Assembly (NCBI RefSeq): GCF_964204645.1 | Contig: NC_134033.1 | Coordinates: forward strand, 5,790,231-5,854,230 | Direction of reading: 5' to 3' | Source: Tubulanus polymorphus | Lineage: Eukaryota; Animalia; Nemertea | DNA: 64,000 bases | Shown: in pieces, positions 1 to 64,000 of the stretch | Position numbering within the stretch: position 1 is the stretch's first letter | How the letters are laid out: every line of letters starts with the position of its first letter | Made by a program: the position numbers and the translations under genes | Notes under the pieces: generated by a model | The model's input: only the letters and a program-made list of their open reading frames with translations | Told to the model about the DNA's origin: nothing | Database searches by the model: none

Positions 1-43
1 ACGGAAAACTGTAAATGAAAGAAAAGAAACAATGTTTTCAATA

Positions 44-3000
44 TCAGATTTCAGTAATTGATAGAAGACTGGACTTTTGGTACTCTTCCGACCGCGGGAG
101 CTTGTCTCTAAATATCTTGCGTGTGCTATATTTTTCGGATCTTTTAACCTGTACAATCAAGATTAGACGTACACGTTCCCTTTGTTTGAAGCTGAAAGCA
201 GTTCCATCTCATGAATTTAGATTTAGGTCTTACTCGGAATTCATTTTCTTCGAGTTGACTCAGACTAGAGTCGAATTTTAATTCAGAGCCGTCGAACCGA
301 TATTCTAGGTTCGACGAGTTAAAAAAAAACCCACTACACTATATGTGCGGATTTTAAAAGATTTGAGACGAATTTCATTTATCAGGAATCGAACCATACA
401 CGACGTTTCTAACCCTCAGTAGAGATCATCTGCAGGACATGTGTCTGACGGTGATCTCTAGTGTGAGTGAGTTCGAAACGTAGAATTCTTGAAAATTCTG
501 TATTTGACTGGGATTTTCATTTGTTATATCCGTTCTCCACATCAGCGCGTACAAGATCAATTTCGTAAATGTATGGGCCAAGCAAGGCGTTCGTTTGACC
601 CATAACTTATACATTTGAAGACCCCATCAACCAAAACTGAAATAGCTGGTCCAAGGCGCCTGAAATCCACACATCTTGTCATATATACTATTGTATTCTT
701 ATTTCTTGTCGACAATAGTCTCTTACCAGTTTCCAGTTCGTAGTCGGTATATGACGGTGTCGGCCACGTATTTGCCTCTGTCGGAGAAATCTTGTAAGTT
801 CGACGAATTGACGAGCAGACGATAGATAACGAGATTTCGTTCAAACGACTGAAATTATTGAAAACGCTTACTCAACTTCAGTTCGTTAGAAAAACTGATT
901 AGGGCTTTCGAGGCAGGTGTCAATCTGCTAAGAGTCTTCACCCTCAGACATTCTAAATCGCAAATGAAAGACATGTACTAGACACTAGGCATTTGACATT
1001 CTATCCGCATACTTTTAAAAAGTGACCGTTCCTGCGTCACCTGTCTTCAGAACTTCACCCGAGACATTTTAATTGAAAATTGGAAATGAACTATAAATAC
1101 CAAACTTTAGACATTTTTAGGACATTTCCAAAATTGATCATTCACGCGATCATAAGTGTGTTCAGAACTTCACTTGGGACATTTGAATTCAAAATTGAAA
1201 ATGGACTTATGTACCTGAGGTCTAATAGAAAATGAACTACAAACATCAAACATTAGACATTTTATCAGCGCACTTTCAAAAACTGATCGTCCACGTATTA
1301 CATGCGTTCAGAATTTCAAGCAAACATTTTAATTCAAAGCGAACCACAAACACCAGAGCTCACGTTACATTATCGAATGCACGTATTAAAGGGTTGCTAC
1401 ACAGATACCTGCATAGAGTTATACTACGAGTAATACTTATCAAACAAATGTACAAACCTGCAAAGCCGTTTTGTCGAGTTGCGCCGAAGAATTAATTTCT
1501 TTAACTTCATTGACAAAATACTCCCAGGTACTGAGTAGCGTCGACCTAAGCCTGGAAAAATACAGGAAAATGGCAACGTAATTTCAATGTTGTAAAATTG
1601 AGTTTAGCTTCTTTGATGTTCTAGGCAATTGGCATTGATTGTAGACAACCTTGCCGTTGATGATAGCTGTTTATTTTTTACTCGCTTTTTACCGCGCGTT
1701 AGAATCCAGTTCGAAATATAATTTTTCCGCAATTTCAAGCTCAATTTCAGCCCGTTAGTCACGTACGTATGACTAAGTTATGGGGTCAAGTTACTCGCAT
1801 TGTTCTATATTCAATGTTGACATAACTGTTAAAATGTTCATCGAAATTGAAACGTGAATAAAGTGAAGCGCAATGGTAAAATGAGGACTCCACGTGTGGC
1901 AAGTGAGGGACCCACAAGGTTTCGCGTGCAACAGACGATTGAATGTGTTGCAAGTCAGGATCCGCCAGGTGTCGCTATTGTGCAAAAAGGGTACCTAATA
2001 CCGTGCCAATAGAGGATTCAACATGTGGAAGGTACGTATTCACAAGGTGTCGCTAGTGAGCATAAGAATATCTCTTACTATGGTAATAGAGGATTCCAAT
2101 CGTGAGAAGTGATGGTCAGCCAGGTGTCGCTAGTGTGCAGTATGTCGTTAACTACGATGCCAACCTAGGAGTCCACCATGTGTAGCTAGTAGTTACTTGG
2201 ATTTCCACACTTCGATTTCAACCGAAATCGAATCGACTTGTGTAAATTAATGACCAAACACCGTAGTTTCTTTTGGAGGCTCGTACTATTTGAATTAGGG
2301 AGTTTAGAAATCAGGTAAAGAAAGAACTATGATTTTTACCTCTGTATTTCTTCAATACTGTTCAGATCGGGCGGTGGAATCAGACAGCATGCGGCCGGTA
2401 TTGTCAACTTTTGACCGAGACGGTTTACAACCTAGAAAAATGATCACAAATTAATCAAAAGGTTTCCGTTCGTGGCAGGCTTCGCTATTGTGCATTTCAA
2501 CATCAGAGGAAATGGAGGATTCTACTTGTGGTAATTGAGGATCCACCAGGTGTCAATAGTGTACTGTAGGAAATCAACTAATGTGGTAATATAGGGTTCG
2601 ACTTGTCACAAGTGTGGATGCACCAGGTGTCGCTAGTGTACTGTAGGACATCAACTACTGAGGTAATAGAGGGTACCATTTGTGGCAAGTGAGGATCCAC
2701 CAGGTGTCCCTGGTGCGCAGTAGACATCGTAACTGCATTAATCACGTTATTTTCTTGCGTTTACTTAGAAATGATTAACCTAACTCTATTTTAGAGGAAT
2801 TGTATAGCAAACTAGTCAAGTTATATCGTAACGTACCTCCCACATATTCTTATCGGTGTTGCTTATCAGGATGATCGAGTCACCGGCTTTCACCCGAACC
2901 TAAATGAAGCATAACACACATAGCCAAGCAGGAGGTCAAGAATGTGGCGCCAATTCATTAATATTCGAATAAGGTATAACTCGAAATTAAAATAGGCAGA

Positions 3001-6000
3001 AACAAATCCAGTTGTTACACTAGCTTTTAGGGTACTTACCTTTTCCGAAAAATAATCACAGAGCGCGATACAAGGCCGGCTGTGTTCTAAGGTTTGAGTT
3101 CGTAGATTCACCGGCACCAGGAATTGACTCCTGTGGTACAAACTTTCCGTTTGATGTCTCCACTTTTCGAAACAGCTGGTCATCTTCTGGTGTAATAGAA
3201 AACAAAATAAGAATTTGAAAGTTTATTAATTAACTGGGAAAATAGTTGTACATAGTTATGATATCTCATTTTCATAAATAGCATTTCGATATATTAACAT
3301 GAAAGCTAGCTTTGACGCCATTAACGCCACTTGACGCCACTTTGACGCATAAGTTCTTTTGAAATTGGGTATAACGACAATTGAATTGAATCGACCGGCA
3401 ACCAGTCTAGTATTCGCTATTGATGACGTAGTGCACGTCCTTTCAAAAATAATTGTTATAACCAATCTAAACAAGAGTTATGATCTATCTTTGATTACAA
3501 AATAAACGCAAAAATTCACAACTGTATTTGTTATCTTGAAACATTGATGACGTAGAGCCCCTTAAATAACCCCTTTAATTATTAATTAGTTGCACAGTCG
3601 TGATTTAAGTCCAAAAGTGGTCTTACATCTTAAGACTTGGTCCGTTCCATGGTCAGGGCTTAGACTTAAGACCATTATAATACCAACTTAGTTCTATAGC
3701 CAATCTAACAACTTAAGACCAGTCTTAAGATTTAAAACCACTTTTGGTCTTAAGTATTGACTGAACTGACCCAAGGGCAAAATCTAGTATTAGATTTAAG
3801 ACCAGCCTAAGACCATGTTAGTCCTGTAAACAATCTAACAACTTAAGACCAGTCGTATGACTTCAGACCCCTGGATAAGAAAAACCAGGTACAGAGAACA
3901 ACGAAATTATGGAAAGGAACATATAGACAGAATGTGTAGCTTCAAATCTCGTCTTTGCATCGCCTATTTTTTTCTGATGCAGAAATCTAAATATTCAAAA
4001 TTTTTTACCTTCAGTTTGTTGTTGTTGATTTGTAGTCCCGGAGTTTCGGTAATTCGCACCAGTTGTTTCGTTCGCCTGCCGATATCTGCCAACATCGACT
4101 CCTTTATTTGATCGAATTCCATGTAGAACTGCAATAATCAATACACGAAATGAGACACTTAAACGAAATTACGATGCACAAAATTACTGTGACATCTGAT
4201 TGTGTTTTAGTTAATCATCCTTGGGCAGCTAGTCGTTATGGCTTAGACTAGGATACCGTGCCACCACTAACCCCTTGATCGATGAGTATCACAAAAGCTC
4301 CCTAATGATGATTTAGCTACAAAATCTGACAATTCGGATGGTTCATTTCTATCCAAGTTCAAGTAGATATTTATTTTAAATGGTTTTGTCAGATTTTCAT
4401 ATTTTGTGACTATTCTAAACTCTTCGTGGCACCCTCCATCTAAACCATCTCAACCCTATCGGCCCTCTCCTCGCTCTCCCTCTTCACCCTACCCCTCTAT
4501 CCCCGTCTCCCCATCCTCTCCGTCTCCCTCTCCCTCTGCCTTTCCGTCTCCGCCTCCCTCTCCGTCTCCATCTTCCTCTCCGTCCCTGTCTCCACCTCCC
4601 TCTCCGTCTTCCTCTCCGTCTCCATCTTCCGCTCCGTCCCGGTCTCCGCCTCCGTCTCCCTCTCCGTCCCCATCTCCGTCCCCGTCTCCACCTCCCTCTC
4701 CGTCTCCCTCTTCGTCTCCATCTCCGTCTCCGTTTCCGTCTCCCTCTCCCTCTCCTTCTTACAGATCGGCTTCTAGATATGATTCACCTGCTGGTAGGCG
4801 GCGGTATGTTCCTCGTGCAACTTTGTACATCTTTCCAACGTTTCACTCCATCTAGAATTCAGCATAGTTTCGACCTAAACATTCGAGTGAATAGAAAAGT
4901 AACAATCATCCATTTGGAATGCATAAATAATCGAGGCCATTTCACACTTCTATTTACGATTTTTTGAAATATGGTGATTTGAACTCGAATTGAAATGAAA
5001 CTGTAAACTGTGGAACTATAGGTCTAAATTTGATCTTTAATGCCATGAAGATTTTCTCGTCACTCCATATCGCCTTGGGCTGAAAGAGTTGCTTCGAATG
5101 CAAACTAACGTCCTAGGGTTCTTCTCATGCGGACATTTCGAATGATTCTATTTTCAAAACTTTCCTTTTTTCCCCGAAATATCTATCTTTAGATTTCCTA
5201 AGAGAAAAGCGAGTTTTGAAATCGGTATAGCGTTATACGTATTTATAGAAGGCTTATATATTGTATATAAATATTTCGACCTGGTTGGCGGTTAAATGCG
5301 CTAATTCAATACGGTTTTTAGTAACAATCAAGGATCACAATCAGTTGACTGACTTCTAACAGTCGATGTCTCGTTTACGTTAAGGGGTTTTAATTCTCCA
5401 TTTAATTCTACATTTTGCTAAAGTAACTATTAGAAAGGTTAATATACTCAACGATTGAATGTGGCGTTTTGCTTTTGTTTATGAAAAAGCCAAGCGTAGG
5501 ATATGCCGCTTATCTTATTAGGTGAAACGGTATTTTTCAAGAAAGTGTCAACGGCGTTAAAGCTTTTATTTCTGAATACTGAATTCTATTGGAGCATAGC
5601 TTAATGGGATATTGTTGCATTATCTGCATCCAGTGCTGAGTGACAATTGGGTTCGAGTCCCGCTGGCCCCTTACAGTGCCCGGGCAATACTTCACAGGCA
5701 GTCCCGTCGTGAGGTTAAATGAACAATCAAATGGGGTAAACGTTGGCAACCAAGACCAAACGACGCAAAGCAGGAAAACTGAATAGACGAATATATATAT
5801 ATTGCGGGTCCGTACCCACAGGGGATTAGAAGGGTTCGAGCGACCCCTATTTCTGGTACCGTTCAATGCAAAGATTCTTTGCAATATAGAAAGCTCAAAG
5901 GGCTTTGACTGTATAATAGCACCCATACTGATGGCAATGCATCACCAGCTTGGCTTATACAGGCCAAGGGTCCAGTTCCACAGTTGCGAGTAAAGATCTA

Positions 6001-7143
6001 ACTCTGAGGTAACTCATTGAAAATAAACTAACTATATAACTCAGAGTTAACTCTAACTCACAACACTGTGTAACTGCATCCAGGGGCCCAGTTCCACAGT
6101 TGCGAATTAAGATCTAACAAAGAGTTAACTCATTGAAAATGAATTGTCGAACTGGGGCCTGTATACTAACGCACTCGGTGGCTATTAAGGCCTTCTAATC
6201 GATGTCTGTATCGGGATTTTTATCTGAAAGCGTTTAGAGCTTTGGAAATTGAATCACGACGTACCAGTTTGCTGTCGGACGAATGCTGGCGCAGTCGATC
6301 AGTGGATGACGCCGATTTCATTTCAATTTCCACCGCTTGCCATAGATAACAGTCCGAATCGACCTGTAATTAGAGAGAAATAAACACGTTCCGAATTAAA
6401 TCGTTGGTTCGACTATTTTGCGTGCCATTGTAGTCCCTTAGTATTCCTTATTTTTTACGCTTACGACTAAAATTGAAATACCCGTCGTAGGATCGAGTCT
6501 TGGCTTTGCGGTACGGTCGCCGATTAGGTTCGATTCCTGCTGACTACGTTGGAGTAATCGGAGAGAGCATTTATTGGTCCCGTGAGTTCCGACCCTGATA
6601 AATCGTTACCAACATGTAATTGAAGGTCAAAATCAAATTAAAAGCCGAAATGACTGTAGAACAAAAAGTCCTGGGACAGTTGTGCCAAAGTTGGGCCACG
6701 TTCGTGGTCTTAAGACTGGCTTTAGTAGGTCGTTAGATTGACAAACTAAGTTGGATGTAGACTGATAGATGTTAGATGACTCTTGATAGTTCCAAAATAA
6801 GTTTTGAGATGTTAAACAGAACAAGAGCTTAGACTGGTCTAAAGTCGTTAGATTGACTTCAGAGTTAAGATGAGCTTTGACTGGTCTGTTGTTATTGGCT
6901 ATGGAACCAAAATGATCTTTGACCTGTCTTAAGTTTTAAGAACGTTATAGAACCGAACTAGCTAAGACTGGCCTTAAGTTGTTAAATCGGTTGTAACTTT
7001 AAGTTGGTCTAGGGAAGACTGGTCTTAAGTCAAAGTCATATGTCTTATGGAATCGGCCCGTGGCTGGCTACATTACCTACCTGTTGCTGCGGGATATTCA
7101 GGCCGATGAACGAGCGACGATATTCCCCGACGGTCGGCGGCAT
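44..7143 (-). CDS. Short plakin-domain protein (spectrin-repeat/SH3 core); multi-exon; 3' end and one internal exon unresolved
   Basis: GT-AG exons, minus strand: 7143-7081 (MPPTVGEYRR..), 6363-6265, [one phase 0-to-2 exon not found], 4851-4788 (WSETLERCTKLHEEHTAAYQQ), 4128-4009 (FYMEFDQI..), 3186-3040 (..RSQFLVPVNLR..PCIALCDYFSEK), 2899-2837 (VRVKAGDSIILISNTDKNMWE), 2431-2340 (VVNRLGQKLTIPAACCLIPPPDLNSI), 1551-1458 (LLSTWEYFVNEVKEI). Phases agree from 4851 to 1458. ALCDY..GD..L..N..W.V..G..P..C.LIPPP is the plakin SH3 signature. Candidate 3' exons 848-727, 659-414, 304-234 and 148-44 do not join cleanly. Confidence 0.72.
900..1330. repeat. Degenerate tandem subrepeats of a dispersed repeat family
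   Basis: Recurring 'agacattt..aatt..aaattgaaatg.act' and 'cactttcaaaaactgatcgtcc' units; related array in inverted orientation at ~19330-19830 and a short piece at ~50220-50255. Confidence 0.6.
1880..2730. repeat. 77-bp satellite-like arrays (two blocks flanking an exon)
   Basis: 'caccaggtgtcgctagtgt..' recurs at 2544, 2621 and 2698 (77-bp period); looser copies at 1880-2200; same family at 22040-22390 and 37290-37480. Confidence 0.8.
3588..3865. mobile_element. MITE-like repeat with 'ttaagaccagtcttaag' subrepeats
   Basis: Self-complementary AAGACC/GGTCTT subrepeats; same family at ~6677-7060, ~18731-18870, ~24715-25200 and ~39877-40270. Confidence 0.65.
4460..4758. repeat. Degenerate (TCTCCG/TCTCCC)n hexamer tract in an intron
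   Basis: About 300 bp of pyrimidine-rich hexamers between plakin exons 4788 and 4128. Confidence 0.9.
5648..5795 (+). mobile_element. tRNA-derived SINE
   Basis: B-box GGTTCGAGTCCC followed by body 'gtcccgtcgtgaggttaaat.aacaatcaaa..ccaaacgacgc.aagca', shared with the copy at 17886-18030. Confidence 0.65.
5968..6160. mobile_element. Two adjacent palindromic MITEs (CCAGTTCCACAGTTG termini)
   Basis: Ends 'gggtccagttccacagttg' and 'cgaactggggcc' enclose GAGTTAACTC palindromes; other copies at ~32805-32915, ~34893-35005 and ~13378-13460. Confidence 0.7.
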
Positions 7144-7689
7144 TTTGCTAAATCAATTTACTAATCCCAGCAAAAAAAAACAGCCTCCGAACACGCGAAA
7201 AACACTAATTATATTTCACCATACACTAAAGCCCACAGTACACTCCCGGGAACATTGAACCACATACTCGCGGTTGACGGGTTTTTTTTAATATTCGAAA
7301 CCAACCGTCGCTCGCACGCTCGCTCGTCTGATCGGGTGCGGTTTAAACAATAACACGGTAGTCGAATATATGCTTTTCGCTGTTTTGACTGGTAATGTAA
7401 ACGCACGAGCCCCATTAGCATGTCCCAACGACACTTCAACATGCTTTTTAAAAAGAGAGGCCTTTCAAGGGTAACGTTTTTCAACGAGCGACGACGCGAT
7501 CGATAAGTTGATTTCGATATTTCATACATATGTTTTAAGTACACGAATGATATGTATTCATACATTGTAATTCTAATTAACGCTTTCCCCTGCGCAGTTA
7601 CGGATGTGAATTTAATTCTACTGTTGGCATTAAATATGACGGATCTGATTCGAATTAAGTTCCTCAGTTGTATGGCTTTGAATCGACTC

Positions 7690-8105
7690 TTCATCCAGTT
7701 CCACAGTTGTGTAGGTTTAATTTCACTCTGGATGGCTGTGGTGCCGGTTTAATTTGACACTGCGTCCAGTTCCACAGTTGTGTCGGTTGCATTCAAACGC
7801 AGTGGTTTTACAGTTGTGTAGGTTTTATTGAGTCTGAATCCAGTTCCACAGTTGCAAGGGCTTAATTTGATTCTGGATCCATTTCCACAGTTGTGTGGGT
7901 TTAATTTGATTCTGAACCCACAGTTGTGAGGGTTTAATTGTTTCTGAATCTAGCCACACAGTTGTGTGGGTTAAATTGACTCCAAATCCAGTTCCACAGT
8001 AAGTTGTGCGGGTTTGATTTCAAACTCTGTGGACCCAGTTCCACAGTTAAGTGGATATGATTCGATTCTAGATGCGCTTCCACAGTTTCGTGGGTTTAAT
8101 GCGAT
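7690..8105. repeat. ~40-bp tandem repeat built on the MITE terminal motif
   Basis: About 10 units like 'tccagttccacagttgtgtgggtttaatttgattctgaa'. Confidence 0.8.
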
Positions 8106-8584
8106 TCTGAAGTTTACACTGACATGAGTATACGTACGTTGCCTCAAATCATACCTGGAGGAGCTACTTGATCGTGCGTGATTTCTTTTTTTTTAAAACT
8201 ATACATTTACGCATCGTGCACAAAAAAAAACTCGACCGACAAAACGAAATATACAAACTCGAATCAAATCAATTGGACACGTATTTTCTTTCGTATGTAT
8301 ACACACATAGTCGGCAGACCGGTTTTTCGAGTTTGAATAAATGGCGAATAGTTTTTAAAACATTGTCGTGATTTTCACTGTGATTTTCGCCTTGTGAATT
8401 TCCTTTTGTCGATCGGCGTTATGTTTGACATTCAATATACATTCCAGACTTGATTTTTTTAACGAACGAGATTCACTCTTTATATAGCTATCAATGGTTG
8501 TCGACTATTCAAATGTTCACCTAGATTCTCCGGTTACTGCCATTGATATGTCCTCAGTACGAAGATTTGATTTGAGACCAAGTG

Positions 8585-9115
8585 GCTGTTCGCTCGCTAC
8601 AACCATACAGCGCTAGTTCATCAACAACCCACGTGTCTGTTCTAGTCCCTCACTCTCCCCACAGCTGTGAGGAGAGTTCAATAGGAACCCAAGAGTCTGT
8701 TCTAGTCATATGCAACCGCAGCTGCGAGAGGAGTTCAATAGGAATCCATGAGTGTGTTCTAGACATTTACTGCTACTAGAGCTGCGAGGGGGTTCAATAG
8801 GAACCCATTATTCTGGTCCAGTCACTTACACCCACCACAGCTGCGAGGGGAGTCCAATAGGAACCCAAGAGTCTGTTCTAGTCATTTACTGCCACCAGAG
8901 CAGCGAGGGGAGTTCAATTAGAACCCATGAGTCTGTTCTAGTCATTAATTGTCACCACAGCAGCCAGGGGAGTGCAACAAGAACGTGTGTGTCTGCTCTA
9001 GTCACTCACAACAATCAAAGCTGCGAAGGGACTTCACCGAGGACCGAGGTATATTTTCTAGTTCCTTGCGCCCACCACAGCTGTTAGGGGTTTATTAAGA
9101 ACCAATAAGTCTGCT
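8585..9115. repeat. ~59-60-bp minisatellite
   Basis: Units 'ctagtca..ccacagctgcgagggagttcaataggaaccca.gagtctgtt'; same family at 20270-20895. Confidence 0.85.
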
Positions 9116-9120
9116 CCACG

Positions 9121-9188
9121 ACCACCACCACCACCACCACCACCACCACCACCGACACCACCATCCCCACCACCACCACCACCACCAC
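9121..9188. repeat. (CAC)n microsatellite
   Basis: Directly visible. Confidence 0.95.
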
Positions 9189-12100
9189 GAATGTGAGCGG
9201 AAATTACGGTCCATGTGTCTGTAATCTAGTCACTCAACCCAGTTTTTCTCTAAACGATTCATTTTTTTCCAGCAGTCAATTTCATTTACAACTCCGCTCG
9301 CTTATAGACGCGATGGGTCTCGAATAGTCTCAACACGCGTCGAATTTCACTCAATAGAATCTAAAGCGTCTGAAGTGCTAAAAACAATTCGAATGAATAT
9401 CTTTACGCAACCTACAACTCGCAACGTACAGCATACGATAACGCAGTAGAGTGGCTATCTAAGTATATGCAAATCAACCACGAAGAACAAAGATGTCGGT
9501 TCTTCAAAATTTATGAGTTCCAATGGAGTGTTTTGAAATTTAAAAGATTTTCAAAAAAATCAACTGACAATTAGGTCAAGTCTTAGCGAATGCGTTTCGT
9601 AAATTGTCATTTTTTAAACCAAGTAACGAAGAAATCGTTTGGAAACTTTTTAACTTTTTAGCTTTATTGACAAAATCAAGGTCGCTTTGTTGACAAACGT
9701 GAGCGGTGTGACAATTTCGGTTGAATTCGCAAGAAAAATGTATCAAATATATAGAAGCGATTTCATAGAGGTTTGAATAGAAAAGTGTAGATTAAAAAGG
9801 GATAAGAGGTAGGAATTTTACAGTTTAATTTACTAATAGGAACTGACCAAGGGAGTCCTATAAGACAAAAGTATCAAAACCACTTTCCGACCTAAACCAT
9901 GGCTGCATCAACTCTGGGCAAGCCTGGCTGGGCGGATTCAGGTTCAAAGGAAAAGAGGCCTACTTCTGAAAGTTAGGGTCTTTCGAAGCTTCGCCACAAT
10001 TTTGTTGGTCACATACCGCACAATGATATTTTAGATTCTTCTAAAATGGTAAAAACTTCCATATTTTTACAACTTTCCAGCCTAAATTTCGATCTTTCCT
10101 CAGAAAATATTCGGTCTGGAATGTTTACGGATGGAATTCCAAGGGACCTCGAATTTTAAGGGTCCGTCAGCGGATATATTGTATAGGGTTAGACTGAGGA
10201 TCAGCCCAACCGGCCACATGAACTAACCCAATCGACAATGAATCGGGTCAAACCTTTGGCCCGGGGACTAACTCAATTAATAATGAATTTAGTTAGCCTC
10301 GGATTAAAGTTAATACCAGTCTCTTAAACCGGGCCCTGGGGTTCAATATATTGTTGAAATGAATTCATAAAACAAGCCATTATATTGCCTCTGAATTTAC
10401 GATGAAGAATATCTTAGTGCTTTTCAAATTTTAAGTTGATCTAAAAAATCAGTCTCAGGGTTAATGCCATTGACTGTTAACTTATCATCTTATTGAGTGA
10501 CGAACCAACAATTGAAAAAAACCCTTCAGATTTGATTCTTCGGAAAATATATCAAATTTACCACAATTTTATACTGAAGACCATTATCAAGTATACATGT
10601 ACAAGGTCAAACCAAAATTTTACAGTTCTGTATAGACTTTCGTCTAATACGTAAAATTAATTTAGTTCTCATTGTTGGTTGACGCATTGCGAATTTCTAC
10701 TTACTAGTGACTATACGAATTGAATCAACCTAATTCATAAAACTGAGCCCGAGAATGATAATTCGTAACGTTAAAGCCCGAACTGAAGTCTCATTAGGCC
10801 GGTTAAACAAAACCTAATTATATTCAAATCACATTCAATTGAAGTCTAATCTAAAATGAGAAGGTTACCATAAGCAACTAATCATAATTTTGCATTGTTT
10901 AACCCAGGGACGGATTCAGGAATTTAGAATACGATGGGTTAGCTGTTATCGACAGAACAGAGATTGTTAAAACCCGCAAATTTGACTTTCATCCTCTCCG
11001 AAAGGTCATCTTTTTGGGTGTAAATCAGCCTAACCCTAAGCTGAGGGACCCTTCCAGTTGCCCAAGAAATGAGTCCTATAACCGTATATTATTTTCCTCG
11101 GATTCCCGCCTTCCAATAAAATTTTCCTAGATCCGCCCTTGTGGACGAAGTTTTCAAAAATGGATCCTTTTCCGAAATGGCAGAGTGATTCTAAAGCGGA
11201 ATGACCAGCAATTATTTTCCGTTGTTTGACAGGTTGTGAAATGCTATATTGGCATACCTCCCCCCACCCGACTGCCTAAATTCACCCCTGAGACTGTGTC
11301 CAGGATCGTAGAATCCATAGTGACTATTTTCTTACCTTTAAATTGATAACTGTCCGCAAATGAGATAAAACCGAACGAACAGATAATGTTTCAGCACCCC
11401 CGCGGTTCGTGTTGCGTAAAACGTATTCAAATTACCACTATACGCGGTTCCCTAATATTCAACACTATTTTCATACCAGTTCTGGCGAACACGCAACGCA
11501 TATCTACATACATATATAATGGCACATAAACTCATCGACAATGTCTTAAAGAATATTTCTAAAAAATTCGAACGACTCGCATTCAACGACTCACGATCTA
11601 TATATTTCTCAACACAAAGGGCTGGAATAAATCGATTCTAGTTTAATAATGCAGGCACAACAAAAAAATCGGTATGCAAGTTTATTTTTCTTCAAGTATA
11701 CGGTATATATACCAGTCGCTTTTGATCGACGAGATTTCGTTTTCTAGCAATTTTCGTCACAAGCAGTAGCAATCGTTACTATTCGAGGCGTCCTGGGAAA
11801 ATACTTGGTTGTTGAACACGATTTGATAATGCCCCGCGTGCCACCAGCTATCCCCCTATAGATGGCGCGCATGTCAAGGCCCGTGGTTGCATTCATCTAC
11901 TGAATGATATTGCCCTCATTGGTATTTTTATGATGTGTTAGTATTTGAAGGTAGCCCTAATTAGTTACTATTTTTATCTCTGTTTGTTGACTTAAACAAG
12001 TATATTATGTGATTGAATTTGTTTTAATTTTTTCTACCGTGTTACTAATCTGTAAATTGTGTGCTGTCCTCCAATACGTTTGAGTGTTAAGAAGATTGAT

Positions 12101-13649
12101 GAGAAAAACAAGAAAAGCCTCGTCTTTGGAGAAATTTAACAAGATGCTGAGACCAGAAAATTTACAAACCCAAATTTCTAAATTTGTGAAGGTGACATCC
12201 AAAACTCAATACTGAGGCTAGAGAAATTGATACCTTGTTTTCCATTTTCCATTCTGCTGGGCTAAAAAGTTGAGCCGGCCGCCTAGCTATGTATTATGTA
12301 CATACTATTCAAACCATGATCAAGCTAACCATCATACCTCACAGCTATAAAAATGAACTGATTGAAAATTTTATTGTAGTTTACAAAATGCTCGGCCGAT
12401 TAAGAGAAAAAAGTATGATTCATTCATTAGCCCTTATTAGTAAGTCCCGTTATTTTTTACGTATGTACCACTAAGGGCGTAGTGTAATAGCTCTTATATA
12501 TCTTATCGTAGCGTAGCGAATTAAGGCAGTTACGAGGATCCCTGTAGTAAATCTTTTGAACTTATTCTTACCGAAACCATCTTTAAATACTATAGTTATA
12601 ACACTTAAATTGTGTTTCCGGCATTGCTTTCATTCAAGATCAGTGACGACGATCGCGATTTCAATACGAACTCGGCGAAAAAAAGTTGATGGTAACCATT
12701 GGTGAAACACTATGTCCGTGAAACACTATGTCCGTGTCGTAACGATATGTGTAGAGAATCCCGCACTAATGAAACGAGAAAGACCTAGATGAAGTCGACC
12801 GCCTAAGGTTCAAACATGGGACATTATTGCATTTTTTTGTTAATCGTACGGCAACATACATCAATCGAAAGATTAGATCCCATATTTCATGAAAATACCT
12901 GTTACCACTTTGGGTTACTCATATTCTCACCTATAGGGGGCGCTGAGGTTGCTATGGTTAATTACCACATTGAGGTTTTGTTTCTCTTACTTGTTGTATA
13001 GAAATCAAAGAATGTGGATTCATCGTTAAATAATTAGTTCGAAGGAAAATTTTCGGATTTCATCTTTCTCGTTTTATTAGTGTGGCATTCTCTATACACA
13101 ATTGATCGTAATTAAAGTGTTGTGAATATGGGCCCCGCTGAGAACATTTTAACTAATAGCTAATTACGCGAAAGCTTTTACAATGCTGATTACAACGAGG
13201 TATTGCGTGCATTCCCCATAGGAGTAAAATAATCTGAAGTGAACTTATTCTAACTCGTGGAGTCAGACCTAACACATGCTAATTTAAAGCGGGTCCAAAT
13301 TAAAGTCGGTTTAACGATGCTCAAAATAGGTTCATTTTCAATTTTACGCTTTCAACTGCATTTCGTTTTCCACAATCCAGTTCCGGTTCAACAAGTTCTG
13401 AGTTGAATTTGACTCATGAGTTAAAAAAATATTGAAAATGAACTGATTTTAACCTAGAGTTTAGTCTTCTACCACGCGATATTGAGGAACCGAATCCTGG
13501 CGATATGTTTTTAAAGATGAAGAGGGAAAAAGCTTCGAAATCGTTGATATCATTGCTGATTCTGCTGTTGTTGAAGCCATGATACATTCCAAGATCATCC
13601 TCGCTTGCCAGGATTTTATTGCCTTTTTTCGCCGAAGCTCAGGCCAACA

Positions 13650-13890
13650 CAAACCCTGCCCGCAGACCGTTTGTCGGTCTATCAAACCGCCCAAAATTTC
13701 TTGGGTGGACAGGTTGCCATTCAGCGGCCACCAGTCTACGCATTAAACCGGCAATCGTTTTCGTCGGCAGGTTTGCTCTATAAATAAAACGCATCTGATT
13801 GGCTAAGATATAGACTGGTGGCCACTGAGCGGCAACCTGTCCCCCAAGTAATCTTGAACGATGCAATAGACAAAGGAAAGGTCTGCGGTT
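13650..13890. mobile_element. Fold-back MITE just downstream of the GPCR stop
   Basis: Arms 'ccgcagacc..cttgggtggacaggttgccattcagcggccaccagtcta' and 'tagactggtggccactgagcggcaacctgtcccccaag..ggtctgcgg' are imperfect inverted repeats. Confidence 0.75.
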
Positions 13891-13991
13891 TGGATATGTG
13901 CGGGTGTGAGCTTCGGCGGGAGGCAATCGAACCCTGGCGAGCGAGGAGGCTCTAGACAGAATTCCCACGTTCCCACGGTTTTGATAACAGA

Positions 13992-16460
13992 CTACCGACA
14001 ACAACAACGACGGCAATGTCGTCTGCAAAGTTGGCGAAACTCGCGATTGAACTCGCGCGAGAAATTCGCGTAAAGAAACGGATTGGCGATACGCGCCAGG
14101 AACAGCAAACAGTAGAAAATCGTCTCCAGATCTCGAAGCGACGAACTGTAACGGCCGGCGGCAGCGTCGTCGCCGATGAACGAGTGGAAGGTCAAGGCCA
14201 CCGGTAGCGGTAGCCACACGACCATGAACGCGGCGACGACGATCAGCGACCTGACGGCCGTCGTGTAGACCATACCGAATTTCTTCTTTCGGACGCGATA
14301 TTCGTGGATCACGCTCGAATTTGCTGCTATATCACTACATCTCCTAGAACTTATCTGTTTCGTATTTATTTCGCAAGCAGGAATGTGTTTATCTTTGGTC
14401 GATTTGCCTTCCCTACGTGTAGGCTCGCCAGGAATATCGATCTTCGATACACCGATTTTTCTACAATCAGTTTTTCTTGGTACGCTAGTAGGTAGCGTAT
14501 CACCTAACGAATCACTGATAAAGTCGTGTTTATCTTTGATCGAATAATCTCGCCTACTTTGGTTGTTTTTGGTAGGCTCGCCAGGCAAATCGATTTCCAA
14601 TACACCGATTCGCCTATTCCCTGTTTTGCTAGGTACGCTACTAAGTGAAGTACCCAACGAATCAGTGATAAAGTCGTGATTATCTTTGAACAAATTATTT
14701 TGCCTAACCGTGCCGCTTTCGGTACTTTCAGTGTTACTAAGTGCGCCAGTACGTAAAGTCTTACCTAACGGGTCACTTTGGTTCGTCAAGTTTGAGTCTA
14801 GAGGTTGGTCCGTTTTGTTGGTGATAAGTCTCGATGACCGAAATTCGCCGGTTTCGGTAGCGAAAGCAGATTTTCGAGTTCTCGAAAACGGTTCTCGCGA
14901 ATAAGAAATTTGCAGCCGCTGATGCTGCTGACCGGTCTGATTCGAATCGGTAATCGAAGGTCGTCCCGGATCCGTCTGCCGACGCGAGCTGACGGCCACT
15001 CCCGCGTTAGGATCGTCAGATTGAGGGCACACGCGAGACGATGGCCAACCTAGAACCGTGAACCTTCTCGTCGGTGCGGTGACCTCGATAACGGACGAGC
15101 TGGATTCGTCGATCGAGCCGATACCCGTGTCCGAATGACATTTTCGACCGCCGAAATCGCCCAGAATTTCATCTTTTGCTCCGTTTTTGTGATGGAAATA
15201 TTCCGATACGACCGATATCGAGTTCGATCGTCTGCGGTTACGATTGACCGTCGCGTCCGTCGACGAATTATTGAGCGTCGACAATCGCCAGATATTCTGA
15301 TTTTTCACTTTGTAGTAGATGCTGGCGTAGGCGGCGGTAACGACGACTACCGATACGCCACCTAGTGCCGCCATTACGTAAAACGACAACAGCAAGCCTT
15401 CGTCGGATTTCGAGTTCAGACAGCGCAGGTAAAACGACGAAGTCGAATTCGGTACGCTAGTTTCTACGATTGCCAACAGGAGTGCGAACGTCCACGTCAT
15501 CGATGAAATGAGGACTATGGCGTTAGTCCGCATGAATTTTCTGCAATAAAAAAGAAATAACATTGTTTAATCATCTTTTAAATTAAGCTTTTTAAGAAGC
15601 TATTGGTTTCAGCCGCAGTTTGCTTGCACAGTCAGGCGTCTTCCATCCGGAACTAATAACTACAGCTCAACTTCGTCTTACGATTTAAGATTTTAGTCAG
15701 CTAATCAATTCAAGTCACGCGCCGTATAGGGCTAGCACAGATTAGTTCAACTAGGTATATTTCATTTGTCATTGCGATGCTTTCAATAATACGGCTAATT
15801 CGTCGATCGTTTAAAATCCATTTGCCTTGAAAGTTGAAGATAAAGATTTAATTGAACTGGAATAAAGATTTGATTGAACTGGATTGCTACTTCCCATTGA
15901 AATTTAATTCGTGAATAAACATTGTTATAAAAGTTATCATTGATGTCCAAGAAGTTAAAAAACCCATGTGCTACTGATAAACCTCACAAAGACTATCATT
16001 CTGTAAAAGCCCTTTGCATTTAATAGGTTGTCCTGGTCCCTGCCCCTGATGTGATATCCCATACTCACTCGGTTTGAGGGTGAACGACGACTAAGTATCG
16101 ATTCACCGCTATCGTATCCAAGGTCAATATAGTTGCTATGTTGCACGTGGTCGCCAGGAATCGCTGTATTTTACAAACGGTGGCACCGACCGTCCTGCCG
16201 CGATTATTGAACCCGATAGCCGCCACCATCAACGGAACCACGGCCAGGCAAACTAAAACATCCGAAACGCTTAGATTCGTAATCAAAGCGTTCGTCGGCG
16301 TTCTCAGCGAGCGCTTCCGGGCAAATAACGTCACAACGGCGGTACTTCCGGTCATGCCGACGACGAAAGTAACGGTCAATAGAGCGTAGCAGACGGCCGC
16401 CGCCCGCGTAGAAATGTGTTCATGGAAAGTTCCGTTAAGATTTCCGCTTTTGTTGTTCAT
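13992..16460 (-). CDS. Rhodopsin-class GPCR, 2 exons, 646 aa, very long third intracellular loop
   Basis: Exon 1 16460-16069 (donor GA|GTGAGT) joins exon 2 15540-13992 (acceptor TTGCAG|) in phase 2, giving HPQTEKFMR. Motifs: N-terminal N-glycosylation sites, LRTPTN..NLSVSD (TM2), TM3 Cys, AVNRY (DRY variant), VWLP (TM6), ANPFLY (NPxxY) and a Cys-rich tail. Confidence 0.92.
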
Positions 16461-16526
16461 CTTGTATATAGGAACCGAATACTCTAAGAGCCGCCACGTA
16501 TGATAAGCTTAACCTGTCTCTTTCTC

Positions 16527-16585
16527 CGTGGCTTAGTGGTTTAGACGTTTGACTTACAGCCGCGTTATGTGGGGTTCGAACCCCA
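16527..16585 (+). mobile_element. tRNA-derived SINE head
   Basis: A-box TGGCTTAGTGG and B-box GGTTCGAACCC without a complete cloverleaf; similar heads at ~26963 and ~36750. Confidence 0.45.
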
Positions 16586-17885
16586 GAAAAATCACGCAAT
16601 TCGTTGCACAACAAACCGATTTCACGAATTTTCGTGGATAGTTCCGTGAATTTCTAAAACAACGAAAAAAGGCAACTTTAGCGAACGAAGAAAAGGTAAA
16701 CGTAGCGAATAAGGGAATAAGTGGGCAAAAGATACATCACCGCTAAGCTGCCGGTCTTAATATACAGACCTTCGATTTCGATGATATGTCCTGATATTCA
16801 CTTCGACAAACCACGTAAAACGATACCATCCACTCAAATAAGAGAGATATACTTCACAATCTGATTATATCAAGGGTCAACTGAAAAGGTTGCTTATATT
16901 TCAGACGATTACAGATGCATCGTTACATCGGAGATTAATTTGAACGATTTGATCACGGCGCCCAAGAAAACATTCGGCTAAAACGCTTAAGCATTAGTGA
17001 CGAATGCACTTTCGGAATTCCAACTTTCCTAAGATCTTGACTGGCAATATCTTAGGAATTCTTAAAAAGTCAAAATTCACCCGTTTCAATTTGCTATTTT
17101 TCCGAATGTCTAATTTTCAAGTTTACTTATTTCATAGAGCGACCGTTGTCATCCGAATACCTCGATCGGTTTGAGATCCATCGCGCTTTTATCCTCGCCG
17201 ACTAATATACCATTCGATACGCGTCGAAATCTATTTCCTCCGATATTTGCCAGGCGCAAACAACGCTCTCTACTTCTTTGCGACGTAGTGCAATTCCGTG
17301 TAAAGAGTCGTAGTCGAAAGTCGTTAGGCGTATGTCGTCCGAACGATTTGCAGAGTTTGAATCGATCTGTCGTCGCGCTGCGCTGACAGCCACGCCGCTG
17401 ACATCCCTTCTTCCTATCGACACGCTGAACAGTTTTGTCAACAAATCTCGCCTTTTTCCTGAATTGTTCCGTAAACACCGCCGGCGATGCGAACGCGTGG
17501 CTCGGTTTTCCGTGCTATTTCACCTTGTCGAGTCATTTGCAGCAGTAGTTGCCCGCGGCTTACGGAATCCAACCGATATTTCAAGCGCTGCGATTGCTCG
17601 GGGATTGTGCTGGTTGTTAGTAGGCCCCGAAGTTGACGGTCGCATCCCCTGGATATAATTCAAAAACCCTTTGGGAACATTACAGTAAATTGTATGGTTT
17701 TTAATAATGTTCTACCGTAGAGGATCCAATATCTAGGCAGGCAATACGGGATTGAATATCCTCTCAGTAGCTCATTCTCGGATGAGACTAACAATGTCGA
17801 GCGACGAGCAGGTTCGAGTCCGGCTCTAGCTGCTTACATATTGTGCCGGTTAGTCTCGAGATACGGTTAGTCTCGAGCGACGAGT

Positions 17886-18030
17886 GGGTTCGAGCCCCAC
17901 TAGCTGCTTACAGCATGCGGGCAACATTTCAGAGGTCGTGGTCCCGTCGTGAGGTTAAATCAACAATCAAAATAGGGTCGGGAAACAGTGGCCCAAACGA
18001 CGCTAAGCAAGGTTACAAACAATTTAACGA
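17886..18030 (+). mobile_element. tRNA-derived SINE
   Basis: Homologous to 5648-5795. Confidence 0.65.
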
Positions 18031-20269
18031 ATCCTACGAAAAATAAAACATCATCTCGGTCATCATCTCTGTTCCCAGAGCCTTCGCATTGCATGAAATT
18101 CCTTTTAAGGTGACATTAATGACGTAATATTTTTTCACTTTCTTTGCATTATGTCACTCCTTTTTTGTTTTTTTTTTTTCTTTGTCACATAGTATACCCC
18201 TCTGTTGATGACGTATCCCTATAATGTTGTATCATGAAATGTTAATGTTGTCAACAAAGATTAAATTGAATTGAATTGGTGGCGTTTCTGTTGTTCGGAG
18301 ATAAGTTCATTGAGTTGATTTTTGGAATTGGAATTGACTAGCATTATAATGAGATAATGTGTGTGTCGAAAACTGGTAAATTATAATGATACCTACGACA
18401 AATTAAGAATTATAGCATATATTCGATATATCTACGTGACTCGTAACACCCCGGTGAATTTTCAACGTAGAAGCAACGCGATTTAATAAACTGTAAGTCA
18501 TAAACTCCGCACTTCGGATGATTAGGCACGCGTCACGATCTCGTCGGCTATATTTCGAATCAAATAATCCCACGTATATTTCCCAACATGGCGTATACGT
18601 GCGTATCAACATATTGATAATTAAGATCGCTTTAGAATTAAGTAGGGTTGGGTTGTTACCAACTGTCTGCCCACCGATGAAAGAAAGTCTGGATAGGGTT
18701 GTTTTAGGGGAGGGATCTGGTTTGGGTCCAGGGGCCAGTTGCGCAGTCATGGCTTAGATGTAAGCACCGGCCTAAGACCATCTTAGTTCTGTAAATATCT
18801 ATCTAACTACTTAAGGCCAGTCCAACGATTTAAGACCTGGTTTGGACTCGCGTCACGACTTTGCAACGAGCCCCGATGTCGAATTTAGACTACCTTACCT
18901 TACATATATCGAGTGTAGAAATGCAGAGGGTGCAATAGAGGCACAACGATGAAAGAGGGAGATGGGGATTGATAGGTCAGGCAGGTGGACGGCGATGTGG
19001 CACGTCCATTCCTAGAATCTGCTGACTCATAGCGGAATACAGCAAAACAATGATTTAATTAACTGCCCTACTCTGCGAGCCCACGTGATCCTTTACATGA
19101 AATCACTAACGCTTTATGGTACCGGGTAGGAAATCTGATTAATCCTTGCTACTTGTAGTAGCTAAATTTACATTTTATTGTTTATTATCTTATTTATATA
19201 ACGTTGGGACGTATTAAGTAGTATCGGCTACGGTCAACAACAACACACGTAACGCAATTTCTATGGGTTTCACGTTTTAAAGGTCAATGTAATGACATTT
19301 ACTGTTCGCGTAAAAATCCATTTTGTTTAGACTAATGTCCGGTGTTTGTAGTTCATTTTCGATTGAAAACTTCTCATGTCAAGTCCTGTACACATGGAAG
19401 TGTGGACGAAAGTGTTCAGTTTTTGAAAGTGTGCTGGTAAAAAGCCTTATGCCTGGTATTGGTATTTCATTTTCAATAAAAAAATATCTCATGTCGATGT
19501 TCGCCACACTTGTGAAGTGTGGGCGATCAGTTTTTGAACGTGTGCTGGTTTATGTTTATTTAAGTCTTATCTTAAAAGATAAGAGTTACATAAACATAAA
19601 CTTATATATGGTGTTTTTCGTAGTAAAGATTTCTCAGTTTTTGAATGCGTGTTAGTGAAATGGCCAATGCCCGAATAATAATTCTAGTCTATTTCCAATC
19701 AAAAATGTCTCAGGTAAAGTTTTGAACACGTGTGAAGTTTGGACATCCACCTTTTCAAAAATGTCCTGACGAGATGTCTATGACTAATGTTTGTAGTACA
19801 TTTTCAACGTCTCAGGTTGAGTCCCGAACGATCGAAAATCGCAGGAATGACGAATGTCTGAGACAGTGTAGGGATCGGCCTGCACATTGATACCTGCATT
19901 ATGTTGTTTCCCAATCACCAAAACGAAACGCCTCTCATGGTACATCGTCATTACCCTTCAAGACGGAATGTGCGTAGAGGCCCAGTACGTACTGCGGGTA
20001 AACTCGCTAAATACGACTGCATATCCAGTTGATAGACACAGACACACAATGCCTCATCACAGAGTAGTCTGATTGTAACAGACGAATTATTGACAATAAA
20101 TGTCGGTTGTTATTTGTCGGGTAAATTGTAATCATGTTCACATCTTGCGCAAACAAACGTTCAGTTCATCAGCGTTGTTTAATGAATTGAATGATTTGCC
20201 AAATGAAATACAATATGCGAACCATTCACTAAGCACACTAGCACCAAAGCTGTGATGAACTCGTCTCAA

Positions 20270-20895
20270 TGCTGTGAGGTAAGTTCAACAAGAACTCACG
20301 TGGTGTTTTAGTCACTCACCTCCAACACAGCTGTGAGTAGTTCACCAAAGACCCATGTGTCTGTTCTAGCCATTCACTCCCGCCACAGCAGAGAGGGAAG
20401 TACACCAAGAACCCATGCGTCTATTCTAGTCACCACTCCCACCACATCTGAGAGGGGAGTACACCAAGAACCCATGTGTCTGTTCTAGTCATTCACTCCC
20501 GCCACAGCAGAGAGGGAAGTACACCAAGAACCCATGCGTCTATTCTAGTCACCACTCCCACCACATCTGAGAGGGGAGTACACCAAGAACCCATGTGTCT
20601 GTTCTAGTCATTCACTCCCGCCACAGCAGAGAGGGAAGTACACCAAGAACCCATGTGTCTATTCTAGTCACCACTCCCACCACAACAGAGAGGAAAGTAC
20701 GCCAAGAACCAATTTGTCTGTTCTGGTCATTCCCTCTCACCACAGCAGAGAAGGGAGTCCACCAAGAACCTATGTGTATTTTCTAGTCACTCACTCCCAA
20801 CAAGGGAGTCCACCAATAACCTATGTGTCTGTTATAGTCTCTCACGACCACCACAACTGTGAGGGGAGTTCATCAATAAACCATTTGTCTAGTTT
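20270..20895. repeat. 59/60-bp minisatellite with alternating dimer (about 119-bp higher-order unit)
   Basis: Two unit types alternate near-perfectly at ~20350-20700. Confidence 0.9.
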
Positions 20896-21781
20896 TACTT
20901 ATACGTCGATTCCGTGCCTAAGCCGAATGAGGGAATGGGGAACCGGCACACCAGCTATCCCGTCAGATGCCGCCACTAAGATATCAGATAAATAAGCTAA
21001 TGTGTTTTCTTTTTCTATGAAACAAATTAACTTTTACTTAAAATTAAACGAAATCGATGAAAATTAGTTCTCAGTTTTAGTTCGATCGTCCAACGAAAAA
21101 ATTAGGCAAATCAAGCGTCAAAATAAACTCTGATTAGTATTTAGAATTCATATTTGGCTCGATGTCCATACATCATGTATAGAATTTGAGACATCATTGT
21201 TAGATTTTAAAGTAGTTTGAGAAGATCTCAAGCGGTGACAAAAGTGACACCTGGTGGTTTATGGTGGAAGTTCGCTTGTAGCCAACGCGGTGCCCACTAC
21301 TGTCGAAAGCGGGGATTCCACGTTGCTTCGCCAGTGGTTATTGCACAACAGTTTACGTATTCTACATTTCAATTAAATCTTACTCAACTTGTCTTTTTAG
21401 TAAACTGACGTTTAGTTCAATCTATACCATACACTGTGAGGAACCGAATCTAACATCTATTCGATAACTCGGTTGGTAGTATACGAATTCTGAAGCCTAA
21501 AAAACCAGTTTGTTCGCAAATGGGCTAATTTTGGCTACAATAACGTTTGAGTTCTGAGATGACTAGCATTGTCCCGCTTGATTCCAAAGGCGTCTATGAG
21601 GTTGGCTGTTAAGGTGCTTAATAGATATACAATGATTAAAGAGATTAAGAATTCCCCTGGAAAAAATCAACTTCTACATCTTTTTCGTCTATAGTTCGAG
21701 AGGTTCAAGTTTTATTCGTCTGAATTGACTAAACTACATTTTGATTGGTCATAATACTAAAGGCGCGAGGATGGTTATCGA

Positions 21782-24700
21782 CTAATCGCATCTACCGAAA
21801 AGACGGTCACGCGGGCAGTTTCTCGACACTGTTTCGATGCCTCTCTGGTCGGTACCCGGGCTGCATTGATGAACCGGGTTGATACGAAGTCTGGTGTCCC
21901 GCTTGCAGAATCTGCTTCGTGTTGAGACGCAGTCGGTGTTGCATGGAGTCCAAGGCGTCCATGGGGACATGTTGCCGAGTGAGCCCACTATAAAGACATT
22001 ATTAAATTCCTAGTTAGCTAATGAATAGAACATAATGAGGCAATCTACCGTGGGTTCTGCTGAGGACCGACCAGGTGCTGCATGTGTGCAATAGGACATT
22101 AACTGCATCAAAAGATGATTCATTCCCTTTGTGGCAAGTGAGGATCCACCAAGCGTCACTAGTGTGCAGTGGGGCATCAACTACTGCCGCGGCAATAGAG
22201 GATTGTACTTGTGGCAATTGGGGATGTATCCAGGTGTCGCTAGTGCGCAGTAGGACATGAACTTATGTTTCAATAGAAGATTCGACTTGTAGCGTGAGGA
22301 TCCACCATGTGTCACTAGTGTGCAGTAGGACATTAATTACCATGGCAATGGAGAATTCCACTTTTGGCAAGTGGGGAAGCATCAAGGTGTCAGATTCAAA
22401 ATAAAATCAGCATTGGTGGGATATGATAGTAACCACTTACAGTTTTCGGAGCATCCGTACAGTTGGTTGATACCCACAAGTTCCGCTACGCTCAATTCAT
22501 CTAGTAAAAAGAATAAAAGATTATTTCTTTTTTGCACGTGGCAATATATATTGATTGTGGAAATAATCTTTGTCCATTAATTCGCTTAACTCTATGCAGT
22601 AGGATAAGATTGGCCTCAGCAGAATTCGCAACGAGTTGACTCGAATTAAGATTCGGTATTTCGAACTTTTCTAAGAAGTTCATTTACGTATAGATATAAT
22701 ATGGGCCTACTTGATATTGATTTTGAAATCAATTAATAATTTGAATAAAATGTACATGATAGAAATTGGAACTTGATTAACAGAGCGGTACAATTAGCGT
22801 GGACGTTTTGCAACTTGAAAAAATTGAGATTTTTAAGTAAAATAATGATCGAATAAGTTTGAGTGTGAATAAAGTCTTAAATCAGTATGAACGATCATTT
22901 CCTTGTGAAAAAGGTTTCAATTGATTATCAATGTAGATATGTACATCAAATCCGGAGTCAATTCGATAAGAGATTCGTCCATACTCAAAACTTAGACCTA
23001 TCGGATTAACACTTTCTCGCCGCGGATTAACGTTAATACGGGGTGATGTCTTTAAATTTCGAATGGATTCTAAGATTAGTATTGCTTACCTCTGGTGATG
23101 TAATCTCGAGTAAGATGGACGTATTTGTCTGCGTTAAGTTGGCTCTGCGCGTCAGTGAATCCTTCATGAAAAACAAAACAGAACTTTCTCTAGACGCCAA
23201 CACGACGAGTGTACAGTCTTCGTTATGACCTAAATGGCCTCAGAGTGACTGAGTTCCATCATAGGGCTGAATTCACATACGCTTGCTAAGCGCAGATAGG
23301 AAACTGAACTAGAAGTAAGATTACGAGTTATTCTAGGGGGCCAACAATATTGGTAACCTCTCCCCATAAACATATAACTTCGTTAATAGATTGATAGCAT
23401 ACATGGTTCAGAGGGTGCTTTGAAATTCAGTGAAATGCTGACGATCGTCGCTTTTCTGGTGAGCTTTTTTCAACATGATTTCGATCTTCAATATATCAAG
23501 TCTTGTTAAATGATTCTAACTATATATATCCACTTAATATAGTGACGGTGACACTAGCAACTGCTTACGAAAATGGCCAGAGTGCGTAATGAGAATCGAA
23601 GTGTACATGAGTGTAAACCTATCAGTGGACGACATTATAACGTATACACAGGAACTTCTCGGAACTTATTACTTTTGAATAGGTCGGTTTCCTAACTATT
23701 TCCGGTTGTGCCTTTAGGCCGCGCTTAAAGTTCTTTCATAACTTGTTTCTTTTCAAATTACGAATTCTAGAATGTATGTATTTTTTTATTATCAAAACCA
23801 TCCAGCCTATGAGATGTAGTGCATTTAAACGACTGTAAGACTGCACTAGATCGTGCCGATAAAGATCAAGCAACCAGGTTTGGCAGTAGTTCGCCATTAC
23901 GATGGAAATTATGTTATGAGGTCATGTCAGCTGATAGCTGACCTCGACGGGAGCAATCGGAATACACATTGTTATCTGTTAAATAACCTGGACGATGGTC
24001 TTGGAATTTAAAAGGTTTTCGATACCGATTTGGCCCTAGAACTTTCCAGATAATAAATTTCAAAGCACCCAGTCCGTTGGAAACGTACCAAGCGCATGCG
24101 TGACGGCGTGAATGACGATTCCTTTGAACGCGCAGTCGGCTCCGAGCGAAACAACTTGGGCTCCTTCATCGTCGGCTTTTCCAACGTGAGTGGCGCATCT
24201 GAAAACAATCATTTTGAAAAATTCATTCTCAACAAATTTTTTGACAGCGAAAGCTAAATGAAAAATTCCTTATTGCATTACACTGTTCATAAATATAGTT
24301 CCACAGTTCACAATTTAAGTTTGTTCATTTCATTTCCTCAACCCAGAGTAAAATCTTAACTAATTTACACAATTCAGACATCGTAATTCGTTCATAATTT
24401 CGATGAAGGTGTTCTCGAATTTATCAGAATTTAAATCTTTTATTTAGATCGTAACCGAACTTTATGAACTAGGAGTCATTGATACGTCGATGCAGGTAAG
24501 TTAACGAACCCGACTCCATTGGCGAATTTCAACCAGTTCGAGTCCTTCTTTTTGCTTCGTCGGAATTCCACGCAGGTTTTCTCTGAAAGTTCTTCCATTG
24601 TGGCTTTGATCATTTTCTTCACCTCTACACACGATAAATAAACCACGCGTTTATCAACGAACTCAATCAGCCCAATTGTAGTGTAGTGAATGAGGTTCAC

Positions 24701-25692
24701 AGGTAGTCTTATATCACAGGACTGGTCGTTAGTTATAAAGTTGATTATAAAACCAAAATAATCTTAGACTGTCCTTCAGTTAGATTGGCTATAGAACTAA
24801 AATAAAGCTTAGACTGGTTTTGAACCAATCTAACACAAATTTAAACTGCTATTGTTTATAAAACAAAGAAAAGAGCTTAGACTGGTTTTGTATATTAAGC
24901 TGTCAGGTAAGCTCTAGAACTTATATGAGCTTAAACGCGACCGATACTGGTTGTTAGATTGGTACGTAATAGAACCGAAATGAGCTTTACTCTAAATTTG
25001 TTACATCTGCCATAGAATCAAAAGTGTAGACTGTTGGTTGTTAGATTGGTCATATATAAAACTGGTTCTATATAGACTGTATTCATATTAGTTGTCAGAT
25101 TAGCAATAGAACTAATGAACTTAGACTGATCTTAGATTGTTGGACTGGTTAAAACCAAGATAGGTTTAAACTGGTCTTATGTTTGTAGATTGGATATCGA
25201 ACTTACAGAGTGGACTGGATTTTAGAAATCCGCCTTACCATCCACAAGTCCACGTCAACAATGAGGACAACTTTTGAAAACATGTCCAACTCGGTTAAAG
25301 CATGTACTTACGTTTGTCGAGAGAACTGTCAAATTCAAACGGGATGGAGCCCTTGTTCCATAGTTGTGACTGAGAAACGCGGAATGAGCGTTGGGCTGAT
25401 TACAAAAAGTAGACAAATAATCGTTAGGTACAAAAACAGTTTTTCAAAATCCAAATTGGAAAATAGCCAACCACTAGTTTCCATAAGTCCCCTTATGACA
25501 TCACTATTTACAAAATCTCTAAATCAAATATCGAAATGCTACTTAGCCCGATGATGTCATTTGGGGATTTTATGAACGAAGACGATTTTTAGCGGGCCGG
25601 ACGGTACCTCTTGTGAAATGCGCAGAAGCAACCAATTCAAACAAGGCGATAATCGACGCTGCTACCAGCAATGTTGAGATACTAAACTTCAT
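21782..25692 (-). CDS. Secreted astacin-like pseudoprotease + TSP1 domain, copy A (243 aa)
   Basis: Seven phase-consistent GT-AG exons: 25692-25608 (signal peptide MKFSISTLLVAASIIALFELVASA), 25395-25312 (QLWNKGSIPFEFD), 24624-24510 (IKATMEELSEKTCVEF), 24198-24089 (GCATHVG..QVVSLGADCAFKGIVIHAVTHAL), 23161-23090 (GFTDAQSQLNADKYV), 22500-22441 (LSVAELVGINQLYGC), 21987-21782 (SPWTPWTPC..C..TRSRFC, TSP1). An extra in-frame ATG is at 25695; a non-coding first exon ends at 26128. Confidence 0.9.
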
Positions 25693-26127
25693 CATTGGAG
25701 ATTTCGTATCTGAATCAAAAGAATACCATTAATGAGAAGAGCTGTTTTATTGTTCGAGGCTGGTTTCAAATTAAACTGAAAACATGTAGGCCTAGTCACT
25801 ATAACTTATAGAAAGCTCGCTGCTAATGCATTTTGTATAGCTTCATTAGGTAAACGAGTAGAGTTCATAGATATCTGAAACTGATACCCCTACTTATCAT
25901 CGGGCCAACTCGGGAGTATTCTTATTTTACAAGTATCACAACCGTTTATAGCAAACGTATGTTTTTCTGCTTTTTGTATTTGCCAACTAGCTCTAGCATA
26001 TGTAGAACCCATTAATCCCATTAATTTAAATTTGATTTTTTCGAAATGCTTGCCAAATACTTTGATCAACTTTTCCGAGTATGGCAGTATTTACCAATTT
26101 GTGTTGTGTATTTGCATGCATTCTTAC

Positions 26128-26510
26128 CTTGTCAAGTCCTTTGAGTCCAGAGCATGAGATAATCGTGGTTAGATTTGGCTGCGGTTATATACAAAATGCC
26201 ATCCATCCTAACATCTGGCATGGATATCCGGTCATCAACTTCCGGTCATTTGCGTGTATCGTTATCCGGTAATTTACTTCCGCTAAGTAGCGGCTGCCTC
26301 GCGGCATTCTTTGTCAATCGAATCGATTTTCCTTATAGGGATAAACAGGATTTTAAAACGTCGAAAAGAAATATGTAATGCGTGTCGCGCATGATGTCTG
26401 GATGGTGATCAATACGACGCGGAACACCAGCTTCGGCGGAAACTTTGACATCTGTCATTATTAATTTATTGTCGATTCAGTTAATATTGGCGACTGCGAT
26501 CACGTGGTCA
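26128..26510 (-). promoter_or_regulatory. Promoter and non-coding first exon of pseudo-astacin copy A
   Basis: TATATAA at 26191-26185, about 55 nt before donor AAG|GTAAGA; CCGGAAGT 26245-26238; GCGGAAGT 26283-26276; CACGTG 26501-26506; all conserved in copy B. Confidence 0.65.
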
Positions 26511-27426
26511 GAGCTTCATCAGACGGGTTCATCTAGTAGCAGAATGCAGTAAGCTTCCGGGAAAAATGTTTCCAAGCTATTCTACAAAAGCTTAAAATGT
26601 ACAAAACTCCAGTTTCAAGAACATCTTAATGAAATTGACCTTCAAAATTCGGGAGCAGATTTCTTTCCTGAAATTTCCGTAAAAATCTGGTTTATATATA
26701 TTGTGAGGAGGTTGGGGTAAGCGGAATATTCCGACAGAAATCTAATCTGAGGACGGGAGGGGTTTAGAAGGCAATTCGTGGACAACATGTGGGCTTTGTA
26801 AGTGTGGAAGCTTTTAATCGAATAAGATAATGTTGTTTTTGTTAACGTGTCAATGAGTGAGTAAGGTCCATCCGTATTTGCGGTTAATGTATTTTTCCAT
26901 GAAAACGTTCGTCTTGTACTTCACAAGTATGACGCTGGCCTTTTTGGCCCTAAAAAGGCACAGTGGCCGAGTGGGTTTAGCCAACGGTCACTGGTCAAGT
27001 CGATCAAGGATTTCTGGGTCGTAACCCTGGTAGCGATTGAGTTGCTCTGGCGAAGGTTCTCTGGTCTCTACCCGATTGGGAAAAAAATGACAGTTGTAGA
27101 AAAGTTTTTCATATTTTTCGAGGACATTTACGTATTTTTATATCATCGCACTGAATTAAATTTCTTAACTTTCTGTTTTTTTTCTCGAATAAGAATGCAG
27201 CTTGAAGAGATTCCAAAATCAGACCATTTATTTTACGAATGGAAATTCACGTTTTACCCTCACGATATCGACGTCTTACTTAGACGCCATCATTTCATCA
27301 ATTACGGCGCAATCTTCTGTAATTTAAGGATGACGCTTTTCATCATTTAGCGAAACAGAGTTTCTCACTTATCGATTATGTCTGGATTTTACTACGAAAC
27401 CACCAACAATCGTCTCAAACTCACGA

Positions 27427-27692
27427 TTATAATAATAATGATAATAATAATAATAATGATAATAATAATTTTTCAGCCTAAAATCCATATGATATGCTCA
27501 TTGGCTTTACATCATATATAAAAAGAGAACATAGAAACAATGAAAACTAAAACGAGTCTAATTAAAAGCTTTGATGAACTAATGGGTTTCGGGCCTAGGT
27601 TTAAGAACATCGATTAAAGGACTAGATTTAATCGGACTAGGTGAAGTATTCCAGAGTACTGTGGCAGAGTTCGCGAAGGCTCTTAGTCTATG
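27427..27692 (-). mobile_element. 3' end of an L2/CR1-type LINE with (TTA)n tail
   Basis: Minus-strand translation RAFANSATVLWNTSPSPIKSS resembles the L2/CR1 ORF2 C-terminus; (AAT)n at 27427-27469. Confidence 0.55.
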
Positions 27693-28511
27693 ACTCACAA
27701 CTCAAAACCGACCGAAACTCACAATGAAAAATAGAAAGCAAAAAAAAACAGTTCGAAAGGTTTCATTGGACTATGGTAGCTCATATCGACGTATCGACCA
27801 AAATCCTAATACATGTAGTCATCTTCAGCAATGTAAGAGTTAAAACATAAATATGGGAATACTAGCAAGATACTCGTCTTCGATGGGTTGGTGGATGGGG
27901 AGACATGTATCAGCGTTACAGTAATAAGGAGAATAGGTCATTGAACTTCCTCACTGGTAGGCTTTAGGCTATAGTTCACTAATTTCCTTGCAGAGGAAGA
28001 CAACTTCTGAAATGGCCGATGATGATGTGTAGTTCTAGTTATGATTTTCTTTTACGAAATCTAGTGCCTCCTTGTAATTATTCACATTTTAAACTATGCT
28101 AAAAACCTTCCCGGGTTTGGTTGGGACCAGGAAATCGTCATCACATCAACACGAAACACTCCGCACAATAAAAGTGATCCTCCAAAAACCTCCAACCTTC
28201 TCTGAATAGCAGTTAGCTAATATAGTTGTAAGCATTGAACTGAAACATTTTTGTAACGGTTCTTATGGCGTCAATCACCATCGGGATATCATTATTGTAA
28301 GTCAAAAAATTCAAAACGGACCTATTTGATAATCGCTATCATTGATCGGCGCAGGTTGAGGGATTGAGATGATACGCTTTCTGGTCGATGCTGTTGTAAT
28401 CGCCTTCAAAAATACGCGTCTAAATTATCATCATTATCATTATTCTGCACTAGAAATTCAATACGGATTCGTTCATTCAATAATCGCTCTCTATTGATCG
28501 AGGACGTTTAG

Positions 28512-29531
28512 ATGAAAGGGATCATGAACGCTACCGACATCGCCGCCACTCGCTGTCGATATTCGTCGAAGAGCGCCGTCTGGCTGGTCGTTCTCGCCTA
28601 CGTGTCGACGCCCGTCTGCGCGGTCGGCTTCGCGATGAACGCTCTCAGTTTCGTCGTGCTCAGGCGTCACCGGTCGCGTTCGAACGCTCTGCACCTGCTG
28701 CGACTGTTGGCCGTCGTCGACAACTGTTTCCTGGCGGTGTCCGTGTCGCTGGTGAACGCGCGGCGATTCTACGCGTATTTCAAGCACGCGTCCGAGTTCT
28801 TCTACCTGCCGGACGCGTTCGTCGGGCCGAGGTTCATCGTCTACCTGGCGCCGCCGCATCTGATCCTGCGCATGTTCCGCAACTGGTTGATCGTGTTGAT
28901 CAGCGTCGATCGAGCAATGCACGTCGTCGCGCCGTTGAAGTCGATCGTTCTGTGCAGTCGGAATCGCGTCAACACTGCGGTGGTAGCGATCGCCGCGTTG
29001 AGCGTCGCGATGCACGTGTTCAGATACTGTTGCCGACCGTTGACGATGGAGAAGCCCGACTGCTCGATCGACGACGGGATTCCGTTGCCGATGTTGCGGT
29101 TCCGTAACGATATACCGCGCGTGGTTGACGTGGTCACTTTAAGCGCGTTCGTCATCGTGATACCGTTCTGCCTCCTCGGCGCCACAAACACGATCCTATC
29201 CGTTCGTCTGTTCGCGGCGCGCGCTAAAAGACGGACGATGACCTCGGTCGCGGACGGCGCTAAAAAGACCGGCGGCGCCGATCAAGAACTGCAAGCGACC
29301 TTGCTGGCGTTCGGTATCGTCGTGACGTTTTTGGTTTGCGAAAGCCCGAACAGCGTGGAGCGCATCGTCGAGGCGGTTTTCTACGGCGGTAAGAAATTGC
29401 GCACGCATCCGATGATACAGGTGCTCATACAGTTGGATTCGTGCGTGAACTTCATCGTGTATTCGATGACCAGTCGTAAATTCCGCGTGGTGACCGGGCA
29501 GGTGGTGACTTGTTCGAAAACGCCGCAGTAG
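28512..29531 (+). CDS. Intronless rhodopsin-class GPCR, FMRFamide-receptor-like (339 aa)
   Basis: Seven hydrophobic segments; GFAMN (TM1), LAVVD (TM2), RNWLIVLISVDR (TM3), FLVCESP (TM6), DSCVNFIVY..SRKFR (TM7). Confidence 0.93.
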   Translation: MKGIMNATDIAATRCRYSSKSAVWLVVLAYVSTPVCAVGFAMNALSFVVLRRHRSRSNALHLLRLLAVVDNCFLAVSVSLVNARRFYAYFKHASEFFYLPDAFVGPRFIVYLAPPHLILRMFRNWLIVLISVDRAMHVVAPLKSIVLCSRNRVNTAVVAIAALSVAMHVFRYCCRPLTMEKPDCSIDDGIPLPMLRFRNDIPRVVDVVTLSAFVIVIPFCLLGATNTILSVRLFAARAKRRTMTSVADGAKKTGGADQELQATLLAFGIVVTFLVCESPNSVERIVEAVFYGGKKLRTHPMIQVLIQLDSCVNFIVYSMTSRKFRVVTGQVVTCSKTPQ

Positions 29532-31311
29532 TCGACGGATCTGGCTGACTGAAAGGCGAATCTATTCCGTCAAATCAAATTCGGTTAATTTTGATTGTAT
29601 TGGTCTTGGCATAATCAAATATGGTACAGTTTTTGTTTTTAATTTAACGTGGCTTCAAATTCAAATTGATTTGTCAAACGACCTTCGTATGCGATGTGAT
29701 TCGATTTAAAGATGGCGGACTCGCGGTTTTTTTTCACACGAGAGTTTTGCACTTTTCTTGTTAGCAGTGGACATGATCCTGTTTTCGTAAACCGTGGTAT
29801 CATATCAATTGAACGTCTCCAGTGTTACCATATTGAGAAACCTCCCTGTCCAAGCTCAAATTGTCGAAAAATGATCAAAACTCAAATTAAAACTAGTACC
29901 CATCGTAAAAGAGGAGATATGCTAAAAACCAAGGGCAGTATTTTCTGTTAAACTTTTTTGAACAAATCGTCAAATATATTTTTTTTGCAAATATGACTAG
30001 ATTAGATTACACACGTGACAAGTAAATTATGATTAGGATCAATTCGAATCTGATTTGACAGGATAAATTCGCCTCATACTATTTGAAATTAAATACCACT
30101 CCTTTCAGAGTTGAACCACAACCACAAGTTGCGAAACACAGTCAACCGCCGATACACCGCCCGCCCATGTACCGCCAACCCCGACTACAGCCAGGTTATC
30201 TCGATGTACATCTCAATACAAATACATAGTAAAACACCCCGGAGATTACGCCATACTCGCTATACCGCCAAAACCGCTCGCGCCGATTTGGGTGGTATAT
30301 CGGGCATCCCTAAAACGCGATTTGTCGAGTTCGTTTTGAGTTACATAACTGTACTCGATGAACAAAGCATATGAAAACATTTATTTGGTTCTTTGCTCAA
30401 TCTAACCAACAACTTCCCGAAACGGTATCAATTTTAACGCAGTATATGTTTTCAAGTAACTAGTTCCGAACGAAATTCTAAAATAACTTTAAATGGGAAA
30501 ATTTAGCTTACTCTGAATATTTGTTCTAAATGAATATGTCCCCCGAACGCTTGCGTATGTATAAGCAGGTTTGAAGCCGCCATCGATTTGAAGCGAGGGT
30601 TGACGGTATCGCGGTACACCGATACAAAACTCGTTTAATTTTCAATTTTTAGACGTTATGTTCAATTAATTTAATCTAACTTTGTTCGTCGAACATATTT
30701 GAATAATGTATGCATGAACGTATTTTGATCATCGGCAAGAAATTAGCGAACGTAACAAGTGATTTTAACTATCGAAAACGAAAATTAAACGGATCGGAAA
30801 TTCATGTTTCCCCCGAGGACGTTGTTCGTTAGATTTATGAATGTTTCTATGACGAGTCGATGCGCTTCACACCCGAAATAACATCTACATATGAAAACGC
30901 AGGTTGACTGAGGGATAGATTGAAACAAAGCTTTATTTCGCAAAACGATAATACACAATCATCATAGAGGTTTACACGAACGTTATTTTTGCAATTATAA
31001 TGATCATACTAAATTGTTAAAATTGCACATACGAACGTAGTAAGAGCCTCCCAAACCCCATCACCACCTACTGCGCACGAGTCTCCTATTATGTATAAGT
31101 CAATATTGAAGTTATACTACAGTTTTCTTAATCATATCTGACGAATTAGAAGATGTAGATTTCGAAGAAGAAAAAAAATCGAAATGTGTATAACAGCTGA
31201 ATTATTAACTTTTTTGGTATCATTTCATGACTCGAAAATGTTGACAGCGTTTTATCTTCAAATAGTTAAAAACATAATCTCGTTTATTTCAAATTTCTGC
31301 AATCGATATGT

Positions 31312-31356
31312 TTCTCGACATTTCGGCTAAATACTATTAGCCATCATCAGGCGTAC
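31312..31356 (-). ncRNA. Degenerate minimal hammerhead-ribozyme-like motif (Penelope-type)
   Basis: Minus strand reads CTGATGA-T-GGCTAA-TAGTAT-TTAGCC-GAAA-TGTC; near-identical motif on the plus strand at ~56193-56240. Confidence 0.45.
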
Positions 31357-31462
31357 TGAACGTTGCGTTTGATTACACTTTCCATGATTGTACTATGCAC
31401 ATATCTTGACTATTGTTAACTTCAAACCCTTCACAATAAATTGATCAGTAGAAAATACATGA

Positions 31463-33044
31463 TTACAAAACTTTCAGGTTTCTGAATCTAGACTGATCTT
31501 TATAGATGATTTCATCAGTGGCTTGTTGCCATTTATCGACTGCAATCAGATCTGTATTATATAAACGACATTTGACGATGTTATTTTGTCTTTTGATGAC
31601 AAACAAATCACAATCGCGATTCATAAGACATTTCGAAGCGCACAGAATTTCATACGCTGTTCTTGTGACCGGTTCGAGTGTGTTGATGTCAGGCGAAGGT
31701 AGATTCTTTGACGCGGTATCCATAACAAAATCTACAAAATATTCGCCAACATTGAAACTAACGGTAGATTTTTTTGCAAAAATAAAGTAGCTCTCCACCG
31801 GCAAATATATAAAAAACAAACAATGGAAATGTTAAATTCAACTTTTTCTTATATATTTTGAGTCTTAGGGATATATAGAATAAAGTATGAACACTTTCCA
31901 GCACTTCGAAGATTTTACCTAATCGAAAGCTTACCGAAATCTTTCTGAAAATACGGTACATTTTAGAATCAAAATTGCTTAAGTCGACTCTAAGCTGTAC
32001 CATATAGGCGCTTTTCCGAATTTAACCCGGCGCTCGCTACGGAGCCTGCGATTAGACCGAATATTCGGGTAAAACAGGCGGGGTTTACATACCTAACTCA
32101 TCTACACGTTCGCAGTACCATTCCACATAGTCATACTCTGTCCATACTTTGAACAAATCAGGCCGAGTGAATCTATTTTCGGGCAGAATATAACAGAATT
32201 TTGATGGTCGGTGATAGTGAGACGATCTACAGAGAAACTCTGTATGCTTCCCGCATGTATTCATACACTGTCTTAGAGTAGGAGCCGTGACGCCATTTAT
32301 ATCTGGTCCCAATCCCATCCCTACGAAAATGTTCCATCGCAGCCTTTGCCGGGGTCCACATGTGTCTAGAAAGAAATCATTGGAAAACATTTTTCGATTT
32401 CGAAGAGGCAGTAAAATAAATCGTGGTGAAATCTGACGACACACGTGATCAATATTGTCATCTAACTTAAAAGTAAATTCATAACTTTCTTATCAAGCGG
32501 CGCGCTAAATCAATATATTACATGTTATGAATATAAAGATGCATTTCTATTGAAATACTTAAAACGTAGGAAGTTCCTTCGAAGGGCCATTGAACGTTTG
32601 AATTTCACAATAAGATCTATGTCATGTTCAGGCTCTTGTTCCGATATCTTAACTCGACTGACATCTTGTGTATTTCAGATGGTAGTCTAAAGACGGCGGA
32701 ATAGGAGATAGTAAATAAGTTGTTGATATTAGTTGTCAAATGATAGTTCCTCTCGGACCAGGTCTGTATAACTGCGATGGATAAATAGATCTGTAGACTA
32801 TACTGGAACCAGTTCCAAAGTTGCGATTAAAGATTTGACTCAGAGTTAACTCATCGTAAGTGAACTAATTCTAACTCAGAGTTAACTCTATAACTCATGA
32901 GTGTCGAACTGGATCCTGTCTTAGATTTAAACTTACTTTAAAATTGACCGCACATAATCAATTAGTAAGTCTCTTACCGATCGCTTGTTCGGCTCCACTG
33001 AGAAAACTGGAGTTTAAAATCAAAATCACGCACAAAACCAACAT
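31463..33044 (-). CDS. Secreted double PAN/apple-domain protein, copy 1 (202 aa)
   Basis: Exons 33044-32978 (MLVLCVILILNSSFLSGAEQAI, signal peptide), 32365-32093 (TLRQCMNTC..FLCRSSHY..FCYI..YDYVEWYC) and 31731-31463 (ILCASKCLMNRDCDLF..KCRLY); all junctions phase 1 GT-AG. Confidence 0.82.
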
Positions 33045-33550
33045 TATGACAATCTCTATGCGTGGTATCCGATCACAAGTTTTATTTCGACTGATTTGTA
33101 GCCTGTTAGTGTTTTATTGATAAAACCGACCAGAGCAATATCATTAATGAAATCGTTGATGCTGTACGATTAGCAGATTCGTCACGCCTCAAAACGCTGA
33201 GTGTTTTTAGCAATTACTTTCGTAATAAACATCACAGCGACCGGCGCAGCCTAGAGACCATCGACACGGTCCATGTGATCAATGGTTTTTTAAACCAATC
33301 AACAATACCAACAGATGAAAATTGAAATAAAAAAATGCGTGAATAACCAAATTTGTAATGTCGATCATGGAAGAATAATTTTTCGAAATTTGGGAATTCA
33401 ATGACGACAATGATAGTAATGTTGTGTCTTATTTAGCGCTAAATCAAGGGAAGCTGCTCAGAGCGCTTTACTTTCCAGTATCTTTACTATATCTTGACTA
33501 TTGTTAACTTCAAACCCTTCACAATAAATTGATCAGTAGAAAATACATGA

Positions 33551-35134
33551 TTACAAAACTTTCAGGTTTCTGAATCTAGACTGATCTTTATAGATGATTT
33601 CATCAGTGGCTTGTTGCCATTTATCGACTGCAATCAGATCTGTATTATATAAACGACATTTGACGATGTTATTTTGTCTTTTGATGACAAACAAATCACA
33701 ATCGCGATTCATAAGACATTTCGAAGCGCACAGAATTTCATACGCTGTTCTTGTGACCGGTTCGAGTGTGTTGATGTCAGGCGAAGGTAGATTCTTTGAC
33801 GCGGTATCCATAACAAAATCTACAAAATATTCGCCAACATTGAAACTAACGGTAGATTTTTTTGCAAAAATAAAGTAGCTCTCCACCGGCAAATATATAA
33901 AAAACAAACAATGGAAATGTTAAATTCAACTTTTTCTTATATATTTTGAGTCTTAGGGATATATAGAATAAAGTATGAACACTTTCCAGCACTTCGAAGA
34001 TTTTACCTAATCGAAAGCTTACCGAAATCTTTCTGAAAATACGGTACATTTTAGAATCAAAATTGCTTAAGTCGACTCTAAGCTGTACCATATAGGCGCT
34101 TTTCCGAATTTAACCCGGCGCTCGCTACGGAGCCTGCGATTAGACCGAATATTCGGGTAAAACAGGCGGGGTTTACATACCTAACTCATCTACACGTTCG
34201 CAGTACCATTCCACATAGTCATACTCTGTCCATACTTTGAACAAATCAGGCCGAGTGAATCTATTTTCGGGCAGAATATAACAGAATTTTGATGGTCGGT
34301 GATAGTGAGACGATCTACAGAGAAACTCTGTATGCTTCCCGCATGTATTCATACACTGTCTTAGAGTAGGAGCCGTGACGCCATTTATATCTGGTCCCAA
34401 TCCCATCCCTACGAAAATGTTCCATCGCAGCCTTTGCCGGGGTCCACATGTGTCTAGAAAGAAATCATTGGAAAACATTTTTCGATTTCGAAGAGGCAGT
34501 AAAATAAATCGTGGTGAAATCTGACGACACACGTGATCAATATTGTCATCTAACTTAAAAGTAAATTCATAACTTTCTTATCAAGCGGCGCGCTAAATCA
34601 ATATATTACATGTTATGAATATAAAGATGCATTTCTATTGAAATACTTAAAACGTAGGAAGTTCCTTCGAAGGGCCATTGAACGTTTGAATTTCACAATA
34701 AGATCTATGTCATGTTCAGGCTCTTGTTCCGATATCTTAACTCGACTGACATCTTGTGTATTTCAGATGGTAGTCTAAAGACGGCGGAATAGGAGATAGT
34801 AAATAAGTTGTTGATATTAGTTGTCAAATGATAGTTCCTCTCGGACCAGGTCTGTATAACTGCGATGGATAAATAGATCTGTAGACTATACTGGAACCAG
34901 TTCCAAAGTTGCGATTAAAGATTTGACTCAGAGTTAACTCATCGTAAGTGAACTAATTCTAACTCAGAGAGTTAACTCTATAACTCATGAGTGTCGAACT
35001 GGATCCTGTATTAGATTTAAACTTACTTTAAAATTGACCGCACATAATCAATTAGTAAGTCTCTTACCGATCGCTTGTTCGGCTCCACTGAGAAAACTGG
35101 AGTTTAAAATCAAAATCACGCACAAAACCAACAT
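33551..35134 (-). CDS. Secreted double PAN/apple-domain protein, copy 2
   Basis: Exons 35134-35068, 34453-34181 and 33819-33551; coding sequence appears identical to copy 1. Confidence 0.8.
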
Positions 35135-36179
35135 TATGACAATCTCTATGCGTGGTATCCGATCACAAGTTTTATTTCGACTGATTTGTAGCCTGTTAGT
35201 GTTTTATTGATAAAACCGACCAGAGCAATATCATTAATGAAATCGTTGATGCTGTACGATTAGCAGATTCGTCACGCCTCAAAACGCTGAGTGTTTTTAG
35301 CAATTACTTTCGTAATAAACATCACAGCGACCGGCGCAGCCTAGAGATCATCGACACGGTCCATGTGATGAATGGTTTTTTAAACCAATCAACAATACCA
35401 ACAGATGAAAATTGAAATAAAAAATGCGTGAATAACCAAATTTGTAATGTCGATCATGGAAGAATAATTTTTCGAAATTTGGGAATTCAATGACGACAAT
35501 GATAATAATGTTGTGTCTTATTTAGCGTTAAATCAAGGGAAGCTGCTCAGAGCGCTTTACTTTCCAGTATCTTTATTTCCAGCCTGTAAACTCTGACCTT
35601 TTATCGGTCATCTCTCCCTGGAGATGTAACATCCGAGCAACTAGTCACCAGTTTCGAGGATCTTATTCTTAGCATTGGTCAATTTCACTATACACGCGCG
35701 TTAATGTCCAAACGCAGTATGCGATTTGGTGAGTTGAATCAAAAAAGTGTTTTGTCAATTAAAAAGATATATTTTCAAACTAAATCGATTGAGGCAAAAG
35801 ATATATCAAATAACTCAATAAGGGGTCAACGAAGTGGCCTCGGGGAATATTTACCAGATTGATAGCCTGTCGGGGATCCCACTCAGTCGTCTAACCTATT
35901 CTTCCAGTCGGAATGAAAACATGTAGAACTAATAGAATTGTTGTCTTTTTTCCAGATCAGTCGTTCCTCACCGACCCGATCGATACCAACGACGTGTGGC
36001 TGACTAAACTAACACACTTTCGACGAAAGACCTTTCGAAATTCATGACGCATCAAACAGAGGTTAGTGGTGAGTAGATGTGTTCTTATTTGATACTGGAT
36101 CTAACTGACTATACAATGTATATGTATCGAGTCAAATTGAAAATTGATGGCGGTCTTCGTGTTTTCTTCAGATTTCTTC

Positions 36180-36345
36180 TTCCGGACCCGTTCGCTGTTA
36201 ATATGGGTGGACTCACATACACAGTGGACTGCAGACCGCAAACCTTCCTCGGGAACTGATTGCTGTTAATATTAGCGGACCAAACCCACACATGCACAGT
36301 GGACTGCAGACCTACCCAACTTCTTCGGGACCTGATTGCTGTCAA
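36180..36345. repeat. Short ~75-bp tandem repeat (just over 2 units)
   Basis: 'gctgttaatat..cacagtggactgcagacc..cttc.tcggga.ctgattgctgt' is repeated. Confidence 0.7.
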
Positions 36346-37028
36346 TGCGCTATTACCGAATATATTGGCCCGACGGATGTTAGTATGCTTGGATAATCAC
36401 ATCTTCCAATGATTAATATCTGATTGAAATCATCCATCATAAGCTCCACTCATGAATTGGTAAGTTAACTATATATATGGTTTGGGTTAGTCGGGCTTAG
36501 TATGTGTTAAACAGATGGATCCTCGTTACAGCAAACTCGAAATGGTCTTAGTCATAGGTGATTTTTTTAGTAAAGAAAGCTTCAAATTCATTGGGTGCAA
36601 TGGTTCTAAAATTAGTATTTGGGTTTAACGATTTGGGTTGACAATTCGATATACAACGAATTATGAAGCGTCTAAATAGATAACCATCTTTCGGATGAAG
36701 CAAACCTTTAATTGATACCATCAAAAAATATTGTTTTTCAATGTGAAGAGCGGTGTGGCCGAGTATTTTGAGCGCTCAACTCTCGGTGGCCAGGTCGAGG
36801 GTTAGAACCCCATACATTACCGTAGGCTATGGAGTGTACGAAAGCTTTAGCGGAGGGCCTCGAATATCTTTTTGCTCCGGTTTTAATGCAGATACAACGA
36901 TGGAAATCTGAGAATACATTGAAATGTTCAACTTAAATCTATAGTTTTAGAAGTTCAAACTTTATTCCCTAAATTCGACTAAACTACATTTTACGAAGTC
37001 ATAATACAAACACGGGGTTGGGTGTCGA

Positions 37029-40000
37029 CTAATCGCATCTACCGAAAAGACGGTCACGCGGGCAGTTTCTCGACACTGTTTCGATGCCTCTCTGGTCGGT
37101 ACCCGGGCTGCATTGATGAATCGGGTTGATGCGGAGTCTGGTGTCTCGCTTGCAGAATCTGCTTCGTGTGGAAACGCAGTCGGAATTGCACGGAGTCCAA
37201 GGCGTCCATGGGGACATGTTGCCGAGTGAGCCCACTATATAAGACATATTGAAATTCCTGATTAGCTCATTTATAACACATAATTAGGCTATCTACTGTG
37301 GCTATCGAGGGTTTTACTTATGTAAAGTGAGAATCCACTAGACGTACTAGTGTGCATAAAATGCTGCTCTGGCAATGTAGGATTTCGCTAAGTGACAGAT
37401 GAGAAGTAGAACATCAGTTACTCTGGCAATAGAGGATTCTAATTGTGGCAAGCGAGGAACCACCAGGTGTCACTAGTACGCAATATGATATCATTTCCTG
37501 AATTCTTTTCAGATTCGATTAAAATTTATCGAAATTCGCTTTTCATCAAATTCATTGAACGAACTGTAAACATTGTGACTTATATGACTCAAATATGTCA
37601 AAATGAAGTAATTGCCTGAAATTTGAAAATCCGAATGGAAGAATTTCATTTTGACTGAATATGTACGTCCTGGCATTCGAGCCACCATCTACAGGGTAAA
37701 ACAGTTACAACTTACAGTTTTCAGAGCATCCATACAGCTGGTTGATACCAACAAGTTCCGCTACGCTCAATTCATCTAGTTAAAAGAAAAAAATGTTCTT
37801 TAAAATAAAAGGTATACATCAAAATATATGATGGCATATAATTCAAATCAGCTTCAGCAGAAATGGCAACGAAACGAATCGAATTGGGATTTCGTATTTC
37901 GAATTTCGTCGTAGAAATGTATGTAGATGAGACATTCATGATGATCATTTTGGCATCAATTAATTAATTCCTTACTTAAATACATGATTGAAATAGGAAA
38001 TTGATGATAGAAATGTGATTCCGTACAATCAGTACGGAAGTTCAGGCCCGTTGAGAAAAAGGTAGATCAACGCTTATACTGAGTAACCTATTTTTATCGC
38101 GTTTCGACTATCGTTTAAGATGAATGTTAGTTGAGTACTGCTTACCTCTGGTGATGTAATCTCGAGTAAGATGAACGTATTTGTCTACGTTAGGTTTGCT
38201 CTGCGCGTCAGTGAATCCTTCATGAAAAACAAAACAAAGAAAATCATTTTCTAGACGCCAACACGACGAGTCGTTTTTATTACGTATGAGATTCTGGATC
38301 CAGATCCAACATAGGGCTGAATTCACGAAAGCTTGCAAAGCGCAGACAGGAAACTAAACTTACTGCCTTCTAAACATCGGCAATTAACTAAGCTTAATGG
38401 TTATTTTAGGGGGCCTACAATATTGGTCACCTCTTCCCATGAACATACTTCATAAGAAAATGATAGCATACATGGTTCATCGGGGGCTTTGAAATTCAGT
38501 GAAACGCTGACGATGGTCGCCTTTCTGGTGAGCTTTTCAACATGATTTCGATATTTAAGTCAAGTTGTTAAATGATTTAAACTGCCAAATATCGACCTGT
38601 GACACGACCAACTAGTGGCGAGAATGGCCAACTGTGTCATTAAGATATGTCATTAAGGTAGTTGAGTCCAAACCTCTCCCTCGATGACCTTAACGGTATA
38701 CGGGAGCTTTTGAAAACTTTTTCACTTTTGAATATATGTGTTCCACTTTTGAATATATGTGTATTTTTCAGAACGGGTTATATAATCTTTTGAATGACGA
38801 AGTCAGAGTGTAATGAATATATTATTCAAATCATCCACTCCAGACCTACGAGTTGTAGTCGGTGTAATGAAACGACTGTATGACAGCATTGGAGATGATA
38901 AAGCTCAATGAGACACACAATCTAATAGAAATCAGGTTATGAGGTCATGGCCTCGACGGAAACAATTGGATAACGTCGTCAGCTGTCAGATGACCTGGAC
39001 GACGGAAGAGCTTAAAATCTAGAACTTGCTAAATGATATTGGCTTGCCGCAGGTGCTTCATACGCCTAAATTTATGAAATAATATTGCCTACCCTTATAT
39101 TTATATTGATTCATATCATTGATGCAATGAAAATATATATTTACAGATTTCAAGCAACTTCTATCTTGTACACGTACCTAGCGCATGCGTAACGGCATGA
39201 ATGACGATTCCTTTGAACGCGCAGTCGGCTCCGAGTGAAACTACTTGGGCTCCTTCCTCGTCGGCTTTTCCCACGTGAGTGGCGCATCTAAAAATAACGA
39301 ATTTCATTTCTCATTTTATCAAATCTTATTCTACAACAACTTGACAAGTATGCTGCGAATAGAGATTTCATAAGATAATTATTTCAAAATTAAGCATGAA
39401 GAATACGTTCACGAAATAGATTTCGTTTTAGATTATATTGGTTTAAGTAGCTAGTTCAACCGTTTCAGGGGTTACGTTTCAGTCAAAAGTTAAAGTTTAT
39501 TTATTCTTATGCTTTAAACCAAACCGATCTATTAAAATCTAGAAAACTAGTTTGTTCGCAGTTCGATAAAAATGTTCTCGGAATTTAATGCAAATCTTGG
39601 AAAAAATTTTCTATCCAAATTGAAACCAGCCTTTATGATTCGTAGGTTTAGGTAAGTTAACGAACCCAACTCCGTTGGAGAATTTCAACCAGCTCGAGTC
39701 CTTCTTTTTGCTTCGTCGGAATTTCACGCAGGTTTTCTCTGTAAGTTCTTCCATTGAAGCCTTGATCATTTTCTTCACATCTAGACACGAAAAAATAAAC
39801 CACACGTTCGTTAACAAATTCATTCAGCTCAGTTGTACCGTAGTGAATGAAGTTTATGAGCAATCTTATAACCTAGGGACTGGTCGTAAGATATTGGATT
39901 GAGAACCAAAACAATCTTAGATTTTTCTTAAGTTGTAAGATTGATTATACAACCAAAATGACCTTAGACTGGTCTCAAGTTGTGAGATTTTGGAACTAAA

Positions 40001-40841
40001 ATGAGTTTAGACCTGTCTTACGTTGTTCGATTAGCTATAGATCCAGAAATGAGCATAGTTAACTGGTCTTAAGTTGTTAGATTGGATATCGAACTAGAAT
40101 GAGATTTGACTGGTCTTTAAAATTGTTGGATTTTTCATAGAACCAACATAAGTTTGCACAGCTGTTGTTAGATTAGTTCGATTTAGGTTCGATACTTAAA
40201 TGAGCTTCGACCAGTTTGGAGTTGTGAGATTAGCTATAGAACAAGGGTGGTACTAGACCAGTTCTAAACCAGAACATTGAGGACTGTCCTTAAACCGAGA
40301 CCATTGAGTGGCCAAAAAGGCCTTAAAGTTTTAAATCGACCGATTTCATCTATCATATTGATTTGAAGACTTAATATTCAGTTTCCTGAAATGTAGTTCC
40401 TCGTAACTTTGTTGGTTCAGTTTGAATTAAAGAGTGAACTTACTTTTGTCGAGAGAACTGTCAAATTCAAACGGGACGGAGCCCTTGTTCCATAGTTGTG
40501 ACTGAGAAACGCGGAATGAGCGTTCAGCTGATTACAATAAAAATAAACAAATTATCTCTAGGTACAAAAGACTGTTACAGTTTTTCTAAAGACAAAATGG
40601 AAAATAGCCAACCGCTCGTCTCATTTAAGCCCCCCTATGACATCACAATTCGTAACGTTTCAATATACATTTCAAATATCGAAAGGCTTATTTTAACCAG
40701 ATGATGTCATATGGGGATTTATCGGGACAGAGTTCTGTAAGCCGGCGGGTCGGTACCTCTAGGAAAATGGGCAGAAGCAACCGATTCAATAATGGCGATA
40801 GTCGCCACCGCTACCAGCAATACCGAAATACTAAACTTCAT
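37029..40841 (-). CDS. Secreted astacin-like pseudoprotease + TSP1 domain, copy B (243 aa)
   Basis: Exons 40841-40757, 40527-40444, 39780-39666, 39287-39178, 38217-38146, 37775-37716 and 37234-37029; lengths (85, 84, 115, 110, 72, 60, 206) and phases match copy A; same HAVTHALGFTDA motif; non-coding exon ends at 41341. Confidence 0.9.
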
Positions 40842-41340
40842 ATTTGTAGACTTTTGTGACTGAAAATAAAGAATACCTTTCATCAAAATATGTTGTTCAG
40901 CAGCTGAGTGAAAGATCATTTCAAGTTAAACTTTAAAACAGAGATATAGTACGTAGTTACTTTCAATGACTATACTAACTATACTAACACTGACTATAAA
41001 CCAAATTACGACGAGCTACAAGAGCGTAGCAGCTTCATCGGGAAAGTCAGGAGAGTTCACGTTAGATATCATCAATATTATTTTGAATATTCATCTCAAT
41101 CTGAAATCCCAAGTAATCTCTCGTCTGGCCAACTCATAATTTATATAAGTACCACATATGTTACAGCCAGCCGTTTCTCATATTTCTTATTTGGCAAATA
41201 TCAAGCTTATACATATAAATATATATATATATATAAATATCTGAGCTTATACAGAATCCATTAAAATCGATGTACAGAGCTTGTTCTCAAATTTCAGATA
41301 TTGTTGAATGATATTTTTGTATATTTTGATATTTTCTTAC

Positions 41341-41700
41341 CTTGTTAACGCAAACTCCTTCGATTCCAGAGCATGGGTTAATCGTGGTTAGATTTGGCTG
41401 CGGTTATATACAAAATTCCATCCATCCTAACAGCTGCGCGGATATCCGGTCATCAACTTCCGGTCATTCACGTGCATCGTGATCAGAGAATTTACTTCCG
41501 GTATGTAACGGCTGCCTCGCGGCATTCTTTGTTTATCGAATCGATTTTCCGTATCGGGATAAACAGGATCATACTTATCCCCTCGTGACGTTATTGTGTC
41601 AATATGACACGAAATTCCGGGCTCGATGGAAACATTTACATCTGTCATCGTAGATTCTTATCGATTCAGTAAACATGATGGCGACGTGATCACGTGGTAC
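41341..41700 (-). promoter_or_regulatory. Promoter and non-coding first exon of pseudo-astacin copy B
   Basis: TATATAA 41410-41404; CCGGAAGT at 41463-41456 and 41501-41494; CACGTG 41691-41696; alignable to 26128-26510. Confidence 0.65.
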
Positions 41701-41771
41701 GTCTGCAGCTGAGTACAACTACGTAGATAGCATTTTGACGCTATTTGTCCAATGCCTGTGGTACAAATTTC

Positions 41772-42063
41772 ATCTTCCCCGCCAGGATTCGAACCTGAGG
41801 GTATCGAGATTGCCACGATACGAAACCATGCCACACCAGACCGAGTACGCAGCTACACGCGCAGCTTTGATGATGTCATTATTAGCCAATCAGATATCCC
41901 GTTTTATTTCAGCCCGGGTTTTCCCGTTTTCAGTTCTCAAATTTACCTCGTCGATTAAACAACAAGCAATCTGATTGGTGCGCACCCTGTCTACTGTGAC
42001 AGGGGTTCGTTCCGTGGCTGAGTGTAGCGATGCCATTAGGTTCGAATCCCTGCCGAGGGAGGA
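41772..42063. mobile_element. MITE with imperfect terminal inverted repeats
   Basis: Ends 'ggattcgaacct' and 'aggttcgaatcc'; family members at ~60015-60345 and, inverted, at ~62452-62706. Confidence 0.7.
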
Positions 42064-42787
42064 TGTACAAAGTGGTACAAGACTATTAGAACAGGCCAAT
42101 TTGAATTTTGTTTAATCGTTCCACTAGCCGAACAGACAAATCGCTTTGTACGGCCCGAATCAGCCACCATAATTTTCAGACAACCCCCGAGACAATCAAA
42201 CCGTTTCTATACGAGAGGGGATGAACCTCACACCAGACAATGCATAAACACAGTCGATTGAGGAATATTGGAAAAGTTCATTCTCACAAAACGATAATAC
42301 ACAATAATCATAGCACTGTACACGAAAGCGATTCTAATAACGACATAATGATAACAAACTTCAGAAGATGAAGACCAAAATAAAGCAAGGTCCAAAACCT
42401 GAATTACTGAAGGCGTATAAATCCGATCGTCCCACGCGACAGACTCGATCGTAACATGTTATAGAGTTTATTGAAGAATTAACGTTATTTTCAGAATGAC
42501 CAAAGTCGTGGAGTATCGATTAAGTGTAAAGATTAAAAGCCACTACATAATACATTATAAAGATTGACAACGAAATGAATCATCTATTGATAATCGAATA
42601 AGAATATTAAGATACAGTCATGGCGTTTCGTGTTTTTCTCTTGAGATGGTCGTTACTTGGTTTTATCTATTTGAATAAATGTTACGTTTGATTACGGTTA
42701 TAATTGCCATTACAATATTGACGTAAATTGAAAAATAGTGATTTGCCAACATTGAAGCTTCCACGGTAACTTAATCAGTAAAACATG

Positions 42788-43076
42788 TTATTAGACTATG
42801 TGCAAGTGTCTGAAGCTAGACCCATCTTTGTAGATAACTTCATCAGTGGCTTGGTACCATTTGATCAACGGCAATCAGATCTGTATTATATTAACGACAT
42901 TCGACGACGTTATTTTGTCGTTTGATGAACAAATCACATTCACGATTCAAAACACATTTCAAACCGCAATCAATTTCAGACGCTGTTCCTGTGGCTGGTT
43001 CGAGTGGGTTGATATCGGACGAAGGCAGATTCCTTGACGCGGTATCAATCACAAAATATACAAAGTATTCGCCAAC
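42788..43076 (-). pseudogene. Pseudogenised last exon of a PAN/apple paralog
   Basis: Aligns to 31463-31750; Leu TTA has become TAA at 42893-42891, acceptor AG has become AT at ~43058, and there is a 3-nt deletion; no upstream exons found. Confidence 0.85.
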
Positions 43077-43370
43077 AAAGTTAAATACAACATTGAATCC
43101 ATAGACTTTTTAAGAGTAATCGAATAATTTTATCTTAAAGTAGGGAATAACCCTGTTATTTATTTGAGTGGTATATTTGGTTTGATTTGACTTTGATTGA
43201 TGTCCCTAATAAACCAACCACACCTAATATGACCGAAGCAGGGGTATTGATATTGAAATTGGATATCAAAGTACGGATAAAGTTGTGTGATCGGCGGTCG
43301 AGATTACGGCATTTTTTGATTTAATCGTAGTTTTTTTTCTCAGGGCAAATATGAAAACAATAGGAACTCG

Positions 43371-45650
43371 ATTGATTGATTGATTGATTTTATTTTCATA
43401 GAACATAGTTTAATATAATAATTTATCTTACAAAATACCACAATGAACTATGAAGGACTCGTCCAGAGCCTGAAGGCTGTGGCTCTGAACAGAGTGGACG
43501 AGCCCCGGTGACTATGAAATGGATGATGACAATGATACAAATGTCAATATTATAAGGCTTATCTATGGTAAGCTCTTTTCAAAACAATATACAACATACA
43601 ATGGTAATACTACAATAACTATTATATAACATAAACATACCATGATAGAATATTTTAGGGGGACGGGATGAATATTCAATATCTATTGTTGAGCTGTTTT
43701 TTGTAGAGCCTGGTGAATGAATGAATTGATGGAGATTTTCTGATTGTGTTATCGATTGTTTGCCAAATGACAGGAACTTTGTTAAAAAACGATTGATTGA
43801 ACATATTCGTTTTGTGACGGACAGATTGTGGATAATTTCTTGATCTTGTGTTATGTGTGTGGTTTACTTGGTTATGTTGGAACAATGCTTTAGCAACGGA
43901 CTTTTTCCGCGTTGCCAATTTTACAAAACTGAAAATTCAAACGATTGAATCTATGTGTTAATACCAGTTTATTTTACGTCTTAATCAGTTGGAAAGCAGG
44001 CACAGAGTGTTATGATAATTAGTTACAGTATACACAGAATAGAATCGAATATTATACTACTTGATTACTCATACTTCATCAGATCGTAACTGAGATTGTC
44101 CTACAATGACTTTTCTTTAACTACATACTTAATACAAAGGCCTATTTCTACAAACAAATAATCATTAGCCGTCATTTTAGATTAAATACCTAATCTATAA
44201 AAATTGACTCTCAGTACCAAATGTACGTGTTACATAAAGGTCTGATTTCTCAGCTAAGCCTAGGTACACATTTATGCCAAAACATATATAAGATTTAACT
44301 ATGAAAAATGGATGTAACTCACCTGAAAATTCAAACGATTGAATTTATGTGTTAATACCAGTTTATTTTACGTCTTAATCAGTTGGAAAGCAGGCACAGA
44401 GTGATCAAATCTGTGCTGTCAAAAACCAAGTTGATTAAGACACTCCCATCAAGAAATTAGTGACCAAAACTTCTAGCGATTGGTTCATCCAAATCTTAAT
44501 GACCTATTAAGACACTAATTACCTGATGAGAGCTAAACTAGTTGCGAGGGCAGGTGAGTTGAGAGTTGTTTATATTGCTATTACATCACTTATTCAAAAA
44601 TAGTGCCAGTTCGCTAGGTAGACAAAATACTCACTAAACAAGACAGCCTACTTGAGCTGCCAAAACGGTATCCGGGTAAAAGTGACAAAGACTAAGGGTT
44701 AGATCCATTAATGGACATAGGAAAAATCTACAAATATGTTTTCTTAGCTACAAATGACCTGGCAAAATATTGATCACAACATTTAAACATAAAAACACAA
44801 TCCGCAGTTCCAGATAAAAATACTCCTTGCTAAACTGCTCTTATCGGGGTGGGCAATTTTCCTTCGAAGTATTTGTAGCCAATTTTTGCGAGGTCTAAAT
44901 TCATTATATCTTCAAATTTTAGGATATCATATTTTCTAAATAAGTGTGATGCGGGGGCATTATAGCGGCTTTTATCGATATATCTGATTGCCCTTTTCTG
45001 CAATTTGAAAATGGTGTCTATTTGCTTTTTTGAGAGAAGAGTGCCCCACGATGTCACTGCATAAGATAAATGTGTATGTATATAGCCATAATACAGCAGT
45101 TTCTTACTCCAAGCAGGTATAAATTTTTTTATTCTTCTTAATAAATACAAGTTTCTATTGATTTTTTAACAGGTTTGTTTGAATTGTTGTTCACAAGATA
45201 GATTTTCATCAATAAGTACTCCTAAAAATTTACACTGTTTTACTGATTTTATTTTCTCAGTGCCAAATATGAGATCTATATCTGTTTGGAAACTTTTACT
45301 TCTGGGCCTAAAAATCATGCAATTAGTTTTCTTGAAATTGACTGTAATTTGTTAGCATGGAACCAATCGATCAGTGTAGATAGGTCATCTTTCAGAAGAT
45401 CTAAAATAGTGTTAAGGTTCTTTCCGGTAATATATGTGCTAGTGTCGTCTGCGAATAATATACTTTTACAGGATTTTAAAACTTGATGGGCATCTTTAAC
45501 GAGAAAAAGCAGTGGTCCGAGTATAGAGCCTTGAGGAATTCCGTATTCGACTTTAGCTAGATTTGATTTGATTCCGTTGACCTTTACATACATTCTCCTT
45601 TCACTGAGGTAACTTTTCAACCATTGCAATGGAATTCCTCTTATTGTATA
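43371..45650 (-). mobile_element. 5'-truncated CR1/L2-type LINE (RT fragment) interrupted by an insertion
   Basis: WLKSYLSERRMYV, YGIPQGSILGPLLFL, ILFADDT, LQKRAIRYI; frame ..PTPIRA resumes as LFQHNQVNHTHNTR after the 43889-44835 insert; (ATCA)n tail at 43371-43390. Confidence 0.9.
43889..44835. mobile_element. Non-autonomous TIR-like insertion nested in the LINE
   Basis: Ends TTTAGCAA and TTGCTAAA(C), flanked by TGC on both sides; internal ~80-bp direct repeat at 43929 and 44323. Confidence 0.6.
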
Positions 45651-45949
45651 CTTGATGCTCTTGAAATCTACCTGTAATCAGGATTTGAAGAATTAAGCAT
45701 TGTGCAAAGGTAAGAATTTTTTGCTAAGTGCAAACACAAGTTCCTGGCATTATTTTTGAGCTATTCAATTGAGAATTGTTATACCAAAATGTATTTGCGA
45801 TCTAATGAGGAGTTGGCGTACTATTCCGCACCGCGGCGCTGCTATGCAACTCGGTTTCTAATGAATTTAAAAGTCATATTGAGGAAAGATATTTTGAGGG
45901 TTCTGGTTTAACATTGAATGAAATTATATTTTTAGATTTAAATATTTTT

Positions 45950-48070
45950 AATACAGAAAAGGAATAAAGCATCAAAAAGTAATACAATGTTTACAAATTA
46001 TGTAACTTTACAACAGAAAAGGATATTAAAGCATCATCTTATATAAAATTACCACTTACAACAAAAGCAGTAATAAATGTTCAAAATGAAGATAATAAAT
46101 GTTTTCTATGGTCAATTATTAGTTGTTTACACCCAACTCAGGAAAATGTTTGTAGAATAACAGATTATCGGAAATATGAAACATTATATAAAATTGATCA
46201 ATATCCAGTAACTATAAAGATGATTCCTAAAATAGAAAAAAGTTGATAATTTAAAAATAAATGTATTCGAATTAATGCAATTACAAAAGGTGAGACAAAA
46301 GGTGAAAATATTAAAGATTATACATTAGGAGCCTTACATTTTACAGAATATTATGATGATGAAAATGTAATAGATTTATAATATTACGAAAAGATGAAAA
46401 TAAACATTATATGTGGTTAAAACAAATAGATTTATTCTTTAGAACAGAAAATGATTTCAACAGTCATAACAAAATATATTTATGTAGCAAATGTTTATCT
46501 AAATTTAGAACTGAAAATGCGTTACTAAAGCATAAAGAATCATGTGATAATAAAGATTTTTGCAAATTAATAATGCCAACAGAAAAAGATTATAAATTGA
46601 AATTTACTAATTATAAATTTAGAAATATAGTGCCATTTGTAATTTATGGGGATTTTGAATCGTTGAATAAAGAATTAACTGGTCAAGATAGAAACGAAAT
46701 ATATAACAAAAAGCAATTTTTAAAATCAATGGACAAAGGAAATGAATTAAGACATAATTCAAGACCCACCAATCATAAATACAATTTAAAAAGTTCATCG
46801 AAGAGCTGCAGCTTATTATAAATACAATTATATTGTTCATAATAGAATGTAAAAATTTTATCTAAAACTCTAAAACAAGGAATGAAATTAAAGAAATTAC
46901 ATATATATATTGAATTTAATCAATCGAAGTCGTTAGAAAAATATATAGATTTCAATACTCAACAGAGAATGATATCTAAAACAGATTTTGAAAAAGATTT
47001 TTTTAAATTAATGAATAAAAGTTTTTATGGAAAAACATGTGAAAATATTAGAAATAGAAATGATATTGAATTATTAGATAATTCTGTACGATTGAGACAT
47101 TTACAATCAAGTCCTAGACATTTAGAAAATAAAAGATTTGAAGATTATTTAACAGCAATAAAATAAAAAGAACGTCAATGAAATTTAATGAACCAATATT
47201 TATAGGTTCGACTGTTTTAGAAATATCAAAATTGTTAATGTATGATTTTTATTATAATGTTTTACAACCACTTAATTGGGAAAAGCATATTGAAATATTA
47301 CATTTTGATTCTGTAACAGCTGACACCACAATATTATTAAAATATAATAATCAAATGTTAACTAGTAGAATTTTAGAAATAATACCTAATCATAATAAAC
47401 TTTATATTACATATGGTGAAAAGGAATTAATACAAATAAATGGATTAATATATGTTTGAGCAAAAAATGGATGGAAAACATTAATTTAAGAATATTATTA
47501 GACGTAAAACGAATAAGACGATTTATAGAGTTAGAACTAAATTAGAGTTTGTAGATGTTACTGAAGATCACAATTTAATTAAACGAAATGGTGATGAAAT
47601 AAAACCAACTGATATGAAAATTGGAGATGAATTATTACATAAAAGATTTTATCCAAGAATGAATCATATGTAATTTGATGAAATAATAGATAATATTTAT
47701 AACATAGAACCAGAAACATTAGAATAAAAAGAATATTTTATCAAAGGATTTTTTTATGGGTGATGGTTCAGCAGGTGTCAATAATTATGTTGGTGGCAAT
47801 AAATATTGTTGGTATTTATGCAATCAAGATTTGAAATTATTTGAAAGAATAAAAAAATACTGTGAAGTTTTTCCAAATAAAGTTTTTAAACTCATTGATA
47901 TTATGAAATCAGCAGCAGTTTATAGAATACTTGTGAATAATCCTAAAGATTTTGCATTTAAATATAATGATGAATTCTATAACTATGCACTAGTCAAAAG
48001 TAATACTTCAACCAAAGAAAAGATAGTGCCAGATTATGTATTAAATGCAAAATATAATTTAAGGATTTAA
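45950..48070 (+). mobile_element. polB: Decayed Polinton/Maverick-type (endogenous virus-like) protein-primed DNA polymerase B with intein
   Basis: Very AT-rich. Fragments QNEDNKCFLWSIISCLHP, CSKCL..LLKHKESC, PFVIYGDFESL (ExoI), EKDFFKLMNKSFYGKTCENIRNR (motif B), PIFIGSTVLEISKLLMYDFYY and ILHFD (start of motif C); stops, frameshifts and a large internal deletion near 46830. Confidence 0.88.
47310..48070 (+). other. Intein with LAGLIDADG homing endonuclease (degraded, C-terminus lost)
   Basis: Block A SVTADTTILLK directly after HFD; block B FVDVTEDHNL..IKPTDMKIGDELLH (47551-47640); LAGLIDADG-type YFIKGFF(frameshift)MGDGS at ~47735-47770; KEKIVPDYVLNA. Confidence 0.82.
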
Positions 48071-48074
48071 GGAT

Positions 48075-48295
48075 TTAATTCAAGTTTATTAAAATACTGT
48101 TTGATGTACCCACGACCTTGGTTAACAAAAACCTGAGTAAAACCTATATCGTTTAACTAACCTTGTACAGAAGATATCCATTTGGAACTATATATAGTAG
48201 TAGTTTATTCTTTATCAAAGTGTGTACTATACTTGTATGACAGATAATCAAAATTACAAATCTTAACAAAATAATTTAATAAAAAATTACATGCT
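48075..48295 (-). mobile_element. LINE ORF2 3' fragment
   Basis: Minus-strand KWISSVQG*LNDIGFTQVFVNQG resembles the LINE post-RT region; it abuts and truncates the intein. Confidence 0.45.
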
Positions 48296-49029
48296 GGAAA
48301 AACAGAAATATCAAGTTGATGGGGTAGCAATATTTGCTCGGTATCTATGTTAAGCGCATCATCAAAGTGAGATCAAATTAACTGTATAGCGAAGCTTGAT
48401 TGGGATTAATATATCGAATAAAATTGTACTTTCGCCTGAATTGATAGTGCTAGTTGTCTTGTCAACTTCAATGGCTCGGGGGTTCGATCCCTCCTGGAGT
48501 TTTTGAACTCTTGAAATTTGCGAATCACTTGTTCCCGCCTTGGTGATTCAGTTGGGAAAACAGTTTCACAGTTATCCGTCAGGTTTTAATCAAGAATGAA
48601 TATGAGTCAAATCTGATCTGAGAACAGACTGCATTGGGAGTGTGTTTGATAATAAACTTCCAGATATTTAACTACATTTTATAAGATATTTCAACATTTG
48701 CCATGAATTCTTGTACAAAGAATATTTACATTCAATTTAGTAACATTTATATTGTACACAATAGCAAACATTCACAAAATCTCATTACAGTGTTAGATTT
48801 CTGAGAATCATTTTCAATTCGCTGTTGACAATAAACCTTACAAAGGAATTGTTGCTGTAACAAAGACTTCGTGATAACATTTGCTCCGTGAGAAAGAAGC
48901 ACCAAACTAACGGTACCTTAATATTGGACTTTAATTGATTTTCCAATATGAGAGAAGACACGGTCAGTTGCAGTACATACGGTACCCTCTCAGACAGTCA
49001 GTATTACTCTCATTTCATCTGCACGGATC

Positions 49030-49998
49030 ATGAATTCAACTCGGGTGCAAATTGGTCGAACATACAGCAGTAACATCGCTCTCATGTCTGTGGTGAACAG
49101 GTCTGGAATTTACCGTAATGTATCATTGGTCATTCTGCCGGTCGTGTTCCTGTTTGCAGCGTTTGGGAATTCAGCTACTTTCCTAATAATGATAAGTAGC
49201 AGATTCCGCGGTTTATCTTACGCTAACTATCTTATCGTTTTGTCTCTCAGCGACTCTATGTACTGTATCAGTTTAACACTGCTGCCTGTTTTGCAGTTTG
49301 TTCTCTTGCACGTTAAAGATGGTCCTATATTCATCATAGATTCACTGATAAGTTGTCAAATCTATGAATTTCTAATGCAACTTGCCGGCTGCAATTGTTC
49401 GTGGTTAATAGTAGCAATAACTCTGGAACGTGTGGCTGTTGTTCTCTTCCCGTTCACATCTCGTTTGATATGTACACCGAGATTCGCTAGGTTTGCTATA
49501 TTGATAATTACTGCAGTGAATATACTGATTCTATATCTCACACCTGCTATGACGATACATTTTACCGACTGGTTTTTTGGATGTTACTATGGCTTGTTTG
49601 ACCAGATAAAATATTTTGCGGTATTTGTCATCTACGTTTACAATATACCATTAACGTTAATTATCACCTCAAATACTGTTATAATAGTTAAGTTATTCAG
49701 AGGTTCGAAAATCGTTTCGTCTGATCAGAAAACTACAAAATCAAAACGTACAACAATAATGCTTGTAACAGTTTCACTCGCATTTGCAATATTTACACTT
49801 CCTAACACTATTACTACATTTTTACCAATCTCACCGGAGCAGGAAGATTTCCTATATGACATATTTGAACTGTTTGAAATGTGTAACTATGTGATAAATT
49901 TTTACATATATCTTTTACTGGGACGAGAAATTCGTGAATTTTTTTGTACGAAACTATGCTGTAGAAATCCACTCAAAAATAACCATTGGACTTCGTAA
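49030..49998 (+). CDS. Intronless rhodopsin-class GPCR, FMRFamide-receptor-like (322 aa)
   Basis: FGN (TM1), YLIVLSLSD, TM3 Cys, SWLIVAITLER..V.FP, FAIFTLP, NYVINFYIY. Confidence 0.93.
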   Translation: MNSTRVQIGRTYSSNIALMSVVNRSGIYRNVSLVILPVVFLFAAFGNSATFLIMISSRFRGLSYANYLIVLSLSDSMYCISLTLLPVLQFVLLHVKDGPIFIIDSLISCQIYEFLMQLAGCNCSWLIVAITLERVAVVLFPFTSRLICTPRFARFAILIITAVNILILYLTPAMTIHFTDWFFGCYYGLFDQIKYFAVFVIYVYNIPLTLIITSNTVIIVKLFRGSKIVSSDQKTTKSKRTTIMLVTVSLAFAIFTLPNTITTFLPISPEQEDFLYDIFELFEMCNYVINFYIYLLLGREIREFFCTKLCCRNPLKNNHWTS

Positions 49999-51429
49999 TG
50001 TTCCTGGAACTCTTGAATCTTTACACCTTCTCAAACTAGTACCCACAATAAACATTAAATTCTGGGAGCCCTTTCCGACCAGTCGCTACAGAATTTCCGA
50101 TCTATTTTCAAAATTTACTAAAAACACTTGACTTCGATTATTTTATCGGAACACTTCACCTTAAACAAGTCATTTGGTTATTAATAATAATGAATGACAG
50201 AAAGTTGTCATTTTTTCAGCATGCTTTGAAAACCGATCGTCCACACTTCACACGAACTAGTTCTTCGATCAGGCCCTACAGCCGAAACATTAGTGAATTG
50301 AACGATGCATACTTATGAAACCAAAAATATCATCTTTAGGTATTTTTGACGAAACTGATAACAAAGCGCCCTTGCGTTCCACCGTTCAAAGCTGTGGTGT
50401 TGTCATACGGCTAAATACATTACCGGGTACTAAATTTGACAGTTCTGGTATAACAGAGTTTAATACAAAGGACCATTAACCCGTTGAATTCCACTTGAAG
50501 TTGAAGTTGTCCTATACGGCCAAAGCATTCTAACTTTCAGAACCTGAATTATATTTTCAGAACCTGAATCAAATTTATGTAAGTATTGTTTTATAAATCA
50601 GTTTTTGAGTCATTTCCTGTTCTGAGTTGATACTGAGTAGATGTCCCGCGTACTTCTGTCTACAGTATATTTCAGCGTTCTCCCAATTCAGACGTTCATC
50701 TCTGATGAATTCGATGCAGGAAATTCCGGAATCCAGAAATCCTTGTTTACAGTAGAAATCATCGAAATCTTTAATCGGTAACGACTCGTGTAAAGTGTAT
50801 TGTATTTGAAAGGTGGAAATTGTATTGTTTACTTCAAAAGGCAGACAGTTTACAATATAATTTTCATTGTGAGAGTAAAAATATTGAATTTACCTCCATG
50901 AACAAAATTATTTCACATATTCTAGTTTTCTTTTTGTTATACAGCCAACCCCGCATAAGTCGAAGCCCTCGGGACTGACGGTTTTTCTAAGTCGTATTCT
51001 TACGAGTTATCTATAAGTCGTGCTTTTATACGAATTCCACGAAAACTCGTGAAAATACGATACGATGCTCAGATTACAGCATGGTTCGTTATGTTACCCA
51101 TCGATCCTGAGCTGACAGTGCAGATCCTATACCACTGAAATCTACCCTCAATCTATCTTTCCGTTTTTACCACGTGGTGCAGTCCTATAAGAGCACGTGT
51201 ATTCTCGATCGAGAATACACGTGCCCTCAGAACTGCACCACGTGGTAAAAACAGAACTATTACCGCGCAGAAACGAAACGTACGCCCGCGATGAAACGCG
51301 CAGAAACGAGAATTCTGTCTATTTGTTTTTGATCGCAGGAGCTGACCTTGTGTTCAAAGGCGTTTATTTATCTGAACTCTGAAAAACCTGGACGGATAGC
51401 TCGTTATGCCGTCTCGCCGAGGTTATTGT

Positions 51430-51630
51430 CACCGTTTCGTGCGAAGGTTCCTTAACTCTTTTCTTAATTCTAACACGTCAGAGATATTTAAATATCGTCA
51501 ATCCGTTTTCTAGAAGTCCGATTATAACTCCGAAATACTTTATCGGGATTTGCCGCATTTGTTGGCTCGTTATGAGTACAGTTTCTATTCTACCGCTGTC
51601 ATCGTCGTCTTACTTCGAGACAATTTTTGT
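51430..51630. repeat. Dispersed ~200-bp repeat, copy 1
   Basis: Aligns in direct orientation to ~54450-54650. Confidence 0.75.
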
Positions 51631-51838
51631 GTGTTGGAATTAATTTTTCGCGCGGTAATATTTTTTTTGCACGTCATCGTGGAGGATGAAAAAAATATTG
51701 ACATGTCCCGAATCAGCCAACAACGGAATGAATAGATCACCACATGACGTCTTCGTTTAAGAAGCTATCAGCACTAAACGGTGCTGCAAAAGCTGTTGTT
51801 TGGCAGAACTTTGTTGTTTAGCACGTTATTGTTGTTTA

Positions 51839-52170
51839 AGCCCAACGCACACGGCAAAACATTTGTTTCGCCGAAACAGAAAACACGTTTTCACAAAACG
51901 TGTTACGGGTTTTGCCCGCAAACGATAAAACGTTCAACGCACACGGGACGAAAAACGTTTTCGACTACACAAAACGTTTTTCGCAAATCAAGCAGTGCTT
52001 GTTTCGCAAAAAACGTTTTTTGCTCGTGAAAAACGTTTTTTGCTCGCGAAAAACGTTTTTCAGTTAGGCGTTTTGTGTTTTGCCTCCCCCGCACACGGAA
52101 TAGCAAAAAACATCGAAAACGTTTTTTTCACGAGGAAAAAACGTTTTTTCGGTGCCGTGTGCGTTGGGCT
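51839..52170. mobile_element. PIF/Harbinger (Tourist-like) MITE
   Basis: Perfect 18-bp TIR AGCCCAACGCACACGGCA with TTA target-site duplication; internal AAAACGTTTT palindromes. Confidence 0.85.
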
Positions 52171-52650
52171 TTATCGATCGGGTAGCCTATATGTCAGGTT
52201 TCAAATCAAATTGCGCCATAAAAGGTAAATTGGACATAAATAATAACAGCTACAGTTGCTAGATGTGACGTACGTTATTCTACGTACCAACTGCCCAACT
52301 GACGTTCGACATTTTTTAACAGCCATACCCTTTTTATATACAGTTTTTGTTCGTTATCGCGTCGTTATGCGTGTCTTCCCTAGTATTAAGTAATTTTCAG
52401 TGATATCATGTTTACTCTCTTTCGCTGGCTTTCTTTTAATGTAAAATGACCCGAAACGCCGTGAATGACCCAAATGCTGCAATTACGAATATTGTTCATT
52501 TTCTTCTAATATTTCTAGATCAACCCTTGGAATGGGTTCATTTTATTCCAAGATATAGAGTTTCTTCACTATAAGATCCCGGTATTGACAGTAAGATGGG
52601 GGATAGGAATTGGATTTCAAGGCCCAGTGACAAACAAACTCATTATTAGT

Positions 52651-53694
52651 TCACGCTGTTTTTGTACTTCTAGAACACACAATATCTGCGGCGTAGCTAC
52701 GGAAACGTTTGTTTACAACGAGATACAAAATCACGTTCACTAGAGAATCAATTTTGCTCCCGATTTCGGCGCCATATTTCAATATATCGCGTTGCATTGT
52801 TCCGTGTAACCAAAGAAAATCGTAGTTCAACAATGCGAACATATTCGGGAATTCACAAAGTAAATGGGCTGTTACTATTGATATTGTGGTCACTAACGCC
52901 ACTTTATCGTTGTAACTGATTGCCTGCTGTGAACTCCTTGCCAACAAAGAGCGCCGTTTCTTTTGAAAATCTAATACGTTTGAACATAAAACGGCGTTAC
53001 CGATCAATAAGAGTAAGATGGGGGTGGCCGTACCGAAATAAATAACGATGGGCCTGGTATATTTGCCAATACGGAACGACCAAATATTGCTGTAATTGTA
53101 AAATGTCTCCGACTTGAAATATTGGCATACTTTGTTTTTCGTCTGATGGACCCTATACAGGAAATTTGGCACAGAAACGATTACGTTGAGACAGACGACC
53201 GAGACGATCACATTATTCACCGATCGTTTGGTCGTCCATCGTTTTACCTTGAAAATAAACAGAACGGTTAGCACTCTCTCGAACGTGATAGAGACTGTTA
53301 TCCAATTACGCGTCGTGTATAACGCGTGAACCAGACCCATCAAATAAATGTCGATTTGTGGAAGTAACAGGCTTTGGCGGATATAGACAAATCGTCGGCC
53401 ATATTGGAAATATCTGTACAGTACACCGACGCTGTATTCAGGGATGCTTATCAGTGAAAATAGTGCATCAAGTATTGTCAGAGCTTTCAGTAAATAATAT
53501 GTGGGCTGAAACGAAAATCTTCTCAGCACGACAAAACAGAAAACATTAAGAATTGTAGCGATGAATGAGATAGGTGTCGCTACGAGTGTGTTAATATAAA
53601 ACCGTGACCACGAGATGTAATGTGGTTGACATGTTTTATTGAAATCATAAACTAAACGTTCGTCTCGTAGCGGCCATATTCGTGGATAAGACAT
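52651..53694 (-). CDS. Intronless rhodopsin-class GPCR, FMRFamide-receptor-like (347 aa)
   Basis: LNVFCFVVLRR, LKALTILD, RNWITVSITFER, LLCEFP, DSLVNVILY..NKRFR; same subfamily as 28512-29531. Confidence 0.93.
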   Translation of the reverse strand: MSYPRIWPLRDERLVYDFNKTCQPHYISWSRFYINTLVATPISFIATILNVFCFVVLRRFSFQPTYYLLKALTILDALFSLISIPEYSVGVLYRYFQYGRRFVYIRQSLLLPQIDIYLMGLVHALYTTRNWITVSITFERVLTVLFIFKVKRWTTKRSVNNVIVSVVCLNVIVSVPNFLYRVHQTKNKVCQYFKSETFYNYSNIWSFRIGKYTRPIVIYFGTATPILLLLIGNAVLCSNVLDFQKKRRSLLARSSQQAISYNDKVALVTTISIVTAHLLCEFPNMFALLNYDFLWLHGTMQRDILKYGAEIGSKIDSLVNVILYLVVNKRFRSYAADIVCSRSTKTA

Positions 53695-54449
53695 CTTTAT
53701 GAAGCTGCCGTCATGTCGCTACCTTCACCATGGCTGTGTCGGTTTGGTGCCGTCTGTCACTGCCTCGTGCCACTGTTGCTATGTCGTTGATATCTATCGC
53801 TACCTCCTGTGGCAGTTTGACGCTATCAGTCATTCTGTCTCCAGGTCTAGAATCAATTTGTCACTTTACCGATTCCTAATCAAAAACTTCAGATATATGT
53901 GATTTAATGTTGCCTGCTAATGGAAGAAGTAATTTTTTTGTTGGTATCGATTTTAAAATGGAGGTGAGAACATTATAAGATCCTGAAATATACATTCAGA
54001 TGTGAAGCGAGTTGCAAAGCTATATTGGACGAGGGCAAGGTTAGGTAATAGAACTTGGAGGAAATCTACTTGGGCCAGTTGTCCTGGAAGTCTATAAAGT
54101 AGTTACTGTTTTTGTCGTAAACTGAAGGTTACTTTTAAGCTGAGTGGCTCCAAGTTGAAGGTCACACAGGAGTATGTAGCAAAAGGATGCATTCTGAACA
54201 ATGTAAAAAACCTTCGAATAAATACGTAAATTGAGTCAAATCAAAAGTTTTAAGGTGAGGATAGGAAGTTTCGAAATAACCAATTCACTTCATTCATTAT
54301 TGGTTTATTACAGCCGCATCCATACTATAAGCAGGGAAGTGTGATGAGTGTCACACTTCCCTGCTATAAGCGAGTTTTAGACCGTTCTAAACGGGTCCGT
54401 GCCCGGTGCAGGACCGATTTAGAACGGACTTAATCAGAGCGCGCGACTC

Positions 54450-54650
54450 ACCGTTTCTTAACTTAAGATGCCTCAACTATTCTCTTATTTTAAGCACGTC
54501 AGAGATATTTAAATATCGTCCACCCGTTTTCGAAGTCGAATTATCACTTCGAAATACGTTATCGGTATTGCTGCATGTGTTGGCTCGTTATAATTATAGA
54601 CACAGTATCTATTCTACCGCTGTCATCGTCGTCTTACATCAGACAATTTT
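54450..54650. repeat. Dispersed ~200-bp repeat, copy 2
   Basis: Aligns to 51430-51630. Confidence 0.75.
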
Positions 54651-55069
54651 TACGGTACAACCGGAGTTTGTTTGCCAATGAATTTACTGCCGATCGACGT
54701 GGCTGGCACTATTCATTCGCTATTTTTGCCTTGTTTAATGCGGCCATATTGGCTACGATAATTACGACGTACGCTCAGATGGGGCTGGGTATATGCGTGT
54801 TTCGTCGGTTTGTCGGTATGTCGGTTGGTCGGTTCGTCGGTTTGTCGGTATGTCTTGAAAAGTACGCAGCCGAATTACTCCTTTTCTAAAAATGTATCCT
54901 TGAGCGGGGAACTATTCCACGCTATACTGGACTTGGACCGATATGGGATGGACTCCCGTCAAAATCCGCCACCAACTAGAAACTTTGAGATTGTGGTTCC
55001 GTTTGTGTAACTTACCAGTTTATAGACTAACTAGGAAAATATTTCTTTGGGACTATCATTTATCGTAAG

Positions 55070-55888
<819 letters not shown>

Positions 55889-56996
55889 TTCCCTATATTG
55901 TTAACCATTATTATCGTTTGCTTGTTACCGTCACTCACTGATTATCGCCTTTCATGTTCCTTCCCTTGTCATTTTCTGATTATCTCTTAGTTTGTCTTCA
56001 CTTTTTAATCACTTTAGTTTGTGCCCTCTGTTTTTAAATTACTTTAATCTGTATTGCCCGTTGTTTGCTATTGCTTACTTAACTATTGTTTTCCAGCCGT
56101 TGTGTCATTACTCTAATCTATATTCCGTTTTCAACACTCAGTTCTTTTGTTTTGTTTTTGTATAAATGTCTTGTAATATTCTGCTGATCTCACTACGCCC
56201 GATGATGGCTAATAGTCTTTAGCCGAAACTGCGCGCGCTCTTAGATTCAAGTTTTGGCTGTATTTATTGTGGGATTCATCATCCACGGATATTGTGTTTT
56301 CTTCTCGACTCATTAAGTCATAATCCAGTAAACATATTAGTGAACGAGTGCCAGTGACCAATTATCATAAAATAAAGTATTTCTTTATTCTGGCATTGGT
56401 TTTTTATTTGCTTCACGAATTATCAGGGATACTTTTCAACATCATAATGCCATACGTAGCACACGTGCTTTACAAACAACATTTCCCCATGACGGAAGGG
56501 CAACAATCCCGGTTAAAAGAGAAAAACCAATAGGTTCCCCATTGGCTGTTGCACAAGCATTTTATTCCTCTCTTTTCAAAGTGAACTTCTGAAAAATATA
56601 CACAAAGCGTTATATGTTGGAATTGAAAGTATTATGTAATAAAATTAATCCGGTTGCATGTAAAACGAATAATTTTCATGACTACCTTTATCGGCAGCGG
56701 TACTAGCTCCAATGACCATAAACAAGGCCAAGGCGATGAACAGAGTTTTAGCGAACATACTAAAAGATACGTTGCAATGTTACATAAAATTAAAAAGAGT
56801 AACAAAATGATAGTTCCGGTGCTAAAATACGGGATTACTCAAAATAACTACCCACAACTTAAGAACTGGGTAAATCAATAATGGAAGAACTGGATCCACA
56901 GTCAAAGGAAGCCGATTCAACTGAAGTGGGTCAACATGAGATAAAACTCACACTACTTGAAACTGGAATGTGAAGCATTTCAGTATCGAATGATAA

Positions 56997-57214
56997 GGCT
57001 AAACAAAAATGATACCTTGTTTCTCCGCAGCGGCCGGGTCATTTTTGTAAAATACGATAACATTTATAAACAGTTCATTTCTATAGCGGCCGGGTCTGTT
57101 TAGTAAAATTGATCACGATTTTAAAAAAAGTAATGTATAGGGTAGATAGGCGGCCGGCCGGGTCAACATTTAAGCTCAGCAGAGCGGAGAAACAAGGTAT
57201 CAATTTTTTTAGCC
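56997..57214. mobile_element. PIF/Harbinger-type MITE
   Basis: TIR GGCTAAA..TGATACCTTGTTTCTCCGC with TAA target-site duplication; partial relative at ~12215-12290. Confidence 0.8.
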
Positions 57215-57999
57215 TAAAACAAACTGCGGTGCTGTACATACCTTGTCGTGTGTTTCGAGCAAACAATATCATACAGTATAGAATCCCATTCTTATACATT
57301 CTCAAACCGTACATCATATTCCCCCTGACAAATCATGTCATCTATCATCATAATTCCTTGCCTGCGCGTAGAGCCTTCCGCCATCTAACACTCTGGAATT
57401 AGCGATCCGAAAGTGAAAATTCAAACTCCACACAGCTGCTGTGCTATGCGGTAATCTAAAATTTTTTCTTACAAAGGGGATCTATCTTTTAGGGCCATAT
57501 TGGTCTGCCCTGGCTTGAGGTCATTCACGATTCTTACAATTCATAATCCGTTGTTTCACAACATTAAGATCATAAATGGATTATACGTATTTCAGTGACT
57601 CGACATAACTATTAATATGGATTACATACTAGTCACCGATATTACCGACATTTCAATTAAAAAGCAATATGTATCCGGGGTAAGACTTAGCGGATTATTT
57701 CGTACTGATATCATTAATCACCGATTCTTATTCAAATATCCCTAAAATGAAATACCAGAATATACATTATATGATTTTGACGATTCATAATCCTTTGTTT
57801 CGTGATAATAGGATTATGATAGGATTATATAGGTTTCAACTACTCGACGTCAACCATTAATGCGGATTATATTTCATTGATCGGTATTTTGATATATATA
57901 GATCTGTATCCAACTAAGTAGCTGATTATTCCATAGACTGATATAATCAATCATACTTTACATAACATATCGCACTATCCATAGGTCTATACGTTTATT

Positions 58000-58076
<77 letters not shown>

Positions 58077-58202
58077 GCCAGGGTCAGAATGTAATGGTGT
58101 AGAAGAGAGTTTGAAGTTGAATCTATGCGGGTCAACGATTAGTCAAACGGCAGTCTGGTTCGGTATACCAACTTAGGATTGATCGAAAAGAGGTGGAAAT
58201 CG

Positions 58203-58271
<69 letters not shown>

Positions 58272-58610
58272 CGTCCATATATATATATAACGTCCATGCG
58301 GTCGAAGACAGTGTTTAGAATTGACTAAATAGTAGTTAGTGGGGGCACGAGGATATGTCACTTTTATCTGTGAAAACAAATTCACGTTTCCAGGTTTTCC
58401 GTGAGGCTATCTTTTACCGTTAAACGGACATTTCCCCCAGCCAAAATTGGTCATATTTTGGCTGGAATTGGGAAAAATTGATTATTTGTTTTCTAAAGAG
58501 ATTATAGTGCCCTTATTCTAGATTATTTAATGTAATGATCTGTTTCAATAATAAAGTGCGTGGCTGGCGATGTAGTGTAATACGTAGTTATAGCGCATAT
58601 GCCATATCTA

Positions 58611-59502
58611 TGGGCGACAATCCCTGCCAAAAAGATAGCGTTTTGTTTTACGTACCGAAAAAGATAATTCCACGCCGCATGGACATTTTCGCGCCGCATA
58701 GACATTTTTTGTGCGCCCTGATGACATTTTTGTGCCGCGAAGTCATGCGCCAAAAAAGATGGTCAGTAGATGGCGCCACGTACGTTTAAGTTATGTCATC
58801 CTGGTAACCCGGAAATAATTCTTTCAGCGTTATCATTTTTGCTGTTTCGACGTTTCGACTAGCCAGTTTGCGGTATATTCTTAAAATGACGGATATTTTG
58901 GAAATCCGGAAATAGTTCGCCTGTTAACTAGAGAGCTTTGTTTTCTATCGGCTACAGCAGATCTCCTCACAGCGCATGTGCGCAGCGGAAATAAAAACAC
59001 ACGCTTCAGCTGTGGTGGATAGAAAACATTAGGTGGTGTTGATTTTCTATCCATCAGAGCCACAGATGCTCGTATTAATCTACAACTCTGATACGAGCCC
59101 ATGTGATCAGTGCAGGATAGTTCGACTGCTGTGGTGGATAGAAAATAGGTTTCTTTTCGATTAATTGGTTAATTGGTTGGTTTTTGTTCAATAAACATAT
59201 TCCAATTATTTCAAAAGTATTTTTGTGTGTATTATTAACTGGCAAATGAATCTTATTTCTTTCCTTTTTAACTATTTTATATTTTGAAAATTATTTCCGG
59301 GTTTCTCAGGAAGACGCAATTTATATGTACGTGGCGCCATCTACTGACATTTCGGTGCATGACTTCGCGACGCAGAAATGTCTTCGCGGCGTGGAAACGT
59401 CTTCGCGGCGTGGAAACGTCTTCGCGGCGCGGATTAGTCTTTATCGCGGCTTTATTTCAACACGTAACTAAACACAGTCTTTTTGGCGGGGAGTGTCGCC
59501 CA
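58611..59502. mobile_element. Fold-back non-autonomous DNA transposon with ~210-bp arms
   Basis: TGGGCGACA..GCCAAAAAGA and TCTTTTTGGC..TGTCGCCCA termini flanked by TA; GTCAGTAGATGGCGCCACGTAC mirrored at ~58762 and ~59327. Confidence 0.8.
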
Positions 59503-60699
59503 TACATATCTTCATACCTTCCCAACAAAGCTAGTGTAATCGCCCAGACATATCCTTCCCACCAACTTTTCGATGATGGTATAGTCGACACGTTGGCCGA
59601 TGAAACCGTGTTCTCAGTGTGTGTGATACTTCAATGCTTTGTACAATTTTTTCCCCAATAAAGAGTAATGGAATACAGACAATAAATACAGGATGACACT
59701 GACACCGGATCATATAAGAACTAGACATGGCAACCGTGGATTCGCCGAGTCAGCCGTCCAAAGCTCAGTAACACTTGCCCACAACAAAATGTTTATCCTT
59801 CTCATTCAATTCATCCCTCAATTCATTGGCCATCTTCCTTTGCTGAGTATCAGTGTTTGCGATAATCCGATCGATGATCTTTTAAGTTCCAGTATAACAT
59901 TTCACTGACACTGTAAAAGAGCTACATCCATTCATAATCTTATCCAATATGCATTGTTTTAAAGGACATTGGTTTGTAGGGTCTTCGAAAGCAAGACCAT
60001 CAGTCGCTAAGGACTTAAACCTAATGGTGGCATCGAGACTTGCCACGGTACGAAACCCTGCCACACTAGCCCGAGTGCGCAGCTACAGGGGCTGGTTAGA
60101 AGGTGAGCTTTATTTCTATTATTAGCCGATCAGAAATCCAGTTTTTAGTCCGCGTTTTTCCATTCATCGTTTATCCGTGAAATTTGCCTCAGTGATTATA
60201 CAACGACCAATCTGATCGGTGTCGCACATTTCTCCAGCAAACATGCGCATGTACATGCGCACTCGGGCCGGTCTAGTGTGGTGGGGTTTCGCGTCGCAGC
60301 TGAGTTTAGCGATGTAGTCAGATTTAACCCTAACCCTATCCCTGGAAAGACTTAGAAAGCCAAATATGGTGTGTTAATGCCACGCAAATTGATTTATTTT
60401 CAAATAACTACGCTACTTCATGTGTGCTCTGGAAACACTTAATAGTTAACTATCAGTTATTGTCAAGTTATTGATACAATAATTCGATGATATGGATTTA
60501 AGAGTAACCATTCGAAGAAAGAATAAACACTTTTTCTTCTGGTCAATTAACGATGGATAGTTTTATAATTTAAATAATAATTAATCATCACCAAATTCAT
60601 ACAACTTTTATGGTGGATATATCCACGTACAGAGGAAAACAGTATACATGTAAAATACCGATATCAGATGATATAATACCAGACAGTTGAATTAGGTTT

Positions 60700-62040
60700 T
60701 TCAGATATAATATCGAAAGAATCTTTGTGATTTAAGTTAAGTAACTTCATTTAAAAAACATTTCATACAATCCTGGAGTTTAGAAGTTCTTAACGAAAGG
60801 TGTTCAATAGATTTAAAAACACTAGGCTTTTTTCCAGTAAAATCTTCATGGTATATGTTTCTTCATAATGGAGCAAAAAAGGACAGATCATTATATGATG
60901 ATATTCATCTTCGATTTCTCCCAAGTTACAGTGTTCGCAAAATCTTTCATTCTTTCTCTACATTAACAGTTAACTTATATCGTGCACAGTAATGATTTAA
61001 TTAGTTCAAACCACGTTGTAGATCTTCTGGGGATTCTGCTAGTAAAACTGTATCATCAGCGTATAAAAGAATGGTAAGCTGTTTATTTCCAAAAATGAGA
61101 CCTTCAAAACCATTTTCGGTAATAAAATTTTCCAAGTCATTGGTATAAAGGTATAAAGGGCTGGAGAATTGCATTCGCCCTGTCTTACCCCTAAGGCAGA
61201 TTGATAAAAATTCAGAAAGGATAGGAGGTGTTTGAGTACTTTCTACGCAAAACTCTCAGTAATTTAGTTAAAGCTTTAGTTAAATCTATGAAAGCTGCAT
61301 ACAGTTTTCTTCCCGTACCCAAAGTATGGCTAATGACAGAATCCAAAACAAAAGATTGCTGCGTAGTACCAATACCTGGGCGGAAACCGGCCTGTTATTT
61401 TGAAATAATTTGGTAAGCATCAGTCCATTGATGATGCCCCGGTAATTATTTGGGTCATCTGTCTTACCCGATTTGAATAAAGGGACTATTATTCCCATCC
61501 TTAACTCATCTGGGTAAATACCAGAGTCATAAATTGCGTTGAAATAAATGGACAAGCGGGAGTAATAATATTTTTTTGTACAGGTGAACAGTTCCGGTAA
61601 AAACCCATCTATACCCGCCGCTTTGCCCATTTTAAGAGAGGAGATAGCTCTTATAACTTCGTCTTGTATTATGTTGTGTCCAAATCATGGGGTGTTTTTT
61701 CGACTGTATCGATGTAATTGGTTAATGAATATGTGGTCTAAATAATCATCTAACACTGGGTTATTTAATTTTTTGAAAAAGTCATTAAAATCTTCTAAAG
61801 TAGACAAATTATGGGTGGGACCTCTAGCACATTTGTTTTTAAGTAATTGTAAATGTATGTAGGAATTGTAAATAGATACTGTTACGTTCATACGTGATTT
61901 AATATGGTTTGGTGTATGGGCGGATGCAAACTTATCAAGATACCATGCTCGTTTCAAACAAATGACTTTGTCTAGACATTTCAAAAATTGTTTTCGATTT
62001 GGAATAAGAAACCGGTCACTGGGGAAAATCAAATTTACCA
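60700..62040 (-). mobile_element. Degraded LINE ORF2 (reverse transcriptase)
   Basis: GKAAGIDG..PELF, IIVPLFKSGKTDDPNNYRGI, QAGFRPG, LYAAFID, GVRQGECNSP, LLYADDTVLL, RFCEHC..IEDEYH; frameshifts and deletions. Confidence 0.9.
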
Positions 62041-63559
62041 CGTTTGTATTCGGTAATTAGTTAACTACTTCATTTTCGGTGTTTCGAGCGAAAATTTTGG
62101 AACTCTCCGATTCAATGAAAAGTATCTTGAACCAGTGTCAATCATTCAAGAAAAAAAGTAAACGCTGCGACTAAACAAATACCTGTTCCTTCGAAATTAT
62201 TTATATAGAGACCGCATCCAGTAACGATAACAAGATTGTTTAGATCCAAGGAATCGCTGAAATCATAATATAGATGCACGACACGCATGAACAATACAGA
62301 AGCAGAGAAAAATGCATAATGTCTATTTATTTTCGTTTGACATCGATAATTTAAAATATGTCTGCATCTCTGATTTCTGCACTGTGCAGCGATATTTTGT
62401 ATTCTGTACAATAGGGCTCACAATAAGACACGTATTGCCTAGGTTATCCCATGCTCCCTCGACATGGATTCGAACCTGATGGCATCGCTACACTCCGTCA
62501 CAGCACGAACCCCTGCCACATTCGACCAGGTGGGCGTGTTTACCGTACAAAAACTTGCGGCACCAATCAGCCGATTACTCGTTGTATATCTCTGACTGCA
62601 AACGGAAGAACTATTAACGGGAATTCTCGGGCTAAAACGAAACGGGATATCACGTACCGTGGCGAGTCTCCGAGTCATCAGGTTCGAATCCTTTCCGCAG
62701 GAGGACGAGGGACTCCATTTTTTCGCTTGGAACCATCGTCACATTGTTGGGTGACGATAGTCATAAATCATCGTTGCCATAATGAAAAATAAATCTGTCC
62801 TGTGCCTTGTCCGACACTCGGGTACTATTTGTAACGAAAATGAAGAAATTCCGTGATTTTAGAAAATTCAAATGATAATCCACCGGCGAAAAAATGTTTG
62901 TTTTGAAGATGTCGCCAAAATAGTAGTTCTCATTATTATCTCGTTATTTCTCGCATTTAACCCGGAATACATCGGAATATAGCACCGGCCGCGCCTGTTT
63001 AGTAGCTAATATACGTTACATGCTTCATTATGATCAAAATAAACGGATTGATTATGATGTTATGTGCAATTTAAATATAGGTTACAAATGTGCAGCAGTG
63101 TGGATGAGCAATTTTTGAACGTTTGCCGATAAAGTGTGTAAATGTGTGGTATAATTTGTGGCTCTGAACAGACGATGGGATTTACTATAATAGAGGTTTA
63201 ACTGCAGTTTGGGTCACCCTTCCACTACGTGGTGCTAGTAGTTCCAAAATTAATACTAATTACCAATTTTCAATTCAATTGAATAAAATTTTATTGAACA
63301 AACTCAAAATTTGCAATTCAATTCAATTCGTTTATATTGAACAAACCTCATATTTTCAATTCAATTTCACTTTATTGATCACACTTTCAAATCTAAATAT
63401 GACGTATAACACCCCCATAATCGAACAGCCAGTACAATTCATATTCGAAGGAGGAAAGAGCATCGTATCCTCAATTGATACGCTTTATTCACAAGTTAGA
63501 TCATGGATTAGGATAAGATTTAAGGGTTAGGGAACCAAACCGAAGGTTTGGAGACCCCA

Positions 63560-64000
63560 CTAGTGCACGAGCAGCGGGTTATCCCTGTAAAGAAAGTTTG
63601 AATTAATTTTTGTGGTGAGGCGTCTACGGGACATTGATGCCTCGGGGTGTGTTCGTGTCGAGTCGTCGTTAACTATCCAGTCTTGTTCGGCTGCTTCGCG
63701 GATCGGTCTCGTCGAGCCTGGTAGGTGTGGGAGACCGTACACACGAAAGTGTTGGTGGGTATGGTCGACCTGGTTGAAGTGGTTCGAAAATGGAGTCGAA
63801 TTCTTCTTTCTGATGCGTGAGACGTGATGTGTGACGCGTTCTCGTAGAGACATTCCAGTTTGGCCGACGTACAGCATGTTGCACTTGGTGCATTCGATGC
63901 AGTATATAATTTCACGGGTCGCGCAATTAATTGTCCTGCGGATCGCGTGCATTTTGTTGTGGCTGCGGCAAACGGTTGTTTCTTGGATGAGGGGACACGT
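63560..64000 (-). mobile_element. Penelope-like element, GIY-YIG endonuclease C-terminus (continues past the window edge)
   Basis: INC..IIYCIECTKCNMLYVGQT..LRERVTHH..SNHFN..H..REAAEQDWI; frameshift before the PRGIN terminus. Confidence 0.85.

What the first reader, a model, noticed from the sequence alone, without database searches (positions are those of the whole stretch)
21782..25692. Conserved, catalytically dead 'half-astacin'-TSP1 secreted protein
Known: astacins use HEXXHXXGFXHEXXRXDRD, a Met-turn (SXMHY) and a propeptide with an FXGD switch. Seen: the motif reads HAVTHALGFTDAQSQLNAD, so the catalytic Glu is Ala, the third His is Asp and the family Glu is Ala. The Met-turn segment is missing exactly between two phase-1 junctions (..YITR|DELS..INQLYGC). 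The propeptide is only a few residues ending in RAQR (RAER in copy B). All four astacin cysteines and a TSP1 domain remain. Copy B has the same lesions with synonymous changes (CAC/CAT, GTC/GTT), identical exon sizes and diverged introns. Inference: purifying selection on a non-proteolytic protein such as a decoy, binding/adhesion factor or secretion component, possibly still metal-binding through H/H/D.
Basis: partly seen in the sequence, partly recalled or inferred. Interest (0 to 1): 0.82.

Follow-up and report, generated by a model that had tools for sequence, protein, structure and literature searches.

The report
Dead half-astacin gene family, ribbon worm
A ribbon worm keeps four intact copies of a secreted protein descended from an astacin protease that has lost its catalytic residues, its pro-peptide and the lower half of the enzyme, yet is still held by selection, so it most likely binds rather than cuts.

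Summary
Gene A (21782-25692, minus strand) and copy B (37029-40841) are seven-exon, all GT-AG, 732-nt genes. Each encodes a 243-aa secreted astacin-like protein with HAVTHALGFTD in place of HExxHxxGFxHE, no Met-turn and a TSP1-like tail.

New here:
- The genome is Tubulanus polymorphus.
- Two more intact copies (C, D) and one wrecked copy (E) lie about 600 kb upstream. The scan had already flagged C and D there (s1-500240).
- dN/dS among A-D is 0.09-0.26. Exons are 91-99% identical against 56-86% for introns.
- A full-length active-type paralogue (P1), 58 kb away, has the same exon sizes and phases. Against P1, the family differs by two in-frame 5' exon truncations: 63 nt (pro-peptide) and 153 nt (Met-turn and lower subdomain).
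- RefSeq models independently use the same exon 2-7 junctions.
- The predicted fold is the astacin upper subdomain plus the C-terminal helix.
- No relative was found outside this species.

Verdict: a real, selected, non-proteolytic astacin derivative. It is a new variant of a known kind (pseudoprotease) and of moderate interest.

The parts
25608..25692 (-). Gene A exon 1 (85 nt): start codon and signal peptide, ending ..VASA then HFTR. A second in-frame ATG lies at 25695-25693.
   Evidence: It has the same 85-nt size and phase 1 as exon 1 of copies B-D and of paralogue P1. The RefSeq model of A skips it.
25312..25395 (-). Gene A exon 2 (84 nt): the RAQR site followed by the mature N-terminal strand (..LWNKGSIPFEFD..).
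   Evidence: P1's homologous exon is 147 nt and carries a pro-peptide with LLEGDI, so this exon is 63 nt shorter at its 5' end.
24510..24624 (-). Gene A exon 3 (115 nt): helix A and the first conserved Cys.
   Evidence: Pfam Astacin positions 20-53 of 189, E 4.8e-4. Same 115-nt size as in P1.
24089..24198 (-). Gene A exon 4 (110 nt): edge strand, two Cys, and active-site helix with HAVTHALG.
   Evidence: Pfam Astacin positions 57-90, E 6.8e-7, 29.6 bits. Only four copies exist in the genome; the next best hit is 39% identical.
23090..23161 (-). Gene A exon 5 (72 nt): FTDAQSQLNAD..YITR, the degenerate remainder of the zinc-site consensus.
   Evidence: It aligns residue for residue with P1's 72-nt exon encoding FYHEQSRTDRD...
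22441..22500 (-). Gene A exon 6 (60 nt): C-terminal helix of the astacin domain with the fourth Cys (..INQLYGC).
   Evidence: It is homologous to only the last ~18 codons of P1's 213-nt exon 6, which also holds SLMHY.
21782..21987 (-). Gene A exon 7 (206 nt): TSP1-like six-Cys module (WTPWTPC..) and stop codon.
   Evidence: Pfam is sub-threshold. phmmer matches TSP1 arrays. The nearest ESM Atlas clusters are all TSP1. The exon is 96-99% identical among copies.
21711..21716 (-). AATAAA polyadenylation-type signal 66 nt after the stop of gene A.
   Evidence: It sits in a sequence block conserved downstream of all four copies.
26104..26351 (-). Conserved block upstream of gene A, a candidate promoter or 5' non-coding exon.
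   Evidence: 78-85% identical to blocks 440-900 nt upstream of the ATG of B, C and D. An acceptor-like TTTCAG lies ~15 nt before the ATG in all copies. Its function was not tested.
37029..40841 (-). Copy B, whole gene. Exons 40841-40757, 40527-40444, 39780-39666, 39287-39178, 38217-38146, 37775-37716, 37234-37029.
   Evidence: RefSeq XP_074657295.1 (P0001) covers exons 4-7 with the same junctions.
36961..36966 (-). AATAAA signal 63 nt after the stop of copy B.
41317..41569 (-). Conserved upstream block of copy B.

Best explanation
These are functional genes of a Tubulanus polymorphus-specific family of secreted pseudo-astacins. There are four intact copies: A and B in this window, and C and D about 600 kb upstream.

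Origin. The family descends from an ordinary pro-astacin gene of the local subfamily in which several members carry a TSP1-like tail. It differs from the nearest full-length paralogue by two in-frame 5' truncations of exons. One removed the Asp-switch pro-peptide. The other removed the Met-turn, the Tyr ligand and nearly all of the lower subdomain. The remaining zinc-site consensus also lost the general-base Glu, the third His and the family Glu.

What is left. The protein keeps the complete upper subdomain: the five-stranded sheet with the substrate-binding edge strand, helix A, and the former active-site helix. It also keeps a short linker, the C-terminal helix tied back by the conserved disulfide pair, and a TSP1-like module.

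Inferred mechanism. It cannot hydrolyse peptides. It is secreted and probably trimmed at RAQR/RAER. It probably acts by binding, with the astacin remnant and/or the TSP1-like tail engaging matrix, mucus or astacin partners. One possibility is a decoy or adaptor among the worm's more than 100 astacin loci.

Shown: gene structure, lesions, copy number, selection, ancestry and predicted fold. Inferred: secretion, processing, loss of activity. Not shown: expression, partners, metal binding.
For: - Gene models with canonical splice sites and identical exon sizes in four copies.
- dN/dS of 0.09-0.26 across all six pairs; no bootstrap replicate reached 1 in the five pairs bootstrapped.
- A 13:6:36 bias of variable sites by codon position.
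- Exons 91-99% identical against introns 56-86%, except in the near-identical pair B/D.
- A conserved AATAAA signal and a conserved upstream block.
- Copy E, by contrast, has a stop at codon 6, a destroyed exon-2 acceptor and exons 3-6 replaced.
- Paralogue P1 has exon sizes 85/147/115/113/72/213 with the same phases, against 85/84/115/110/72/60 here. P1 has LLEGDI, HEIMHAIGFYHEQSRTDRD and SLMHY.
- Pfam Astacin scores 52 bits on P0001 but covers only profile positions 57-117.
- In alignment A4 the four Cys and the two His are invariant, and nearly invariant E95, H104, E105, R108, D110 and R111 are replaced.
- The AlphaFold model has pLDDT 85-94 for the upper subdomain and 78-87 for the C-terminal helix. 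Its best PDB matches are astacins (1AST, E 2e-10).
- The ESM Atlas's own alignment-free model superposes on astacin domains at TM 0.82-0.87 over residues 29-175.
- RefSeq XP_074657292.1 uses exactly the same exons 2-7.
Against:
- The two RefSeq models have inconsistent 5' ends and omit the signal-peptide exon. C and D have no protein model in the databases searched. This suggests weak transcript support.
- No orthologue was found in another species, so conservation rests on paralogues, which gene conversion can homogenise. Against that, conversion would not produce the excess of synonymous change.
- Residues 101-125 of the model are low confidence, and the TSP1-like tail did not fold.
- The model was built from an astacin alignment and leans towards that fold.
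Confidence: 0.72

Rival explanations
1. The copies are unexpressed relics: young pseudogenes that have not yet accumulated disabling mutations, kept alike by gene conversion.
For: There is no RNA evidence. RefSeq gives only two partial or odd models and none for C and D. One family member (E) is clearly dead. B and D are about 98% identical even in introns.
Against: A differs from B, C and D by dS of about 0.2 and by 20-44% in introns. Even so, it keeps every splice site, every exon length and an open frame, with dN/dS of 0.19-0.26. Conversion would homogenise introns too, but they are far more diverged than exons. The lesions are shared by all copies, so they predate divergence that has since run under constraint. 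The identity to the nearest active paralogue is only 38%, which argues for an old lineage.
Confidence: 0.1
2. The gene model is incomplete. Real transcripts include a further exon (or a different exon-6 acceptor) that supplies a Met-turn, so the protein is a full astacin domain with a mutated zinc site.
For: There is no transcript data. Intron 5 of A is 589 nt and holds stop-free stretches of up to 67 codons.
Against: Intron 5 is only 58-60% identical between A and the others, with many indels not divisible by three. Its lengths are 589, 370, 380 and 367 nt. tblastn with P1's Met-turn exon finds nothing in the sense strand of any intron 5; the best hits (E about 0.09) are antisense. No MHY-type motif is shared among copies. 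The direct 5-to-6 junction keeps the frame in all four copies, and NCBI's pipeline chose it independently for A and B.
Confidence: 0.06
3. It is still a metalloprotease using a non-canonical site, with His/His/Asp zinc ligands as in HExxHxxGxxD enzymes.
For: H125, H129 and D135 are kept in all four copies. Asp as the third ligand exists in snapalysin-type metzincins (own knowledge, not tested here).
Against: The general-base Glu is Ala in all copies. The Met-turn, the Tyr and the primed-side half of the cleft are absent. The pro-peptide that keeps astacins latent is gone, which is consistent with nothing left to restrain.
Confidence: 0.02

Closest known systems
Astacin-family (MEROPS M12A) metallopeptidases, e.g. 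crayfish astacin (PDB 1AST) and nematode NAS proteins with TSP1 tails
   Same: Homologous: Pfam PF01400 scores above threshold. It has the four conserved Cys, the upper-subdomain fold, a signal peptide, a basic processing site at the position of the mature N-terminus, and a C-terminal TSP1-type module as in some NAS proteins.
   Different: It has no general-base Glu, no third His, no family Glu, no Met-turn/Tyr and no Asp-switch pro-peptide. About 51 codons of the lower subdomain are missing. All 119 other-species and paralogous astacin hits retrieved keep HExxH.
Paralogue P1 in the same genome (G000 C9:5749579-5753680, locus L041), a canonical pro-astacin gene
   Same: It lies 58 kb from gene A. 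Exon sizes match for exons 1, 3 and 5, and all intron phases are the same. It is 38% identical over residues 1-159 of A.
   Different: P1 keeps the pro-peptide (LLEGDI), the full zinc consensus and SLMHY. No TSP1-like exon was found within about 11 kb downstream. Other subfamily members (L046-L050) do carry the tail.
ADAM pseudoproteases (ADAM11/22/23, UNC-71), M12B
   Same: They are metzincin-derived extracellular proteins with substituted zinc ligands and general base, and they act through protein-protein binding (review PMC11266112).
   Different: According to that review they typically keep the Met-turn and an entire pseudoprotease domain. Here the Met-turn and its subdomain are deleted. 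That review lists no astacin pseudoprotease.
ADAMTS-like (ADAMTSL/papilin) proteins
   Same: They are secreted non-catalytic relatives of a metzincin-plus-TSP1 family that act in the matrix (own knowledge, not tested here).
   Different: They lack the protease domain altogether and carry many TSP1 repeats. This family keeps half of the catalytic domain and a single divergent TSP1-like module.

Membership tests
Astacin (M12A) as an evolutionary family | Significant match to the Astacin profile (PF01400) | tested here: met
   P0001 (copy B exons 4-7) scores 52 bits against a cut-off of 22.5, E 9e-14, but matches only profile positions 57-117 of 189. Exon 3 matches positions 20-53 and exon 4 positions 57-90.
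Astacin (M12A) as an evolutionary family | Four conserved cysteines forming the two astacin disulfides | tested here: met
   C43, C65, C86 and C141 (mature numbering) are invariant or nearly invariant columns in A4. Disulfide formation itself was not tested.
Astacin (M12A) as an evolutionary family | Astacin catalytic-domain fold | tested here: inconclusive
   The upper subdomain and C-terminal helix are predicted with confidence and match 1AST, BMP1 and meprins. The lower subdomain cannot exist, because about 51 codons are absent.
Active astacin peptidase | Zinc-binding consensus HExxHxxGFxHExxRxDRD | tested here: not met
   It reads HAVTHALGFTDAQSQLNAD in A; copy D has HAVIH. E95, H104, E105, R108, D110 and R111 are replaced.
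Active astacin peptidase | Met-turn SxMHY with the Tyr zinc ligand | tested here: not met
   It is absent from the CDS and from intron 5 of all copies. It is present in P1 as SLMHY.
Active astacin peptidase | Pro-peptide with Asp switch (FxGD) | tested here: not met
   Only HFTRAQR/HFPRAER lies between the predicted signal cleavage site and the mature N-terminus. P1 has LLEGDI.
Active astacin peptidase | Peptidase activity | not testable with these tools
   This needs recombinant protein.
Thrombospondin type-1 repeat | WxxWxxC start, Arg layer, six cysteines | tested here: met
   Direct reading of exon 7 shows WTPWTPC..TRSRFC.. and six Cys.
Thrombospondin type-1 repeat | Profile match at Pfam's threshold | tested here: not met
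   TSP1_spondin E 0.19 and TSP_1 E 1.7. Tails of paralogues reach E 0.002-0.005 over the whole TSP_1 profile. phmmer finds TSP1 arrays, with P0002 at E 5e-22 summed over 12 repeats.
Thrombospondin type-1 repeat | TSP1 three-stranded fold | tested here: inconclusive
   My model has pLDDT 22-38 there. The Atlas model aligns to TSP1 repeats at TM 0.54-0.66, and the feature hits are all TSP1 but score below 0.9.
Pseudoenzyme (selected, non-catalytic enzyme homologue) | Catalytic residues lost while the coding sequence stays under purifying selection | tested here: met
Pseudoenzyme (selected, non-catalytic enzyme homologue) | The gene is expressed as protein | not testable with these tools
No transcript-derived protein was found in the databases searched.

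The most novel reading that the evidence does not exclude
The upper subdomain of a metzincin, clamped by the C-terminal helix and its disulfide, is an autonomous fold. Evolution has exapted it as a secreted binding module without any Met-turn. It may hold a metal through His/His/Asp. It would work as a decoy or adaptor that competes with the worm's very large set of active astacins for substrates, inhibitors or matrix sites, anchored by the TSP1-like tail. If so, it would be the first selected Met-turn-less metzincin derivative. It would also be a natural test of the claim that the Met-turn is structurally indispensable.
Probability: 0.25. Interest if true: 0.65.

Novelty: new variant of a known kind. 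Interest (0 to 1): 0.45.

Why it matters
Pseudoproteases are common, but the open-access literature searched here offers little on astacins. A review of metallopeptidase pseudoenzymes lists none from the astacins, and it notes that ADAM pseudoproteases keep the Met-turn (PMC11266112).

This family goes further than point substitutions. It has shed the pro-peptide and the whole Met-turn-bearing subdomain through two clean in-frame exon truncations, and selection still holds four copies. That gives three things:
- a natural minimal metzincin fragment on which to test what the Met-turn and lower subdomain are needed for;
- a worked example of how exon-boundary shifts remodel an enzyme into a binding protein;
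- a candidate regulator or matrix component in an animal whose genome holds more than 100 astacin loci, from a phylum whose mucus proteomes contain astacins (PMC11768458).

It also shows that the public annotation of these genes is incomplete: wrong 5' ends, and two copies with no protein model.

Tried and rejected
Exons were searched one by one by reference. Later I used the database's own proteins, P0006 and P0001. Exons were joined only inside sandbox scripts, from window.fa and fetched loci, for translation, dN/dS and local BLAST.
- The look-up of encoding contigs for P0001: nothing on record.
- Word-based protein searches with P0001 and P0006 returned only their own cluster.
- The exhaustive search with exon 7 found no relative beyond generic TSP1 arrays.
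- A search for a relic of the Met-turn or pro-peptide coding sequence in introns 5 and 1 found nothing credible.
- Two MAFFT alignments misplaced short fragments or the C-terminal half and were discarded (A1, A3).
- The full-length fold gave no usable model of the tail.
- No TSP1-like exon was found downstream of P1.
- Literature searches for astacin pseudoenzymes found only the general review.
- I did not build a paralogue tree, because the usable exon 3-4 region (about 75 residues) is too short.
- I did not census pseudo-astacins genome-wide, because the profile search under-samples degenerate copies: A-D themselves are not among the 150 rows listed of the 161 matches.
Full report
**What is there.** Six-frame translation of the minus strand of 21700-25750 and placement of splice sites give a seven-exon gene. 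All introns are GT-AG, the CDS is 732 nt and the product 243 aa.

The product has these parts, in order:
- A typical signal peptide.
- Seven residues ending RAQR.
- An astacin-like sequence whose Trp lies ten residues after the RAQR site, as in mature astacin.
- The motif HAVTHALGFTDAQSQLNAD.
- A direct junction ..YITR|DELS...
- The C-terminal helix ..INQLYGC.
- A six-cysteine WTPWTPC.. module.

Copy B (37029-40841) has identical exon sizes and all-different intron lengths.

**Handling of the spliced model.** Exons were searched singly by reference. Joins were made only inside sandbox scripts. Once the database returned the public proteins P0001 and P0006, those ids were used instead.

**Organism and public annotation.** The names attached to the database hits identify the genome as Tubulanus polymorphus, a palaeonemertean ribbon worm.
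- RefSeq XP_074657292.1 (P0006, 242 aa) is gene A. Its residues 29-242 are identical to residues 30-243 of my model, so NCBI's pipeline chose the same exons 2-7, including the Met-turn-less 5|6 junction.
- Its first exon lies at 26012-25930. That stretch is not conserved in B, C or D, and it skips the signal-peptide exon.
- XP_074657295.1 (P0001, 155 aa) is copy B from exon 4 onward, with a start codon inside intron 3.
- The signal-peptide exon is the better first coding exon. It is conserved in all copies and has the same 85-nt size and phase as exon 1 of the nearest full-length paralogue.

- A DNA search of the whole genome found three more copies on the same chromosome, about 600 kb upstream and on the other strand.
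- C (C9:5197002-5201214) and D (C9:5206233-5210094) are intact, with the same seven exon sizes.
- E (C9:5218535-5222319) has a stop at codon 6 and an exon-2 acceptor changed from AG to GG.
- In E, exons 3-6 are replaced by sequence related to window 30550-31402 and 35468-35602.
- The first stage of the scan had already flagged C and D (s1-500240).
- The HAVTH-type exon 4 exists in just these four intact copies. The next best match in the genome is 39% identical.

**Selection.**
- Nei-Gojobori dN/dS is 0.09-0.26 for the six pairs, and 0.08-0.20 without the signal peptide. No bootstrap replicate reached 1 in the five pairs bootstrapped.
- Variable sites in the mature region fall 13:6:36 on codon positions 1:2:3.
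- A against the others is 91-97% identical in exons 2-7 but 56-80% in introns. B against C is 92-98% in exons against 79-86% in introns. B and D are about 98% identical throughout, so they are a recent duplicate.
- A conserved AATAAA signal follows each stop by 37-67 nt. A roughly 250-nt block 440-900 nt upstream of each ATG is 78-85% conserved.
- E shows that an unconstrained copy in this lineage does decay.

**Is an exon missing?**
- Intron 5 is 589, 370, 380 and 367 nt in A-D. Between A and the rest it is only 58-60% identical, with indels of many lengths.
- tblastn with the Met-turn exon of the nearest paralogue finds no sense-strand relic in it.
- No conserved open stretch or MHY-type motif is shared among copies.

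Together with NCBI's identical junction, a hidden Met-turn exon is unlikely.

**Where it came from.** The genome gives at least 161 exon-level matches to the Astacin profile. One complete gene, P1 (L041, C9:5749579-5753680), lies 58 kb from gene A.
- Its exons are 85/147/115/113/72/213 nt with phases 1, 1, 2, 1, 1, 1. The family here has 85/84/115/110/72/60 with the same phases.
- P1 encodes a pro-peptide with LLEGDI, then ..SLKR before the mature N-terminus, HEIMHAIGFYHEQSRTDRD, and SLMHY.
- It is 38% identical to A over residues 1-159 of A.

The family therefore differs from an ordinary pro-astacin gene by two in-frame losses at the 5' ends of exons. Exon 2 lost 63 nt, the pro-peptide. Exon 6 lost 153 nt, the Met-turn, Tyr and lower subdomain. 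Substitutions in the zinc consensus came on top.

But the downstream junction is new: in P1, and in paralogues L045 and L048, that stretch is a single exon.

Other members of the subfamily (L046-L050) carry the same short TSP1-like tail directly after ..LYxC, with the same exon junction. The tail is therefore inherited, not a novelty of the dead copies.

**Domains and fold.**
- Pfam Astacin is above threshold on P0001 but covers only profile positions 57-117.
- In an alignment with 45 astacins from many phyla, the four Cys, both His, Gly101 and Phe102 are invariant. The nearly invariant Glu95, His104, Glu105, Arg108, Asp110 and Arg111 are replaced. A gap of about 55-60 residues spans the Met-turn region, and the sequence realigns at the C-terminal helix.
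- AlphaFold2 on that alignment gives mean pLDDT 81.8. The upper subdomain scores 85-94, the C-terminal helix 78-87, and the linker (residues 101-125) 49-62.
- Foldseek's best matches are astacin, BMP1, meprins and hatching enzymes (1AST: E 2e-10, TM by query 0.65; BMP1: TM 0.76).
- The ESM Atlas's own alignment-free model superposes on astacin domains at TM 0.82-0.87.
- The tail is TSP1-like by its motif, by phmmer hits to TSP1 arrays and by the Atlas neighbours. It is below Pfam's threshold, and it did not fold confidently in my full-length model.

**Relatives elsewhere.**
- An exhaustive HMMER search of 1.84 billion representatives with exon 7 found only the protein's own cluster and generic TSP1 repeats.
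- A profile-seeded word search found 877 astacins. The best outside the family scores 114 bits against 317 for the family's own cluster and is at most 37% identical. Every listed hit keeps HExxH.

So no orthologue is known. Nemertean sampling in these libraries is thin, so this absence is weak evidence.

**How it most likely works.** By established astacin structure (Bode and Stöcker's work, reviewed in PMC9848320; my own knowledge for the details), three points apply:
- The upper subdomain supplies the edge strand that pairs with the non-primed side of substrates.
- The lower subdomain supplies the third His, the Met-turn base, the Tyr and the S1' pocket.
- The freed N-terminus salt-bridges to the family Glu.

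Everything tied to catalysis and its control is gone here, and everything structural in the upper half is kept. The simplest reading is a secreted, non-proteolytic binding protein. Whether it binds matrix through the tail, peptides along the remnant cleft, or a metal through His/His/Asp is inference only.

**Literature.** A review of metallopeptidase pseudoenzymes lists ADAMs but no astacins, and it notes that ADAM pseudoproteases keep the Met-turn (PMC11266112). The main astacin review never uses the word 'inactive', and its two hits for 'pseudo' are only a spider species name. Astacin-like proteins occur in nemertean mucus proteomes (PMC11768458).

**Limits.**
- Earlier notes of this scan report several other zinc-less astacins in this genome. 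I did not check them. If true, pseudo-astacins are frequent here, which tempers the surprise.
- The distinctive point of this family is the loss of half the domain.

Noticed in passing
window 22122-22392 (intron 6 of gene A): A tandem array of ~75-81-bp units (3.5 copies, 70-74% matches). The same ~330-bp stretch matches dozens of places on contigs C6, C10 and C9 at 72-82% identity, so it is a dispersed satellite inserted in A's intron 6. It is absent from copies B-D.
   Followed up: partly
window 28512-29531 (+): A single-exon 339-aa ORF between genes A and B matches the rhodopsin-family 7TM receptor profile (PF00001, E 6e-9). It sits in a local GC peak (0.48).
   Followed up: partly
window 31463-32444 and 33551-34532 (-): A perfect tandem duplication with a 2088-bp offset: two ORF pairs have identical translations. 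One ORF of each pair is a PAN/apple domain (PF00024, E 1e-10).
   Followed up: partly
G000 C9:5218535-5222319 (locus L044): Pseudogene copy E keeps A-like exons 1-2 (about 95% identical, with a stop at codon 6 and the acceptor changed AG>GG) and an intact-looking exon 7. Its middle is replaced by sequence homologous to the A-B intergenic region of this window (30550-31402 and 35468-35602). With D ~98% like B and E ~95% like A, this fits an inverted segmental duplication of the B-A pair followed by rearrangement.
   Followed up: partly
window 25930-26012 (-) and 39288-39310 (-): The public RefSeq models look wrong at their 5' ends. XP_074657292.1 starts in a non-conserved upstream exon and skips the signal-peptide exon. 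XP_074657295.1 starts at an ATG inside intron 3. Copies C and D have no protein model in the searched collections.
   Followed up: yes
window 25693-25720, and the equivalent sites in B, C and D: An acceptor-like TTTCAG lies ~15 nt upstream of the start codon in all four copies, and a conserved ~250-nt block lies 440-900 nt upstream. This suggests a 5' non-coding exon and intron.
   Followed up: no
G000 C9:5749579-5753680 (locus L041): An intact canonical pro-astacin gene (P1) lies 58 kb from gene A on the opposite strand. It is the closest full-length relative of the dead family. No TSP1-like exon was found within ~11 kb downstream of it.
   Followed up: yes
window 46001-48000: A sharp drop in G+C to 0.23 with strong positive GC and AT skew. 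I did not examine it.
   Followed up: no

Follow-up and report, generated by a model that had tools for sequence, protein, structure and literature searches.

The closest described counterparts of the insertion reported here are the pol-c inteins of Mimivirus, other Mimiviridae and Phycodnaviridae, which, in the accessible parts of the sources, occupy the same site in motif C of PolB (YGD|TDS), share Ser1, the terminal Asn, Thr+1 and a LAGLIDADG endonuclease, and are likewise about 350 amino acids long (PMC549080, PMC5784728). The available portion of one survey lists viral inteins from Iridoviridae, Marseilleviridae, Phycodnaviridae and Mimiviridae (PMC5784728), and the eukaryotic inteins covered in the accessible sections of this and other surveys come from fungi, algae, protists and large DNA viruses, not from animal genomes or Polintons (PMC5784728, PMC10710043, PMC7765530). 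The polymerase that hosts the present intein belongs to the same family as the protein-primed PolBs (pPolBs) of Polintons/Mavericks (adintoviruses), in which nucleases have been described (accessible sections of PMC10748475, PMC8502044 and PMC11161782). The available text of PMC11161782 goes no further than to suggest 'intein invasions' as the origin of HNH/VSR inserts in pPolBs. Within the literature outside subscription journals and Repbase, we found no paper that describes an intein in an animal genome or in the polymerase of a Polinton, Maverick or adintovirus. The word 'intein' is absent from the main text of PMC10748475, PMC8502044 and 10.64898/2026.10.13.758929, and 'intein', 'LAGLIDADG' and 'Hint' are absent from the text, figure images aside, of one supplementary file each of PMC10748475, PMC8502044 and PMC11161782. 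Inteins of Polintons appear not to have been reported before.

The stretch of DNA analyzed here (64 kb; hereafter the window) contains a decayed polymerase gene interrupted by an intein. With a probability of about 0.8, we regard it as a dead fragment of a multi-copy element of the Polinton/adintovirus type in which motif C of the pPolB is split by a class 1 LAGLIDADG intein belonging to the pol-c family of giant viruses; intact copies are predicted to splice, which would rebuild D-T-D-S, and to spread, likely by cutting intein-free copies. The sequence, the intact relatives, the fold and the empty alleles show that the insert is a canonical pol-c intein, residing in a type of host that is new for such inteins.

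The fragment starts with the N-terminal part of a Polinton-type pPolB (45863..46360, plus strand), which contains stops and in tblastn corresponds to residues 197-334 of P0002, an intact relative described below. It continues with a zinc-finger-like stretch and the first exonuclease motif (46363..46695, plus strand; residues 344-434 of P0002), with 40% identity over 97 aa and weak zinc-finger matches. Positions 46696..46819 form the junction across a large internal deletion, residues 435-1022 of P0002 (about 590 residues) being unmatched in tblastn. The region from motif B to the first Asp of motif C, which is the end of the N-extein, lies at 46820..47309 on the plus strand, contains breaks and is 54% identical to P0002 over 153 aa. 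The peptide ILHFD ends at 47309, and the intein Ser begins at 47310, directly after the first Asp of motif C. The N-terminal Hint region of the intein (47310..47670, plus strand) was recognized by tblastn and by an intein profile and matches the PolB intein 9hth in the PDB (E = 0.008); it contains one stop and one frame change. Its landmarks are Ser1 at 47310, the motif-NX position at 47503-47505, where the window copy has Arg as against His in the intact relatives, and the TxxH of block B at 47560-47571. The linker and the N-terminal half of the LAGLIDADG endonuclease follow (47671..48065, plus strand; tblastn and intein profile), with two stops and one frame change, and the first LAGLIDADG motif (about 47737-47767) is broken by a frame change. 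Homology stops at about 48065, upstream of the second LAGLIDADG motif, and the C-terminal splicing blocks (block F and the terminal Asn) are missing, 47310-48065 representing the first 70% of the intein. Residues 197-434 and 1023-1434 of P0002 are present in the window by tblastn, and the alignment is collinear over the extein-intein junction, in successive segments of 105 aa (57% identity), 90 aa (70%) and 115 aa (50%). With its stops, frame changes, internal deletion and 3' truncation, the window copy is dead, incapable of splicing as well as of replication.

A profile made from 104 giant-virus-type pol-c inteins, with zero Polinton sequences among them, matches the window at 47482-47868 (84.3 bits) and 47678-48067 (60.2 bits), with nothing further above 8 bits in its six frames; 50 codon shuffles of the stretch reached at most 3.5 bits with this profile. 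Pfam and NCBIfam searches of seven broken pieces from the window gave no intein family above threshold (TIGR01445 weakly, E = 0.07), because these pieces are too short and broken, and a 62-aa Hint piece used as query found nothing in a homologue search or a scan of viral contigs. The peptides quoted in the original prediction are all found at their places in a three-frame translation. Its identification of an intein from block A (Ser1), block B (TxxH) and a LAGLIDADG motif is borne out by these residues, by the Hint and LAGLIDADG fold and by the profile match. The pol-c site D|TDS, which it had also named, is confirmed by fuller copies, in which PolB resumes at TDS or TDA. It correctly described the copy as degraded and lacking the C-terminal end; the HN terminus that it expected there needs correction, since Ser-Asn or Lys-Asn is found at this place in the closest intact relatives.

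The GC content of the window is mostly about 0.33-0.49 and falls to 0.23 at 46-48 kb; the window contains no N bases. Its coding content, according to Pfam, consists of rhodopsin-family GPCRs, PAN domains and remnants of LINE reverse transcriptases, which suggests the genome of an animal, probably an invertebrate, and this content (GPCR, PAN, LINE) is the sole tie of the intein to an animal. On one side, the pPolB piece adjoins a decayed LINE reverse-transcriptase fragment on the minus strand (44830..45850, extent judged by eye; PF00078, E = 6e-7 for 45318-45677). Against the cut end of the intein lies what appears, by eye from a motif and not from a library match, to be a second LINE-like remnant (48075-48330, minus strand). 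Further downstream is a host rhodopsin-family GPCR ORF (48952..49998, plus strand; 7tm_1, E = 1e-13) with a partial zero-difference match to contigs of organism A, in whose reads it is one of a large family. GPCR ORFs are clustered in the window (13992-16508, 28512-29531, 48952-49998 and 52651-53718), two of the four scanned passing the Pfam cut-off, and 31401-35267 is a near-exact tandem duplication of about 2.09 kb with one PAN-domain ORF per unit. Integrase, ATPase and capsid genes had no tblastn match in the 64-kb window. The 25 longest inverted repeats of the window include no terminal inverted repeats close to the fragment, and no target-site duplication was seen there; the element ends are not expected here because the window piece is internal.

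Intact relatives were recovered with a 115-aa endonuclease piece as query, which found two proteins among 125 candidates. One of them, P0002 (JGI), is an intact protein-primed PolB of 1693 aa that matches PF03175 (E = 5e-17), PF14890 and, above the cut-off, PF14528; its insert of 354 aa has the form D|S...N|TDS. The other, P0003 (NCBI, 242 aa), is 74% identical to the window over 55 aa and overlaps the end of the window copy, beyond which it includes the second LAGLIDADG motif, blocks F and G, a Lys-Asn end and TDA before continuing as polymerase. The P0002 intein as query retrieved 1238 proteins; the 120 best listed comprise 114 with PF00136, five pPolBs (P0002, P0006, P0014, P0019 and P0020) and one topoisomerase-like protein. 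Among those with PF00136 is a named Mimivirus PolB (P0120), and the remainder are presumably of giant-virus type. The inteins of the five intact pPolBs are 337-354 aa long and 40-76% identical to one another, and the polymerases resume at TDS. All five retain Ser1, the motif-NX His (by pattern match), TxxH, both LAGLIDADG Asp residues, the block-F Asp, the terminal Asn and Thr+1; P0003 likewise has the expected residues in block F, at the terminal Asn and at +1. Among 160 loci in viral and metagenome contigs, the extein was Mimivirus-like PolB in 147, could not be matched in 12 and was a pPolB in one (L083), a sixth pPolB whose intein has a frame break and whose contig carries only the polymerase. 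In L083 as in the five intact polymerases, the first Asp of motif C immediately precedes the insert and the Thr immediately follows it.

The residue before the terminal Asn is His in P0006, P0019, P0020 and L083, Ser in P0002, and Lys in P0003, P0014 and the Mimivirus protein P0120. A penultimate His is usual, not universal, in class 1 inteins, and it is absent from 83 of the 104 giant-virus-type inteins. The residue before the motif-C Asp is other than Gly in six of the seven intein-bearing pPolBs seen. The flank of P0002 is YGD, the giant-virus form, which occurs in 0 of 13 intein-free pPolBs from viral contigs; it is possibly a remnant of the donor, yet one intein-free member of the P0006 family also has Gly there. 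Related inteins were also seen in a Topoisomerase-II-like protein (P0016; PF00204, PF02518), which contains two, and two residues further along motif C in L146 and L155, and five polymerases (P0004, P0005, P0008, P0010 and P0011) have a tandem pair of related inteins at motif C.

TIGR01445 matches all five intact pPolB inteins, P0002 above the cut-off, and the Pfam family Intein_splicing gives 30.2 and 27.6 bits (cut-off 35.8). By sequence, their matches in the PDB are PI-PkoII, NEQ068 and 9hth. An AlphaFold model of the P0002 intein, based on 57 sequences, has a pLDDT of 92.6 and a pTM of 0.91, and its Foldseek match to 7qsu has E = 1.7e-17 and TM = 0.66. The best fold matches in the PDB are the TliVMA intein, PI-PkoII, PI-PfuI, PI-SceI and I-DmoI, and the best viral ones are giant-virus PolB inteins; the modeled fold thus matches the Hint plus LAGLIDADG architecture of solved endonuclease-bearing inteins. 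Judging from these residues and this fold, splicing would proceed by oxyester chemistry through Ser1 and Thr+1, with the motif-NX His, the block-B His, the block-F Asp and the terminal Asn, and polymerase activity would depend on it.

The host assignment also draws on intein-free relatives. PF03175 matches P0014 (E = 9e-32) as it does P0002, and among 14 pPolB relatives from viral contigs, motif C reads as an uninterrupted DTDS in 13 and is unreadable in one. Three intein-free loci carry further element genes, namely rve integrase, A32 ATPase, double-jelly-roll capsid and a PLA2-like gene (L170), ATPase and capsid (L172), or ATPase and integrase (L167), and the polymerase class is assigned to Polintons/adintoviruses because of these genes. 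According to the available part of PMC8502044, the PLA2-like gene is linked to Alpha-class virion modules. P0133 and P0019 also contain an Endonuclease VII-like domain. A scan of viral contigs with the whole of P0002 found nothing.

Phylogenetic analysis of the inteins used FastTree on 111 rows, 11 hits with unparsed boundaries being left out, and IQ-TREE on 50 rows, 42 thinned from the 104 giant-virus-type inteins plus eight from pPolBs. The eight pPolB inteins form one clade (FastTree 1.0; SH-aLRT 100) that is nested, under a midpoint root, among giant-virus-type pol-c inteins; the taxa of these trees are the best matches of a Polinton query, towards which the set is biased. The intact pPolB inteins are 37-42% identical to that of Mimivirus (P0120) over about 370 columns, and the 170 residues before and 150 residues after the site do not align with giant-virus PolB. 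In an extein tree of 19 rows, which omits L164 and L175 because of stops and P0014 as unalignable, the six intein-bearing polymerases group in one clade with P0133, which is intein-free, and the branching of this clade does not conflict with that of the intein tree. The intein of P0014 is 39-46% identical to window-class inteins (46% to P0002), and its flanks match theirs with E = 3.5e-4 at best. These comparisons suggest that the intein was captured once, long ago, from the PolB of a giant virus, probably during co-infection of a cell, with subsequent inheritance within one pPolB clade; the presence of the same motif-C intein in P0014, a member of another, unalignable pPolB class, likely reflects one jump between polymerase classes. 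The giant virus as donor and the direction of transfer are inferred from these midpoint-rooted trees.

The kinship with giant-virus inteins and the Polinton-type host, both anticipated in the original prediction, are thus upheld, the former by the nesting in the trees and the latter by the integrase, ATPase and capsid genes of intein-free relatives. Acquisition of a giant-virus-type intein by an animal-associated element also stands, except that it is not particular to the element of this animal, since the whole polymerase clade shares it. The expected incongruence of intein and extein trees is seen at depth (giant virus versus Polinton, and P0014 versus the rest), and within the clade the trees broadly agree. 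The intact copies and intein-free alleles that it proposed to look for were found, as five intact polymerases and as empty alleles in the P0006 family, respectively.

Donors other than giant viruses were considered as well. For phages, tblastn gave two weak matches, of which L001, a piece of phage-type PolB with a distant intein, is not a close relative. Prokaryotic genomes yielded 28 loci: two full-length inteins (L177 and L178, 35-37% identity) with Mimivirus-like PolB exteins, and otherwise mostly partial matches or archaeal ones of 22-33%. Given these exteins and the weak remainder, a prokaryotic donor is not favored, and L177 and L178, labeled Bacteroides/Bacteroidales, are probably mis-binned giant-virus DNA.

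Homing usually leaves co-conversion of the flanks and escape variants of the target site. Of the 136 members of the P0006 cluster, 40 were read; the 15 that were listed lie on separate ENA contigs, 57 kb to 1 Mb in length. Seven of the 15 bear the intein, six are intein-free with an exact gap of 346 aa, and two stop short of the site; their N-exteins are 95-99% identical to that of P0006. All 10 fixed differences between filled and empty copies fall within -7 to +44 residues of the site, a clustering as tight as which arose in 0 of 200,000 random placements, a statistic that overstates independence because the copies are related. In the intein-free copies, the variability of the 20 residues around the site is 0.173, as compared to at most 0.133 in 1051 distant windows, and the intein-bearing copies are invariant at the site. 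This is the pattern that homing would leave, and the intein likely moves from copy to copy of the element, some 50 flanking codons being co-converted and altered targets being selected for in intein-free copies; these allele pairs are protein-level data, in which either allele may have received the tract.

The presence of the element in organism A was examined in contigs from three runs (X1-X3) of two samples in one study, the runs listed including none of RNA. Run contigs match the unique flanks of the fragment exactly (in X1, without a mismatch along 382-587 bases), and many accumulate between 45736 and 48122, most of them with 80-99% identity. The extein-intein junction is bridged by 5 of the 24 contigs shown, with at least 31 letters on each side and 10-21 differences each. 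The junction thus exists in several independent copies and cannot be an artifact of assembly, and the element with the intein forms a repeat family in this organism. None of the 93 contigs over 47190-47430 reaches 99% identity to this copy, no contig shown joins the fragment to its flanks, leaving integration at this exact locus unconfirmed by reads, and no intein-free allele was seen at the site in the 17 shown of 32 loose-end rows from organism A. Compared with the unique flank bin 48340-48556, X1 shows a far greater summed contig depth across the element than do X2 and X3 (for bin 47472-47688, 27253/31.5 in X1, 336/17.9 in X2 and 182/5.4 in X3), values that do not represent copy number; the depth in X1 hints weakly that sample S1 contains many more copies, or free ones.

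Other explanations fit parts of these data. That the fragment is foreign to the animal chromosome, through a chimeric join or through assembly of symbiont, protist or free-virus DNA into the contig, would agree with its low GC content, with the lack of a near-identical copy among the contigs at the junction and with the lack of a shown contig across the flank boundaries. We consider it very improbable, given that the window is free of N, that the decayed piece sits between LINE remnants as genomic relics do, and that the same three runs contain both the unique flanks and many diverged copies of the element; moreover, Logan contigs lose rare variants of repeats. Hardly credible is an insert consisting of a non-splicing Hint-like or free-standing endonuclease domain, comparable to the HNH/VSR domains of Polinton polymerases. 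Inserted nucleases are indeed known in Polinton pPolBs (available part of PMC10748475), and the Intein_splicing scores are below the cut-off, but a passive domain could not split a catalytic motif, and the TIGR01445 matches in five of five inteins, the complete splice-junction residues and the exact presence/absence alleles all argue against it.

A real intein could also be an old passenger that is inherited vertically and whose endonuclease no longer homes, the empty P0006 alleles having arisen by ordinary recombination with an intein-free sister lineage. Such recombination would leave the same local tract, and protein data do not reveal which allele received it; in addition, the intein and extein trees agree within the clade, and the six window-class intein-bearing polymerases all fall, together with P0133, in one extein clade. 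We nevertheless regard an idle passenger as unlikely, as both acidic LAGLIDADG residues persist in all five intact inteins despite identities of only 40-76%, the intein crossed into the unalignable class of P0014, and the intein-free alleles are unusually variable right at the site. The preferred reading of an intein that continued to home, of which the window holds a since decayed copy, extends to a bolder one, to which we assign slightly less than even odds: the intein may act as a gene drive in a transposon family, homing among integrated Polinton copies of one nuclear genome, animals included, converting empty copies, selecting resistant sites and having jumped between two unalignable polymerase classes.

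The intein in Polintons would record gene flow from giant viruses to these elements and a rare crossing of an intein between polymerase families, and it lends direct support to the suggestion, in the available text of PMC11161782, that inteins invaded pPolBs. Natural filled and empty alleles, at 95-99% identity, make it possible to test whether the intein homes among the members of a multi-copy element family. The finding bears on why animals lack inteins, as a Polinton would bring one into the animal nucleus, from where it may have spread across animals; if the gene-drive reading is true, these inteins would be without precedent as true self-splicing inteins that are inherited in animal genomes and work in animal cells. 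It also provides mesophilic inteins with Ser1 and Thr+1 that could be useful for protein engineering.

Several known systems resemble the present one in part. Cysteine-less PolB inteins (PolB16 OarG and Neq Pol; PMC10189870, accessible part) have the same chemistry of Ser1, Ser/Thr+1 and motif-NX His; in contrast to those split mini-inteins, the present ones are contiguous and contain an endonuclease. Inteins are known in animal viruses from iridoviruses (Chilo iridescent virus, cited in PMC549080, and Iridoviridae in PMC5784728, in their available sections), which are free large viruses and not integrated Polintons; the Chilo intein ends in Gln. The accessible part of PMC10710043 describes viral-type PolB inteins in endogenized giant-virus polymerases, located on nuclear scaffolds from a labyrinthulid and two algae, as well as inteins in the nuclear genome of Anaeramoeba; the role of viruses as intein vectors is a shared feature. 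In those cases the hosts are non-animal and the polymerases of giant-virus type, whereas here the intein resides in a repeated integrating element with filled and empty alleles. The giant-virus pol-c inteins share even the Lys-Asn end, found in several of their members as in P0003 and P0014, but the host of the present intein is a protein-primed PolB that cannot be aligned with theirs, and the element is small, multi-copy and located in an animal contig. Finally, the inserts described in Polinton polymerases, in the sections of those papers available, are HNH/VSR domains with no splicing domain, whereas the present insert, which divides motif C, is a complete intein with both Hint and LAGLIDADG parts.
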